A DNA stretch of 64,000 bases from Podarcis gaigeae (lineage: Eukaryota). Numbering within the stretch: the first letter of the stretch is position 1; each line of letters opens with the position of its first letter. The notes beneath the pieces were generated by a model. It was not told where the DNA came from, did not search any database, and saw nothing but the letters and a program-made list of their open reading frames with translations. The stretch lies in the NCBI GenBank assembly GCA_964106915.2, contig OZ066914.1, one strand, 5' to 3'. Shown piece after piece: positions 1 through 64,000 of the stretch. A program made the position numbers and the translations under genes.

Positions 1-2538
1 GGTGCCTATGGGGGAAACCTCACTAACAGGACATTAGTACAATAGCACTCTACAGCTCACGTTTCTCAGTTCACTCACTGTTGACTTCTCAAGTGAATTC
101 AGTGGGAATGTTTGGGACAAGAATCAACACAAACAAAACTGCCCAAGCTGCAGTGGCTTGCGAATCTCCTAATGGAATGCTTTAAGCCCATTACAACACT
201 GTCTAGAAATGTTTCCTTTTATAAATGTGCTTATTTGTATCAATGGTATACTGCAAAAGAGTAAACTTCTTTTCCATGTGCCAGAACAGGATTCTAATGG
301 GATTCTAATATACCATTATAACATCCCAACCTTTTTCTGAACAGAAACGTTATGCCAAAATAGAAGTCTCAGCTAATTAAAACACACACATAGCGGGAAC
401 TTTAGCAAGATGAAATATTAATGTCTGTGGCATGTTATATCTCTATCTCCCGCTGCTATTTCTTTCTTGTTGTAAGACATGGGCAGTACAGTGCAATCAT
501 GTATTGCTGGGGCCCAGACATGTTATGAGGCACCCTGCCAAGAGTCAACACTATTATCTTGATTCTCATGCAAGGCATGTCCCTGGGGAACTCAGAGATG
601 GCACACAATGCCTTTGACCTTGCCAGGCCATGAGCCGAGTGTTTTAACTCTTTTTAATACTGAATTTTAAACTGTTGTAACCCACTCTGGGCCCTGCTGG
701 AGAAGGGCAAGTAACAAATTTAACCACTACCACCATCCTACCCAGCCCACCTTGGAAAAGGGCCATAGTGCACTCTGATTTTTAATTCGCGCCTGGTGCA
801 TTCTTACTTGGATTGCAGTCTTTTAAAAAATAATAATATTAAAGCTTTTTATAATACAAAAAACTAAAAGAAACTAATCTAAATAAAAATAAAAGCAGAG
901 AAGAAAAAAGAAAATGCAGAGTCCTCTCTCAAAGGTAGCTATTAATTCTCGCCTCACACAGAAAGTGGTGGACCCTCCTAGCTCTCACCTAGGAGCTTTC
1001 CTTTTTCTTCTCCCAGTCTCACCCTGGGAGGTCTTCCCTTTCCTGCCTCTCACTCAGGATCTGGGTCCTTCCACTAACCATCCACCAACTTCATGTGTGT
1101 GTAATCCTTGGACCCTTGCAGTATTTTGTTACTTAAAGTAAACATCACCATGGTTTCAATGCTGCTGCTGCTACCACTACTACTAACCTTATATACAATA
1201 GGATTACAAGTATGTCGCCACACAAACTGCAGCACAGGAATAGAATAGCAGGTGGGCAGCTCATGAGGGCAGGCGAGTTAGCAAGCTGGCTGCTCAGCTG
1301 AGTGCCATGGATGGTGAGTGGCCCATGCAAACCACAGACTGAGGAATAGTCAGGACAGAGCAGGGCAGCCCCCCACAACCATCCTGCTCTGCTGTCACCG
1401 CACACCTCACACCAAGGAGACAGAAGAGGAGGGAAGCAGCAGCACAGCAGGACCACTGCTGTGGAGCTGTAACAGCTTGTCTTGCCTGTTCCGCTGCAGC
1501 AACCCCTGGGTCACAGTTGGGCTGAGCTGTAAGAGAAGCTAGTATGGCTTGGCCAAGTGGGCAGGCATATGAAGAGGGAAGTGGAAGCAGGGAGGCAGGT
1601 GGGAGCACAGAAACAAAGAGTGGAAAGTCTCTCCTTCAACCTGTCCTCCCCTCACGCTGTTGCCACTGCCACAGCAGGGGGGGGGACTACATCTCTCCGG
1701 AATGAATGCTGACCTCCCTTTAAGGCCTTTGGTGATTTTCCTTTTAGCTGCAGCTAGACTGGTTATACCACAGGATGGAAGGATGCTTCTGTTATTAATG
1801 TGAACTGCTGTTATAAGAAGGCTTTGTTCTTACCTGTCTCAGAAAAAATTAACCCATCATCTTATGGTTTTGAAGGGGAGTGCTAAACTAGTGGACTTTG
1901 CTGCCAGTTGAAGGGCTATTGTGACGCACACGAACAAATGACATATGAAACCACTTGTCCCAGTGAAGTAGTATGACTCCGTTTGACTGATTGGTCCAAA
2001 TCATGTCCCCTTTACCCGAACCTGCTTAGCAAGACATTCCTCAGCTCTTCATTTATTGCCTGATGCCTCTCGCTCTCGACTTTGCACTTCCCTTGCTATT
2101 CCACAAAGCCATTTCAGTGACTGCTTTTGTTCTCTTTAGCATGTTTCTTTAGCATGGTAGGGTTGTTAAGCAACATGAGTGGGGACACATTGATAATAAT
2201 AATAGTAATAACAATAACAACAATAATAATGTGATTAAGTGTGTGATTGCAGAACTTTATCACTCAGAAAGGTCTTTCCCATGCCTGCCTAAAACTGAAG
2301 AGGTTCTTTCCGTATTTCTATTTATTGCTAACAGTACTGATTTACAGTACTTCAGTTAAGTTTTAGGAATGCATCATTATTTGCTAATGAAACCACAACC
2401 ATTTTGAGCACTACACTCATGCTTGCATCATGTTAGCTGCCAACAATTACACACTCCCCTGTGAGTTTTAAGTTTTCAGTGGGCAAATGTATTCCACAGC
2501 TAATCTCAATACTAAAATATACTTGTGATGTAGCTTTA

Positions 2539-2903
2539 AAAGGTAAAGGTAAAGGTACCCCTGCCCGTGCGGGCCAGTCTTGACAGACTCTGGGGTTGTG
2601 CGCCCATCTCACTCAAGAGGCCAGGGGCCAGCGCTGTCCGGAGACACTTCCGGGTCACGTGGCCAGCGTGACATCGCTGCTCTGGCGAGCCAGAGCCACA
2701 CACGGAAACGCCGTTTACCTTCCCGCTGGTAAGCGGTCCCTATTTATCTACTTGCACCTGGAGGTGCTTTCGAACTGCTAGGTTGGCAGGCGCTGGGACC
2801 GAGCAGCGGGAGCGCACCCCGCCGCAGGGATTCGAACCGCCGACCTTTCGATCGGCAAGTCCTAGGCGCTGAGGCTTTAACCCACAGCGCCACCTGCGTC
2901 CCC
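2539..2903 (-). mobile_element. Sauria SINE, full length
   Basis: Minus-strand 5' end GGGACGCAGGTGGCGCTGTGG, tRNA-like B box and (ACCTTT)n tail. 12-bp TSD GATGTAGCTTTA at 2527-2538 / 2904-2915. Confidence 0.9.
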
Positions 2904-4848
2904 GATGTAGCTTTAGTGGTGGTTTATTAGCATTTATAGAAAGCATGAGGAACAAGGGGAAGTTGTTCCACTAGCATGCATAATTTAAAGTTGTGTGCCT
3001 GAATCTTCAACTCTCTTGGTTCAACAAACTGCCTAAAGCTGAGACTGTTATATCGAGCAAGTATTGCAAGTGAGTTGTGAACAAATAGCAAGTTACCCAG
3101 AGGCACACCCTTCCCCTTTTGGAGATGAGTTTGTGGGCTGGTGTCTGCAACTGCACAATATCCACTTACAGTGCAGAGACTTTTGTTGTCAAATTGTGCT
3201 AATAAAACTTCATCTTGCCTGCCTCCTCAACAAACACACCACTTCTGGCCCATTTTCCAATACACTCAGATGTAAGATAATGAAGAGGAGGTGGCAGGCA
3301 TATAAGGAGGTTTCATCTCCACCAGTAATAGGATATAAGTGGGTGTATTGCCAGAACGGTAATTTGGCAAATTAATTAGGCTTGGATTCCTGCTGTCTAT
3401 TTCAAGTATTTAGACATGGTAAGTAGCTGGCAACCAGGACTTGGTGGGGCAATGTTCACTGAACAAAATGTGAAATATGAGTCTGGGAGAACTTGAATTC
3501 AAATCCCAGCTTAGAAACGGATACCTGCAAGGCAACCTTGGAGAAATAATTTTCTCCAAGTCTCAGATATGTTTTCTCCATTTGTAAAATCACCAGTCTT
3601 CACAATATGAGTTAATAAGATGAGTTGATCTAGTAATTAATAGTATTCTTTGAAGAAATACAGAAGTGTGCATAGCTGAAGGCGCTTTATCGTAAGGCAT
3701 ATCTTTACTTGAAAGACCAAATATTCTTACTCCTGCTTATGTTGGCAGTGTCTTGCAGAAATGCAACATGACACTCTCTAACCTTTATGCAAACCTGTTC
3801 TTGAAAACTATACCAATTATGCTACAACACCATAGGGCAAGATGCCAGCAGTTCCTCAGGAAAAAGGAAATCCCTTGCCATCATCACCATTTGCCTGAAA
3901 CTGTCTGAGAACTTTACGCATGAGGATATAAAGTTTACAAATGCTTTTGCTAAAGGAATAGGAGAGGAGATTAAAACACTTCCTGGGCTTTGAGTCAGAA
4001 TAAATGTGAACTTCCTCTGTGTCTGTAATCTGCAGTACAGCAAAAGGTGGTGAACATAATGAAATCCCCATATCTTATTATTTCATGGAAGAAAATAGAT
4101 TCTACACTCATTCCTGACAACAGAATTTTAATCTCTCCTCTTAGAACAAAATGAATATATTTAGATTTTTACAGATAAAAATTAGACCAAGTTTGAAAGC
4201 ACATGAACGATGCACTCCCACACTACATGCAATACCCTGGCACTAAAAAAAATGGTAATTATTTATAATTATAAGTATAATTATTAATTATGTGCCACAG
4301 TAAAGAAGAAAGGTAAAGTTACCAATAAATATAAGCAATACAGCTCTGGAGGTTTTTAAAGAAGCAACACCAGACAAAAGCACAGTCATTTACATAGTGG
4401 CTGAGAGGATTTCTTCTCTTGACGTGAAAGGGAAACTTACACAAGCTATATCTACATTGAAACCAGGAATGGGAAACATGTAACCCTCTGCCCTTCAGAT
4501 GTTGCTGAACTCCAACTCCCATCAGCATGGCCAATGGTCAGTAATGATGGGAGCTGTAGTCCAAAATCTGGAGGGCCACAGATCCCCACCCCCAATCTAC
4601 ACAGTCTGTGAAAGCTCCCCTTGTAAGAAGTGTTCCTGTTATCTCAACATGGAAATGGCTAGGCATTCAGCCAGTACTACCTCTTCACTAACTTTTTTTT
4701 TAAAGTGTCCTCAGTTTGGGAAGACATAGCCAGAGGAAGTAAACAGTTGCACAAAGAGGTGAAACAACATCAGCATGATTTACTAGAGGAAAAACAAACA
4801 AACATCTGAATGCAGAATCTCCCTTTAAATCATGGATATCAGCAAGAC

Positions 4849-4995
4849 CAGTGCTTTTTTTCTGGAAGGATGCAGTGGTATGCATACCCCTAAACATTTT
4901 GAGAATCTAGGTTTGGCCTCATTGAGGGACAGTATTTCAATATGAGTAGGAAAATGAGGGTGCCCCTAAATTTTTTTTTTAGAAAAAAAGCACTG
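4849..4995. mobile_element. hAT-type MITE (CAGTGCTTTTTT TIR)
   Basis: TIRs plus 8-bp TSD AGCA(A/G)GAC. Confidence 0.8.
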
Positions 4996-6614
4996 AGCAG
5001 GACAATTATGAAATATTAAAAGCATTTCGATACAACTCAGAAGTCTCTGATCCTTACACCAGTTTGATGTCAACAGACAGTTCCTAATATTGGCTGCTGA
5101 AATTAGATTGATCAACTAATCAGGTTGACAATGTTTTTAATAAAATATACTATCTGTTTTCATTTGCTTTTCAGTTTAATGTGCAGTTGCACAAGTACAT
5201 ACTCCCTTTTGGATAGGAAATTCTTTGTTTTATGTAGTTTAGGATCATACCTGCCTTCTTAAACAACTGTATGACTAATTGCAAAATGTTAAGAGTGTCT
5301 CCCTTTACACAGTGTTGTGTTCTTTTTCCTTCTTTTTGTATCACTTTACTGCTTTAAATTTGATTTTTTTCAATAAAATATCAATTAATTAGAAAAATAA
5401 AAAAGGCTGTTTATCTGGGAGTAAGGCCCATACAATTCAGTGAGACTTGCTTTTCAGTAGACTTCTATAGGATTATGCTGCATGACTGCAAAACTTTATT
5501 TATTTATTTACCGCTACATCATAGAAATCTATCACAGTAGTTTACAACAATATGGGCAGTTAAATGGGAACAAGACCCACTGAAATCAACATGACTTTTA
5601 GCACAATCTTATGCATATCTGCTGAAAAGTAACCGTTCATTCCTGTACGTGACTATTAAGATGTAAGAACCATTGAGTTCAACTGAACTTGCTCTAAAGA
5701 ACTGCAGCAGAAAAATGTCCATATCACTTTTCGATCTTTTTCAATAAATGAATAATAAAAACAGTTTGTTTCTAATAAACCAAAGTTTTATGCTTTCTGC
5801 AACAGAAAGCCCTATGCAAGATCTCCCCAAACTTCTGAATTATGTTGAGACAGTTTCATAGTTATCATGATGCTTCATTAAGTAAAATTAAACCAAGGAA
5901 AATTTCAAATACTGTATACATGGGTATCAAGTTGCACTGAAACATTTGAGAAATTTGAAATGTTGTAATTATTTTCATTGTTGTATATAACTCTAACCAC
6001 AACAGTAGAGAGAAATAATATACAGCATTGTTTTCCTATTTAATATTGACAGCCTCCTTCTGAGGTGCAAATGACTGCTAACTTCCAAGTATTACCAAAT
6101 AAGGAAGGAAACAAAACACAATGGGTTCAGGTCACTGCATACAAACAACAGCTGAGCTTCACGGCAGTTTTTCATATTGGGTGGGGGAATCTTCCTAACA
6201 GCATCGTTGTAAATGGACTAGTAGGGGGTGAAACCCCAATGTTTAGAAACAATTCATTAGGGTAAATATTTTATATCACACAATCTGACTGAGCACACAG
6301 CATTTTCCACCGATGTTCAAACATTAAGCATGCCTTTTAAATAAAAGCAGCAAGACATGACTCCATGTGTGAGAGAGGGGTGGAGAGGAAGATTTTACCC
6401 TGGCTAATGAGGTTGGGCTTTAAATTTATTCTATAGACAGAATATGCATAATATCCACCCCCCAAAAAAACACACCCAATGATGAGACAGTGCTAAGATG
6501 TCTGAACCACATAACAACAGAAAAGTGTTTATGTGAGCTTTGCAAAAACAAAAGAAAACCCAGAGAGCTCTGTCAGTCAGTGCACTGTTGATGATATTGA
6601 ACTCTGGATCAGTA

Positions 6615-6875
6615 CAGTCATACCTCGGGTTACAGACACTTCAGGTTGTGCATTTTCGGGTTGTACACCGCACCGAACCCGGAAGTATGAGAATGGGTTA
6701 CTTCCGGGTTTCGGCACTCGCACATGTGCAGACCCACTAAATCATGCTTTCCGCATGCGCAGAAGCGCCGAATCACAACCCCCGTGTGTGCAGACATGGC
6801 GCTGTGGATTGCGAATGCTGCGGGTTGCGAGCGTGCCTCCTGCACGGATCCTGTTTGCAAGCCAAGCATCCACTG
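6615..6875. mobile_element. Tc1/mariner-type MITE
   Basis: TA-flanked CAGT...ACTG ends and a CpG-rich internal palindrome. Confidence 0.75.
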
Positions 6876-8261
6876 TATAAGCGAACTTCATGCTCCTATC
6901 AGCTGCCCTTCCCTTCATAACCATGCAAGCTTCTCACTGGAAATGTTTGGTGGTGGCAGCCAGACAAACAAATGCACAATGGGGGCTGACCTCAAGTGGC
7001 TCACTATGTATATCAGCTATCATGCGGAGGCAGTTTCATGCAGCTTCCAAATGATTATATCGTGATTATAGCATTTTTTTTCAGCACAGCACTGTTGTAT
7101 TCGTTATCTAATTGGCATGACCTGTAGTTTATACAACTGCACTGCTTGTAGATCTTAAATCTACATAGCTCGTTCCCTCAGCAAAGCAGACTACTTTTTT
7201 TCTCTTGACCAACACAAGTTGGGCTTTCAGTTATGAAAATCAGCTTTTGATTTATTTATTTTTGAACTGGCAAAGGTTGGGTTGACTTAAAGCAGAGCTC
7301 ACCATAACTTATCCTAGGATTTAGTTCAGTGCCAGGCTCTGCCCTTGCCATGGAATGCAGTGCCTCTGAAAGTGCGCACTTGGCTTTTCTCTCAATGCTC
7401 AGTCATGGCCATAAGCCCCCACAATTTGGGATAGGTAGTATGGGCTTACGAATCGCAAGCTCTGGCACCCCTCAGTTTAGAAATTTCTCTGGCATAAAGC
7501 AATGCTCCAAGTTAAAAACAAAGCAATAAAAGACCTACAACTAGCCATTAGACAAAGTTAATCACCTTTATCTATAACTCTAACTATAGAAGAACTATTT
7601 TTAAATTCAACATAATCTTGGTAGATTTAAAGTGTGTGTGTAGTATGTAAAGCATCTGGTGAACAACAAAAAAAAAAAACCAATCTGCTAAAAGACACAG
7701 AGAACCAAAAAGGAAACACGAAAAACCAGTGACAGAGAGTGTTTGGGTAAAGGTAAGAAACAGTCTTCAGCAATTAAGAGAGAGAAATGGATTGTGAAGA
7801 AGAAAATAGACTTCTCTAGTATCTTTTAATAGGCTCACTGGACACTTGATAGATAGCACGCACCACTGACAAATACTAAACTGTTGCCCTCTATGGATAT
7901 TTCCCCTTTTTAGAATTCTGTAAAGAACGCCAAAGTTACATGGAGCTAGACAAAACATGACATTTAGCAAGCAAGCAAACTATCACACATCTAATAACAG
8001 GTTTATCTTTGTACTATGAAAGTTTTAAGAGAGAACATTTAGCAAACAGAACAGAAGTTACAAGTCACAACAAAAGGTAGCATTCCATATGACTTAACTA
8101 CTCTCCTTTCTTTCGCTTTTGAACAGTCGTGGATATGCACCTGGCCTGAGATCCATGCTAAAAGCATTTGATACTCCCACCAAAATGCTATGGAGAGCCA
8201 TTCACTCACAATACGTGTATTTTATGTAAAGTTCACAATTGTATTAAAGAAGCTTAGTCTG

Positions 8262-8392
8262 CATAGCTCAGTCAGTACAGCATGGGACTCTTAATCCCAG
8301 GGTCTGAGGCTTGAGTCCCGTGTTGGGTGAAAGATTCTTGCACTGCAAGGGTTTGGACTAGATGACCTGCATGGCCCTTTCCAACTCTACAA
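8262..8392 (+). mobile_element. Short tRNA-derived SINE with CR1-like tail (Squam2-like)
   Basis: ATAGCTCAGTCAGTACAGCAT head and GGACTAGATGACC...TTCCAACTCTACAAT tail. A similar copy lies at 23019-23146. Confidence 0.6.
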
Positions 8393-10021
8393 TATTAAAA
8401 TTTGCAGCAGGGCAAAAAACAGCAGTAGGCTTGAAATCTGCATGGAGAACCGAGGGCATGCAAATATCCTTATCTCTGGTATTGGTCAACACCATCTAGC
8501 TCAGACCTTATCACCTGCTTTAAATTTAAGTGAGGTTCTGATTGCAGGATCACCATAAAGATGAGTTGAGAGCCCCCCTCTCCAGATTCCCTGCCTCCGC
8601 CCACCCACCCCTCTATCCAGCATTCACCAGCAGGGCAGTACCTGCATGCTATTTTGCTATTTGAGCTTCTTGCACCTGAAATGAGCTCTCCTCTAGTGAC
8701 AGGGCCAGTAAAATGAGCACCTGTAAACAATACTGAAGCTAAGCAAGTGTAGACCTGATCAGTCCTGGATGTAAGACCACTCTAGACCTATATGCATGAT
8801 GCTCTGAGCTTTCCAAGGAAATAAAAATAGGAAGCAATAACAATAAAAAGAATCAAATACGGTTTGAGGGTGAAAAGACCTAGAAATATTAGCAGCCATC
8901 GTGACATAAATTTGATCCAGTCAATTATAACTGAAACCTTTTATCAATCACCATGGATGGAAAAGCAACAGGGAATGGTATTTTCTTGGCAAGGGCAGTT
9001 TCTAGTGTCTGTGCTTAAAGGCTGCACTATTATATACTGTTTTCTAAGGAATCCTCGATGCTGTGAAACACAAATACCCTGGAAAAAAGCAATTTCTATG
9101 TAAATTGTTGAACAAATACCCAGGCTATTCAGTAAATGTCCTTAAATGGCATCTCATCCCCTGTCTTATGAGAGAAGGAATCACTCTCATCTTCTGAACA
9201 CTCAGGAATTTGGAAGGGACACAAAGCATATGGAACAAGGCAGACCCAGCACATTCTTTATACCAGGAAACAACCAGATAATTATATCTCAGCAGGGGCC
9301 CCAGTTCAAGTCCGGCACAATTTGTGCAGTAATTAATTCAGCTGAAGCAAGGGGTGGGGCAGCTTTCACACAAAACTAGCCCAATTCAGGGTAATGGTAT
9401 GTTTTCTTTTACTATTAAAATATTCCAAAAATAAAGGGCTAGTTTAGGCAGATCATTTGGTATTAATGTAGGTAGCTCTGACCTTCCTCAGGCACACACT
9501 CCTATGGATAAATGTAATTAGCAATGGGTGGAACCGTCCCTTTTATTTTGGTGTTGGATATCCATGGAAACACTGCAGTGTGTCTCTGGTACCTGCAGGG
9601 ATGAGGAGGAAGAAGAGGAAAGATTCCTTCTGGATCAGACCAGAAGGTTCAGTACCTTCCTTCAACCTGTGGTCAATCACATGCCTTTGGGAATCAACAA
9701 GCTGCGTGTAAAGGCAAAGGCCTTCTTTTGCTGTTGCTCCCCTTCAACTGCTAACTCAGTTGTAAATCATGGGCAAATTTGTTTAATGTTATCAGTGTCA
9801 ATCAGGAATAGCCAATGTGATGCCCTCCTCCAGATGTTGCTGGACTGCAGCTCCCATGATCCATGGCCATTTTCCACACTGACTGAACCTGGTGAGAGTC
9901 GCAGTCCACATCTGGAGGACAAACATTGGCTATCTCTGATGTAGATTATGATAGTTCATACTATAGACAAGCACCATTATTTAATGTTATCACCGTGATT
10001 AGGTAAAATACAAGATGTACT

Positions 10022-10267
10022 AGAAGAAGAGTAGAAGAAGAGTTTAGATTTGATATCGCACTTTATCACTACCCGAAGGAGTCTCAAAGTGGCTAACATT
10101 CTCCTTTCCCTTCCTCCCCCACAACAAACACTCTGTGAGGTGAGTGGGGCTGAGAGACTTCAAAGAAGTGTGACTGGCCCAAGGTCACCTGCATGTGGAG
10201 GAGCGGGGACATGAACCCGGTTCCCCAGATTACAAGTCTACCGCTCTTAACCACTACACCACACAGG
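10022..10267 (-). mobile_element. tRNA-derived Squam3-type SINE with (TTC)n tail
   Basis: Minus strand reads GTGTGGTGTAGTGGTTAAGAGCGGTAGACT...GAACCGGGTTC (A/B boxes) and ends AAACTCTTCTTC. Confidence 0.8.
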
Positions 10268-11340
10268 CAAACAAAACTTGCAATTCACATGTTGTGGGGA
10301 TGTAGCCAAATTGAATCCAAAACTTAGGTGTGAATGGTATCTCTGCTGTCCTAGTTTTCAAACCTGGATGCTCCCTGAAGCTCTCAACATAGAAGCTTCC
10401 AGCATTTTGACCACATGAGAGTTATTTATAGAAAATTACAGAAGCTTCCTTCCCATATGCTACACATCTGTAAAAGTTTAATAGTTTCCTATTGTGGTAA
10501 GTGAAATGTTTATGCTACAAGGATTGTTATACCACACGTTTAGGTAAACCTTAATCAAAACCTTAATCAGTGGGGAGCGGGACCACTGACTCACAACCCC
10601 CCCCCAAAAAAAAATGTACAGCAAAACTCTGGTTGCAATTGTGAAACATTTCTCATTGGCTCATATAATTCAATGTACATGTTCTTAATTGTTTACCTTT
10701 TAAAAATGAACCCAGCCCGGAGGACTTTACAGTTTGCATTTCTTTTATATTTCTGCGCTTACAGCTTAAATTACATTGACATGGTGTTTTTCTCATTTCC
10801 ACTGGAAATGGCAGTGGCCAAGCATTTCACCATCTCCATAGCACAACCCACAACAGAGCTGCTAATACTGGATGACGTTGAACAAACAGCAATTCTCCAC
10901 TGCCTAGCAATTAAAGCTGATAAGAGGCCTGTGTTGTTTGGGAATTCTTTTCAGCTCTAGCAGTGAGCTCTGGAATCGCCAGCCACTGAAGGTTTTTATG
11001 ACATTGCTTTTTTTGAACGCAAGCAGTCTAGCTAGAGCTGATAAGAGCTTATGTATGCTTGGCTGGTGTTTGCCCATGACCAAGACTGTTGACAGGGGGT
11101 TCATTGTTGTGAAAGACAGCAACTAATCCCCAAGGACACCCTGGAACATTCCAACACTTTTCACAGAGGTGCTACTTTCTCACTGAATCTGGCATTGCTG
11201 TCATTCCACAAGTCTCTTTTCTTTGATGGCCGTGTATGTAGTGGGTTAGAGAACAAACAGAAATCATAATAGAACTTGCAGCAAGGTATGTTTTAGATAA
11301 ATCACACCTAGCTATGAGTTCTATTGCTATGGATGTTTGT

Positions 11341-11385
11341 TCACGAAGAGCCGGACATGACTAAACGACTAAACAACAACAAAAA
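11341..11385 (+). mobile_element. Very short BovB 3' tail, tail-to-tail with the 11402 element
   Basis: TCACGAAGAGCCGGACATGACTAAACGACTAAACAACAAC is the BovB 3' terminus. Confidence 0.8.
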
Positions 11386-11401
11386 GCCCCACTGAGCTAA
11401 C

Positions 11402-11980
11402 TTTGTTTTGTTGTTTAGTCGTGTCCGACTCTTCGTGACCCCATGGACCAGAGCACACCAGGCACTCCTGTCTTCATCTAGCAATATGGGGATCCCACAG
11501 TGAAACTGGTGTAGAATCAAAATCTTTCCATTGTCACTATAGCAGAAGTCTCTTTTGTTGTTGTTTAGTCATTTAGTCGTTTAGTCTTTGTCACCCCATG
11601 GACCAGAGCACGCCAGGCACTCCTGTCTTCCACTGCCTCCCGCAGCTTGGTCAAACTCATGCTAGTAGCTTCGAGAACACTATCCAACCATCTCGTCCTC
11701 TGTCGTCCCCTTCTCCTTGTGTCCTCCATCTTTCCCAACATCAGGGTCTTTTCCAGGAAGTCTTCCCTTCTCATGAGGTGGACAAAGTATTGGAGTCTCA
11801 GCTTTACGATCTGTCCTTCCAGTGAGCACTCAGGGCTGATTTCCTTAAGAATGGATAGGTTTGATCTTCTTGCAGTCCATGGGACTCTCAAGAGTCTCCT
11901 CCAGCACCATAATTCAAAGGCATCAATTCTTCGGCGATCAGCCTTCTTTATGGTCCAGCTCTCACTTCCATACATCACTA
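11402..11980 (-). mobile_element. BovB (RTE) 3' fragment, composite, containing a segment copied from 42163-42335
   Basis: Encodes YGSESWTIKKADRRRIDAFELWCWRRLLRVPW (BovB RT C-terminus) with a (CAA)n tail. 11-bp TSD ACTGAGCTAAC at 11391-11401 / 11981-11991. Confidence 0.92.
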
Positions 11981-14238
11981 ACTGAGCTAACGTACTCCCA
12001 GGTAAGTGCATGTAGGATTGCAGCCAAAATCTTTCAGGTTTCAAGAGATTTTATAAAAGCCAAAAATTAGTATCTGCTACAGCTCTCAACCTTTTTTACA
12101 CATTCATCCAACTGTTTGCTTTTAACTGATCAATTTATCTTAAACATGGTCTCTGCAGAACTTTATTGAAGATACCATTCTAACAACTCTGAATCCAAGC
12201 AGATATTATCTCGAGCAGTTTGTCTTCACACCCAAAGGCTCACTTCTCCATTGTCCCCCAAGGCAGAAAGATGCCAACCACAACAAAAATGAAATAATAT
12301 ATACAATAATGTAATAACAGTATCACTTGTTAAAATGTAGTATCCTCATTTTAAAATAAAAAGTTTGTTTAAGCAAAAACAAGAGGGTTATATGCCATAC
12401 ACCTTATGAAGTGGTCTCTTTGTCTTAATGAGTCTGTGAATCTTAATAGCGCCACAAAGCTCTTTGTCAGCATACATACTATTGTCATGAATTATGGCTG
12501 AAACACAGCATTTTAAAACATGGGGCAGGCAATGCAAAAGAGGGCAGGACACCTGCATCCTTAACTGTTGTACATAAAAGGGAATTTCAGCAGGTGTGTT
12601 CCTTGCTGCCCTACCAAAATAGTGCTGTATAATTCCCTAGAAATTCCCCTTACTTTTACTTTTAATTATGCATTCCTATGCATAATGACAGTGAAGCGCT
12701 TTTAGTTACATTAGTTATAATTTAATTTGGGGGCAAGGAATTTTGTCATCATCTTGTCATCATCAAAGAGAAAATTCATGGGAAACTGTGTTTGATTTTT
12801 AAATATTGTTATTTATAAAGCAACTTTGTATCATATTCTGTGTTATGATGTGATAAATGTGACTGTAACCTATAAAGGAGCTCCTTCTTCAACAGTTGTA
12901 GCCAAATAGCAGGCTTCTGTCGGCTAAGCACCTGCTATTTTATGTAAAGGTTATGTTTTATCTATGGTCTTTGCTATGTTTTATGTATTTTAATATATTT
13001 TTATTATTGCATTTTTAATATTTTTATTACATAGAAATTCTATATCTCTATATAAAATTAAATGAAATTAATCTTCTTGGTGTACAGGACGTTGTGCTGA
13101 CCATTTACACATTTACCGGTAGGTAAACCTAACTATGTTTTTGATAGATTACGGCTACTGATACATTTAAATAGTTTGAGGGGGTTTTTTTGTAACAACA
13201 ATTGTGATTCCATTCTGGCTGAACAATAAACTAGGTTCTAGGCTAGATGAATGAGTGATCTGACCTGGCTAATATTCAAGTACAAATTTTGTTTGTTTTT
13301 TTTAAATATACGAATGAGGTACATAAGGAATATGATTATGGCAGATAAATTATGTAGCCTGAGGCAACATTTGAGATGAAGGGTGTTCTAGATATTCTGC
13401 AAACAAATAAATAAGCACATCACCATTATGACAATATTAGTTTCATTTATCATGTCTTCACTAGAACTTCATAGTATTCCTCCACACACACCTTTCAGTG
13501 ACTTATTTCAAAAGTTGCTTTTTGTTCTTCCTTAAGTTTTGATTTGTAGTTGTAAAAAGTAGAGAAGGGCAAAGGTTTATGTTTGTTTGTGGAAGTTTCG
13601 CAATCTGCAAACACTTTAAACATTATCTTTTTTTCCATTACAGCTGTTCATGCTTCCTTTTGTGTTAACATAATAAACTGGGCACTGGGCAATTCATACC
13701 TCAATTCAACCAGAGAGAAAACCGAGTGAACTGAAAGCCGTAGCCAATATGAAGAGAGTGAAGTGAACTTTTATCGACACAATCTAGCTAGCAATGGAGC
13801 AGCAGATGTGGCAGAAAAGTATGATACCATCAAAGACAGAAACTGAAAACAAGGGGACATGAGGAAGACACATCTCCTCATTCAAAGTTTTCCATACCAT
13901 CCCGGGTAAACCTTTCCTGCTCTTAAAAATTGTATCCATAGACTTAGAGGTGCTCCATAGTTACATTATACTGTGATGCTCCTGTAATAGAGGAACTGAT
14001 TGCTTAAGCCACAAAAGTGCTAACACCAATCTAGCCTCTGCTCTGATCCCAGCAAGACTACTGCCAGAGTGATCCCACTGTCATCATTATGGATTTACAT
14101 GCTGGGAAGCTATACCTTAACTAAGAATGAGTCAGCATAATGAATCAGAAGAGAAGGAGGAGGAAGAGTCCTGAACTTTCAGCAGCCACTGTCTGTACAG
14201 TCAACTATAGCATAGTTATCATGAAAATGACGCTATAT

Positions 14239-14375
14239 CAGGCATAGGCAAACTCTGACCCTCCAGATGTTTGGGACTACAATTCCCATCATCCCTAGCT
14301 AACAGGACCAGTGGTCAGGGATGGTGGGAATTGTAGTCCCAAACATCTGGAGGGTCAGAGGTTTGCCTATGCCTG
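14239..14375. mobile_element. Palindromic hAT-type MITE
   Basis: Near-perfect ~55-bp arms CAGGCATAGGCAAAC...GTTTGCCTATGCCTG. 8-bp TSD C(G/C)CTATAT. Diverged relatives at ~4464-4590, ~9800-9940 and ~44298-44420. Confidence 0.85.
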
Positions 14376-15306
14376 CCCTATATGATCCATATGTCCCAGT
14401 CAGTTTTCAGACCCAGATATGTAATAGGGACAAGAAGCACTAGTCCACATTTGTTGTTGGCATCCATCTGACTCAGGAGACAATGATGGAGTGTGCCTTC
14501 AGGGATGAAGCCAAACCATTGGAGAATTACAATGCCTGCTGTGGCTATAGAGACAAATATGGCTGAGACATGTTTTGTTGCAGCTGGGGCAGATGATGAC
14601 GTCTGATTATGCTGGTGCAGTATGGCATTTCTTTTCTTTCTGTGCTCCTCTCAGCTGTCATTCTTCCTCTGGTCACTGGGGTACACATTATGAAATTGCT
14701 ATAAGGGTATTTAACATACTGTATTAAAAGCGGGGTTTGGGTGGGTAAGAAACATCAAAAGTCCACTTAGGTCCATAGCAAACCTTTTCTGTATGTCCCA
14801 TGTGCATGCCACAGGGGATGGGTACAGGTGTTTGTTAGGATAGTTATTCATTATGCATGGGTTATGAAACTGTAGTAATTAGCTTTTTAAAAAAACTTCA
14901 GAAAAGATCTTTATCATACTAAATATCAGTAATAATAGAAACTGACCTGTGGTTCAGCAGCAACAGTCTTTAAGCAAAAAAAGAAAATCTGGAAGCTCTT
15001 TCCTTCCTTCCTTTTGTCCTTTTTTCTTTTTAAAACTATCTGTACTGCCATCCAACACAGCTCTCCTACTAACCACATACACCAAAAGTATAATACCCAT
15101 TCCTATTAGCAATACCTTTGATCTTCCTGCATTGAAGGTGATTGGTGTTCCTTCCAGTTATGATTCTCAGCTCATTAACATTATGATAATGCCTATCTAT
15201 GAAAAGTTATTTAGTTAACAGTTTTAAAATTGATAGATTGCATTGTGGCTCTCCTGCTTTGATATGTCTTGCTAAAGCATGAGAATTGTGTACATTGCTA
15301 TTTGTA

Positions 15307-15386
15307 CAGGGTGAGTCCTTTAAAAGGGGTCCCATGGATACAGAGTACACATGTTCCATGGGGCCTCTTTTAAAAGACTCACCCTG
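15307..15386. mobile_element. 80-bp palindromic mariner-type MITE
   Basis: TA|CAGGGTGAGTCCTTTAAAAG...CTTTTAAAAGACTCACCCTG|TA. Confidence 0.8.
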
Positions 15387-15411
15387 TAGTATTAAGCATG
15401 TTCTACCCAGT

Positions 15412-15739
15412 GGGACGCAGGTGGCGCTGTGGTCTAAACCACTGAGCTTCTTGGGCTTGCTGATCAGAAGGTCAGCGCTTCGAATCCCCGTAATGGAGTG
15501 AGCTCCTGTTGCTCGGTCCCAGCTCCTGCCGACCGGTAAATGGCATTTCCGTGTGCTGTTCTGGTGTCAGTGCTCTGTTGCGCCAGAAGCGGCTTAGTCA
15601 TGCTGGCCACATGACCTGGAAAAACTGTTTGCAGAGCGGACAAACGCCAGCTCCCTCGGCCTGTAATGCAAGATGAGTGCCGCAACCCCAGAGTCATCTG
15701 CAACTGGACTTAACTGTCAGGGGTCCCTTACCTTTTTTT
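15412..15739 (+). mobile_element. Sauria SINE with an internal ~60-bp deletion
   Basis: Starts GGGACGCAGGTGGCGCTGTGG. The junction at 15534/15535 lacks the TAGCAGTTCGAAAGCAC...GGAA segment present in the 16908 copy. Confidence 0.85.
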
Positions 15740-16682
15740 ATCCATTAAAAGTTTGTATTTTTCCTACCCAGTTCAGCAAGAGAGTGCTGTTTTTCTAGAT
15801 AATACAAAAGTCATTCAGCAGGGGTGTCACACAAAAATCTCATTAAACACACAAAGATCTAGCTTCTGGATTGTAGGAGCCACAACAAAATATAGTTCCT
15901 GGTATTAGCAGTAGGATAAAGATAGAGAAAATGCTTAACTGTTTCCTATTTCAGAGAGGAAATGGCTACAGTCATATAGAATCTAGAAGATATGGCTAAA
16001 AAGAACAACACAACACATCAAAATAGGTAAGATTTATTGTGAGGATATTACTATAAAGCATCCATATCTAAGTCAATCCTGGTTACAATGAACCAAGGAC
16101 ACAAGACTATCCCTTAAAATTCTAACTAACCTGTTTGGAATTAAACCAAACCAGGCAAATAATTCTCTATTATGCGACAGAATGATTTAATGATATGTTG
16201 GCATCAACCTTGTAATCAGCCACTGAATTATTTTTGACCCAATTAGACAAGACATACTCAGTGCACTCTTGCATGATCTTATTTCCTGAATGCAACATAT
16301 AAAAATAGGTCAAGGGTTACTGCAAGCCTTTGGGGGTTTTTTAGTATCACCATTACAACACACTCATTTTACATGCATACATTTGTAAGCTCTTACTTTA
16401 CAACAGAATCTTTCCACCGCTGTATTTTTGCAGATGTTTGTCCTGGTCAAATAAGATTATAAGAATGCTGTATTCAGCTCAGCATCCAACATAACCAGAG
16501 CTGAACAGGACTAGCAGCCTCTGAAATCTACTCTGTCCTTAATAGAAGGAATATAAGGCCCCATGGATATAATTTTAGAGACTTAGCTCTAAAGCCCACA
16601 ACTCATTGGGATGCCTGGAAGAAAGCCCCATATCACAGCCTCGGTTCTCCATCAGTGACTTACCTCACAGGGTTGTTATGAG

Positions 16683-16855
16683 CAGTGCTTTTTTCCTTAA
16701 AAAAAATTAGGGGTACTCTCATTTTGACTCAAGAAAATCACCATTTTATAGTTCAAATCAGGAAAAATAAATACAGTAAATGAACAAAAGTACAAGGATT
16801 CACAAAATGTTTAGGGGTATGCATACCCCTGCATCCCCCCTGAAAAAAAGCACTG
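16683..16855. mobile_element. hAT-type MITE (CAGTGCTTTTTT TIR)
   Basis: TIRs plus perfect 8-bp TSD GTTATGAG. Inverted relative of the 4849 copy. Confidence 0.85.
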
Positions 16856-16907
16856 GTTATGAGGATAAATGAGATTGACTCAGATTTACACCAGGCTATG
16901 AATCTAA

Positions 16908-17296
16908 GGGACACAGGCGGCGCTGTGGTCTAAACCATTGAGCCCTGCGCATGCCGATCAAAAGGTCAGTGATTCGAATTCCTGCAATGGGGTGAGCTCC
17001 CGTTGCTCGGTCCCAGCTCCTGCCAACCTAGCAGTTCGAAAGCACGCCCAAAAGTACAAGTAGATTAATAGGTACCGCTCCGGCAGGAAGGTAAACGGCG
17101 TTTCCATGTGCTGCTCTGGTGTCAGTGTTCCATTGCGCCAGAAGCGGCTTAGTCATGCTAGCCACATGACCTGGAAAAACTGTTTGCGGAGTGGACAAAC
17201 GCCGGCTCCCTCGGCCTGTAAAGCGAGATGACCACCACAACCTCAGAGTCGTTCGTGACTGGACTTAACTGTCAGGGGTCCTTTTACCTTTACCTT
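16908..17296 (+). mobile_element. Sauria SINE, full length
   Basis: Typical head and ACCTTT tail. 11-bp TSD TATGAATCTAA at 16897-16907 / 17297-17307. Confidence 0.9.
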
Positions 17297-19431
17297 TATG
17301 AATCTAAACAAACAAGTGGAGTAAACAGCATAAGGCATAGATAAACCAGAACTAGCATTATGCTGATAAATTAACCTGCATTTTTTTTCAAAAATTTTCC
17401 AGCAATACTTAATTATTAGAGGAGAGAGAGCCTTTTGGTGAAATTTTCATGTTTGGGAGCAGGGTGGCTGAGGAGTGTTTACAAGTGTATAATTTCTCCA
17501 TTGGTCTGCAGTCTGAAAACCCCATAATGTCCCCATTGAGGCTTTCTTGTAAGCACAGGGAAGTTGAGAGGCTGCCGATTGTGTGCTTGGCAACTGTTCA
17601 TCTTTTTTTAAAGTGTTTTTTCCTTTTAAAGAAATCAGTGCAGAAAGATTTCTTTTTAAGCTAAAAAGGAGGACTTCCCTTAAGCAGAAGCAGGTGTGCC
17701 AGTCTCAGGGGCTCAAAAGACAGACTGCTAGACTTCCTGTGATTCAATGCTCAGGTAAACACATTGTCATGTATCTCATGGAAATGTCATGGAGAGGATA
17801 GCTGGACCTTGAGGAGGAATGAGAGGAGCTCAGGGAGCTGCCCTTGGACAACCTTTTTGCCTGCCCAGTCCCAGGACTCTGACTGTGCCCTCCTCACTCT
17901 TCAAAAGGAAGAGGCTGGGTGGAATGCTGCTTGTTGGATCAACACATTAGCTTGCACTTAGCCATGCATCTATACCTCTTCTGCACCTCCTGCACCTTGT
18001 AACCTGTGCATTACATATGTACCAATCTCATCCACACATTAAAGCACTGGGCAGAAACCATGCTGAGAGTCTGAGTACTTTAGTCCAGCAGTGAGGGCCA
18101 GGATAGACATCATAAAAGACTGGGCTTCTTCAGATCAGGGAGCTGGCAGCACTGGAGAAATGCTTAATGCACATCACCAGCAGCGCCCTTGCAACAGTTA
18201 GGTAAGGTTGACCCCACACTCAACAACATTCTAAAGAAATTCTAAAGCACACTGCAAATGAGGCCAAAAAAACCCTCCAACCCATGAAAACTTCTTTTAC
18301 AGGGAAACAATAATCTCAAGAAACTGGAGGACAGGTTTTACACAACACTAGCTAGGACTGTTGCATTGCTTATTGTTTTGAGTTACTCACTCATATGGCT
18401 GCTCATGCACCATATGAAGGGCAATTAAACAGCTGGTGCCTTTAAAGCCAGGCTTATATGCAACAACATTTTTTATGTGGGACTATGTCTCCCCTCATTA
18501 AAATAAATTGGGGCGGGGATGTTGTTTCCAGGAAGTAGATGGTAACTTGGACATAGGTCCCAATTATTTCAACATAACTTCTTTCTACATAATGGGTACA
18601 ACCCGAAGAAATGCAAGAGTACATAAGTTGTACTGAAACCAGTGGAGCTAAATTACAGTTAAGTTTCCTTCAATAATTAGTACTGGATAGTGAACCATAA
18701 GAATGATAAGGAATGTAAGCTATGCACACTTCATGGGTCTCAGAATTTTTTTATCTATGTCCCTTTATTAGTGTTTCTTAACAAATATTTTTGATGCAGT
18801 TTTAGCAAGCTTGACAAAAATAAACAAAGCTTTGTTGAGCTGAAATGCTTCACATGCATTATCTCAAGAATCCTTAAAACTGCCATGTGAGGTAGGCCAA
18901 TAATATTGTTACCATGCAGGTGGGGATGTGGTGACTGAGCCTGAGAGAACAGTGGCTTTCCTAAGGCCACCTAATGAGTCCATAGCTGAGGCAATATTTG
19001 AACCAGGGCTTCACAGCTCCCATTTGATTTATTTATTTATTTTATGAATCACAAATGGCACTGAAGAAGGGATCTTTATATCTCACACACACTCCGGGCT
19101 GCTTCTGTTGCCTAAATCAACCCTCCCCCAAAAGCTAAAGTGTTGTAACCAATGTTTCACCAGCAGGGTTTCACCAGTGCAACAGGACTTCCATTTCGTC
19201 TCTCCCCCTGCAGGCCTCCTGTTCTGTTCCACCAGGTCCTCCTACCTTGCAGAGCTGCTTTTTGGGTGTGGAGGGGACTGGATGGGACAGAAAAGGAAGA
19301 GGAAGACCTAAGACTCACATGAACTGGATATAGCAGAATGGGGAACTAATAGCCTCAGAAAGGATGGGCTAGATGAAGGAAACCCAGTGCCACTGTTCAA
19401 ATAATATTTAAAGCACCCTACATTGATTTCA

Positions 19432-19458
19432 TGTGTGTGAGTGTGAGTGTGAGTGTGA

Positions 19459-19506
<48 letters not shown>
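19432..19506. repeat. Compound microsatellite (TGTGAG)n(TG)n(AG)n
   Basis: Read directly from the sequence. Confidence 0.95.
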
Positions 19507-19510
<4 letters not shown>

Positions 19511-20980
19511 GATCTGATTACTAATCTGATGTGTAACTTGTGGTTTGGTCCTTAAATTACAATGTCGCACCTAACTTTCATAAATGAAACAACTCTTTAG
19601 GTCTGTAGATGTAACAAAAGGTTAAAGTTATCTGTCATTTAATAATATGAGACATGTTTGTAAACAATGCTTAAAGCGGCACAAATAAGCAAACCTATAA
19701 AACTTCTGCTTAGCCTGCTACTGATTTTAAATTTACTTTAGCTGGTCATTCGCACAGCTATGGACTCAAAAAAAGGTAAAATGGGGACGTGGGTGTCACT
19801 GTGGTCTAAACCACTGACCTCAAGCACAATCTCAACGGCATTTTTCTTCATGTCCTACAGACCAGCCAAACTGCACTATTACAGATAAACAAAAGCCATA
19901 TTGTTTATACACAGACACACAAAAAACAGAGAAAGAATAAATATACATTTCCATGCACAACTTTACTTTATAATATTTATGTTCCCATTAGCAAAAATTC
20001 AATCAGACTCTTTAAACAGTTGAAGGAGGTTTTGTTCTTTTGCCAGGGAGGAACTTGCTCACAGTGAGGTTAGGTGTTTATCAAGAACACTTTTGGAGTT
20101 TCATGTGGGCTTCTGATGAGTATTTCAGTAAATCTAGCTCCTGGAGCTGTCTGGAGCCATGTGGGTCTCGCACTGATTCATCAAAAGCATGCAAAAGAGA
20201 TGAGAGGAGTGGGGTCATAGCTCAGTAGTACAGCATATGCTTTGTAAGCAGAAGCCAAAGTCCAATGCCTAACATCCCTAGTTAAAGGGATTAGGTAGCA
20301 GGTGATATGAAAGACCCTGGATAGCCACTACCAGCCAGTGCAGGCAATACTGGCATTGCAGGGCATTGGACTAGATGACCCTTGGGATACCTGAAATAGT
20401 CTGACCTGGTATGCAGCTGCTTCCCATGTGCTCAGCATCAGTGATGGTGAAAAAGGGGACCTGATTTAACACATTACTTTTGGTCTTCCTGTTTTTGCTT
20501 CCAAAACATCCAGCTATGAACCTACAATGCAAGAAGCTCCAGTTTGGACAATTCCACCACTTGGAACATCCCAGTAAATGCATTTAGAACAAGTGGGACC
20601 TGAAACAAAATGTTGCAGCACTGAATACTCTTTGCACAAGTTGCCAAGCAGCCAGCCACACCCTTTGTTAAGATATGCCATTCCATTTCCACTCCCCTAC
20701 CCAATCCCAGTTTCCCACATTTTGTGGGAACACCGAGAAAACTCCATGCTCATTTGGCTGTTTTGAAGTTTTCCCTGAGTTAACTTTCAGAATAAAGGCT
20801 GTTGTACATTAAAGCCACTATCTGGAGATAAATTGCTCCTCCAAGCTTTTTGACTATGATATTGTAAGCCCTACATGGAAAGACAGCTCCAGCAGATTGA
20901 GCAGATGAGACCACTAGTGGGTCCAATGATCAAGAAGACAGTTTCAGCATGTGCTGTAGAGGGAAATGAGGAGCAGGTGG

Positions 20981-21392
20981 CAGCGGTGGAGGAAGCCTCT
21001 CTGGCACCTGGGGCGAAGCACCCACAGGGGTGGAGCGAACTTCCCCCAGGGGTGGAGGCAGGGCACGCGGTGCCCATAGGGATGGGACAGGGTGCCCTGT
21101 GCCCTTAGGGAGGGACGCCCTTAGGGAGGGACAGGACGGGGTGCATGGGGCCCATAGGGATGGGGCAGGGGGCGCAGCACCCCTAGGGGCAGGGCGCACC
21201 ATGGGGCCTCAGCCACCCTACAGCTGGGGGGGAGGCAGCAGGCGGACAGAGTGGAACCTGCTGGTGCCCAAGACGTGTGGCTTGGGCATGCTGCAGGCCC
21301 AGCAGTGAATGCTGCCCACCATTTTGCCACCCACCTCAGTGGGGGCACCCGGGGCGGACCGCACCTACTGCACCCCCCTTGCTACGCCCCTG
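20981..21392. mobile_element. GC-rich hAT-type element with internal GCCC(A/T)TAGGGA subrepeats
   Basis: CAG...CTG ends with perfect 8-bp TSD GCAGGTGG at 20973-20980 / 21393-21400. Confidence 0.75.
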
Positions 21393-21790
21393 GCAGGTGG
21401 GGCTCATCAACCTGGGACGGTAGCCCATCTAGGAGAAGAAAAACTGATCCTAAACCTCTGCTGCCTTTCAGGGTATCTTTGGCAGAAAAAGGGCTTAGGA
21501 ATAAACCCTACACAATTCCAGAGTGGAGTCCCTATGATGGTTGGATGGCACCTTGTATGCCTCCTTCCAGCAACTCCTGCAAGCAAGCTGGTGCCAAACG
21601 TATTGTTCTGCTTTCCTTTGGACCACATCAATGAAGCCGGGGGGGGGGGTGTCTTGTCATCTGGGCAACCCAGGACCTTTGTACATACTGCTCAGGCTCG
21701 TACCCTGAGGAGGTACCCTGAGCAGTTTGACTTCATCCCCAGCTCGGAGGCACACTCCATTGTCTCTCGAGACAGACGGATTCCAACTAA
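21393..21790 (+). mobile_element. Non-LTR-derived element with a Vingi-like 3' end (family uncertain)
   Basis: Ends CCATTGTCTCTCGAGACAGACGGATTCCAAC. Related tails at ~14450-14620 (minus strand) and ~12225-12285. Confidence 0.45.
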
Positions 21791-22505
21791 AGTTCCCAAT
21801 CTCCCCCCATCCTCATGACGAATTAAAAATTGATGAAAGTCTTGATGGACCACTTAATTATTTTTCTGCCGGATTTAGCAATTTCAACGCACTGTTTTAG
21901 ATTCTGTATGATTTTAACTGTCTTTTTACAGACATGCCGATGACTACCTGAATGAAGCTTGTGGACCACTGGAGGTCTACGGACCATGGTTTAGGAACCT
22001 CTGCTGTAAATCTTTCTTATTTCCAGTCATGTGCAGTGGTATGGAGGGAAAAAAGCACCAGAGTCATATGGTGAGCCATTAGAAATTTAACACAACTTTT
22101 AAATGGCAGCTAGGATATTTGGATTCTACCCCCCCCCCCCAAAAAAAAGCCTTAAGGTAAGAGTACCTTAGGTTAAGAAATTCCACTCATTACTTTCTTA
22201 AAAATACATTCTGCTCATTTTTTCATTTCCAATAATGCATCTTGAAAAGTAGCTCTGATTAGACAAGCACGACTAATCTATATTTTGAAGCCATTAAGTA
22301 CAGTATATTGTATTGATTGGTATTTTTGGTGGCTTTTTAATTTTGCAAGCCATGATTCAGAAAAGTGAGTGTTATTTTAAGCACACCAACATCAGGCAAT
22401 AAGTCATTTGCATCAACTCCAAGAGGAATGTCAAAGGCAGCTAATGCCATGTTGTGTTACAGTATGCCTTCATATTTTTGGCTCAATTTGGCTATAATTT
22501 GGGTA

Positions 22506-22733
22506 CAGTGGTACCTCGGCTTAAGTACTTAATTCGTTCCGGAGGTCCGTTCTTAACCTGAAACTGTTCTTAACCTGAAGCACCACTTTAGCTAATGGGG
22601 CCTCCTGCTGCCGCCGCGCCGCTGGAACACAATTTTTGTTCTTATCCTGAAGCAAAGTTCTTAACCTGAAGCACTATTTCTGGGTTAGCAGAGTCTGTAA
22701 CCTGAAGCGTATGTAACCCGAGGTATTTCACTG
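22506..22733. mobile_element. Tc1/mariner-type MITE (CAGTGGTACCTC TIR family)
   Basis: TA|CAGTGGTACCTCGG start with internal TAACCTGAAG subrepeats. Five copies in the window. Confidence 0.8.
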
Positions 22734-23018
22734 CCTATGAAACTAAATGTGCTCAACACTTTCACTCCTAGCAAATCATAAGACAACCTGTAAGCAACAA
22801 AAATTTGGAAACCTGCAATGTAGGAGGAGATTTGGAGTGGATAAATGGTGAGTAAGGAAAGTGTTAATCACGCCACTCCAAATCTCCCTCCTATTTTGCA
22901 GGTTTCCAAACTTCTTTTTGCCTTTCCAAATGTGCATTTTGGAAGCTCAAGGGGAGATAAGTCATGGGGAGAGGTACAATCTAGAGTAGAAGAATGGCCA
23001 GTGCAGAAAGGTTTCAAC

Positions 23019-23146
23019 CTAGCTCAATTGGCAGAGCAGGAGACTTAATCTCAGTCATGCTGGGCAAAAAGATTCCTGCATTGTGACAGCTTGGACTAAA
23101 TGACCCTTGTGGTCCCTTTCAACTCTACAACTCTATGATGATTCTA
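23019..23146 (+). mobile_element. Short tRNA-derived SINE with CR1-like tail (Squam2-like)
   Basis: TAGCTCAATTGGCAGAGCAGGAGACTTAATCTCA head and AACTCTACAACTCTATGATGATTCTA tail. Confidence 0.6.
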
Positions 23147-24119
23147 ACAAACTTCCCTGGCTGCTTCTCCACTCTAAAAAGCTCCCTTCCCAAAGCTGCT
23201 TTTCCCTGGGGGGAAAGCTGCTTTTCCCAAGGAGGGGGGTTCACACATTTGTCACTGTTTCATTTCACAAACGTTTGTATTTGTGTGCGTGCACACACAC
23301 AATGTGTTGTCAGAGTTCTGAATAATGAATCGAATTGTGCTGACAGATGGCTAGTTTAAATAATTATCTCATGAACAACATTTTATGAACTCTGGTACTT
23401 GTAACCAGCGTAAGAAGTTCTCAGCATACAATGCCTTGTTTTGCTCAATGCATTAGGAATGAATGGAACACACGGAGAGAAGTTAAAGCACAGCTCATCA
23501 ACTAGAGAGTGTATCTGCATGGACCTTTAGCACAGAGAAGCCACATTGGCGCACCCCACCATGCAGAACAGGTACCTAGCCAGAGTAAAGGATATTTCCA
23601 ATTGCCATCTTCTGGAGCTGTCTCTCTCCCCCCACCCCACCCCCGGCAACCTAGCATCTATTGACATTAATCCTGGAAATAACTTAGCTGCACACGCACC
23701 TGTAAGGGAGTACCTTATGTGCTTAAAGGAAAGGATTTATCTGTAGCAAACGTTATGCATGAATCTAGGCAATTAAATGTTACAGGCAGACAGCGCCTAC
23801 AATTAGGCTGCAATGCTCAGAATACTTTCCTGGCAGCAAACTTCATGGAACACAATGCAACTTACTTCCAATAAAGTATGCCAAGGCTTGGTCTGTTAAA
23901 TATCTGATGAGACACTGTGAGAGTTTTCCTAAGAGCTGCTAAAGCGTAAGGTATATAGGAAATAAAAACATGTGCTCTTTGATGAGGCCATATTGTGGGG
24001 GCTGGGTTATTGGTTTTGTTTGTTACTACAGTATGTTATGCATTTTGTGTTTTTAGATAGTAAGTAGTCCTGCGATCATCAGGTGGAGGGTGGTATAGAT
24101 ATTAACCAAATAAATAATC

Positions 24120-24595
24120 CAGCTCTGCATCCTGTTCTCACAATGGCCAACTGGAGGCTTGTGGGAAACCTGCAAGCGGGATCTGAGCACAAGAGCACTC
24201 TTGCCCTCCTGTGGTGTCCAGCAAATGGTATTCAAAAGCATTGCTGCCTCCAACTATGAGGGCAGAGCATAGCCATCACAGCTAGTCACCATCGACAGCC
24301 CTCAGCCCTCTCCTCCGTTGTCCGATGCTCTTTTAAAGCCATCCAAGTCTGTGGCAATCACTGTGTCCTGTGGGAGGGAGTTCCACAGTTTAACTAATGC
24401 ACTGTGTGAAAAAGTTTCTTTTATTTGCCCTGGATCTTCCTACATTCATCGGATTGTCCGAAACTTCTGGTGTGAGAAAAGCCTTTCTCTACTCACTTTC
24501 TCCACGCAAGGCATAATTTTATAAACTTCTCTCAAGCCACCTCTTATTCCCCTAAGCTCAAAACTCCCAAACGCTGCAAGCTTTCCCCCCCTCTA
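24120..24595 (-). mobile_element. Old CR1 LINE 3' fragment
   Basis: Reverse complement resembles the CR1 RT C-terminus and 3'UTR. Homologous to 57780-57970. Confidence 0.6.
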
Positions 24596-24629
24596 TGGTC
24601 CAGGAGGAAGGCTGGCTGGCGGGCAAACG

Positions 24630-25720
24630 AGGCATGCGGCTTCGACAACAGCTGCCTCACTCCCGCAGGAGGATGCTGACCTAGTAGGTCGGGCTGCCAC
24701 CCTCAGCATCCTTACTAGGTCAACTTCGGTCGGAAAAGTCCGCCAGGTAAACACGCGTCGCGCGAGGGCTGCCAATCTCCGGGGGGCGGGGCTCCGGCGG
24801 GCGCCGAGCGAGCCGCGCGCCCTTGGCGAGCGTGCGCCGGGCTCCCCGAGGCCCTTTTCCCGCCTTTTCTTGACAGAAAACGGCAAGCAGCCGTCTTGCC
24901 CGCCCGCCTGCCCTCCGCGCTCCTTGACCCCGGGAGCCGCCGCCGGGCTCCTCGGGGAAGAAGGGGGGCCCTTATGAGGGGGGGGGGTCGCTTCTAACCA
25001 AAAGCTCAGCAAAAAGCCGTTGGGACTCACACAGTGAAGTGATAGACGAAGCACTTCCAGCCGGTGGGTCTCTCCAGGAAGTTGTAGACCCTGCCTTGGA
25101 TGTGGCTGCGGCTCAGCAGAGGTCTGCGGACGCTGTAGATGGAGACGCGCGGGTCGAAGCTGACCGGAGGGCGAGGGTAGTCGCCGCCTCCGCCGCCGCT
25201 CATGGCCACGGTGGCTTCGGGCCCCTCGACGTACCGCGCGCGCTGCTGAGTCGCGCAGCCGGTGCCGCCGGGCGTCGTCCCCCCCGCGGGCGCGGAGAGC
25301 GAGAAAGGCGCGTAGTGCGCGTTGGCGGCGTTCTCGGCCAGCTCCAGAGCCGAGGGTTTCATGCTGCCTTTCCTGGACGTGACGGACAGGCGCCCCAAGC
25401 TCCACGGCTTCCTCTCCGCCTTGGGCGAGGAAGGAGAAGACATCGTAGAGGCGCGCGCGGAGGGGCGGGCCGGCGGGATGCGGAGCCAGGCAGCGAGCGC
25501 GACGCGTCTCTCGCTCGCTCTCCTTCCCCCGCGGCCTCCGCTCAAGTCCCCGAGAGCTCGCCTTGGCCCCGCCCACTCCGGGGGAGGGCTCCTCGGGGAA
25601 GGCCCCTGCTCCCTCCGCCTCGCCGCTGCCAGCAGCCACCCAAGGAGCCCCGGGGGCAGCGCGGCGGCGGCGGCTGCTCGTCCCTTACTCGCGCAAGACG
25701 GCCGAGACTTTCCGCAGCTG
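24630..25720. promoter_or_regulatory. CpG island covering the KCNQ1 promoter, 5'UTR, exon 1 and start of intron 1
   Basis: Abrupt GC- and CpG-rich block in an AT-rich, CpG-poor background. GC box GGGCGGGGCC on the minus strand at ~25565-25574. Confidence 0.85.
25031..25443 (-). CDS. KCNQ1: KCNQ1 (Kv7.1 voltage-gated K+ channel) first coding exon, 413 nt, ends in phase 2
   Basis: Translation [19 protein letters not shown]...RKGS...[49 protein letters not shown] matches the KCNQ1 N-terminus and start of S1 (human ...[48 protein letters not shown]). The ATG at 25443 has A at -3. A GTGAGT donor follows at 25030-25025, at the same codon position and phase as human exon 1. Confidence 0.96.
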
Positions 25721-26182
25721 TGCAACAAGTAGATCTTCAGCAGGTGCAGAACTTGGGTGATTCATGATTAGTGGCATCTTCCTTGCCCTAAACCTGGCAG
25801 GCGTTGTGCAATCAACTGGAAGAAAATCCCTGCCATCCAGAGAAGCGCGGGCGAAATCAAAGCAATGTGCCGTTTTGATTCCATTTATCTCTTATATATA
25901 ATATTTTCCTTTTTATCTTTTATATTCCTTTGAGGTAGGTAAGGCTAAGAGAGGGCCATGACGGGGAGGTGTTTGTTTTTGTGGGGTGTGTTTTTTTCAG
26001 ATGCCGAGGGGGCGACGTAGCAAGGTGGGTGAGCAAATGATCTGTGAAACAGCAATTCCCTAGTTTGGCTATCACCCCCTGCCTCAAACTCACCAGGGCT
26101 GCGATCATATAGTCATTTATTTACCTGGGAGTAAGTCTCATTGAATTCAGTGGGACTTATTTCTGAATAGACATGTATGGGG

Positions 26183-26317
26183 CATGGGTGTAGCCAAGGG
26201 GCGGTAGGGGGGCAGTTGCCCTCCCCCAAATCAATAAACAAAACATAGCTAAGTGTGGTTCTTCCCTCCCCCCAACAAGAGGCCTGCCCCCTATCAAAAA
26301 TCCTGGCTACTCCCATG
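26183..26317. mobile_element. hAT-type MITE
   Basis: CATGGGTGTAGCCA...TGGCTACTCCCATG TIRs with TSD (G/A)TATGGGG. Confidence 0.75.
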
Positions 26318-29300
26318 ATATGGGGGCTGTGCCTTTGGTATACAGTATTCCTGTTTTTCAGCCTCAGTGTGTGCCATCTCTGTACTATTAAGACAACCAG
26401 TGACCAACACCAACACCCCTTTAACTTAAAAGGGGAAACCTGTGATCTAGGGGCTACATGTGACTCCACTTAACTTCATTTATGAGTCTTTTCCTGGCTT
26501 TTTAAAAGCCTCACTTTATTTTTGTAGTTTCAGAATGATTGGTCTTTATTCCAGATTAGTTATCCAGAACACATTTGTCATCAGTTTCAGCTCCGCCCAC
26601 TGTCAGCATGTGGCCTCTGGCAGATTTCCCCCCCCCCACACACACACAGGGGGGGTGGATAGAGAATGTTCCTCAGCAGGGGAAAAAAGTTGTCCACACA
26701 TGCTTTACATGGTTGTGGGAATTCTTGAGATAACGTGTGTATAGATCCTTGAACATGGCAAAGAACAATTCAAAAAGAAATACAGTACATAGTAAACACC
26801 CTTGATGTACAGGTTGATATCTCAAGAAGCCCTGCCCTCTTGGAACCTTATAAATTGAAACTTGAGTGCTTACTCACACTTGCATCTCTTGGTAGGTTGG
26901 CAGCTGCCCATTAGCAGATCCTCTCGCCCAGAAATAATGTAGCGATGGGCAGAAATGAAGTACTGCCACTTATTTCACAACAGAGATTGTGATATCCTGT
27001 ATTGTAGGAATCATAGAATCACTGAATCACAGAATTGCAGAGTTGAAAGTGACCACAAGTGTCATCTAGTCCAACCCCCTGCATTGCAGTAATCTTTTGA
27101 CCAAATATGTGCTAGTATGTTGCACACCAAATATATAAGCCATTTTTCTTCCGCTTCTAGACATAAACCCACCAAATAACCTAATAAGAAGAGCTAGGTT
27201 ACATTAGCATGCCACTTTTATTTCGGGGGAAATCAAAATCTCTTAATTACGGCCAACCAAAATGTCACAAAATATTGAGTAAACTCTTGAGACTTAGGCT
27301 GGATGTTAAAGGGAAGAGAGAGAGTGAGTATGGGAGAAATGACTTGTTATTGCAGCCATAATGTTTGTATTGGTCAGAAGTTCATAGTCTTAGCAGGGGC
27401 ATAGCTATGGGGATGTGACTGTGGAGGCTGCCATGAAGTCCCAGCGCTTAGCAGTCCTAGTACGTGCCCAGCTTACTACGTCAAGCAGCAGCAGGATGGA
27501 CCATTTGCACACCAGTGTCACTTGCAGGGTCACTTGGCATAGCAGGATGAGGCTCTTGCAGACAATTCCTGTGCTGCTATTTATAACACATTTACTACTT
27601 CTAAAAATAGCCTCAGTGTGATTTACAATTAAAAAGTATGCACTGAAATAAATAGGATTAAGGAGGGGCAGTAAAACAAAATGAAGTGCTGGTACAGCCA
27701 CAGCCATAATCCTAACACACACACACATCCATGATGCTAAGTGTAAGGGGTTAGGATGCAGAGGAGCCAAGCTGCTATGGAAGCTCCCGCGTGGGCCTGC
27801 CAGGCAGTGTAAGGGCTGCTGAAACAGCATCCACTGAAGTCAATGGTGGTCCATTTCCTAGTGAAGGGTCCAATGTGGGCCCTTCTGCTGCATCAGCCTG
27901 GAACAAAATAAAGGGGGAGGATTATTGTCACTTCACCTTCTGCCCTAGCCAGCAGGAGCTGGTGGTGAATTCACTGCTCTACTGTACACCACCCCACACT
28001 CAGTTGAGTTTGCTCTGCCTATTGCTAGAATCACTGCAGGGGTCCCACCACCATATCTGAACGTAATAAGACAGGAAGTGGCTCACAGAAGTTGTTCCAA
28101 TTTAGGCAATACTGAGCTCAAGATAGACAAATGTTCTGACAGTATACGGCGGCTTATACCAACATTCTTCTTAAGTCCTAATTCTACTGTTTGATTCATT
28201 CTCGGTGTAATTCCTCTGCAACATATCAAGGAAGAATTTGTAGCTTGCCTTTTTAAGGCAATGGATGCTCTCTTCTGAGAATCTGGAAAACAAAATAGGG
28301 GCACAGAGTTGCTTAAAAAAAGAAAGGCAAGAATTGTGCTCTCATACCTAGGCTGAATTCTATAGTTGTTAACCCAGCCTACTGCTTACACATTGCACTG
28401 CAAAACAATCTGATGCCTATTTAAGCCAAGGAGCATGGTTCGCAGCATTCAGACATTTACAACAAACCTATAAGAGTCTGCTTTGAGTGTAACTTAAGAT
28501 GAAGTTGTCACAATTAAGTAGCCTAGCAAGCCAAAATTATTACATTATTTTCAATATAAACTTCAACTTGCATTAAGCTGTTTATCTACTATAGAGCTTT
28601 TCAGTCTTTGTTTTATTTCCTATGTAGATGTTTGAAGTTCATGTAGCTGCTACAAGTAAGAGAGTTGCCAAACGACATAAATCTTGCAACATACACTTGC
28701 CTAAACAAACACCCCAAACACTGGCTGTATTGCTGGCTTGCCTGAAATAAAAGTTTGCTCTTCTGTTAGATTGGTTTATGATGACATGTTTTTCAAACAT
28801 TATCACCCTAAATCTGGCTCCTTACCATCATGCACTTTTGTGGAACCCCTGATTAATTGGTTAAGCTGTCTTCATGCCAGGCTATGTGAGGGTTTGGCAC
28901 AGTAACGCATTTTAACGCGTGAAGTAATAGCTGCTTCTAATAAGACAAATGATTTGGCACCTTAGATACAAGAGCTCAAGCACTCCAGTGCAGAAGCAAT
29001 TAGCTAACAAAGACAACTCCAAGAGCAGAAGGCACAAATATCCTTTGATCAGAAAGTCTGCTTTCCTTTTGAGCTTGATGGAGAATAGAACTAGTTAACA
29101 AGCTCCTTTCCCAGAGCTGTGCTGAGTTCAAGGGTTATGCTGGTGCTTAGACAAAAATGCTGCGGCAAGATAAGGTACTATATATATTATATACCTTGTT
29201 ATTTTCGGCTCTATTCAAAGGCGGTTCAGAAGTTCTCCAGATGCTTTGCATGAGTATGGCTGCTCCCTTCCGATAAACACTGATTTACAATGTATTATAA

Positions 29301-30976
29301 TAATAATAAATTGTTCTTGCAGTGATAACACTTTTATAAGCCACACTTAAAGCTTACTTAGACAACACTTAAGGGCTTCAAATTATGCTGGACGACTCCT
29401 GTGCCAACAAATGTCACAAAACATGACGTCACCTCACAGTCACAGCAGCATGACACTGACATCACAGCACAGGTAACTAGGGCAATATTTGTGAGTGCTG
29501 CGCCTCTGTGTGTGTGATCCTAATCCCATATATCATCGTAATAGTTCTTCTGTGTGGTAAAAGAGGGAGTAGGCTGGAGAGCCTTAGATCACTTTAACAA
29601 CTGTTTTAACTTACATGGCTCCTTCCCCCCACCTCTCTCTCACACACCCCAAATTCTGGGAGCTGTGGTTCATTGAGGGGTCTGAGAATTCCGCTGGAGT
29701 GATGGAATGATTATTAAGGCAGTTTAAGTTTGTAGCATAAATATGCTGATACTAATATGCTTTACAGCTAGGGCATCTTCACGGTAATTTTATACACTTG
29801 TCAGTTTCACTGAGGGCTGCTGCCCCTGCTCACTCTGCTTGTTACCCCTGCCTACCCTTTTGCCAAATGCCCTTCCCCCATACTAGACTGAGCCCTCCCC
29901 CATCTTTATATGTCACCTACCCAGGTCATCACCTATCGTCCCTCTGCCCCCATACAACTATCTTAGTATTTTGCCTGATAAAAGTTTTCCTAACCTCACA
30001 CACAGTGGTGGCCCAATGCAAACTACCACCATGCATATTTTTGCATCACTTGGACCCATGCTGTTGGACACAAAAAAAGCTTTTTGCTGGATTTGGGGCA
30101 AAGTTCGAAAACGAATGGTGCTTTTGCTCTTGAGTTATTTTATGGTTAATAATGACTGGAAAGATAACATGTCACAGTTGTCTACACTACAACATGTTAC
30201 TTCTACCACAATTAAACATTTATAGTATGCACAAATAACGTCAACTATAGAGGAACAACTCATCAAAACAAATTACTTCATTCACTATAATGCCTGACAA
30301 GTGATCTCATGTTGACTCTGTATGAAGAAATATATGCTATGATAATAACAGCACTGATTTCCTCCCTACTGCCCCTAGATTTATATAAGGTTCAATGGGA
30401 AAGTTTATGTTTTGCTGCTCTAGGTGTGAAAACTCCTAGAATATATATATACAGTATTTAAGTTTGCATGTGGCTAAAAATTTATAGTTTCATATAATGA
30501 AATTAATATATGTTTCTCCGAACAAATGCAGGTAGCACAGTAAATAATCAAGAAAATGCTAAAAATAATGCTTGGGTCAAATATCAAAACTTGAAGCCCA
30601 GAATAATGTAATTGAGGTCAATGGGATTGTTCCAGAGTAAGTGGCTTAAGTACTGCGACAGCCTATTGCAGCCTAGAGTGGCGATACTGTTAATTACATA
30701 ATAAGCATTTGGAATCCAGGAAATAATTCCTTCAATTATAAAGAGCAGATGTGGAATGTTATGTGGAGCATGCAGTATCTTCAAATGCAAACACTTGTTT
30801 ATATAATACATATGCTGCAATTGCTGATTCCTTCTGAAGCATAAATATCTTGCCCTTACAAATCACAAACACTGTGTTGTTTCTATTATTATTATTTATT
30901 ATTATACATTGCATCAAAGCTCCTGTGTCTGTATTTGTTACCTTTTGTCCTTTGTACACAATTCAAAGTGCACACC

Positions 30977-31029
<53 letters not shown>
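30977..31029. repeat. Compound microsatellite (CT)n(CA)n
   Basis: Read directly from the sequence. Confidence 0.95.
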
Positions 31030-31031
<2 letters not shown>

Positions 31032-31207
31032 ATTCCAGAGCAATTTGTTCCATACAGAATGGATTCCACAAATTTCCTCCAAGCATGTGCAGAGTGTTGT
31101 ACCATGGCTATGTATGCATTTTCCTTGGCCTCAAGCATGGCAATGGGGTCATAGTGACAAGGTGCTGTTGTTTTCATCACCATCCCTTTGCCATGCTAAA
31201 GACCTAG

Positions 31208-31588
31208 ATAAAAAGTAAAGGTAAAAGACCCCTGGACAGTTAAGTCCAGTCAAAAGTGACTATGGGGCATGGCACTCATCTCACTTCCAGGCTGAGGTAG
31301 CTGGTGTTTATCTACAGACAGCTCTCCGGGTCTTGTAGCCAGCATGACTAAACTGCTAAACTAAACCGGAACATCGTGATGAGTGCCAGAGCGCACGGAA
31401 ACGCTGTTTAACTTTCTGCCACAGCTGTACCTATTTATCTACTTGCACTGGCATACTTTTGAACTGCTAGGTTGGCAGAAGCTGGGACAGAGCAATGGGA
31501 GCTCACCTTGTCACGTGGATTCGAACTGCCGACCTTCCGATCAGCAAGCCCAAGAGGCTTGGAGGTTTAGACCACAATGCCACCCACT
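31208..31588 (-). mobile_element. Sauria SINE, diverged
   Basis: AAAGGT tail on the left and GGTTTAGACCAC head on the right. Imperfect TSD GCTA(A/G)AGACCTA. Confidence 0.8.
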
Positions 31589-33119
31589 CACGCTAGAGAC
31601 CTATGCATGTCTCTGGGCATGTCTGGACTGGGCTACAGAACCCATTTCAGATGTTGCAATCCAAATGTGACAAAATTGAATGCAATTGTGGTTCTGCTCA
31701 AACTTTTCAGAGCTGAACCAAGTTATTCAAATAGTGTGTTGCCTGCCACCCCAATCTTCAAGTGGTGCAAGTTTTCAGGGGGTCCAGGTGCTTAAGTAGG
31801 GTTCTGTTTCTAAGGAATGAGGGACAGTGAAGACTGTGGTGTCTTTATTATATGTGGTTTATTTTCACATATATATAACAACCTGAGCTTATGATGGATG
31901 GGCTCATAGCATCAACACCCCAGAAGGTTTGTTCTTCCCATAGGCCCAGTCTTGGATTCAAGCAGAGATCAAGCATGACTCTCATTCTCTTCTACCTGCT
32001 TCTAGCCCAGTGCACTCTCCTATCTCTTTCTCAATCTCTCACAGACACACACACTTTTGTCTTTCCCACTTCCAGCCAGATGTGGGAGAGGGGACCCACC
32101 CATTTGCCCTCTGGCACAAAGCCACTTCCTTCTGTTATACTTACAACCTGCTTAGGCCCACCAAGAAGCAGGCCTGGCTGCTTCAACAATTGAATCCTCC
32201 ATTAGATTTTAACCTTTGCTGAATCTAGGACCCTAGGAATTAAAAGGGACTCGGGCATCATACAGCCTGATCTCCTCCCCTAGCCCAAATTCACATCTTA
32301 ACATAAGACTTGGAACTTGTGCCCCGCCCCCCCCCCCAGTTTCTCAATATGCTGAATTCTTCACCCAGTACATTTTCTTTATTTTACCTTCTAACTCAGG
32401 TATGTGTGAAGTTTAATGTGACGATCTCACACCACTATTTCCCCCCTCTTCAAATAACCACTCATTTTGTTATTTTCTTCTTCAATAAGATAGAGAGCTA
32501 GGATTCAGAAATATGAAAACAGATTTTACCAGTACTGCAGATCCATTATATGTTAGAAATATTTGTTTAGTATCATAAGAGTCATATCCTTCATCTTTGC
32601 CAAACAAGGTGATCTGTTGTGTATGATTGAGAGAAATATACTGTACTTTCTTGTGGATATTAGTATTCATATTTAATTTCCCTTTATCTTACGTATGATC
32701 TGGGCTGGCCTTTCGTATTTTGGCACACACTAGCAAAACATTAAAATATCCTCCATGGGACCTTGAAACTCCTAGCTCTCCTCATTAATTCTGACAGGCC
32801 ATGAAACTGTTTTTTTCATCTCCCTACTATGTCAACTACTGGTAATTGTGCATAATTTGAAGGGAGTAACTAGCAGCCAGCAATCAATTCAACAGCCATT
32901 TAGGTGGGTTCTTTTAGCTATTCCTTCATATTAAAGAGATGTCTTTGGCTATTGCCTATACAAAAGAAATAAAACACAATTATTTATGTTAACCTCCCTG
33001 ATACAAGTCATTGCCCACAGTCACACTGGGTCACCTTTCTCCTCAGTGTCTCTCAGTTTATTCTGGCTACTGGTGGAAGCGATTTGCTGCTTAGCCCTAA
33101 AAGCTTCCTATGTCAGGAT

Positions 33120-33215
33120 TTATTTGTGTAATATCTTGCCCAATGAAGAGTTCTGATAACTTGAAAGCTTTCACATTTTTGTAGCATTTCATTTGTCCCA
33201 ATAAAGGTATTACTG
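33120..33215 (+). mobile_element. Penelope-like element terminal fragment
   Basis: CAATGAAGAGTTCTGATAACTTGAAAGCTT...GTCCCAATAAAGGTATTAC resembles reptile Penelope ends. Confidence 0.5.
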
Positions 33216-33828
33216 AACTGTTGATTTTGGATTTTGTTTTCATGAACCTTGGGCTTTGTGTGAACTTTTGGTCTTGTCTTCCTCTCCTTCCCCTTTGATG
33301 CTATGTAGAGATCCAACACACTTCCACTATCCACATGGGGACTACCCACCTGAATAGGGCCTGTGTAGGTAAAAGCCAGTGTGCACCGGCCAAAATCGTG
33401 GGGTTCACCCCCAGATTTTCTTGTGGTGACTCTACAATTCTATATTACCTTTACCTCTACCATGAGAGATACAACCAGCCACCTCCATTACTATAGCTTT
33501 GACAGACATCAAAAATGTTTTTATGCATGACTGCTTTTAATGAGAATATGCAAAAGGCAGAGTCCTCTGTTTTTAGTGGGGTGACCAGCCAAGAGAATTG
33601 GATTAGAAGCTGGGACTTGTATCCAATATAGTGCTAAGTAACCATCTGGCCAATACAAGGATTTATGCTTTTACAATGGAACTTTCTCAACACTCCTCCT
33701 TTTAGCACTCACCCCATACCCTCCTTAAATCTGCTCCAAGATGTGTGTGAGGAGCTTATAAACACAACTCCTTTTTGTGAACCGCCCTGAGACCTCCGGA
33801 TATAGGGTGATATATAAATTCAATAAAT

Positions 33829-34196
33829 TGCAGTCCCATGAACTGCAAGAAGATCAAATTTATCCATTCTTAAGGAAATCAGCCCTGAGTGCTCACTGGA
33901 AGGACAAATCCTGAAGCTCCAATACTTTGGCCACCTCATGAGAAGAGAAGAGAAGAGAAGAGAAGAGAAGAGAAGAGAAGAGAAGACTCCCTGGAAAAGA
34001 CCCTGATGTAGGGAAAGATTGAGGGCACAAGGAGAAGGGGACGACAGAGGGCGAGATGGTTGGATAGTGTTCTCGAAGCTACCAGCATGAGTTTGACCAA
34101 ACTGCGGGAGGCAGTGGAAGACAGAAGTGCCTGGCGTGCTCTGGTCCATGGGGTCACGAAGAGTCAGACACGACTAAACGATGAAACAACAACAAC
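33829..34196 (+). mobile_element. BovB 3' fragment with an internal (AGAAG)9 expansion
   Basis: Homologous to the other BovB copies. 15-bp TSD ATAAATTCAATAAAT at 33814-33828 / 34197-34211. Confidence 0.92.
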
Positions 34197-35503
34197 ATAA
34201 ATTCAATAAATGACAACAACAACAACTCCCAGTGGAGGATTTTTAGTGCCCTGGATTTGCACAAAGTCAATGCAGGGGTGAGTAAAAGAGAAGACAGGTT
34301 GCACATCAGCTGTGGCTGTGGAACGGAAACAAGGAAGGAAGGAATGCTGAGAAGGTGAAAGTGGTGGTTTAAAAGCAACTGCAGAGATCCTTCACACAAT
34401 GTAGTTCACTCCTAGCACCGTGTGTTGTCTTCAACAGGAAGTTCCAGATTCAACACAGTAGTTTGGAACATAAATTTTATTACAAGCACACACCCATACA
34501 TGAACAACATCCATCAACTGAACTTAACCTTCTCTAACTGAACAAAGAAACTGACAGGCTTGCTCATAAGAATCTATTCATCTTGGAAAGACAGTACCAT
34601 ATATCATCCTAGGGTGGGTGTGCAAAGGGAGTTGCAGAATAGGAGAAAGGAGAAGGCATGGAAATGGGGATGGTCAGCATACAAGGGAGAGAGCTGAGAT
34701 AAGGAAAGAGGAAGGAATAATAATAATAATAATATTTTTTTTATTTATTTATACCCCGTCCATCTGGCTGGGTTTCCCCAGCCACTCTGGGTGGCTTACA
34801 GCATATCTAAAAACATATTTAAAACATCAGGCATTAAAAACCTCTTGATACAGGGCTGCCTTCAGATGTCTTATAAAAATTGTGTAAAAGGAAAAGGGAT
34901 GGAGCAAGAAGGTGAAAATGGGTGCAAAGGGAGGCTGCAAAAAAGAAGGAAGGGGGTGGCATGGGAATGGGGCAAAAATGAAAGCAGGGATATGAAATCA
35001 AGAGTAGAATAGGAGGGGATGGTGGCTTCGTAATTGGGCAGAAGTTGAAAAGGGTGCTGCAGTCTGTGGGAGGAGGAAGATGCAGGAAGTTTTGTCCTCT
35101 TTCCCTGACCTTTGCTTGTTTCATAGGTGTTTGGAAAACATTCAAAACCCTGTCAGTAGTTTCTGTGTGTACTGTAGTAAAAGTACTACCATTTTAACTG
35201 GGGACTTGGAAAAGTTAGCCAAGTGTCAGGGAAATGATCATTATAAAGTGAAATTATGGACAAGGTTTCTCAACAACTATTGGACTCATTCTGAGAATAA
35301 GAGCAAACAAAGGCAAAAATGTGCAGGGAGTGTGTAAGGCATTATTTGTGACCTCCAGAAGACAGTGTTCTGGCTTCTGAGGCATGGTTAGAACACTGCG
35401 CTCCAAGACAGAAAAGCATCTGCCAGAGAAAGTTCTGGCTTCTAAAATCTGCAGCTTGCAGGCAGAGATTTGGCTGGTTATTCTGAACGAATAGGGGCTT
35501 TAC

Positions 35504-35636
35504 CAGTGCTGTTTTCTGTGGGTACTCAAGAGTACGCAGTACCGGCACCTTTTATTTTTTCAAATGTTATAAGTGTGGCACTTACTGTAACAACTTCATG
35601 GTGAGTACTGGCACCTTTTTCTTTTAAAAAGCACTG
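35504..35636. mobile_element. hAT-type MITE (CAGTGCT TIR)
   Basis: CAGTGCT...AGCACTG with TSD GGCTTT(AC/GT). Confidence 0.65.
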
Positions 35637-35776
35637 GGCTTTGTTCAGTGGTAGCTTCCTGCTTGAAGAAAGCATTTCTGCTCTTGCAAGGGAAGACACC
35701 CAGTTTTCACTGATTGCTCGCTACTTATAGCAGTCCTATGGAGCATATCCCATACTATTGGAGCAGGGATCTAGTC

Positions 35777-36037
35777 CAGGGGTCAGCAACCTTTTTCAGC
35801 TGTGGGCCAGTCCACCATCCCTCAGACCATGTGGTGGGCCAGACTATATTTTTTTTTTTGGGGGGGGGGGGAAATGAATGAATTCCTATGCACCACAAAT
35901 AACCCAGAGATGCATTTTAAATAAAAGGACACATTCTACTCATGTAAAAACACACTGATTCCCGGCCCATCCATGGGCCAGATTGAGAAGGCGATTGGGC
36001 CGCATCTGGCCCACGGGCCTTAGGTTGCCTACCCCTG
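35777..36037. mobile_element. hAT-type non-autonomous element
   Basis: CAGGGGTCAGCAACC...GGTTGCCTACCCCTG with perfect 8-bp TSD ATCTAGTC. Confidence 0.85.
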
Positions 36038-36669
36038 ATCTAGTCCTTAAGGGTAGCTTTTCGGGAAACACAGGAGGACTGCAGCAGGTAGAGGGATTGG
36101 TGAAAACCAGGTGCTCAATCTTGCACAAGTGGAAGTGCTTTTCACTAGCATTAACCCCTCACCGTGTCTCAGTTCCTCCTACTCCTAGCACTCAATTCTC
36201 CCCAACATCCTTGCAGCATAGAATTGCACTTCACTTATTCTTAGGGTCTATGTGAGAGGCACCCACTTTCACCACCCAGAGCCAGCCCTTCCATTAGCCA
36301 GTAGGGCTGATGGCTTGCTTTAGACAGAAGTTTCTTAAACACGGCTAAAATGCAACAAATCCAAATTTACTGTGTCTGAAATTTTACACAGACATTATCT
36401 AAAATCACTTCTCCGTAAACACAGTGGTATTTATTTCTCATAACACTTGCATAGGGTTGGGCTGCAACTTTAGGATTATAACAGGGAGATGCTCACCAAA
36501 TGGTAGGAATATTTAAGCAGGAATATAAGAGGAGCATGCTGAATCAGATCAGCAGCTATCCCTGATCCTATACTTAGTTGCTACTGTTATTTAGCTACCC
36601 AACATGATCCTAAGATAAATTTTCTGGTTAGTCACCACAAGTTGAGACCCTCATAAATTTGTGAACTTA

Positions 36670-36850
36670 GCAGAAGGGTTTAAGCCCAAATTTGCACCAG
36701 TTTACACTTGGTACTGATTCTCATTTGCCTTGTTGTCCCCCATTTATCCAGTTTGGACAGATCCTTTCAGAGCTCTTCAGAATTTGCTTGTGTCTTCAGT
36801 ATCCCAAATAATTTGCCTCATCGTCAAACTTGTCCACTTCGCTGCCCATC
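36670..36850 (-). mobile_element. Decayed CR1 RT fragment
   Basis: Minus strand gives an FADD-like motif followed by ...EEL*KDLSKLDKW...KCK, with frameshifts. Confidence 0.55.
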
Positions 36851-36991
36851 CCATCTTCAGCACAGCTCACCTTGCCATTGTGAGCAAATAGGAGAGAACG
36901 CAAAGAAAGGTAATTCGTCTACTGTTGTCATGATGGCTAGCCCTTTATCCTGCACTGAGACAGATTTAAAATCAACTTCCTCTGTCCAATA

Positions 36992-37224
36992 CAGTGGTGC
37001 CTCTAGCGACAAACTTAATTCTTTCCGGAGGTCCGTTCTTAACCTGAAACTGTTCTCAACTAGAGGTGTGCTTTCACTAATGGGGCCTCTTGCTGCCGCT
37101 GCACTGCCGGCACACGATTTCCATTCTCATCCTGGGGCAAAGTTCTCAACACTCTTCCAGGTTAGCGGAGTTTGTAACCTGAAGCGTTTGTAACCTGAGG
37201 TGTTTGTAACTCGAGGTACCAATG
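36992..37224. mobile_element. Tc1/mariner-type MITE (same family, diverged)
   Basis: TA-flanked; homologous to the 22506 copy. Confidence 0.75.
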
Positions 37225-37485
37225 TACTGAAATTGGCTTCCATGCTATATTAAAGTTTAATAAGAATTAGTTACATATTGTAAAATTGCTGGCATGGAAT
37301 GCTCCTTTGGAAAGAACTGTATTCAACGGCAACGCCAAATTGGAAATCTGCCCTATTATTCCATTCACGATTTTGCATGACGGGGGGGGGGGGGAGGCAA
37401 AAGAGCTGCATCTTTGGACTCTGCGTGGAAGACAGAGAAGGGAAGAGGTGTTGATTAATGTGAAAAGCATGAATGGACAGAAGAG

Positions 37486-37575
37486 CATAGCTGTCAACGT
37501 TTCCCTTTTTTTAAGGGAAATTCCCTTATTCCGAATAGGATTCCTCGCAAGAAAAGGGAAACGTTGACAGCTATG
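37486..37575. mobile_element. 90-bp hAT-type MITE with 24-bp perfect TIRs
   Basis: TIR CATAGCTGTCAACGTTTCCCTTTT with perfect 8-bp TSD CAGAAGAG. Confidence 0.88.
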
Positions 37576-39509
37576 CAGAAGAGTCTACAAAAGAGGATAC
37601 TGGAGGATTAAATCCATGACAAATGTGTAGAATGACTGGACAGGTGCTTGTGAAGAGGCAGCAGAGGAGGCCAAAGAGATGAATACCGAACAGATAAACT
37701 TGCTGCATCAGTTTATACCAATCCATCCAAATTCCTTGACCTCCAGAGGGAAGCAAACTTGTGGATTTGTCCCTGCACTTATGTCCCTGCACTGCCTTTA
37801 CAAATGAGGCAAAGTGAGTGACTGCAGTCAACCAATAAAGATGCAAACTGTTTCTGTTTTATACTTACTTTATTCTAATAGTATGATCCATCTATTTTCA
37901 ATTAAAAGCAGGTGCTGCTGAGTTAAATGGGACTTTAGATTAACTATACACAGTTTTGCAGTCTAAGAGTCCAAATAATTGAAAAAATCTCTGCTGAGAG
38001 ATCGCTGCAGTCCAATCACTGCAGTGCAATCCACACTTTTATTTTATTGTTGTTAAGATGACACTATTCATGTCTTACACCTGTTACTGCCCTGTCAACC
38101 ATTAGGCTGAGGATGACTCATAACACTGCCTATCGCCAACAATGAGAGACATTATTGCCGGCAAGCTAGATTATACACGTAATGATGCAATTCTAGTTCC
38201 TTGTTTGTAGTCCACATTTCTGAAACCTCACCCTCTTGGATCTACACTATTAATTTTTTATCCTCTAGAAATTCTCACCATTGCTACAGATGCGCTCCTG
38301 TTTCACTGGATGTGAGGAAGGAGGCTGGCAATGACAGATTTAATAGTTTTGGAGATCAAGGGTGAGCTCGCTCCAGGGCATGAGCCAAGAAATTTCCAGA
38401 AAACTCCAGTTTGGCAGAAAGATGTTGTCCAAGACTAGTGCCCTGACAGCATGCCAAGGTAATAAGTTTCACCCATGGGAGGTGAAGGGATCAGGAACAG
38501 GCAGTCCAAATGCCAGTTAGGGTGGAGTGAAGAAAGAAGAGCAAAATGGCCCTCTATTATTTTATCATTCTGCTGTTTTCTCATGAATTATGTTTTTTCA
38601 TTGTGAATTTAACCCACTTTAGGATTACTCTTAGTAACGCAGTGGGTAAGAAACAATCTAAAGTGAAAACAAACCAAAACATGCTTAAGGTGCAATGGTG
38701 AGAAAAATGCAAGGCAGCCATTCATCACTTTGACAAGTGAAGACACTGCCCCATGAACTTTAATTGAGGTAGATGTCAAAAGAAGGGGCCCAACCTTGGA
38801 ACATCCAGGGACATGTTTGGAAAAAATGGGAAACATATTATCAAGTTGCAGCAGAGTGCCATGCAGGGCGGCTCAGGAAAGACAAAATGCAGTCACTTGC
38901 GTAATACTGTATTGTGCCAACCCTCCTTTCCATGTGTTCTGAATATATGGAGGTGTGGGACCAAGTGAGGTGCCCCCTCCACACCTGACTTCTTGAATTA
39001 TGTGGGGAAATCTGAAGGAGACTGGTCAAGAGATTCAGTGGAATATGCTTACAGTTCTTCTCATGATCAGAAACCATGACTGTATAGGATTCTCTGTTGC
39101 AGGGAGGGTTGTAAGCATGTTTGGCCAAGAATACTTTGAGTGGAAACCACTGGGTGGCAGAGGAAATGGAGACACTCAGTGGCCCCAAGCCCTGACCATA
39201 GATATACATTCAAAATGCTTAAATAAGACTATTATTGCCCCAACTTTCCATCTTTTACCTGTGATGAAGCTGGCAATGGGTTGTGGTGAAATCTGTCCTC
39301 CAGTTTCTAACAAAAATTCTTCCTTTACAAGAGAGACTTCTATTTTTTTCTGCTTCATTCGAAGTCCCCTTAAGCATTTCTTTATAAATTTTAGTGCATA
39401 TGTGGGGTTGAACTCACCTTAGTATTGCAAGGTGGCCAAGGTAGGGTGCACCCGTGCTTCTTTCCAGGAAACATTGGCTTACACACATTGATTTACTAGT
39501 AGTTTAGTA

Positions 39510-39891
39510 GGTAAAAAAAGGGAAAAGGACCTCTGGATGGTTAAGTCCAGTCAAAGGCAACTGTGGGGTTGTGGTGCTCATCTCGCTTTCAGGCCGAGGG
39601 AGCCAGCATTTGTCCACAGACAGCTTTCCGGGTCATGTGGCTAGCATGACTAAACCACTTCTGGTGCAACGGGACACCGTGATGGAAACCAGAGCGCACA
39701 GAAATGCCGTTTACCTTCCCGCAGCAGCGGTACCTATTTATCTACTTACATTGGCGTGCTTTCAAACTGCTAGGTTGGCAGGAGCTGGGACAGAACAATG
39801 GGAGCTCACCCGTCACAGGGATTTGAACCGCTGACCTTCTGATCAGCAAGCCCAAGAGGCTCAGTGGTTTAGACCACAGTGCCACCTGCGT
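39510..39891 (-). mobile_element. Sauria SINE
   Basis: Homologous to the other copies. 14-bp TSD CTAG(T/A)AGTTTAGTA at 39496-39509 / 39892-39905. Confidence 0.88.
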
Positions 39892-40792
39892 CTAGAAGTT
39901 TAGTATACCTAATGTTGCTAGTGTAGATGGTGGCTAATGTCCATTTTTGTTTTTTATAACATTTATAATCCCGCCTTTCAGTTTCATCAATATTCAAGGT
40001 AGCTCATGAGACAACTAAAATCAGTATTAAAGTAAAGCCAAATTAAATTAAATAAGCCAAGTTAAATATAAAATACAACACCTTACCTCCCACCTGTTCC
40101 ACAGGGTTCTCCAATCTGGGGCAAATTTTTCAGTGAGGGGTTTGGGCAGATGGAAAGGAGAGGGGGATTTGGTGAAAACCACTCCCTCCCTATTCCACTG
40201 ATGGAAGGAATTGCTGGATCAAAAATGCCTTCCTTCACCAGAGTGGCACAACCGGATACATTTTTTTTCAATCAAAATTTTCTCTATAGACTTTATGGAC
40301 TGTTGTTTCCTTTGAGTATCACACCTTTTTAAAGGAAAGCATTCCTAATGTATGAGTTCTAAACGAACAGGTTTTCAAATGTTTTAAGCTTCTGAAGAAA
40401 TAAAGAAAACATAATGGTTATGTACTCAAGGTTTACAGAACAAGTCTGACTTGGGGGAGGCAAGACAAAAGGCTTTGAAGACAAGAGAAAGAGAGCCAAA
40501 CTTGTGCCTAGAGCCTTTCTTAACAAATAGTTTTTGTGTTGCTGAGTTTCCTCCTCCACCACAGTATGTTTACTTAGTTATGCAGTAATTGGTATTGGCT
40601 CCCATGCAAAGGTATTTCAGAAAAGGCCACTTGAGAAGTTACCAGATCTCTAGAAAAAAATGTGCTTTGGGATTATTGGCAATACAAATAATGACATTTA
40701 TTCTGAAGTAATTCCAGTGGAAGTTACTCCGGATTAACTGTTTTTAGGACTACACCTTAATTTTAAGTGAGCCAAATTAGAAATATTCTATA

Positions 40793-41104
40793 CTGTGGTA
40801 CCTCGGGTTAAGTGCTCTGATGGTGTTTCCTGCCTGGCAGGGGGTTGGACTCAATGGCCCTTGTGGTCTCTTCCAACTCTATGATTCTATGATTCTAAGT
40901 ACTTAATTCATCCAGAGGTCTGTTCTTAACCTGGAACTGTTCTTAACCAGAAGCACCACTTTAGCTAATGGGGCCTCCTGCTGCCGCCGCGTCGCTGAAG
41001 CACAATTTCTGTTCTCATCCTGAAGCAAAGTTCTTAACCTGATGCACTATTTCTGGGTTAGCGGAGTCTGTAACCTGAAGCGTATGTAACCTGAGGTACC
41101 ACTG
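40793..41104. mobile_element. Tc1/mariner-type MITE interrupted by a CR1 3' tail (40814-40895)
   Basis: TA-flanked ends. The insert ends in (ATTCTATG)n with TAAGT duplicated at 40809-40813 / 40896-40900. Confidence 0.8.
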
Positions 41105-41389
41105 TATGTGTTGATGTGAAACCCAAATCCTTTTGATTTCTGTGGATCACAGATGGGGGTATATGGCTTTGAATTTTGGTCATCCCTAATAATCCACTTT
41201 TAACATTGTGGTATGTCAAAGAATGGAGGCAAAGCTGTCCAGAGGTGTATTGTTTGCCAGTCAACACCCTTCTGAAACAAAAACCGCAGAGTGTCTTTTT
41301 ATAGCCTAAGCATTCATAGACTATGGTTGTAAGGTGAGGCAGGAATAGAATTTAATGGATTCGGAGGGAAATGCATTATACCTTATGCC

Positions 41390-41560
41390 AGGTGGCATCA
41401 TGGAGAGAGCTGTGGTAGGGTAGCCGAAGACATTTCAGGAAGACAGATTATTTTGATCCAGTCTGATTTGGATACAGGCCTGGCCGCGGGACTGAGTCTC
41501 TAGTGGTTGCCCTGGTGGATGGGGCAGGGGGAAACACAACCTTGCACTTGCTTATTGATT
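41390..41560 (+). mobile_element. Decayed L2-type RT fragment
   Basis: 41446-41520 translates to DYFDPV*FGYRPGRGTESLVVALVD, compared with the typical LDPFQSGFRPGHGTETALV. Confidence 0.6.
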
Positions 41561-42244
41561 TCTTCCGCATGACATAAATAGCACAACATTTAATTCCTTC
41601 CTCCACACAAGCAGAAGGCCATTGTTCTGAGGATTCCTACGACTGAAAGTAGATCAGGCAGCCGAAACCAGATCAGGCACCGGGAAACAAATTGTATGTG
41701 ACATCTTATGTCTGTAGTGTAGGTAATTCAGGTGATTGCTAATATACAGTGTACGCTAGAGGCTGCACTGCAGGAATTTTTATTTCTTCATTGCTATTGT
41801 ACACCAAGAGAACACTATCACTTCCTGAAAACACATACACTAAGCTTCTTTGTTGCAAGTCACAATGAAGAATGCTAATGCCATAAGTCGATTTGTAACG
41901 AGAGAAGCCGTGAGAGAGAGAAAAGTCTGCAAACATCAATAAATGTCTGGACAAAAGGAATGCCAAATGATTGTAGGGAGCTAAACTAGAAATCGTGTCA
42001 CATGAACCTCCCAATGCAAACAGTGGTGGCAAAGGAAAAAAACCAAAGGTATAGCAGAACTTTGCTGTGAAGTGGCTAAATTTACCAAGCTATAAATTTG
42101 GGTTACCCTAATCAAAACATGACACACAATTGGTTTTTCTGTAGAATTTTTCAGAGAAGCATTTCATCTAGCAATATGGGGATCCCACAGTGAAACTGGT
42201 GTAGAATCAAAATCTTTCCATTGTCACTATAGCAGAAGCCTCTT

Positions 42245-42854
42245 TTGTTGTTGTTTAGTCATTTAGTCGTTTAGTCTTTGTGACCCCATGGACCAGAGCA
42301 CGCCAGGCACTCCTGTCTTCCACTGCCTCCCGCAGTTTGGTCAAACTCATGCTGGTAGCTTCAAGAACACTGTCCAACCACCTTGTCCTCTGTCATTCCC
42401 TTCTCCTTCTGCCCTTGATCTTTCCCAACATCAGGGTCTTCTCCAGTGAGTCTTCTCTTCTCATGAGGTGGCCAAAGTATTCAGGCCTCAGCTTCATGAT
42501 CTGGCCTTTCAGTGAGCACTCAGGGCTGATTTCCTTCAGAATGGATAGGTTTGATCTTCTTGCAGTCCATGGGACTCTCAAGAGTCTCCTCCAGCACCAT
42601 AATTCAAAAGCATCAATTCTTTGGCAATCAGCCTTCTTTATGGTCCAGCTCTCACTTCCATACATCACTACTGGAAAACCACAGTTTTAACTATACGGAC
42701 CTTTGTCGGCAAGGTGATGTCTCTGCTTTTTAAGATGCTGTCTAGGTTTGTCATTGCTTTTCTCCCAAGAAGCAGGCGTCTTTTAATTTCATGACTACTG
42801 TCACCATCTGCAGTGATCATGGAACTCAAGAAAGTAAAATCTCCCATGAAGGAA
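42245..42854 (-). mobile_element. BovB 3' fragment
   Basis: Encodes MYGSESWTIKKADCQRIDAFELWCWRRLLRVPW. 11-bp TSD AGAAGCCTCTT at 42234-42244 / 42855-42865. Confidence 0.92.
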
Positions 42855-42876
42855 AGAAGCCTCTTACTATCTTATA

Positions 42877-43117
42877 CAGTGGTACCTCAGTTTAAGTACT
42901 TAATTCATTCCGGAGGTCCGTTCTTAGCCTGAAACTGTTCTTAACCTGAAGCACCACTTTAGCTAATGGAGCCTCCTCCTGCAGCTGCGCCGCCGGAGCC
43001 CGATTTCTGTTCTTATCCTGAAGCAAAGTTCTTAACCCGAGGTACTATTTCTGGGTTAGCAGAGTGTGTAACCTGAAGCGTATGTAACCTGAAGCGTATG
43101 TAACCCGAGGTACCACT
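42877..43117. mobile_element. Tc1/mariner-type MITE (same family)
   Basis: TA|CAGTGGTACCTC...GAGGTACCACT. Confidence 0.8.
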
Positions 43118-46100
43118 CAGTCTTTGCCTTTGTCTGGGAACTCTTCTCCATAACACAGTAATATAGTGTTGCATGCCACCCCAATCTCTGAGCAGTGCGA
43201 GATCCCAGGGGATCCAAGTGCTTTACCCAGGTTTCATGTTTTCTCCTGAGAAAAAGGCACAGCAGGGACTCTGGTGTCTTTAGAATATATGGCTTACTTG
43301 CACATATATGCAACCTGAGCCTACAATGGAGGAGGAGGAGCATTAACACCCCAAAGGGTCTCGTTTCTCCCATAGCCACAGCCTTGAATTTAAGTGGAAA
43401 TCAAACACTGTGCTCTGCCTCTCTGATTTTCCAGCTTGCAACTTTACTTCTAGGTCACATTACTGCCAACTCACAACTCTAAAGCTCTGGCTTTTGTCCT
43501 TCTCACAAAGAGCTGAAGGAAGGGCCCCTTCCATTTTCAGTCTGGCACAGAGACCCCTTTCTTTGGGTCTCTTAATGGCCCATCACCCAGGTGATTACCT
43601 GAACACAAGAAGCTAGTCTGATTTATATTTTAACATGAGTTAAATCTAGGGGTTATGTAGGTGTCTGGCACCCACAAACAATAATCAAAACAAATCCTGC
43701 AACTCTGAAAAGACACCTGCTATCTAACTTGCAAAAATATTTGACTTCTGTAGGTTCTCCTTATGAAAGAGTCTAGTCATAAAGACCTATGCTGTTACCT
43801 TTTCTATAGCAACAATACATTCCATGACTTTCTGAGAACACTTAAGTAGAGAAGCAGGGGAAATGGAGCCCCACACAGCCCGCTTAGTAATGTAGCAGCT
43901 CTTTAGATAAAGCAAATGTTGATGACATTCGGAAGCTGCCTTTCAGATGCACTAGTAAACCATATTCTTGGAGATCCCTCTAGTGGCTGAAGTAAGAGTA
44001 TAAGCTATTCTACAGAGTATGGTGGGCTTTGCATCAAAACCCTTTGTTTCATGGTTAGCAATATCTGTAGAAGATTTTTTACAAGAGTTTCTCATGACAG
44101 CAATTGTACAACTCTTTCATTTAGATATTCCTCAAAAACACCTTTGAAAGCAATTAATGATTCTGGAAAGCACAAATTCTATCTTACGATGTTGATGAAT
44201 TTCAGGCAGGAGATAAAAAAAGTACACTCGTTCCACAGTTAACTGACACAGAAGAGCAGTAACGTAGTCAGAGGTGGACTCGTATTGTAGCCATTCCCAG
44301 GGAAGTAGTGATGAACCTGTGGCCCTCCAGGGGTTGTTGGCCTTTAACTCATCAGCCCTATAGACAAAGAGGAGTAGGATGATTGGAGTTGGCCTACTAC
44401 ACAGGTGCTCCACCTGTGACCTATGCACATATTGACCTAGAGACATATTGATTACATGGTGCAGGAAGGAGTGAGCACGGAACATCATTAGAAGGTGATG
44501 AGAGCTTAGAGCTATGGAGCTCCAAGCTATGGAGCTTGGAGGAGGGAGGGGAACACATCATAGGATGAGGCTGCAGGTTCTGGAGGCAGAACTACTGTAT
44601 AATCACCCATCACCCTATAAATAAAAGAAGGTGTCCTGCTCACACTAGGCTCTTAAGTAAACAGGGGTCTTATCAGCAACAATACCCATGGGGCAAGCAG
44701 ACAGAGCAGCATCCAGGGCCAGAGTCCAAGCAAGGTGAGCTTGCAAAAGGCAGGAGGCAACATCAGAGCAGTTCAAGGTCAGGATCCAAGCTAGAAGAGT
44801 TCACAAGAGTCAGACAGTAGTTGAAGCTACTGTAATAAACCCGAACCTCAGCTGACTCCTATCAACCCCCTTCATATCAGAGATCTCCTTTGGAGGAGTG
44901 TATTACTTCTGAGGGGAAGTACTTTACTTTACACCGGACGAATCCTTTCCTGCAATCTCCAGGTGGGCCAGGTTTCCATCTAGTCTTTACAGTAGTACTG
45001 CATTTGCCTTGGGTTTGGGACCCAATTCAGCCCCAAAGTTAGAGGCTGAACTCACCTTGGGTGCAGATGGCCCTTTCCGTGACCTTGTTGCAGTATCCCA
45101 GATGGAGGCTGAACCAGGATTTGGTATAAGGCCAGGGTCTCGTGGTCCCCCTCTGATAAGGGCTCTCCTGGCTGAGACATGACAAAAAGATAGTTTCACT
45201 GTGTGTGTGTATGCAAAAGCGCATGGGGGGAGGGATGCCAAACTGGCTCTTGGATCTGAGTGGAATAAAGCCTAGTTTCACCTCTTCCCAAAGGCTTCCT
45301 GGTAGGATTTCAGAAAAACATTAAACATTTATTTCTCCCATGAAAATATAATACAAATACACCAAGGTATCCTGATTCAGAATACTTTCAGATGTGTTGA
45401 GAACACTGATGATTTGGCAATAAAAGAGAACATCTTATTTTCCTGCATATTACTTGAAAGGTGTTTCATATTACAGCTATGAGCAAACAAGTCCTTCACA
45501 CATATGCAACAAATTATAATAAGAGGACATTAGAACACATGCAATTCTCCCCTGCCCCCAATAAAAAATAGCCTCTTGGTGCACCTGACTGCAGAATTTT
45601 ACCCCAGTTGCTATATGTATTAGATTTATATTATCTATTCTCTGGTTTCTCTTCAGATCGTAGAAATGTTTTCCTTTTATAGTTTCACATTATCTGTGTT
45701 ATGTTTGTTGTTATTTTTAATTGTCATATATGCAAACATTTTAGCTGTTTTAAAAAAGGCCGTTGCTATGCATATGCTTCTATTGTACTGTAAATCACTT
45801 CACGGGGTTATGGGAAGTGTTTCATAAACAACAACAACAAATAGGATTCCCTATTCAAAAAAACAAAAAAACCACAGGCTGCTACTCTGCATTCAAAATT
45901 TGCAATTACTGGTAGCCATGTATTCAGTGTAGCAGGTCCAAGGATGTGGAACTCTCCCTAACCGAGATTAGACAGCCCCCTCCTTGTGGAGTTTCAGGCA
46001 CATGAAAAACACGTCCTTATTTCAGCAGGCATCTTAAGGCAGTGTTTGGCTTCATCGTGCATTTCCTACTACTCTTACTCTTCATGTGGTTTATTTATTT

Positions 46101-46857
46101 ATTTTTTGTAATTGTATGTGCACTGCTTAGAAACGTTAATGATTAAGTGGTGCATAAATACCCTTAATAATAAATAAATAATGGCAACCATGTGTCAAGT
46201 TTCCCCTCCCCTGAAAGGCCTTAGCTCCTTTCCCAATTGTAGGGGCAGAGAACAAGAAGGTAAGCTCAACTCCATTACAGGGAGAAATGATGATCTTAGA
46301 CTGTTTGGATATTGGAGAAGAAGGGCATTTCCAGAAACCATTATAAACACTACTTGTTTACACATGGAGCAATCATTATAGAACAGGAACAGGAACAGGA
46401 AGGAAGGAAAGGATATTGACTCAAAATCAAAACTGGTTTACATTCCACATCAGATAGAAGTTTCTTAAGACACAAATTCATATGTTGTGAAACGTGTAGT
46501 AGCAAATTCCAGTGGGTTAAGGCAGATAAACATTTGAGGGGGGAGCGCACTTGACAGAGTGAATCAATTAATTTATGTCATAATCCGTTGTGACTGCAAT
46601 TCTTAGCTCACCCTTCTTTCATTAGGGAACTCCCAAGATGACATAATCAGAATTGCTGCATCACTCTCCTCAAAAAACAAAGCAAACAAACATCACTTAC
46701 ATTTTCTTTCACAGGTTCTGTAATATTAAACTAAATGGTTGAGAATTTCCTGCCTCTGTAGTGTTACCCCACAGTCTGACACCCAATGTAGTCTGCAGTG
46801 CAGAGCAATTCCCTCAGGGAAGATAATGTTATTAAGGGTCCACTAGCTACAAATCAC

Positions 46858-47224
46858 GGAGACACGGGTGGTGCTGTGGTCTAAACCACAGAGCCTAGGG
46901 CTTGCCGCTAAGAAGGTTGGCGGTTCAAATCCCCGCGACGGGGTGAGCTCCCGTTGCTCGGTCCCAGCTCCTGCCCACCTAGCAGTTCAAAAGCACGTCA
47001 AAGTGAGAGTAGATAAATAGGTACCGCTCTGGAGGGAAGGTAAACGGTGTTTCCGTGCACTGCTCTGGTTAGCCAGAAGCAGCTTAGTCATGCTGGCCAG
47101 ATGAAATGGAAGCTGTCTGCGGACAAACACCGGCTCCCTCGGCCTATAGAGCGAGATGAGCGCACAACCCCAGAGTTGTCTGCGACTGGACCTAACGGTC
47201 AGGGGGTACCTTTACCTTTACCTT
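46858..47224 (+). mobile_element. Sauria SINE
   Basis: Head GACACGGGTGGTGCTGTGG and (ACCTTT)n tail. TSD TAGC(T/C)ACAAAT at 46844-46854 / 47225-47235. Confidence 0.88.
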
Positions 47225-47758
47225 TAGCCACAAATAAAAAGTGACAGAATATAAAATACACAAGATTGTTAAAACAGAAAACAAAACAGAAAACAGTCAT
47301 AGATGGTCTAAGTAAGGGCAATTGCAATATTTAGAAATATGACAGCTGAAATGTGTATTACACTTATGATACAGATCTTAATCTAGTGAGAATAGTCTGC
47401 TTTCTACTAAAGTCAATGGCAAAACATTGGTTCCCCACTAAGGCTTATGCCTGTATCCAGACAACACAGCATCAATATTATACAATTGAAAATGGGTACA
47501 GATAACCACTTTTGCCTTCTCTGTGAGATGTGCTATAAAAAAAAGTTTCCTCATCAAAATGATACATCTAACCAAGTTATTCTGTGGTGGGAGAACTCAC
47601 CTCAGAATGTCTGCATGGATTCAAGGTTGCTTCAGGAGATATGGCAGAGTTATGGCTTCTGAAAGACAAAGTAAGCAAAATACTGCATTTTGCCTATCCA
47701 CTAGGGCTGATCATGGTAAATGTTCCTTCTCCAGAAAGCTAATAGTCCAACCATTTTT

Positions 47759-47833
47759 ATAACATAACAACATAACAACATAACATAACATAACATAACA
47801 TAACATAACATAACATAACATAACATAACATAA
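47759..47833. repeat. (ATAAC)n pentanucleotide microsatellite
   Basis: Read directly from the sequence. Confidence 0.95.
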
Positions 47834-49026
47834 TTATTTAGAGAGAACTATATTTGCTGGGTCAGGGCACAAGAGGCCCAGATGTTCTTATCTTCTCTGT
47901 GAAATTGCTTTGAAGTTGTGTGCAGTGTTTTCAGGTTTGTATGGTGTGTGTGTGTATCCAGGTTTTGATGGTCATATGCCCCATAACTGCTTTAGACACT
48001 GCAACAGAAATATTTGCCTATTATTTGGATATACATTTCTTTGACTGGGTTCCTCCTACCCATACCCTGGAAGCAGTGCTTGGCTTCCTTTTCCAGCAGG
48101 TGCTTGTGTTGGTGTTAGGTGGCTGTCATTATTAAAAAAAATGGGTAGGGTCACTTGGAAGGCTGCTTTGGTTAAAACAGAAACAGGTGCCTCCACAAGA
48201 GAAGGGGAAAAGCAATAATGCCTTAACTACCTGAAGCAACTTCGGCATTGCAAGTACTGAATCATGTCCACCCCAAAGGATTGTCAGCAGGTAAGACAAC
48301 TGAATGTTTTAAATGTACTGGCTACTATAGATTTAAGAGCATTTCCGTTGGCACTGAAGGTGATTAGATATTTGGTCATCTTGTGCACATATTTCAGTGA
48401 ATGTCCAAAATGATGGAGGTTGTCAGCCATCAGCCCAGAATGCTGACAACGCAGCAGACATCTGATGAATTCCTAGAAATGCAGAGATAAACCAGTCAAT
48501 GTGGCCTGTCACTTAATGGTCATTATTGTCAGTATTTACTTAATGTCACTTTGGACATTGAACAGATACATGTGGGAAAGGAACAGACAACATTCGCTCA
48601 TGTTTGTTGACCATCTCTACCATTTCAGAGTTTCACAGTAGCATACTCTACATTTACACGCTACGGACATACTACAGCCAGCTGCAAAATAGATAAAATA
48701 CTTGTCGCAGGTCACCATAGCAAAATATATTCAACAACAAATGTGTGTGTGTGTACCAGTAATAGTTCTCAACAGCCAGATTTGTTTTAATTTTAACAAC
48801 TTCTTGGTTGGTTGGTTGGTTGGTTGGAGAATGAATTTACCCCCTATTCTCTGTGACAGTCACCTCCTCAATTGCTCTGCCTTCTCTTTTCCAGGTTGAA
48901 TTTGCCCACATTCCCACTTCCTTCTAATCTTGTTTTCCATTTCACTGGCTGCCTTTCCCCCCTTCCTCTGAACACCTTCCTGTTTGTCTACATGCTAAAG
49001 TATGGTGCCCAGAACTGAACACATTA

Positions 49027-49271
49027 CAGTGGTACCTCGGGTTGCATACGCTTCAGGTTACATACGCTTCAGGTTACAGACTCCGCTAACCCAGAAATAG
49101 TACTTCGGGTTAAGAACTTTGCTTCAGGATAAGAACAGAAATCATGCTCCAGCGGCATGGCAGCAGTAGCAGGAGGCCCCATTAGCTAAAGTGGTGGTTC
49201 AGGTTAAGAACAGTTTCAGGTTAAGAACAGACCTCCAGAGCGAATTAAGTACTTAACCCAAGGTACCACTG
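49027..49271. mobile_element. Tc1/mariner-type MITE (same family, opposite orientation)
   Basis: TA|CAGTGGTACCT...AGGTACCACTG|TA. Confidence 0.85.
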
Positions 49272-52200
49272 TACATGAGATGAGAATGAAGAAATAATAA
49301 ACCTCATTGCCTGAGGATAGGGAGAGGAAATGATTTTGAACTGCAGGGATGTACATTAGAATGAACATAAAGAAGGGTTTCCTACTATAAGAGCAGCCTG
49401 CAAATGGAATTGATAGCTTAGAGAGGCTTCCTTGAGGGTCTCCTATTAAGTTGAAATAAGATCTATTTGGGATACTCTAATTGTAGTATGGTAATCTCAG
49501 ATCAGGAAAGCTCCTCCAAGTCGGTGACTTGGATCATTTACAAACCCCCCACCCCATGGAGATGAACCCTAGCAAAAGCTGTACTTGTTAAATTTTGGAA
49601 TAAGCAATTGGAGGGTCAATTTTCTACGCAGTTAATTTCTTGACAACACCACAGGAGAAGTGTGAGGTGCTTATAAGAAGGAGAGCTGGGCTCCTTCTGC
49701 CGCTGAAGATTAGCTGTGAGCTTCATTTTATCACCATATTTGTCTTCATGCTGAAAAGCACAGCTGTCACACTCAGATGTGCTGTTAATACGCACAAAAA
49801 CCACAATTTAAAAAATTCTAAGACCATATTTCAGCTATACTAGACCGTAAGGTGTCTTATAGTAAGACTTGGTAGCATCTCTAGAAATCAGACCTAAGCA
49901 ATACTTCGCAATGCTTCTTTTTAATAAAGTAAAATGAAATGGTTGAGTTACAGCTGGGATAATCATAACCAGACATACCTCTTGGATACACACCAAAGCC
50001 CACTCCCCTCCCAATTATTTTATTTTAAAAACTTTTTGTTATTTGGTTTTGAAGGGGTGCCTGCTTTTTGGTTTGTGTTTTATAAGTTTTTGGAGGGTGC
50101 AGGGTGGTTTTTTTGCCTGTTGGGGTCTGAAAGCTGCCAGTCCCCGCCCTTCTGTGAAATGGGTATTTTGTGTGCCCATGACGATTTCTTAACTTTCTGA
50201 ATGTGCCCCTGGACACAAATAATTTGTGATCCCCTGGGTTACAAGAATACTTTCATAAGCAGTTGTACAAAACAGAAGGAAGCAAATGACAGCTAAACCA
50301 ATCTTGGTTGCAAGGAGTCGATGCAAAGGGACTCAGATTTCAGCCGTTTTGCTCAATTTTAAAAACAAAGCAGATGAAGCTCACTCAGCAAGGGCTGTCA
50401 TTTTAAAGCACGAAGCCTTTCTGCTTCATGCAAAAGAGGTCTACACATTTGTATACACTTCCTCCTTAAACATGCATGTGAAATTGAATACACATCCATA
50501 AATACAGCAGAATATTGTTGCTGTTTTACAAAAGAAAAAAAGGGGGGAAAGCCCAACTAGTTTTTCATCAACTGTGCAAACACAGACCTTCAAGAGAAAC
50601 TATACAGAAGTAAAGAAAGTCAGAGCAGAATTATCGTGCTTACATTTATTGCACCAGTGGTAAGCATTCAACAGGAACAATGTTGCATAGAACGTAGGAC
50701 TGGAAAGTTTTGGGCTCAAATGCTTGCACAGGCCTAAAGTCAACTTGGTGTTCTGTCCCTTAGGCTAGCCTACCTCATAGGACTGGTGGGATAATTCTAT
50801 GTGTATGCTACCCTGAGCACCTTGATAGAGGAAAGATGAGATGTAAGTTTCATGAAAAAATGTAAAGTGCTGTTCATTGGCTGAACTTTGCTGAAATAAT
50901 GGGTGATTGAGTTACCATTCCATAAGTAATAAGAGGAACAATATAAAACTGATAGGCAAACGTGCAGAGATTTTCCAGAGAATGCTTATGTTTTTCCTTG
51001 TGGGGCAAATAACAGGTGTGAGAAGAGTAATTTTCCTCAGGAAAATGGCAGGGAAGTCAGCCCCCACTCTGGCTGAAAAGAAAAAGGTGTATGAAAGAGG
51101 CAGGACCCTAAGCTGAAGGGCGATGGGTGAAGTAAACGGGGGGGGGGGGGGGGAGAGAGTGGATATCAGAAAGAAAGGACAGGAATGAAAACGCTGGAGG
51201 TCCAAAGACCACTGTGTTGGTGTTTCTGATTTAACTCTACAGATCTTGGCTGTAGGCTTCATAGGTCACCTGTTCCCAGCTTCAGATGGGTACACACACC
51301 CTCAAACCTGGCCCAAGACATTTTGTTGTGTAAGGCAAAATGGCGCCCCGTCCTTCTCCTCCACCACCACCTGAGGTGACTGGAGATAGCCCATTGAGGC
51401 CCCAGTGTGCTGAAGGCAGAGGGGGAGAAAAATGGCCAGAAAGGAGCAGGTTGGGGCACAAAGGCATGCTCCTCAGGAGCCTTCAGAGCCGAGGAGGAGG
51501 AGGGGTTGAGTCTCGGTGGGTGGGCAGCTGTTTCTGAGGTGGTGGCAGAGGGCTTTCCTTCTCAGAGGGTGACTGGGATGGTGACAGCAGCTCCTATCCA
51601 CAGATGAAAGGAGAATGGCAAAAGCAGCCAACGCATGTAAGAACACTCCTCTTTTTCCAGATCTGCTGCTCCTCACAGCTGTCCCCACCCTGTCACCTGA
51701 GGCAACTGTCTCAGTGGGGCTAATGGGCTGGCTGGCCCTGCACCCCCCCCCCCCCGGTTTCATTCCCACTTTTCCTTGACTCCAACCACTCCCATTTCCA
51801 TATGTTTCTTTCATCCCCGTGTGTCAGCTTCATGAAAGCATGTAAGCAAATTTGGGCCAACTCACAGAAATAACAATAGTCAAATATCTCCAGCTATTCT
51901 TTGCCGTGTGACACTTTGAGAAATGAAGAGGCCAAGTGGGCTTTTATTTGCATCTGTATGTTTATACTGCATGCCAATGTGAGCTAAATGAAAAGAAAAC
52001 CTTAGAAGGGATAATGTCTGTGTATTTGCCCAACAGCCAATTCTATAAACAGAAAAGTCATGGAGTCCTTGCCAGGCTGTGCCTATTTATCACCATCTCT
52101 ATTCAGGAATAGGGAAGGGAATATGATAGCAGAGATAGGAACGTAAGGAACTGCCTTATGCCAATTCAGATCATTGGCCTGTCTAGCCCAGCATTCCTTT

Positions 52201-53901
52201 GTATACTAGGAAAGTTCTTCATCCTGCGCAGTGTTGTTTGCGTTGACTGACAGCAGTTGATAAGAATTTCAGACCAGGGGTTTTCCCTGGAAATGCTGGG
52301 AATCTGCATGCAAAACCCTTGCCCAAAATAGGTCCAAGGAAGTCAGGAGTGAGAGAGTTCAGTGAAGCTGTCAAGTGGGCCTAGGCTTGGTAATTGAGGC
52401 ATTATGGGAGAGCAAGAATGAGCGGCCATATTGGTTCCCAAGACCTCTTGAAAACAACAGAGCAGCTGGTAGGCTTTGCTGCCGAAAAACAATTGGGGAA
52501 GGCAGCTTCCTTTGTCGTGGTGCTGAGGGTTGGGGCGGGGGATGGAGGTGAGGACAGGCTTTGTGCCTGTGTTGGCATGCAAGAGAAATTCCTACCCCAA
52601 TTAGGGCTTATGAACTAATTGGCAGCACACTCCCATTCCAGCAGCCAAAGCCAAACAATCGCAGACAATTTATTTCCTCCATGGGCAGCTAACAAAGCAC
52701 AGGATCCTTCAGGCAGCCACCATGACTCAACTGGATCCCTTCTGCATTCGTTGTGAAGTATTTCTTAGAAAGAGGTTTTGAAAAGTGTTTCAACAAAGCC
52801 ACACCAGCCTTTAGCCTGCCAGACCATTCAAAACAGAGGCTTTGGTCTTTGAGTCAGGCTCAGGGCCAGGGTTTGTGCATACTACTAACAAGTGCGCTGC
52901 CCCTCACATGGTCATTGCTATGGGCTTGTGTGCACCTGTACACATCTGTTGCACTTATGTGACTTTAAAAAGCTGGAGGAAACCTTGAAACATTTATGTG
53001 ACATTGACTTAAGCCAGGATGTGAGGAGTCAGGTTCTTCCCCTCTCATTGGCCAAAGTTGAAAATTAATAGTAAAAAGCAAGGCGTCTGTGGTAAATGTA
53101 TTCAAAATTAGTATGAAAGCAGCTCAGAAGGAATGAGGTGCAAGGTAATGGCCAGGCCAAGATAAGGCCATCACATTCGGATATTTAACAAAACATAAAA
53201 TTTCCATCCAAGATGGTTGTCAACAGAAATGGAATGGGAGAACATCATACCAGGCAACTTTTTTGGATCTGAATCCAGAATGCACGTCTTCTGGGATGCG
53301 TTCATGGGCATTTCACGTGACCCATGCTGCACCCCAACCCCCAAAAAGTGCTTTTGGGGGGCTAGAGCACAGCACAAAAGCACGTGAGATCACGGCACTC
53401 AAAATGGCCACCGAGATCTTGCATGAAAAAATGGGATGCCCCATTTTTTCCAGGGCACTTGGCAGGTATGGAATATTTTATTTCTTTCAGTGGAAAACAA
53501 ATGGCTATACAGGGAAGCAGTGGTTCACGAGGTCCAATTACTGTTTGCCTGGGTGAATCATAGCCAAAAATGACACAGTGTGGTCAGGCACAGGATTGTC
53601 ACCTTTACTCGAAGGGTCAGGGCTGGTATCAGTATCTGGCATCCTGCTGGGGCCCTAGAACTCTGGCAGGGCTCATCACTGGTGCCTGGTGCTTCAAGCA
53701 ATGCCCAACAGCTCAATCTCACAGCCATTTTGATTTCCCAGAATACCTCAGGGGATTTGTGGGAAATTAAAATAGGGATACCAGTGGAAGTGAGGACCTG
53801 CAGACAAATAAAGGAGGAGGGCACTGTTTGCCCAGAACCTTGAAAATCTTGATCTAGTCAGAGAACATTTGAAATGTTTAAATTAAAATATTCCCTGTAG
53901 T

Positions 53902-54017
53902 CAGGGCTTTTTTTCACCCAGAACTCAGTTCCGGAACCTCTTAGGTGGGCACCATTGCCACTCTAAGAGAACAAGGGAGGTGTTCGTGGCACCTCTTTTT
54001 CTAGAAAAATAGCACTG
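53902..54017. mobile_element. hAT-type MITE
   Basis: CAGGGCTTTTTT...AAAATAGCACTG with TSD CCTGTAG(T/A). Confidence 0.7.
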
Positions 54018-54314
54018 CCTGTAGAGATATATTAAAAAGTATAGAAGTGAAGGAAGCCTCTTACTTCAGTAGTCAGAAACTAGCTAAGTGGCAACCTAGA
54101 TTAGAAATCCTTAATAGCAGAGTTGCCTCTGAGCTGCCTATGGTACATGCAAAAGGCATTGAAAGAGCTTGGGGAGGGAGGCCACAAACGCAGTTACTCC
54201 TAAGTATCTCTTCAGAGATTATAATAAGCAGATCACATGAAGACTGATTCACATACTGAGGTTACCACTGGGTCTAGGTTATGTTGAGTCATGCCCAGAT
54301 GTGTAGGTGGCACT

Positions 54315-54375
54315 GGCTACTTCGTTTTTCCGACGGAGGTTAACTCGTCAGACTAGTTTGCGATAGTTAGTAGCC
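54315..54375 (-). ncRNA. Candidate type III hammerhead-ribozyme-like RNA (core GAA instead of GAAA)
   Basis: Minus strand: GGCTAC-TA-ACTA(tcgcaaac)TAGT-CTGACGA-GTT(aacc TCC gtc GGA aa)AAC-GAA-GTAGCC. Stems III, I and II and the CUGANGA box are all in register. Confidence 0.5.
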
Positions 54376-56394
54376 TACTGCGTTTTAGTACCATAGCATA
54401 CTTGGGTGGCCTCATTCTTCCCCAGGGATATTTGAGTTTTCCTTCCCATTAATTAGCACACACTTCCTATAAAAGGAAATGGATGAACCTTTAGGTATCT
54501 AGGGCAGTGAGATCACTATAAATACACTGCTCTTTTAAAAAGGTAACATGACTGAAGCTGTTCCTTGAATCAGGAGATTGCATATAGGATACTTAAAGGA
54601 AAAATATATGAACGTGTTGGGGTTTTTTTTTTTTGGGGGGGGGTAATATTGTTGATTTTCCAGCGTGCAGAACAGTCTCACAACACAGGCCTCTTCTTCC
54701 CATATTGTTTTCCAGCCCCTTCAGCCACAGGCATCTTTGAGATGCTCATTGTAAGGCATGCTGCGCATTCTGGAGAGCAGAATGTTACAAAGCTAGTAAA
54801 GGAAAGTAGCATCTCTTTGAACTGGGGTAGCTAACAACAACTTATGCCTGTGTATGGCCCTCCAACTGGTTTGTTGTGCTCCCCAGTCGCTCCTCGAAAT
54901 GTGTCACTTTAATTTTTTTTTATTTTTTGGACTGCTCCTATAGGTCTCCAGCTGTGTTGTCAAATTATTATTTTTAGTCCTTTTAAATAATAATAATAAT
55001 GTAGATTTTTAAATTGACTGGTCCCTTAGGTTGTCTGCTGTGATACTATTATTTTGCTGACTGCTTCTTGTTGTGACACAGGGATGCCAAAATATTGTGT
55101 GACCATCCAAGACCCAAGATCTGCTCATTTTAAATAAAAATAAACATTTTAATATCACCCCCCCGACACAAAAATGTTCCCTTATGTACATAGGAAAACG
55201 GGAAGCTCCCTTATATTGTCTATTGATCCATTTAGTTTAGAATTGCTTATACTGACTGGTAGCGACTCTCAAGTATGTCAGGGAGCCAACACTCCCAGTG
55301 CTTCCTGAAATAGAACCCAGGGCCTTCTGCATGAGACACAGATGCTATCTCTGCGCTATGGTACCCCAATGTGATGCCCAAATGATTTTTGTAGCTCCTC
55401 AATCCCCCCCCCAACGTATATAACGGCAGTTTAAAAAACAGAGGCAAAAGCACGCCATAAAACCGAGTGCAATCCAGTTAAAAATAGTTCAGCAGCTTGA
55501 TAAAATAGAGGCACCAAGACCCTAGGAAAAGGCAACCCAAATATATATATAAAGGCCTCTTTGAAGGCTTGTACTGTCAGGGCCATTTGTAATTCATTTG
55601 TAAGGGAGTTCTACAGCCCAGGAGATGCTCTTGCTTAAAGACTATCTTTCTTCTAGCAAGCGGAGGCAGCTCTCATGTATTAAATTGTAATTTATCTCAC
55701 ACTTCCTTCAGTATCTAAAAAAGGCATCTATATTGAGGTTTTGACAGCCAGCAGTCAATTAACTAAAAATGAAAAGCAGGTAATTAACCAATTCAAATTC
55801 TGTAATCAGTTCACAGCCCCAGTCCTCCTACATTTTGAGCCAATGAAGCATTTTAGTTCCTGGACAGAATAAATCTGGGGGGGGGGGGGGGAGATAACGT
55901 GGTACAGGTGTAACATAGTACACCTGTAACTAAAGTGCTGCCTATACCTTCCCAAGTGCTGCTCTAAGATGCCACCTGGTGGTTGTTTCTGAATGCTGCT
56001 GTACACTGAAGTGGGAAGGGGAGGGAGGAGGAGGAGGAGGAGAACGACAGGAACAGGGGGAACTGACCATGGCAGTAATGGATGAACTCATATGTGGAAA
56101 AGCAAAGGAACTGGATATTGCGAGCTAGGCTCAGTCCTAGTGGTACAGAACACAGAAAGATGGGGGCGATTATGAGGTTCAAAACACAGAAATATGGAGT
56201 GATTGTGGGGTTCAGAGCAGCAGAAATTAGAAGCCGTGAAAGACGGAATGGGACTATCATTAGGCTGCCCAAAACTTGGTTGCCCATAAGAGTGTGGAAA
56301 GCGAGCAGTGCCACAGTGCTTCCTGACAAGGGTTGTACTGAGAAAAGCTGCAAATATTCTTATTCTTATTTTGCATTCAGGCCTTTCTTGATGA

Positions 56395-56396
<2 letters not shown>

Positions 56397-56437
<41 letters not shown>
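56397..56437. repeat. (CT)n microsatellite
   Basis: Read directly from the sequence. Confidence 0.95.
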
Positions 56438-56439
<2 letters not shown>

Positions 56440-57779
56440 GCCATTCTGATTTGTTTGTGAGGCAATTATATAACACTGATTGTGCATTCGCCCTGATCTG
56501 CTCCTAGGGAGTTGTCATTACTCATTCATTCATCCCACACTTTCCAGTACATTTTCCCATCAGTTTCCAAACTGTGAAAAGTCCTGTTTCTTTTTCGATG
56601 GGGATTTGTTGCACTAGGGTGGCAGAGCCCTTTAATCCAATTTAATTGGAGAAGCCAGGTTTCGGAATGCTCTTAGATCCCTCTTGCAAAACAGCGACAA
56701 TTAGAAAATGGAAATAAATGGGATGTCAATGTGTTTTGCATCATTACCAAAAATAAGTCTGGTTCCTTCAAAGGGAGCCACAACAACCTACCCTGCCATT
56801 TGCATCCGTGAGTCATTTGCAATGACTGTTTGCCTGTTATTTATCAAACATGTTAAATTTGTATCTTATCTTTCCCACCAAATGATGTTCAGGGTGGCTA
56901 ACAGCAACAATACACGTACAACGACACAGCAATAAATGTAACAAACACAAATCAGGTAGAGCATCACTAAAAAAATTAAGAACAAATTACAACATACTTG
57001 CAAATCAGTTTATGGTTCAAAGTCCTGTCTAAATAAATAGGTCTTTAACTGCTGGCAGAAAGTCATCAGAGATGGAGCTAGCTGGACCCCTCTTGGTAAG
57101 AGACCCTAGACATTTAGAGCTACCACAGAGCAGGCTCCATCTTGAGTTACCACCACATGAGCATCAGATGTTTGTGGGGCAGACAAAATGGCCTCTCCCA
57201 AGGATCTATGGACATCACTGTTAGTTTGACAGGAGCACTTGCTCCTGTTGTTTTTTATTTCAGGGGTTTATTACAGCTCAGCAGCAGTCATCTTTTTCCA
57301 CCAATCTTCCTCCTCAACAATACCAATTATTTTCATTTCACAATATTATCACATGTTGATACCAACACAACTTGTAATGGTTAATCTCTTGCTCAGGAAC
57401 AGAATCATGTTTCAGGGTGGTGCTTAGTATGTCTTTCGGATTAACCTACCTGAATCCCTGAGAATTAACCAAAAGCTGCTAAATTAAGTTCACCACATTT
57501 TGTGCTCAAGTAAAAGAAAATATGCCTGAGCATTTTCTACTTTTTTTAAGAGGACAAGAAATCTTGGGTGCAAACATATAGATACTATTAAGCTGTTCAT
57601 GAGGAAAGAAAAAGAAAGAAATATTATTCTAACCATTTCTACTTTTAGCTTATTTTATTAAAGAAGAGGGATGCAATAATAACAAAAGTAGCCCTGTTCA
57701 GACAACATAGATATGTTGGTTATGCATGGAGACATGAGGGTAGTGTTGGGATCGTATCTGAAAGTACTCCTTTCTATAT

Positions 57780-57970
57780 AGGAGGAGAAGGCTATTGACA
57801 GCTACCAGGCATGAGGGCTGGAGGCAGTAATGATTCTGAATACCAAGTTGCCACAGGAGAGAAGAGGGCTCTTGTGTTCAAATCCTGCTTTCTGGCTTTC
57901 CACAAGCATCTGATTGTGAGAACAGAATGCTAGTCTAGATGGGACATTGGCATGATCCATGTTCTTATGT
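57780..57970 (+). mobile_element. Old CR1-type LINE 3' end that served as the L1 target
   Basis: Aligns by eye with the reverse complement of the CR1-like fragment at 24120-24260. Ends ...GATGGGACATTGGCATGATCCATGTTCTTATG. Confidence 0.6.
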
Positions 57971-57994
57971 ACATTCACGGTAATCTCTGGCTGG
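57826..57994 (+). repeat. Left copy of the 169-bp perfect direct repeat (putative TSD of the L1)
   Basis: AGTAATGATTCTGAATACC...GGTAATCTCTGGCTGG, base-for-base identical to 62483-62651 by manual comparison. Confidence 0.95.
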
Positions 57995-58431
57995 CCTTCA
58001 GACTTGGAAGACTCACAAAGAGAGAAAAGCCCAGAGACTGTTTGATTACGTTGAGATCAAAGGAGGAAAGGGACAAGATTTTGGGCCTGCACTACGGAAG
58101 ATCCCTGAACATTTCGGACAAAAGAATTGAGATTTTTAAGGACATTCCTAAACAGCTGTTGGACCTCAGATCTGAATATTTGGACTTAGTAAAACTGCTG
58201 AGAAGCAACTCAATCATCTTTAGGTGGGACTTTCCCCAAGGATTATCTTTTACCTTTAGAGGGAAGAAGATTAAAATTAGAACTTTGGAAGATAGGGATA
58301 AGTTTTTGACTGCCTACGGAGAGGACCTTCATAAAGGACTTGAACTACCCTCAGGGCCTGAACCACCACAGGTACCTGTACCTCAGAACCCTGAAGACTC
58401 ACAGAACAAAACACCATCCCAAGGAAACTAA
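57952..58431 (+). CDS. C-terminal half of L1 ORF1p (end of RRM plus CTD), fused in frame to an ATG in the flanking target DNA
   Basis: AFRLG...KPRDCLITL...KRIEIFKDIP...FRWDFPQGLSF resembles the L1 ORF1p RRM/CTD. The first 14 codons (57952-57993) come from the duplicated host flank. Confidence 0.7.
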   Translation: MIHVLMYIHGNLWLAFRLGRLTKREKPRDCLITLRSKEERDKILGLHYGRSLNISDKRIEIFKDIPKQLLDLRSEYLDLVKLLRSNSIIFRWDFPQGLSFTFRGKKIKIRTLEDRDKFLTAYGEDLHKGLELPSGPEPPQVPVPQNPEDSQNKTPSQGN

Positions 58432-61400
58432 ACAGATCCATCCAGGATGTCTCTGCAACTTTTAAGCTGGAACATAAATGGCTGTAACAGCCCGGAAAAA
58501 AGGAAGAAAATCTTTCACATATTAAAAAAGGAGCAACTAGACATTACTTGTCTACAAGAAACACATGTGACTAGGCTCCACAGAAAAATATTGGTAAATA
58601 AAAGGTTAGGCCAAGAATTTATATCTTCGGATTCAGTTAAGAAGAGAGGAGTGGTGATATATGCAAAGGAGAGCCTCTCACCAAAATTTCTATTTAAAGA
58701 TGAACATGGAAGAATTTTGGCAATTGAAATACAGCACCAAGGAGAGAAAATTTTGATATTAGGAATCTACGCTCCAAATGAAGGGAAATCAGAATTCTAC
58801 AAGAAGTTGCATGAGATTATGCTGGATTATCTGGACTATGATAACATCATCATGATGGGAGATATGAATGGGATCGTTTCAACGAACATGGATAGGTCAC
58901 AAAGCCAAAAGGTTACTAAAGATGGCAGACTACCAAAGACCTTTTTCGAAATGACAGACAACATGGACTGGATTGATATATGGAGGACAAAGAACCCCTT
59001 GGGGAAAGAAGGAACATTTTTCTCTGAAGCCCAACTGACTTGGACAAGAATTGACCAAATATGGATTTCTAGAGGTCTGGCTCCTAAGGTGAAGAAAGTG
59101 GAAATCTGCCCAAAGACCTGCTCCGATCATAATGCGTTGAAAATGGACATGACATTATTACCAACCGGCTCCTTTAGATGGAAGATGAATGACAACTTGT
59201 TTAGAGATCAGGAGATTATTAAGAAGGCCAAAAAAACAATAAAGGACTACTTTGAGATAAATTTGAACACTGCTGTGGAAAAAAGAACAATCTGGGACGC
59301 AAGCAAAGCTGTGATGAGAGGGTTCTTGATACAACAGAACGCCATAAAGAAAAGACTACAAAATGAGAAAAAGGATAAGATTTTGGGGAAAATTAAAGAG
59401 TTAGAGAAGAAACTAAGAGTAAACCCGAAGTCACAGCCGATCTTGAGAGAAATTAAACTTCATCAGGCACAATATTCCAAACTGATAAATCAGGAAATAG
59501 AATGGAAGATTAAATTAATGAAACAAAAAACATTTGAATCGGCTAACAAATGTGGGAAACTGCTGGCTTGGCAGTTGAAGAAGAGACAAAAGTTGAACAT
59601 AGTAACAAATTTGGAAATAGAAGGAAGATATATTCAGAACCCGGTGGAAATTAGAAAATGTTTCCAGAAATATTTTAAGAAATTATACACTCAAGGGCCA
59701 CAAAATGAGGAAGAGATTGCAAAATTTTTGGAGAAAAATGGACTTAAAAAACTATCACAAGAAAATAGATCACTCCTGAATAGTAAAATAACACGATTAG
59801 AGATAGAACATGCCATTCAGAATATGAAGCTGGGCAAGTCTCCAGGGCCAGATGGCTTGACCTCCAAGTATTATAAGACATTAAGTGACTATTTGATTCA
59901 ACCACTGATGGAGGTCAGCAATGAAATTATGGAGGGAAAGAAGGCGCCTGAATCGTGGAAGGAAGCTTTCATCACATTGATACCAAAATCAGAAACTGAA
60001 AAGACACAACTTAAGAACTACCGTCCCATTTCCCTTTTAAATGTGGATTATAAAATATTTGCTGACGTTTTGGCAGGAAGACTCAAAAGAGTTTTAAATG
60101 AGATAATTCATAAAGACCAGGCAGGCTTTCTCCCAGGAAGACACTTGTTTGCTAATACAAGGAACATTATTGACATTTTGGAACTTTTGCAAACAAATAT
60201 TAACACTAAAGCAGTTTTAATTTTTATAGACGCGGAGAAGGCCTTCGATAACATCTCTTGGAAATTTATGAAGGGGAATTTAAAAGAAATGGGAGTGGGG
60301 CGGGGTTTTGAAAATGGGATTGACGCGATTTATTCAGAACAAAAGGCAAAACTGATAGTCAACAATGTGGTTACAGAAGAGTTTAAGATTGAAAAAGGGA
60401 CACGACAAGGCTGCCCGATTTCCCCCTTGCTGTTTATTTCTGTCCTGGAGGTGCTCTTGAACTTGATTAGAGGGGACCGGTTGGTGCAAGGGATTCAGAT
60501 CGGAGCGAAACAATATAAACTTAAAGCTTTTGCAGATGACCTTGTTTTGACATTGCAAGAGCCAGAATCTAGCACAAAAAGAGTGTTACAATTGATTCAG
60601 GACTTTGGTCGGGTAGCGGGCTTCAAACTAAATAAACAGAAAACTAAGGTGTTGGGAAAAAACTTGACAGATGCAGAGTCAGAACGGTTTCAGAGAGAAA
60701 CAGAACTAACTGTGGTTAAAAAAGTAAAGTACCTAGGGGTAAACATAACAGCAAAAAATCTGAGTCTATTTAAGGACAATTATGAAAAATGTTGGTCTGA
60801 AATTAAGAGAGACTTGGACAGTTGGTCAAAATTGAAGCTTTCTTTGCTAGGCCGAATTGCTGCTATTAAGATGAATGTATTGCCTAGGATGTTGTTTTTG
60901 TTTCAAACATTGCAAATTGTGGACAAGACGGAGTGTTTCAGGAAGTGGCAGAGAGATATTTCTAAATTTGTCTGGCAGGGCAAAAAGCCCAGAATTAAGT
61001 TTAAGATATTAACTGATGCGAAAGAAAGAGGGGGCTTTGCCCTGCCAGACTTAAGGTTGTACTATGAAGCCGCAGCTTTCTGCTGGCTAAAAGACTGGCT
61101 ACTTCTAGAGGACACTGATGTGTTAGATTTAGAAGGTTTTAACAATGCATTTGGTTGGCATGCATACTTATGGTATGACAAAGTTAAGATCAATAAGGCC
61201 TTTAAGAACCATATTGTCAGGAAAGCAGTGTTTAATGTCTGGACAAAATACAAAGACCTATTGGAAAATAAAACTCCAAGATGGCTATCACCTCTGGAGG
61301 CTAAGGCCCGAAAAAGACCCAATATGGAGGCCAAATGGCCGAAATATTGGGAAATAATAGAGAAAGAGGGCAATAATTGGAAATTGCAGAGTTTGGAAAA

Positions 61401-62482
61401 AATGAAAGACAAAGTGCGAGACTGGTTACATTACGCTCAGATTCAAGAAATTTTTAAAAAGGATAAAAAGTTAGGATTCCAGGTGGAGAAATCGAAGTTG
61501 GAAACAGAATTGTTAGAACCTAAGACTAAAGTACTCTCAAGAATGTATAACTTGCTGTTGAAATGGAATACACAAGATGAAATGGTTAAGTCGGCCATGA
61601 TAAAGTGGGCACAGGATATTGGGCATAATATTATGTTTGAGGATTGGGAAAGGTTGTGGACCACGGGGATGAACTTCACGGCATGTAATGCTCTGAAGGA
61701 AAATGTAATGAAAATGATATATAGGTGGTACATGACCCCAGTTAAACTTGCCAAAATATGCCATGTGCCAGATAATAAATGTTGGAAATGTAAGGAAAAT
61801 GAAGGAACATTCTTTCACCTCTGGTGGACTTGTCCCAGGGTGAAGGTCTTCTGGGAAATGATATATAATGAGCTGAAAAAGGTATTTAAGTATACCTTCC
61901 TTAAGAAACCAGAGGCCTTCCTCCTGGGCATTGTCGGCCAGATGGTGCCAAAGAAGGATCGAACATTCTTTTTGTACGCAACAGCAGCAGCAAGGATACT
62001 TATCGCCAAGAAGTGGAAAACTCAAGATCTACCCACTCTGGAAGAATGGCAGATGCAGCTGATGGACTATATGCAACTGGCTGAGATGACTGGCAGAATT
62101 CGAGACCTGGGAGAAGAGAGGGTTGAAGAAGATTGGAGGAAATTTAAGACTTATTTACAAAAATACTGTGATTTGGTGGAAAGTTAAGTAGGATGTTTGA
62201 TCATAAATAATTGGCCACCACAAAATCGGATCGGAATGGGATGTAAAGTGAGATTAAGAGAAATTAATTTGCAGAGGACTATATTTAAATAAGTGGTTAT
62301 AAAATTTGCAAATTAGATGATAAATTGCATGGAAAAAATCTATGATGATGAAAATGGCAGCGGGAGATGTGAGGAAGTCCAAAGAAGTTATGAAACTCTG
62401 TTGAGATAAAAGTAAGGTTGTTTATTGTCTTTGTACTTTATTCTGTAAAAACCCCTAATAAAAAATTTTATTAAAAAAAAAA
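57995..62482 (+). mobile_element. L1-clade LINE, 5'-truncated within ORF1, with intact ORF2, 3'UTR, AATAAA and A-tail
   Basis: ORF1 remnant, 15-nt spacer (58432-58446), ORF2, AATAAA at 62457-62462 and A-run at 62473-62483. Flanked by an identical 169-bp direct repeat. Confidence 0.95.
58447..62187 (+). CDS. LINE-1-type ORF2p (APE endonuclease + reverse transcriptase + C-terminal CCHC), 1246 aa, uninterrupted
   Basis: APE motifs SWNING, LQETH, IYAPN, GDMN, SDH. RT motifs KSPGPDG, YRPISLLN, DAEKAFD, RQGCPISP, FADD, KYLG. C-terminal CWKC...HLWWTC. Confidence 0.96.
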   Translation: MSLQLLSWNINGCNSPEKRKKIFHILKKEQLDITCLQETHVTRLHRKILVNKRLGQEFISSDSVKKRGVVIYAKESLSPKFLFKDEHGRILAIEIQHQGEKILILGIYAPNEGKSEFYKKLHEIMLDYLDYDNIIMMGDMNGIVSTNMDRSQSQKVTKDGRLPKTFFEMTDNMDWIDIWRTKNPLGKEGTFFSEAQLTWTRIDQIWISRGLAPKVKKVEICPKTCSDHNALKMDMTLLPTGSFRWKMNDNLFRDQEIIKKAKKTIKDYFEINLNTAVEKRTIWDASKAVMRGFLIQQNAIKKRLQNEKKDKILGKIKELEKKLRVNPKSQPILREIKLHQAQYSKLINQEIEWKIKLMKQKTFESANKCGKLLAWQLKKRQKLNIVTNLEIEGRYIQNPVEIRKCFQKYFKKLYTQGPQNEEEIAKFLEKNGLKKLSQENRSLLNSKITRLEIEHAIQNMKLGKSPGPDGLTSKYYKTLSDYLIQPLMEVSNEIMEGKKAPESWKEAFITLIPKSETEKTQLKNYRPISLLNVDYKIFADVLAGRLKRVLNEIIHKDQAGFLPGRHLFANTRNIIDILELLQTNINTKAVLIFIDAEKAFDNISWKFMKGNLKEMGVGRGFENGIDAIYSEQKAKLIVNNVVTEEFKIEKGTRQGCPISPLLFISVLEVLLNLIRGDRLVQGIQIGAKQYKLKAFADDLVLTLQEPESSTKRVLQLIQDFGRVAGFKLNKQKTKVLGKNLTDAESERFQRETELTVVKKVKYLGVNITAKNLSLFKDNYEKCWSEIKRDLDSWSKLKLSLLGRIAAIKMNVLPRMLFLFQTLQIVDKTECFRKWQRDISKFVWQGKKPRIKFKILTDAKERGGFALPDLRLYYEAAAFCWLKDWLLLEDTDVLDLEGFNNAFGWHAYLWYDKVKINKAFKNHIVRKAVFNVWTKYKDLLENKTPRWLSPLEAKARKRPNMEAKWPKYWEIIEKEGNNWKLQSLEKMKDKVRDWLHYAQIQEIFKKDKKLGFQVEKSKLETELLEPKTKVLSRMYNLLLKWNTQDEMVKSAMIKWAQDIGHNIMFEDWERLWTTGMNFTACNALKENVMKMIYRWYMTPVKLAKICHVPDNKCWKCKENEGTFFHLWWTCPRVKVFWEMIYNELKKVFKYTFLKKPEAFLLGIVGQMVPKKDRTFFLYATAAARILIAKKWKTQDLPTLEEWQMQLMDYMQLAEMTGRIRDLGEERVEEDWRKFKTYLQKYCDLVES

Positions 62483-62651
62483 AGTAATGATTCTGAATAC
62501 CAAGTTGCCACAGGAGAGAAGAGGGCTCTTGTGTTCAAATCCTGCTTTCTGGCTTTCCACAAGCATCTGATTGTGAGAACAGAATGCTAGTCTAGATGGG
62601 ACATTGGCATGATCCATGTTCTTATGTACATTCACGGTAATCTCTGGCTGG
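62483..62651 (+). repeat. Right copy of the 169-bp perfect direct repeat (putative TSD of the L1)
   Basis: Starts immediately after the L1 A-tail and is identical to 57826-57994. Confidence 0.95.
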
Positions 62652-63417
62652 AATTTACACATATATAACATATTGTACTTCCAATCTTGTGTGTACTTTG
62701 AATGTGTGAGTGCTGTGTTCAGAAGCTATTTCGAATATGCACAGAAGAACAGGGCCAACAGAAGCCATTTTGACGACCCCCCCATTGCCACGCTTAGTCA
62801 GCATGAATATGTTTACTCAACAGGATAAACAAGCTAATTTCTATAGCTGATACAGGGCCATTTGCTGTGGATCACTTTCATTCTTGTCTTCTGGGAAGGT
62901 TTCCTTCCTTTTCTGGTTCTTTCCTCACCGTGTTCATTCGTTTTGATTTGAATCAGATGGCCTTCACTGAAGCTTAGTCACATCATTGTGTAAATACAGG
63001 CTGATGAAATGGCAGGCCCCCAAAGAGACATTAAAGAGGAAAAAGAGCAACAGTACTGTCAGCAACAAAAGCCAGCTCCTTCCAAGGCCAATTTGCGATC
63101 CAAAACCAAATACTGTGAAAATTCGTTGCAGAACCATGTATGTGCACTAGGAAATATCAGTCTAGTATTTTGGCCATAGATAACTTTACAGGCTCCAGTT
63201 GCAATAAATAAGTAGTACTGCTGATTTATCTTCTCCCTGGACAAAGTATTGTATGTACTGTATGTGTGCAATCTTCTTCTGTAAACTGTGTCATTCACCT
63301 CACATCATAAATAAATCTTGTGAATGAAATTCATCATTAATTTGTGCCATATCTCTCATCTGTATAGAGCTGTCAAATTATTGCAGTTCTATCCCTACCG
63401 ACTTATCCACACCCTAG

Positions 63418-63864
63418 TGTCGGGAGCTCACCCTACTCTCGAGTAGGACCCTGGCAGAGACACATGCCCGACTGGCATGTTCCCTCCCTCCTGGTCGATC
63501 GTTCAGGAGCTCCATAAGCTTTCTTCAGCCCAGACATCACAGCGACTGATGCCAACAGACACTGGCACACTTAGAGATCTGCAGAGTCTTCGCAGCTTGC
63601 ATAACAGACCTCAGCAACTCAGAATTTTGACTAATTTACTTTATTTACATATAAACACACACAGAGCACTGCAACATGGCTCCCTCTCTCTCTAGCATCA
63701 GAAAGCAAAGAGTGAAAGAACAAAGGACAATAGTCCCACTTCATGGAACGCAGTAACATAAACATCCTGTCTCTGTCACTTCCCACTCTGTGGAGTCAAA
63801 ACATATACTGTCATGTGAAAGACAACAATCCCATGACTGCAATCATGGAGCAGGAATTCTAACA
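63418..63864 (-). mobile_element. Solo LTR, 447 bp
   Basis: TGT...ACA termini with perfect 5-bp TSD CCTAG at 63413-63417 / 63865-63869. AATAAA on the minus strand at ~63640-63645. Confidence 0.85.
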
Positions 63865-64000
63865 CCTAGTTCCAAAAATATTACGCAATAAAACAAAAAT
63901 ATACCTGAAAGATTATGCATGCTCCTCTGCTCTAAAACAGGATATCGTTATGCTTCTTTCCCTACTTTCCCTGGGCTGTGAGAAGTTCCAGGGGCATAGC

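Follow-up and report, generated by a model that had tools for sequence, protein, structure and literature searches.

A hammerhead-shaped motif with a one-base-short core between KCNQ1 and TRPM5 in a lizard genome, possibly a tailless retrocopy

The window analysed here, a stretch of 64,000 nt, holds a 61-nt motif (54375-54315, minus strand) whose elements follow the order of a type III hammerhead ribozyme. The motif resembles a type III hammerhead but falls outside the class on core, model score and fold. We put the probability at roughly 0.45 that it is a tailless retrocopy of an RNA bearing such a ribozyme, pasted in by an L1-type reverse transcriptase. The observations behind this reading are the sequence, a flanking direct repeat, a single copy in the searches made, a short core in three organisms and change at a neutral rate. 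The weights given to the different readings are judgements and were not computed; in all of them except that of an active variant, the motif is predicted to do nothing today.

Results

Structure and setting of the motif

All 13 primary pairs of the motif (Table 1) are Watson-Crick pairs and, apart from the missing A, every position of the core is canonical, as is the G10.1-C11.1 pair; re-reading the letters placed each element where the sequence-only reading had put it. KCNQ1 was identified by a PDB match (E 7e-27), and its start codon (25443, minus strand) lies 28,872 nt (28.9 kb) from the motif, in agreement with the distance of about 29 kb given earlier. TRPM5 follows shortly past the window end, ~11 kb from the motif, with plus-strand exons near 65.4 and 66.4 kb. 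The two genes are divergent, and the motif, which lies in the gap between them, is intergenic as judged from coding exons.

A renewed count gave six CpGs in 54323-54382, five inside the motif and one immediately 5' of it, which bears out the earlier description of a cluster unlike its CpG-poor surroundings. The cluster is isolated, and the DNA around it is otherwise unique. A short palindrome is present at 54378-54370, and the 5' copy of the direct repeat extends into it. About 300 nt from the motif, 53900-54020 is a short high-copy interspersed repeat with 78-93% identity among its matches; when 2 kb around the motif were compared with the organism's own genome, the 40 candidates scored out of 3,736 were the locus itself and 39 copies of this repeat. 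Further away, a long imperfect hairpin at 53314-53386 (minus strand) matches MIR2950 weakly (31 bits against a cut-off of 76) and is probably a small inverted-repeat element.

Table 1. Coordinates of the motif, its elements and neighbouring features in the window
Feature	Position	Strand	Remarks
Type III hammerhead-shaped motif, core 1 nt short, predicted inactive	54315..54375	-	Sequence, descriptor match, folding, relatives
Stem III	54375-54370 / 54320-54315	-	6 Watson-Crick pairs
Cleavage doublet U-A	54369-54368	-	Sequence
Stem I	54367-54364 / 54355-54352	-	4 pairs, 8-nt loop
CUGACGA box	54345..54351	-	Same in E and I; minimum-energy structures bury it in a competing helix
Stem II	54344-54342 / 54326-54324	-	Inner 3-pair hairpin 54337-54329
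Short core box GAA	54323-54321	-	Sequence
5' direct-repeat copy, candidate target-site duplication	54375..54386	-	Starts AAAA after CT; best local repeat
3' direct-repeat copy	54317..54328	-	Position 54323 differs in E and I
Putative 46-nt insert between the repeats	54329..54374	-	From repeat boundaries; 4 CpGs
KCNQ1 first coding exon	25027..25443	-	Context; CpG island 24-26 kb
Young 5'-truncated LINE, open 1,251-aa endonuclease-RT frame, A-tail	57951..62482	+	Context; 3.6 kb from motif

Predicted folding and activity

By descriptor, three helices surround the core with stem III open. The complete core of the type (C3-U4-G5-A6-N7-G8-A9, G12-A13-A14-A15.1, U16.1-H17) is not present, and the active fold is not the favoured one in prediction. 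The hammerhead fold was computed at -7.5 kcal/mol against a minimum of -18.1 kcal/mol, i.e. ~10.6 kcal/mol above the minimum, and in computed folding the probability of the whole hammerhead fold was about 1e-8, that of stem I about 0.2 and that of stem II below 0.001 at four out of four flank lengths. The minimum-energy fold, a prediction without tertiary contacts, retains stem III and hides the CUGACGA box in a competing helix, where its predicted partner is the CpG-rich stretch just downstream. Mutation of G12, A14 or A15.1 is reported to lower hammerhead activity more than 100-fold and that of A13 10-100-fold (PMC4075628), and the catalytic guanosines are reported to have no high-activity mutants (PMC9901934). 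On these predictions the motif is almost certainly inactive today.

It is hardly credible that the motif is instead a variant ribozyme that still cleaves in organism A despite its shortened core. The remaining core and the G10.1-C11.1 pair are canonical, and some natural core variants do cleave (PMC3088659); those described in the passages considered are insertions and substitutions, none with a shorter GAAA box. A search of the literature for a G15.1-C16.1 variant found none. Against an active variant stand the predicted fold probability, the lack of conservation and the loss of G12 in both relatives described below.

Comparison with relatives

Of 23 sequencing runs listed, those of a second sample of organism A (X3) and of organisms E (X7) and I (X19) were compared over 54030-55230; a fourth, X18 (organism H), gave no coverage at the motif. 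The second sample yielded one contig (54031-54643) with no substitutions and no gaps in the motif, and neither E nor I has an inserted base there, so that the core is short by one A in all three organisms, A, E and I. An assembly error (TT for TTT), offered earlier as one source of the missing base, is thereby refuted. The orthologs with GAAA and compensatory stem changes envisaged in the sequence-only reading did not appear in E or I either, both of which are short-cored and lack any compensatory change.

Both E and I carry C>T at 54323, which turns the catalytic G12 into A; E differs in addition at 54335, 54362 and 54363, and I at 54339. Rates were counted with the poly-C/A tract at 54600-54660 omitted. 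Changes outside CpGs amounted to 1/51 in the motif versus 19/1062 in the flanks for E, and 1/51 versus 10/484 for I, while CpG decay affected 3/5 sites in the motif versus 2/8 in the flanks for E, and 1/5 versus 0/2 for I. When all changes were taken together, the motif was the faster part in E (4/61 versus 21/1078 outside, p 0.04), the relatives being close (2-3% apart here) and the counts small. The motif thus changes at a neutral rate, with no constraint. The primary stems are unchanged, with no compensatory change in these two close relatives, yet with only five changed sites, three of them CpG, this gives no sign of constraint.

The decay of the CpG cluster suggests a sequence that arrived shortly before these species split. 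In the upstream repeat copy, G is kept at the position matching 54323, which suggests, as an inference from sequence, that the ancestral core had G12 and that E and I lost it through CpG decay; a single change on the branch of A fits too.

These comparisons bear on a further reading, in which the host would once have retained a functional type III hammerhead in single copy, as with Clec2, RECK or DTNB, which then lost its core base shortly before A, E and I split and has been decaying ever since. Although the single copy, the unchanged primary stems in both relatives and the only recent decay of the CpGs would fit, we hold such a history to be most improbable: intact stems are expected from so few changed sites, the competing helix buries CUGACGA regardless of the GAA box, the flanking repeat is left unexplained, and the motif is intergenic, whereas the known retained ribozymes lie in introns or a 3' UTR (PMC6155905).

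Expectation by chance and covariance models

A type III descriptor that required stems of 4/3/4 pairs or more, admitted G-U pairs and accepted either a GAAA or a GAA box gave a single match in 264 kb of the window and its neighbours, namely the motif, with 6/4/3 pairs and on one strand only; ten Markov copies gave no match. The chance expectation was derived from an analytic order-1 null with stems of 6/4/3 pairs, 3-20 nt in loop I and 3-25 nt in loop II. Under it, motifs that are Watson-Crick throughout and have a single defect anywhere in the core should occur 4.3e-5 times per window, ~1.0 times per 1.5-Gb genome (this genome measures 1.51 Gb) and ~11 times per 250,000 windows; with G-U pairs permitted, the expectation for one-defect motifs rises to 157 per genome. 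The motif is therefore unusual for one window and expected at genome scale, and taken alone it does not exceed what chance would give in a scan of this size.

The covariance-model check proposed earlier turned up no match to the motif. In the window, Rfam gave nothing at the gathering score; at E up to 10, 53-56 kb contained five weak unrelated matches and no hammerhead. The RF00008 model had no match in the organism's own genome (68 candidates scored), and RF00163 had one below threshold, elsewhere than the locus. This best RF00163 match (L013:1501-1564; 29.2 bits, below the cut-off), which has CUGAGGA and paired stems without a GAAA box, is probably due to chance. Since RF00163 missed thousands of minimal Penelope hammerheads, such genome-wide RNA model searches are insensitive.

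A chance look-alike in intergenic DNA, with the repeat and the CpG cluster as coincidences, is rather unlikely in our estimate, and much agrees with it: the expectations given above, the lack of an Rfam match, of a family and of conservation, and the unfavoured fold. PMC3088659 warns that consensus matches arise accidentally in large databases, and rejects any core-mutated match. A similar pattern matched viral contigs 11 times, never with a proper stem I, and 10 of these 11 matches are near-identical copies of one stretch that reads as protein-coding. Chance would, however, have to supply a direct repeat, of a quality found in 0.6% of tiles, in the exact register of the defect, as well as an isolated CpG cluster whose decay shows disequilibrium.

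A flanking repeat and a possible tailless retrocopy

The best local repeat in 54200-54500 is 12 nt long, with 11 of 12 positions identical and an offset of 58 nt. Repeats of such quality were found in 29 of 4,599 100-nt tiles (0.6%) of a 464-kb genomic sample, in 2 of 639 window tiles and in 7 of 400 resamples; neither this repeat nor the CpG cluster had been specified in advance, and their p-values are therefore inflated toward a retrocopy. Clusters of at least six CpGs per 60 nt numbered 81 in the 464 kb, of which 50 match other sequence compared and many of the remainder are GC-rich islands by eye; the cluster at the motif fits incoming sequence.

The two repeat copies divide the hammerhead. 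The 46 nt between them hold, in hammerhead order, the stem III 5' strand, which is a 6-nt match to the downstream stem III strand, then the cleavage doublet, stem I, the CUGANGA box (here CUGACGA), G10.1 and most of the stem II region. The 3' copy provides the short GAA box, together with the stem II 3' strand before it and four of the six bases of the stem III 3' strand after it. Both copies have two bases between CG and GTAG, and the shortage of one base is therefore common to both. With a 12-nt repeat at an A-rich target, the site lies within the 8-35 nt of the target-site duplications of tailless retropseudogenes, and like these it lacks an oligo(A) tail, a single A standing between the putative insert and the 3' repeat.

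We infer from this arrangement an insertion, its mechanism and a source RNA. Between KCNQ1 and TRPM5, an L1-type endonuclease would have nicked an A-rich site (CT/AAAA); the target strand would then have annealed inside the RNA over ~12 bases across the 3' half of the ribozyme and primed the copying of its 5' half, giving the 46-nt insert, and repair would have duplicated the target on both flanks as the 12-nt direct repeat. The apparent 3' end of the ribozyme would in this case be target DNA that merely resembles the RNA, and the copy would have been dead on arrival. On this model the 3' half is target DNA, and hence the short core needs no later deletion. Tailless retrocopies are described as priming on 2-18 nt of complementarity at A-rich targets, have been found in the anole lizard, and have the consensus target TT/WAAAA (PMC5322556).

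Several points weigh against a retrocopy. The target reads CT/AAAA where the consensus is TT/AAAA, the two repeat copies disagree at one position, and two coincidences are needed: priming over a long complementary stretch, and a 5' junction that falls just where stem III begins. A source RNA continuing into the target was found in none of Rfam, the organism's own genome and public collections, and no empty site was seen, E and I, the two relatives with coverage, both holding the whole motif. A narrower form of the reading, in which the RNA would be an unknown type III hammerhead-bearing one (a viroid-like or delta-like circle) in the germ line that was captured a single time, through internal priming of the L1 type, not long before A, E and I separated, is unlikely in our view.

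The LINE at 57951-62482 shows that such machinery exists in the genome and has no direct link to the motif. It is flanked by a perfect 125-nt duplication (57826-57950 = 62483-62607), which greatly exceeds the usual L1-type length of 8-30 nt.

The earlier suggestion of a relic or variant self-cleaving RNA divides accordingly in two. A relic fits the CpG-rich sequence, its neutral decay and a repeat like a target-site duplication; a variant self-cleaving RNA is not supported, in view of A in place of G12 in E and I, the unfavoured fold and the missing covariance-model match.

Searches for copies and for a source RNA

In a DNA search of the organism's own genome the locus was single. Four patterns of 25-26 nt with up to 3 mismatches found the locus only, and stem-specific patterns found nothing or the locus alone; one further stem-type pattern matched three copies of a young Penelope family, and another had one chance-like match. 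These pattern searches are blind to copies with indels or more than ~12% divergence. Within that range no paralog with a restored core emerged, and the idea of a retrozyme-like element, likewise part of the sequence-only reading, found no second copy or tandem array in the genome on which to rest: in place of the two or more hammerheads in repeat units of a retrozyme, there is one motif and no array.

Pattern searches of IMG/VR, JGI and GTDB gave no source RNA, and a phage search gave no source and one match at E 4. Four short terms had no occurrence in 11 supplement files of PMC3088659, among which the alignments are perhaps not included. The delta-antigen family PF01517 had no match in the genome in a search without a positive control; the GCCR/YGGC pseudoknot with long helices of delta-like agents is absent from the motif, whose ribozyme shape occurs on one strand only. 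Among the literature matches listed that name both, judged by titles and the starts of abstracts, none reports a hammerhead at KCNQ1, older genome-wide surveys lying beyond this scope.

The 58-nt offset raises another explanation, that the locus represents ~1.2 units of a tandem or circular 58-nt element of type I (dimer-cleaving), with the repeat as terminal redundancy and the palindrome at 54378-54370 as helix III. The period and the palindrome do fall where circular permutation places them, palindromic helices III are typical of animal type I hammerheads (PMC4209133), and vertebrate retrozyme units are reported from 51 bp upward (bioRxiv 10.64898/2026.07.22.740005). We nevertheless find this very improbable: a genome search revealed neither an array nor a permuted copy (no matches, against three in a control), the repeat match stops after 12 nt, and both copies are short-cored, so that the template itself would have been defective.

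Penelope hammerheads in the genome

Minimal type I hammerheads are carried by GIY-YIG loci (30 of 37 examined); a first Penelope family accounted for 32 descriptor matches, and a second family occurred in two loci. The second family has 6,786 pattern matches genome-wide, with 99 of the 100 listed being identical, and 21 of 30 partly overlapping loci hold both orientations. The 464 kb contain 10 copies of Penelope-type hammerheads of three kinds, and the pattern in this genome matches the known one (PMC4209133, PMC8557442). A very recent Penelope burst is visible in the 6,786 near-identical minimal hammerheads of that one family, often in inverted pairs, with several copies truncated or rearranged right at the ribozyme (L048, L056, L027, L039, L085, L098-L100, L104-L133). 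Another young Penelope family has a different minimal hammerhead (L049-L076, L030, L080, L083, L086), and one diverged relative keeps the core (L092:1115).

This abundance lends some interest to the reading of the motif as a decayed Penelope end-piece, in which the motif would derive from a minimal type I hammerhead similar to that of the second family, CUGACGA would really be its helix II 5' strand, and the type III look would be incidental. From 54350 on, the motif resembles helix II of that family, with 12-13 of 5,000 dinucleotide shuffles scoring as well (91-116 of 5,000 with the core fixed; local p about 0.003-0.02 for the match to the pseudo-LTR), and the predicted fold pairs exactly this helix. 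Among genomic tiles with the same core, on the other hand, 2-19 of 296 reach an equal score, depending on which of 12 scoring/target combinations is used, and nhmmer with the family end found nothing at the locus. To go by its near-identical copies, the second family arose long after the locus; searches brought up no older subfamily, and pattern searches for multiple copies in the organism's own genome returned the locus only or nothing. Upstream, a CUGANGA box proper to such an end-piece is absent, and several indels would be needed with the CpGs intact. We accordingly regard a Penelope origin as quite improbable. A Penelope-type inverted junction centred at 54350 was also tried and rejected, its arm score not being significant (694/4,000).

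Discussion

As it stands, the motif matters little: it is neutral, single-copy and predicted to be dead, chance alone should yield about one such motif in each genome, and ordinary Penelope hammerheads are present here by the thousand. Should both an empty site and a source RNA come to light, short retrocopies would preserve a record of viroid-like RNAs once present in the germ lines of vertebrates, and 'one-base-short' ribozymes could be taken for the junctions of insertions instead of the products of subsequent deletion. Were the narrower captured-agent form true, the motif would be a trace, with a date, that such an agent left in the genome of a vertebrate, at a target site that itself mimics the missing half of the ribozyme.

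Type III motifs are reportedly listed in many vertebrate genomes by Seehafer et al. 2011. With the type III hammerheads of RF00008, found in plant satellite RNAs, viroids and LTR retrozymes, the motif shares the order of elements, the open stem III, CUGANGA, the U-H doublet and G10.1-C11.1; it differs in its core one base short, C-U-A in place of R-U-H, the unfavoured fold and the missing model match, and has no second copy or LTR. Tailless retropseudogenes are said to have been treated by Schmitz et al. 2004. They share with the motif a short insert without A-tail, a 12-nt flanking repeat starting AAAA and lizard hosts, and differ in that known cases derive from identifiable host RNAs (tRNA, 5S, U2), whereas neither source RNA nor empty site was found here (PMC5322556).

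The helices of the motif are shorter (helix I 4 bp, helix II 3 bp) than those of a typical type III hammerhead (6 and 4 bp; PMC7936874). A toad delta-like agent has in common with it the unusual C-U-A site and a G after the box, and look-alikes in termite genomes are isolated, without neighbouring ORFs, as is the motif; the toad and termite delta-like hammerheads, however, have long helices I and II and a GCCR/YGGC pseudoknot and cleave, features absent in the motif (PMC7936874). The minimal type I hammerheads of Penelope pseudo-LTRs (PMC4209133) and of non-LTR retrozymes (PMC7229834) are abundant in the genome, and helix II of one family is weakly like 54350-54324. They are of type I, in thousands of near-identical copies with element-length flanks, in contrast to the single motif, which shares no significant flank. 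Like the motif, the retained amniote hammerheads (Clec2 discontinuous type III, RECK/HH9, HH10, DTNB) are single-copy in a vertebrate genome, but they are conserved, located inside transcripts and cleave, whereas the motif is intergenic, unconstrained and core-defective (PMC6155905). The sequence-only reading had treated type III forms as typical of plant viroids, satellite RNAs and retrozymes and vertebrate hammerheads as mostly type I. PMC7229834 agrees, assigning most hammerheads of animals to type I and those of plants to type III; type III is nevertheless not alien to vertebrates, as the Clec2 ribozymes belong to it (PMC6155905) and the toad delta-like circle carries ribozymes of this type (PMC7936874).

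What the first reader, a model, noticed from the sequence alone, without database searches (positions are those of the whole stretch)
57826..62651. Young L1-clade LINE flanked by a perfect 169-bp target-site duplication at a non-canonical site
Seen: 57826-57994 and 62483-62651 are identical over 169 bp (168 if the first A belongs to the tail). They abut the 5'-truncation point and the A-tail exactly. The inferred first-nick site (GAGGC|AGTAATG) does not match the mammalian L1 TT|AAAA consensus. Known: L1 TSDs are usually about 7-20 bp; TSDs over 100 bp are exceptional (rotifer R9 elements make ~126 bp). Inference: either this squamate L1 lineage makes widely staggered second-strand nicks, or this copy integrated at a pre-existing lesion. 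The length is close to one chromatosome (~167 bp), so nicks on either side of a nucleosome are a testable but speculative idea. If the long TSD is family-wide, it would be an undescribed integration mode that duplicates host DNA with each insertion.
Basis: partly seen in the sequence, partly recalled or inferred. Interest (0 to 1): 0.85.

Follow-up and report, generated by a model that had tools for sequence, protein, structure and literature searches.

The report
Lizard L1 insertion, rare long duplication
A recently inserted L1 jumping gene in a wall-lizard genome copied 169 bases of host DNA on both sides, about ten times what its relatives copy (median 17), so it looks like a rare outcome of ordinary insertion and not a new way of inserting.

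Summary
Observation confirmed: 57826-57994 and 62483-62651 are identical over 169 bp. They flank a 4.49-kb, 5'-truncated L1-type LINE with an intact ORF2 (Podarcis-like host, about 32 kb upstream of KCNQ1). Contigs from another individual and two related species run through one copy of the 169 bp. A same-species run branches exactly where the poly(A) junction predicts. So it is most likely a real, very young target-site duplication (TSD); the 5' junction was not seen in read data.

The family-wide reading is not supported. Twelve related Podarcis copies (76-89% identical) have TSDs of 8-39 bp, median 17; the nearest has 17. The 'non-canonical' site is normal for this lineage: only 1 of 12 relatives resembles TT|AAAA. 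TSDs over 100 bp are known L1 outcomes in cultured cells, but nearly absent from human germline surveys.

This scan noted similar cases before on other DNA of this genome (unchecked: L1 177 and 84 bp, Sauria SINE ~110 bp), and I found a possible 123-bp case in P. lilfordi. A recurrent long tail, perhaps capped near one nucleosome or Okazaki-fragment length, stays open (~25%). The >95%-identical subfamily could not be sampled.

The parts
57826..57994 (.). Left copy of the target-site duplication (169 bp; 167-169 allowing for end ambiguity). Native host DNA, largely an old interspersed-repeat fragment that continues across the left junction
   Evidence: identity; an older copy of the repeat at window ~24127-24252 (-) aligns across 57819-57930, i.e. 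over the 57825/57826 junction; contigs of X1, X2, X3 run from the left flank into it unbroken
57995..58431 (+). C-terminal remnant of ORF1 (about 145 codons); 5' truncation point at 57995, about 1.6 kb of 5'UTR and ORF1 missing
   Evidence: matches the C-terminal part of the longer ORF1 in L010. Full-length relative L001 starts about 1.6 kb further 5'
58447..62187 (+). Intact ORF2, 1246 aa: APE-type endonuclease, reverse transcriptase (FADD at 695), C-terminal CCHC at 1112
   Evidence: PF03372, PF00078; human L1 ORF2p E 6e-176 over residues 4-1213; N9, E38, Y108, D139, N141, D203, D227-H228 present
62188..62472 (+). 3' UTR with AATAAA at 62457-62462
   Evidence: similar 3' ends in L002 and L010
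62473..62482 (+). Poly(A) tail (A10; A11 if 62483 is counted)
62483..62651 (.). Right copy of the target-site duplication
   Evidence: contigs of X1, X2 and X15 run from inside it (62518) into the right flank unbroken

Best explanation
A recent insertion of an ordinary lacertid L1-type LINE by target-primed reverse transcription, in which the second-strand end lay unusually far from the first nick. Shown: element anatomy, intact endonuclease residues, single-copy empty site in relatives, 8-39 bp TSDs in related copies. Inferred steps: (1) ORF2p nicked the bottom strand at 57825/57826, a site within this lineage's relaxed preference. (2) Reverse transcription stopped inside ORF1. (3) The top-strand 3' end used for second-strand synthesis lay about 168 nt downstream instead of the usual 17 or so. 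It was either a host-made break (repair or replication nick) or an end extended by copying the sister chromatid. It joined the cDNA over 1 nt of microhomology. (4) Fill-in duplicated the interval. This is the rare 'long TSD' outcome known for 5'-truncated L1 insertions in cultured cells, here recorded in a germline genome. It is not a property of the family.
For: Exact 169-bp identity abutting both junctions. Empty site with a single copy in X1, X2, X3, and a contig end at 57855 in X15 where a poly(A) junction predicts it. Relatives' TSDs: 8, 14, 17, 17, 17, 17, 17, 19, 21, 22, ~24, 39; the sister copy L002 has 17. Relaxed nick sites throughout the lineage. PMC5223499: TSDs over 100 bp in up to 10% of HeLa de novo events and 57-91% in NER-deficient cells, attributed there to a distal unrelated nick. 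PMC2912911: extreme target alterations go with 5'-truncated copies. PMC2666801: 1 of 25 zebrafish L2 insertions in wild-type DT40 cells had a 1228-bp TSD.
Against: No copy of the >95%-identical subfamily or of the same species could be measured. 0 of 12 only bounds the long fraction below about 22%. The 5' junction was not among the listed contig pieces, and the X15 contig crosses 62651 unbroken. Three unchecked scan notes in 258 windows suggest long TSDs may be more frequent here than in the human germline, where nearly all are under 30 bp (PMC4805530).
Confidence: 0.72

Rival explanations
1. Host-level recurrent long tail or second mode: in lacertid germ cells a few percent of retro-insertions (L1, and also Bov-B-mobilised SINEs) use a distal top-strand end set by replication or chromatin, such as an Okazaki-fragment 3' end or a nucleosome boundary. 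This gives TSDs spread up to about 200 bp. It refines the best explanation and does not exclude it.
For: Unchecked scan notes in the same genome: L1 TSDs of 177 and 84 bp, Sauria SINE ~110 bp. A 123-bp 99% direct repeat around a 1.69-kb T-run-bearing insert in P. lilfordi L007. A 39-bp TSD in L004. None noted above 200 bp. L1 is proposed to cut around Okazaki fragments on the lagging strand (PMC12809410). Published TSD screens stop at 30 bp (PMC2912911) or 49 bp (PMC13295347) and would miss such a tail.
Against: Only 4-5 cases, three unchecked and picked out for being striking, with no denominator. The L007 case has no empty-site test. No 10-bp WW periodicity in the 169 bp (p about 0.47; a weak test). 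Long TSDs in cultured cells extend to kilobases with no 200-bp cap.
Confidence: 0.25
2. Family- or subfamily-specific long stagger: this L1 lineage routinely cuts the second strand about 170 bp away, as rotifer R9 does at a fixed long distance.
For: The youngest subfamily (>95% identity) was not sampled. A second L1 with a 177-bp TSD was noted in this genome (unchecked; its subfamily is unknown).
Against: All 12 relatives, on both sides of the tree root, have 8-39 bp, and the sister copy (91% over the 3' ORF2 part) has 17. The endonuclease is 91% identical to its nearest P. muralis relative with no insertions. An L1 with a 16-bp TSD was noted in this same genome (s1-656178, unchecked).
Confidence: 0.04
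3. Assembly artefact: merged haplotypes or a contig overlap created the second copy.
For: The 5' junction is not independently seen, and no long reads were available. Overlap-type duplicates exist in Podarcis assemblies: 522 bp either side of an N gap in L003.
Against: No gap in the window. The copies abut both element ends to the base, and a false left join would have only 1 nt of overlap to build on. X15 alone has a contig end at 57855, exactly 30 nt into the repeat.
Confidence: 0.06
4. Pre-existing 169-bp tandem duplication, a 3' transduction, or endonuclease-independent capture at a double-strand break.
For: Poor priming match at the nick (3 A in the first 5 nt of the repeat); 4 mismatches to TT|AAAA.
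Against: Contigs of X1, X2 and X3 cross the left boundary, and those of X1 and X2 the right boundary, without a branch, so no tandem copy there. The left copy is continuous with the host repeat. There is no second A-tail. The 3' end is intact with AATAAA and tail. L007 has an equally mismatched site with a 17-bp TSD.
Confidence: 0.04

Closest known systems
Squamate L1-type LINEs of Podarcis muralis and P. lilfordi (e.g. UniRef A0A670J226, 93% aa; Anolis relatives about 42%)
   Same: ORF1 + ORF2 layout, AATAAA and A-tail, 5' truncation, relaxed purine-rich target
   Different: This copy's TSD is 167-169 bp against 8-39 bp (median 17) in 12 relatives
Long-TSD human L1 insertions in HeLa and NER-deficient cells (PMC5223499; Gilbert 2002/2005 and Symer 2002 as cited there)
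   Same: 5'-truncated, polyadenylated insertion with a TSD over 100 bp, explained by a distal second-strand nick
   Different: Those are engineered insertions in cultured cells with lengths up to kilobases. This one is a natural, apparently polymorphic germline insertion, a setting where human TSDs are nearly all under 30 bp (PMC4805530)
Rotifer R9
   Same: TSD over 100 bp
   Different: R9 is 28S-rDNA-specific; from general knowledge it has a restriction-like endonuclease and a fixed long TSD. Here the endonuclease is APE-type, targets are dispersed, and relatives have short TSDs
L1-associated small tandem duplications attributed to break-induced replication (bioRxiv 10.1101/2024.12.14.628481)
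   Same: Duplication at an L1 insertion site treated as a large TSD; a possible route to this structure
   Different: Those are 1-10 kb and come from cancer genomes and experimental clones

Membership tests
L1 clade LINE | ORF1 followed by ORF2 | tested here: met
   ORF1 remnant 57995-58431 matches the ORF1 of relative L010; ORF2 starts at 58447
L1 clade LINE | N-terminal APE endonuclease with catalytic residues | tested here: met
   PF03372; alignment to human ORF2p and conserved N9, E38, Y108, D139, N141, D203, D227-H228
L1 clade LINE | RT and C-terminal CCHC; full-length similarity to L1 ORF2p | tested here: met
   PF00078; human ORF2p E 6e-176 over 4-1213 against R2 at E 1e-21; CCHC at 1112
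L1 clade LINE | AATAAA and poly(A) 3' end | tested here: met
   62457-62462 and 62473-62482
L1 clade LINE | RT phylogeny placing it in L1 proper and not in the sister Tx1 group | not tested
   No Tx1 references were fetched; the tree holds Podarcis copies only
Canonical mammalian-type L1 insertion signature | TSD of about 7-20 bp | tested here: not met
   167-169 bp in this copy; met by 8 of 12 relatives, the rest being 21-39 bp
Canonical mammalian-type L1 insertion signature | TT|AAAA first-nick site | tested here: not met
   4 mismatches here; 1-4 mismatches in the 11 tabulated relatives; only the L004 inner copy resembles it. A lineage trait, not special to this copy
R9-like fixed long-TSD element | Same long TSD in all copies | tested here: not met
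   0 of 12 relatives above 39 bp; the >95% subfamily was not sampled
R9-like fixed long-TSD element | Site-specific rDNA target and restriction-like endonuclease | tested here: not met
   Dispersed unrelated targets; APE endonuclease
True target-site duplication | Single copy at the empty site | tested here: met
   X2 contigs overlap by exactly 30 nt inside the repeat and link both flanks; X1 agrees (29-nt overlap); X3 covers the left boundary
True target-site duplication | Both junctions present in raw data | tested here: inconclusive
   3' junction implied by the X15 contig end at 57855; 5' junction not among the listed pieces; no long reads

The most novel reading that the evidence does not exclude
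Lacertid germline retrotransposition has a recurrent long-TSD class (a few percent of events, across L1 and Bov-B-mobilised SINEs) whose lengths run up to, and stop at, about one Okazaki fragment or nucleosome repeat (~180-200 bp). That would point to second-strand priming from nascent lagging-strand ends. Published screens capped at 30-49 bp would have missed it.
Probability: 0.25. Interest if true: 0.6.

Novelty: new member of a known kind. Interest (0 to 1): 0.3.

Why it matters
As a single event it is a curiosity: a known rare outcome of L1 insertion, caught in a natural vertebrate genome where such events are seldom documented. It would matter more if the long tail is recurrent and capped near 200 bp. 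How the second strand is broken and primed in L1 integration is still open (PMC12809410), and an uncapped TSD histogram from Podarcis genomes, which are rich in young L1 copies, would test the replication-fork model in a germline with computation alone.

Tried and rejected
Rejected: family-wide long TSD (12 relatives), unusual target site as evidence of a lesion (lineage-wide relaxed sites), pre-existing tandem duplication and 3' transduction (single-copy empty site, native left copy, one tail), damaged endonuclease (catalytic residues intact). No nucleosome-type 10-bp WW signal in the 169 bp (weak test). The exact ORF2 is not in the protein collection, and most close homologues are UniRef entries without DNA, so only 11 loci could be fetched. 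The Ichiyanagi papers on zebrafish L1 target alterations were not held. Two paper searches (nucleosome-linked TSD length; unusually long TSDs of polymorphic L1) found nothing, and one on squamate L1 TSDs found only an unrelated paper; the library lacks most subscription papers.

Full report
1. Observation. The two stretches 57826-57994 and 62483-62651 are identical for exactly 169 nt and cannot be extended; the window has no N. They enclose 4,488 bp (57995-62482). The enclosed sequence holds the last ~145 codons of an ORF1, an intact 1246-aa ORF2 (58447-62187), a 3' UTR with AATAAA and an A10 tail. Both end bases are ambiguous. The first A may be tail. The last G is also the element's own base at the truncation point, shown by the loose end before 57994 and by relative L010. 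The TSD is thus 167-169 bp, with 1 nt of microhomology at the 5' junction.

2. The element. ORF2 has an APE endonuclease and an RT, matches human L1 ORF2p over nearly its full length (E 6e-176), keeps the endonuclease catalytic residues and has a CCHC motif. Its closest proteins are Podarcis muralis L1 ORF2s at 91-95%; Anolis relatives are about 42%. The host is therefore a Podarcis-like lacertid (inference). Contig depth rises towards the 3' end in all four runs, as expected of a high-copy, 5'-truncated LINE family (depth is not a copy number). The insertion lies about 32 kb upstream of KCNQ1 exon 1, which is on the minus strand at about 25030-25440. L1 versus Tx1 placement was not tested.

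3. Is the duplication real? The 169 bp is mostly an old host repeat. Another copy in the window aligns across the left junction, so the left copy is native there. In one search, run X2 (a related species) has one contig from the left flank to 57890 and another from 62518 to the right flank. 62518 corresponds to 57861, so the two overlap by exactly 30 nt and form one path through a single copy. X1 (another sample of the same species) shows the same with a 29-nt overlap. X3 crosses the left boundary. None branches at the repeat start, so there is no pre-existing tandem copy. In X15 (same species, perhaps the assembled animal) the left contig stops at 57855, 30 nt into the repeat. That is where a 31-mer graph must break if a second edge, the poly(A) junction, enters at the repeat start. 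The limit of this evidence: X15's right contig crosses 62651 unbroken, where the 5' junction should also cause a branch, and that junction was not among the listed pieces. Graph cleaning next to a high-copy repeat could explain this (inference), but the 5' junction is not independently confirmed. A false join would have only 1 nt of overlap, so I put an artefact at about 6%. The lack of a branch in X1 suggests the insertion is polymorphic and very young.

4. Is it family-wide? I fetched 11 loci from P. lilfordi and P. muralis through called genes, so they were not selected by TSD. Twelve insertions could be measured: L001 19, L002 17, L003 outer 17 and inner 21, L004 outer 39 and inner 8, L005 14 plus a short copy with 17, L006 17, L007 17, L009 about 24 (microsatellite, ambiguous), L011 22. 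Median 17, none above 39. Those with a long alignment are 76-89% identical to our element. In a tree of the 3' ORF2 region our copy is sister to L002 (17 bp), and short TSDs occur on both sides of the midpoint root. 0 of 12 bounds the long fraction at about 22% (95%). The >95% subfamily and the host species itself were not sampled, so a subfamily-specific change is unlikely but not excluded.

5. The target site. Nick contexts of relatives include TT|CAGAAA, TT|GGAAGT, CC|AAGGAA, GC|AAGAAG and TG|GAGAAG, with 1-4 mismatches to TT|AAAA. Only the L004 inner copy looks canonical. GC|AGTAAT is at the weak end of this range but inside it, so it is no evidence for a lesion.

6. Mechanism. Shown: anatomy, intact endonuclease residues, single-copy empty site, short TSDs in relatives. 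Inferred: standard target-primed reverse transcription at 57825/57826, early termination inside ORF1, and use of a top-strand 3' end about 168 nt downstream, followed by fill-in. That end may be a host-made nick, the model given for long TSDs in NER-deficient cells (PMC5223499). It may instead be a normally cut end extended by copying the sister chromatid, as proposed for 1-10 kb duplications (bioRxiv 10.1101/2024.12.14.628481). One copy cannot separate the two. The 169 bp shows no 10-bp WW periodicity (weak test).

7. Comparison with what is known. TSDs over 100 bp make up at most 10% of de novo L1 events in HeLa cells and 57-91% in NER-deficient lines. One of 25 zebrafish L2 insertions in wild-type DT40 cells had 1228 bp (PMC2666801). 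Extreme alterations go with 5'-truncated copies (PMC2912911). In human germline, disease and tumour sets nearly all TSDs are under 30 bp (PMC4805530). The structure is thus a known class, uncommon in a natural genome. It does not resemble R9, whose long TSD is fixed and tied to one rDNA site.

8. What stays open. This scan's unchecked notes list, within 258 windows of the same genome, L1 copies with 177-bp and 84-bp TSDs and a Sauria SINE with about 110 bp, besides L1 copies with ordinary TSDs such as 16 bp. These moved me from 'one-off' to 'possibly a recurrent tail'; I could not test them. I also found a 123-bp, 99% direct repeat around a 1.69-kb non-ORF2 insert in P. lilfordi (L007), without an empty-site test. 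The values 84, 110, 123, 169 and 177 are spread and none exceeds 200. That fits a host-set distal end, for example an Okazaki-fragment end given the lagging-strand preference discussed in PMC12809410, better than a fixed chromatosome stagger. With five selected cases it is only a lead. Published TSD screens stop at 30 bp or, for squamate Bov-B and Sauria SINE, at 49 bp (PMC13295347), so such a tail would have been missed.

9. Verdict. Real, young L1-type insertion with a rare long TSD (0.72). Family-specific mode 0.04; artefact 0.06; other 0.04. Novelty: new member of a known kind. Interest 0.3.

Noticed in passing
L007:13235-13357 and 15044-15166 (P. lilfordi OX395127.1): 123-bp 99% direct repeat flanking a 1.69-kb insert with no ORF2 similarity and a T12 run 17 nt inside the left copy; a possible second long TSD or templated insertion. 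No empty site tested.
   Followed up: partly
L003:6730-7247 and 7348-7869: 522-bp 99% repeat on either side of a 100-N gap, typical of an assembly overlap; lies in a nested L1-in-L1 insertion (outer TSD 17, inner 21).
   Followed up: partly
L004:9239-15146: L1 nested in an L1 (inner TSD 8, outer 39, or about 35 given the ACAA tail), the pair inserted in what looks like another L1-like ORF1.
   Followed up: partly
window:57952-58431 (+): An ATG inside the left TSD copy opens a 159-aa frame fused to the ORF1 remnant; probably coincidence.
   Followed up: no
window:25030-25440 (-): First coding exon of KCNQ1 (phmmer E 8e-27 to solved KCNQ1 chains); the L1 lies about 32 kb upstream of it.
   Followed up: yes
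L001, L003, L005, L011 and window 5' junctions: Several TSDs end in GG or G next to the element's 5' end (full-length copies start GGACTTCC or similar), suggesting microhomology-guided 5' joining in this lineage.
   Followed up: no
window:57723: The window has T where contigs of all four runs have C: a private allele on the L1-bearing haplotype, or an assembly error.
   Followed up: no
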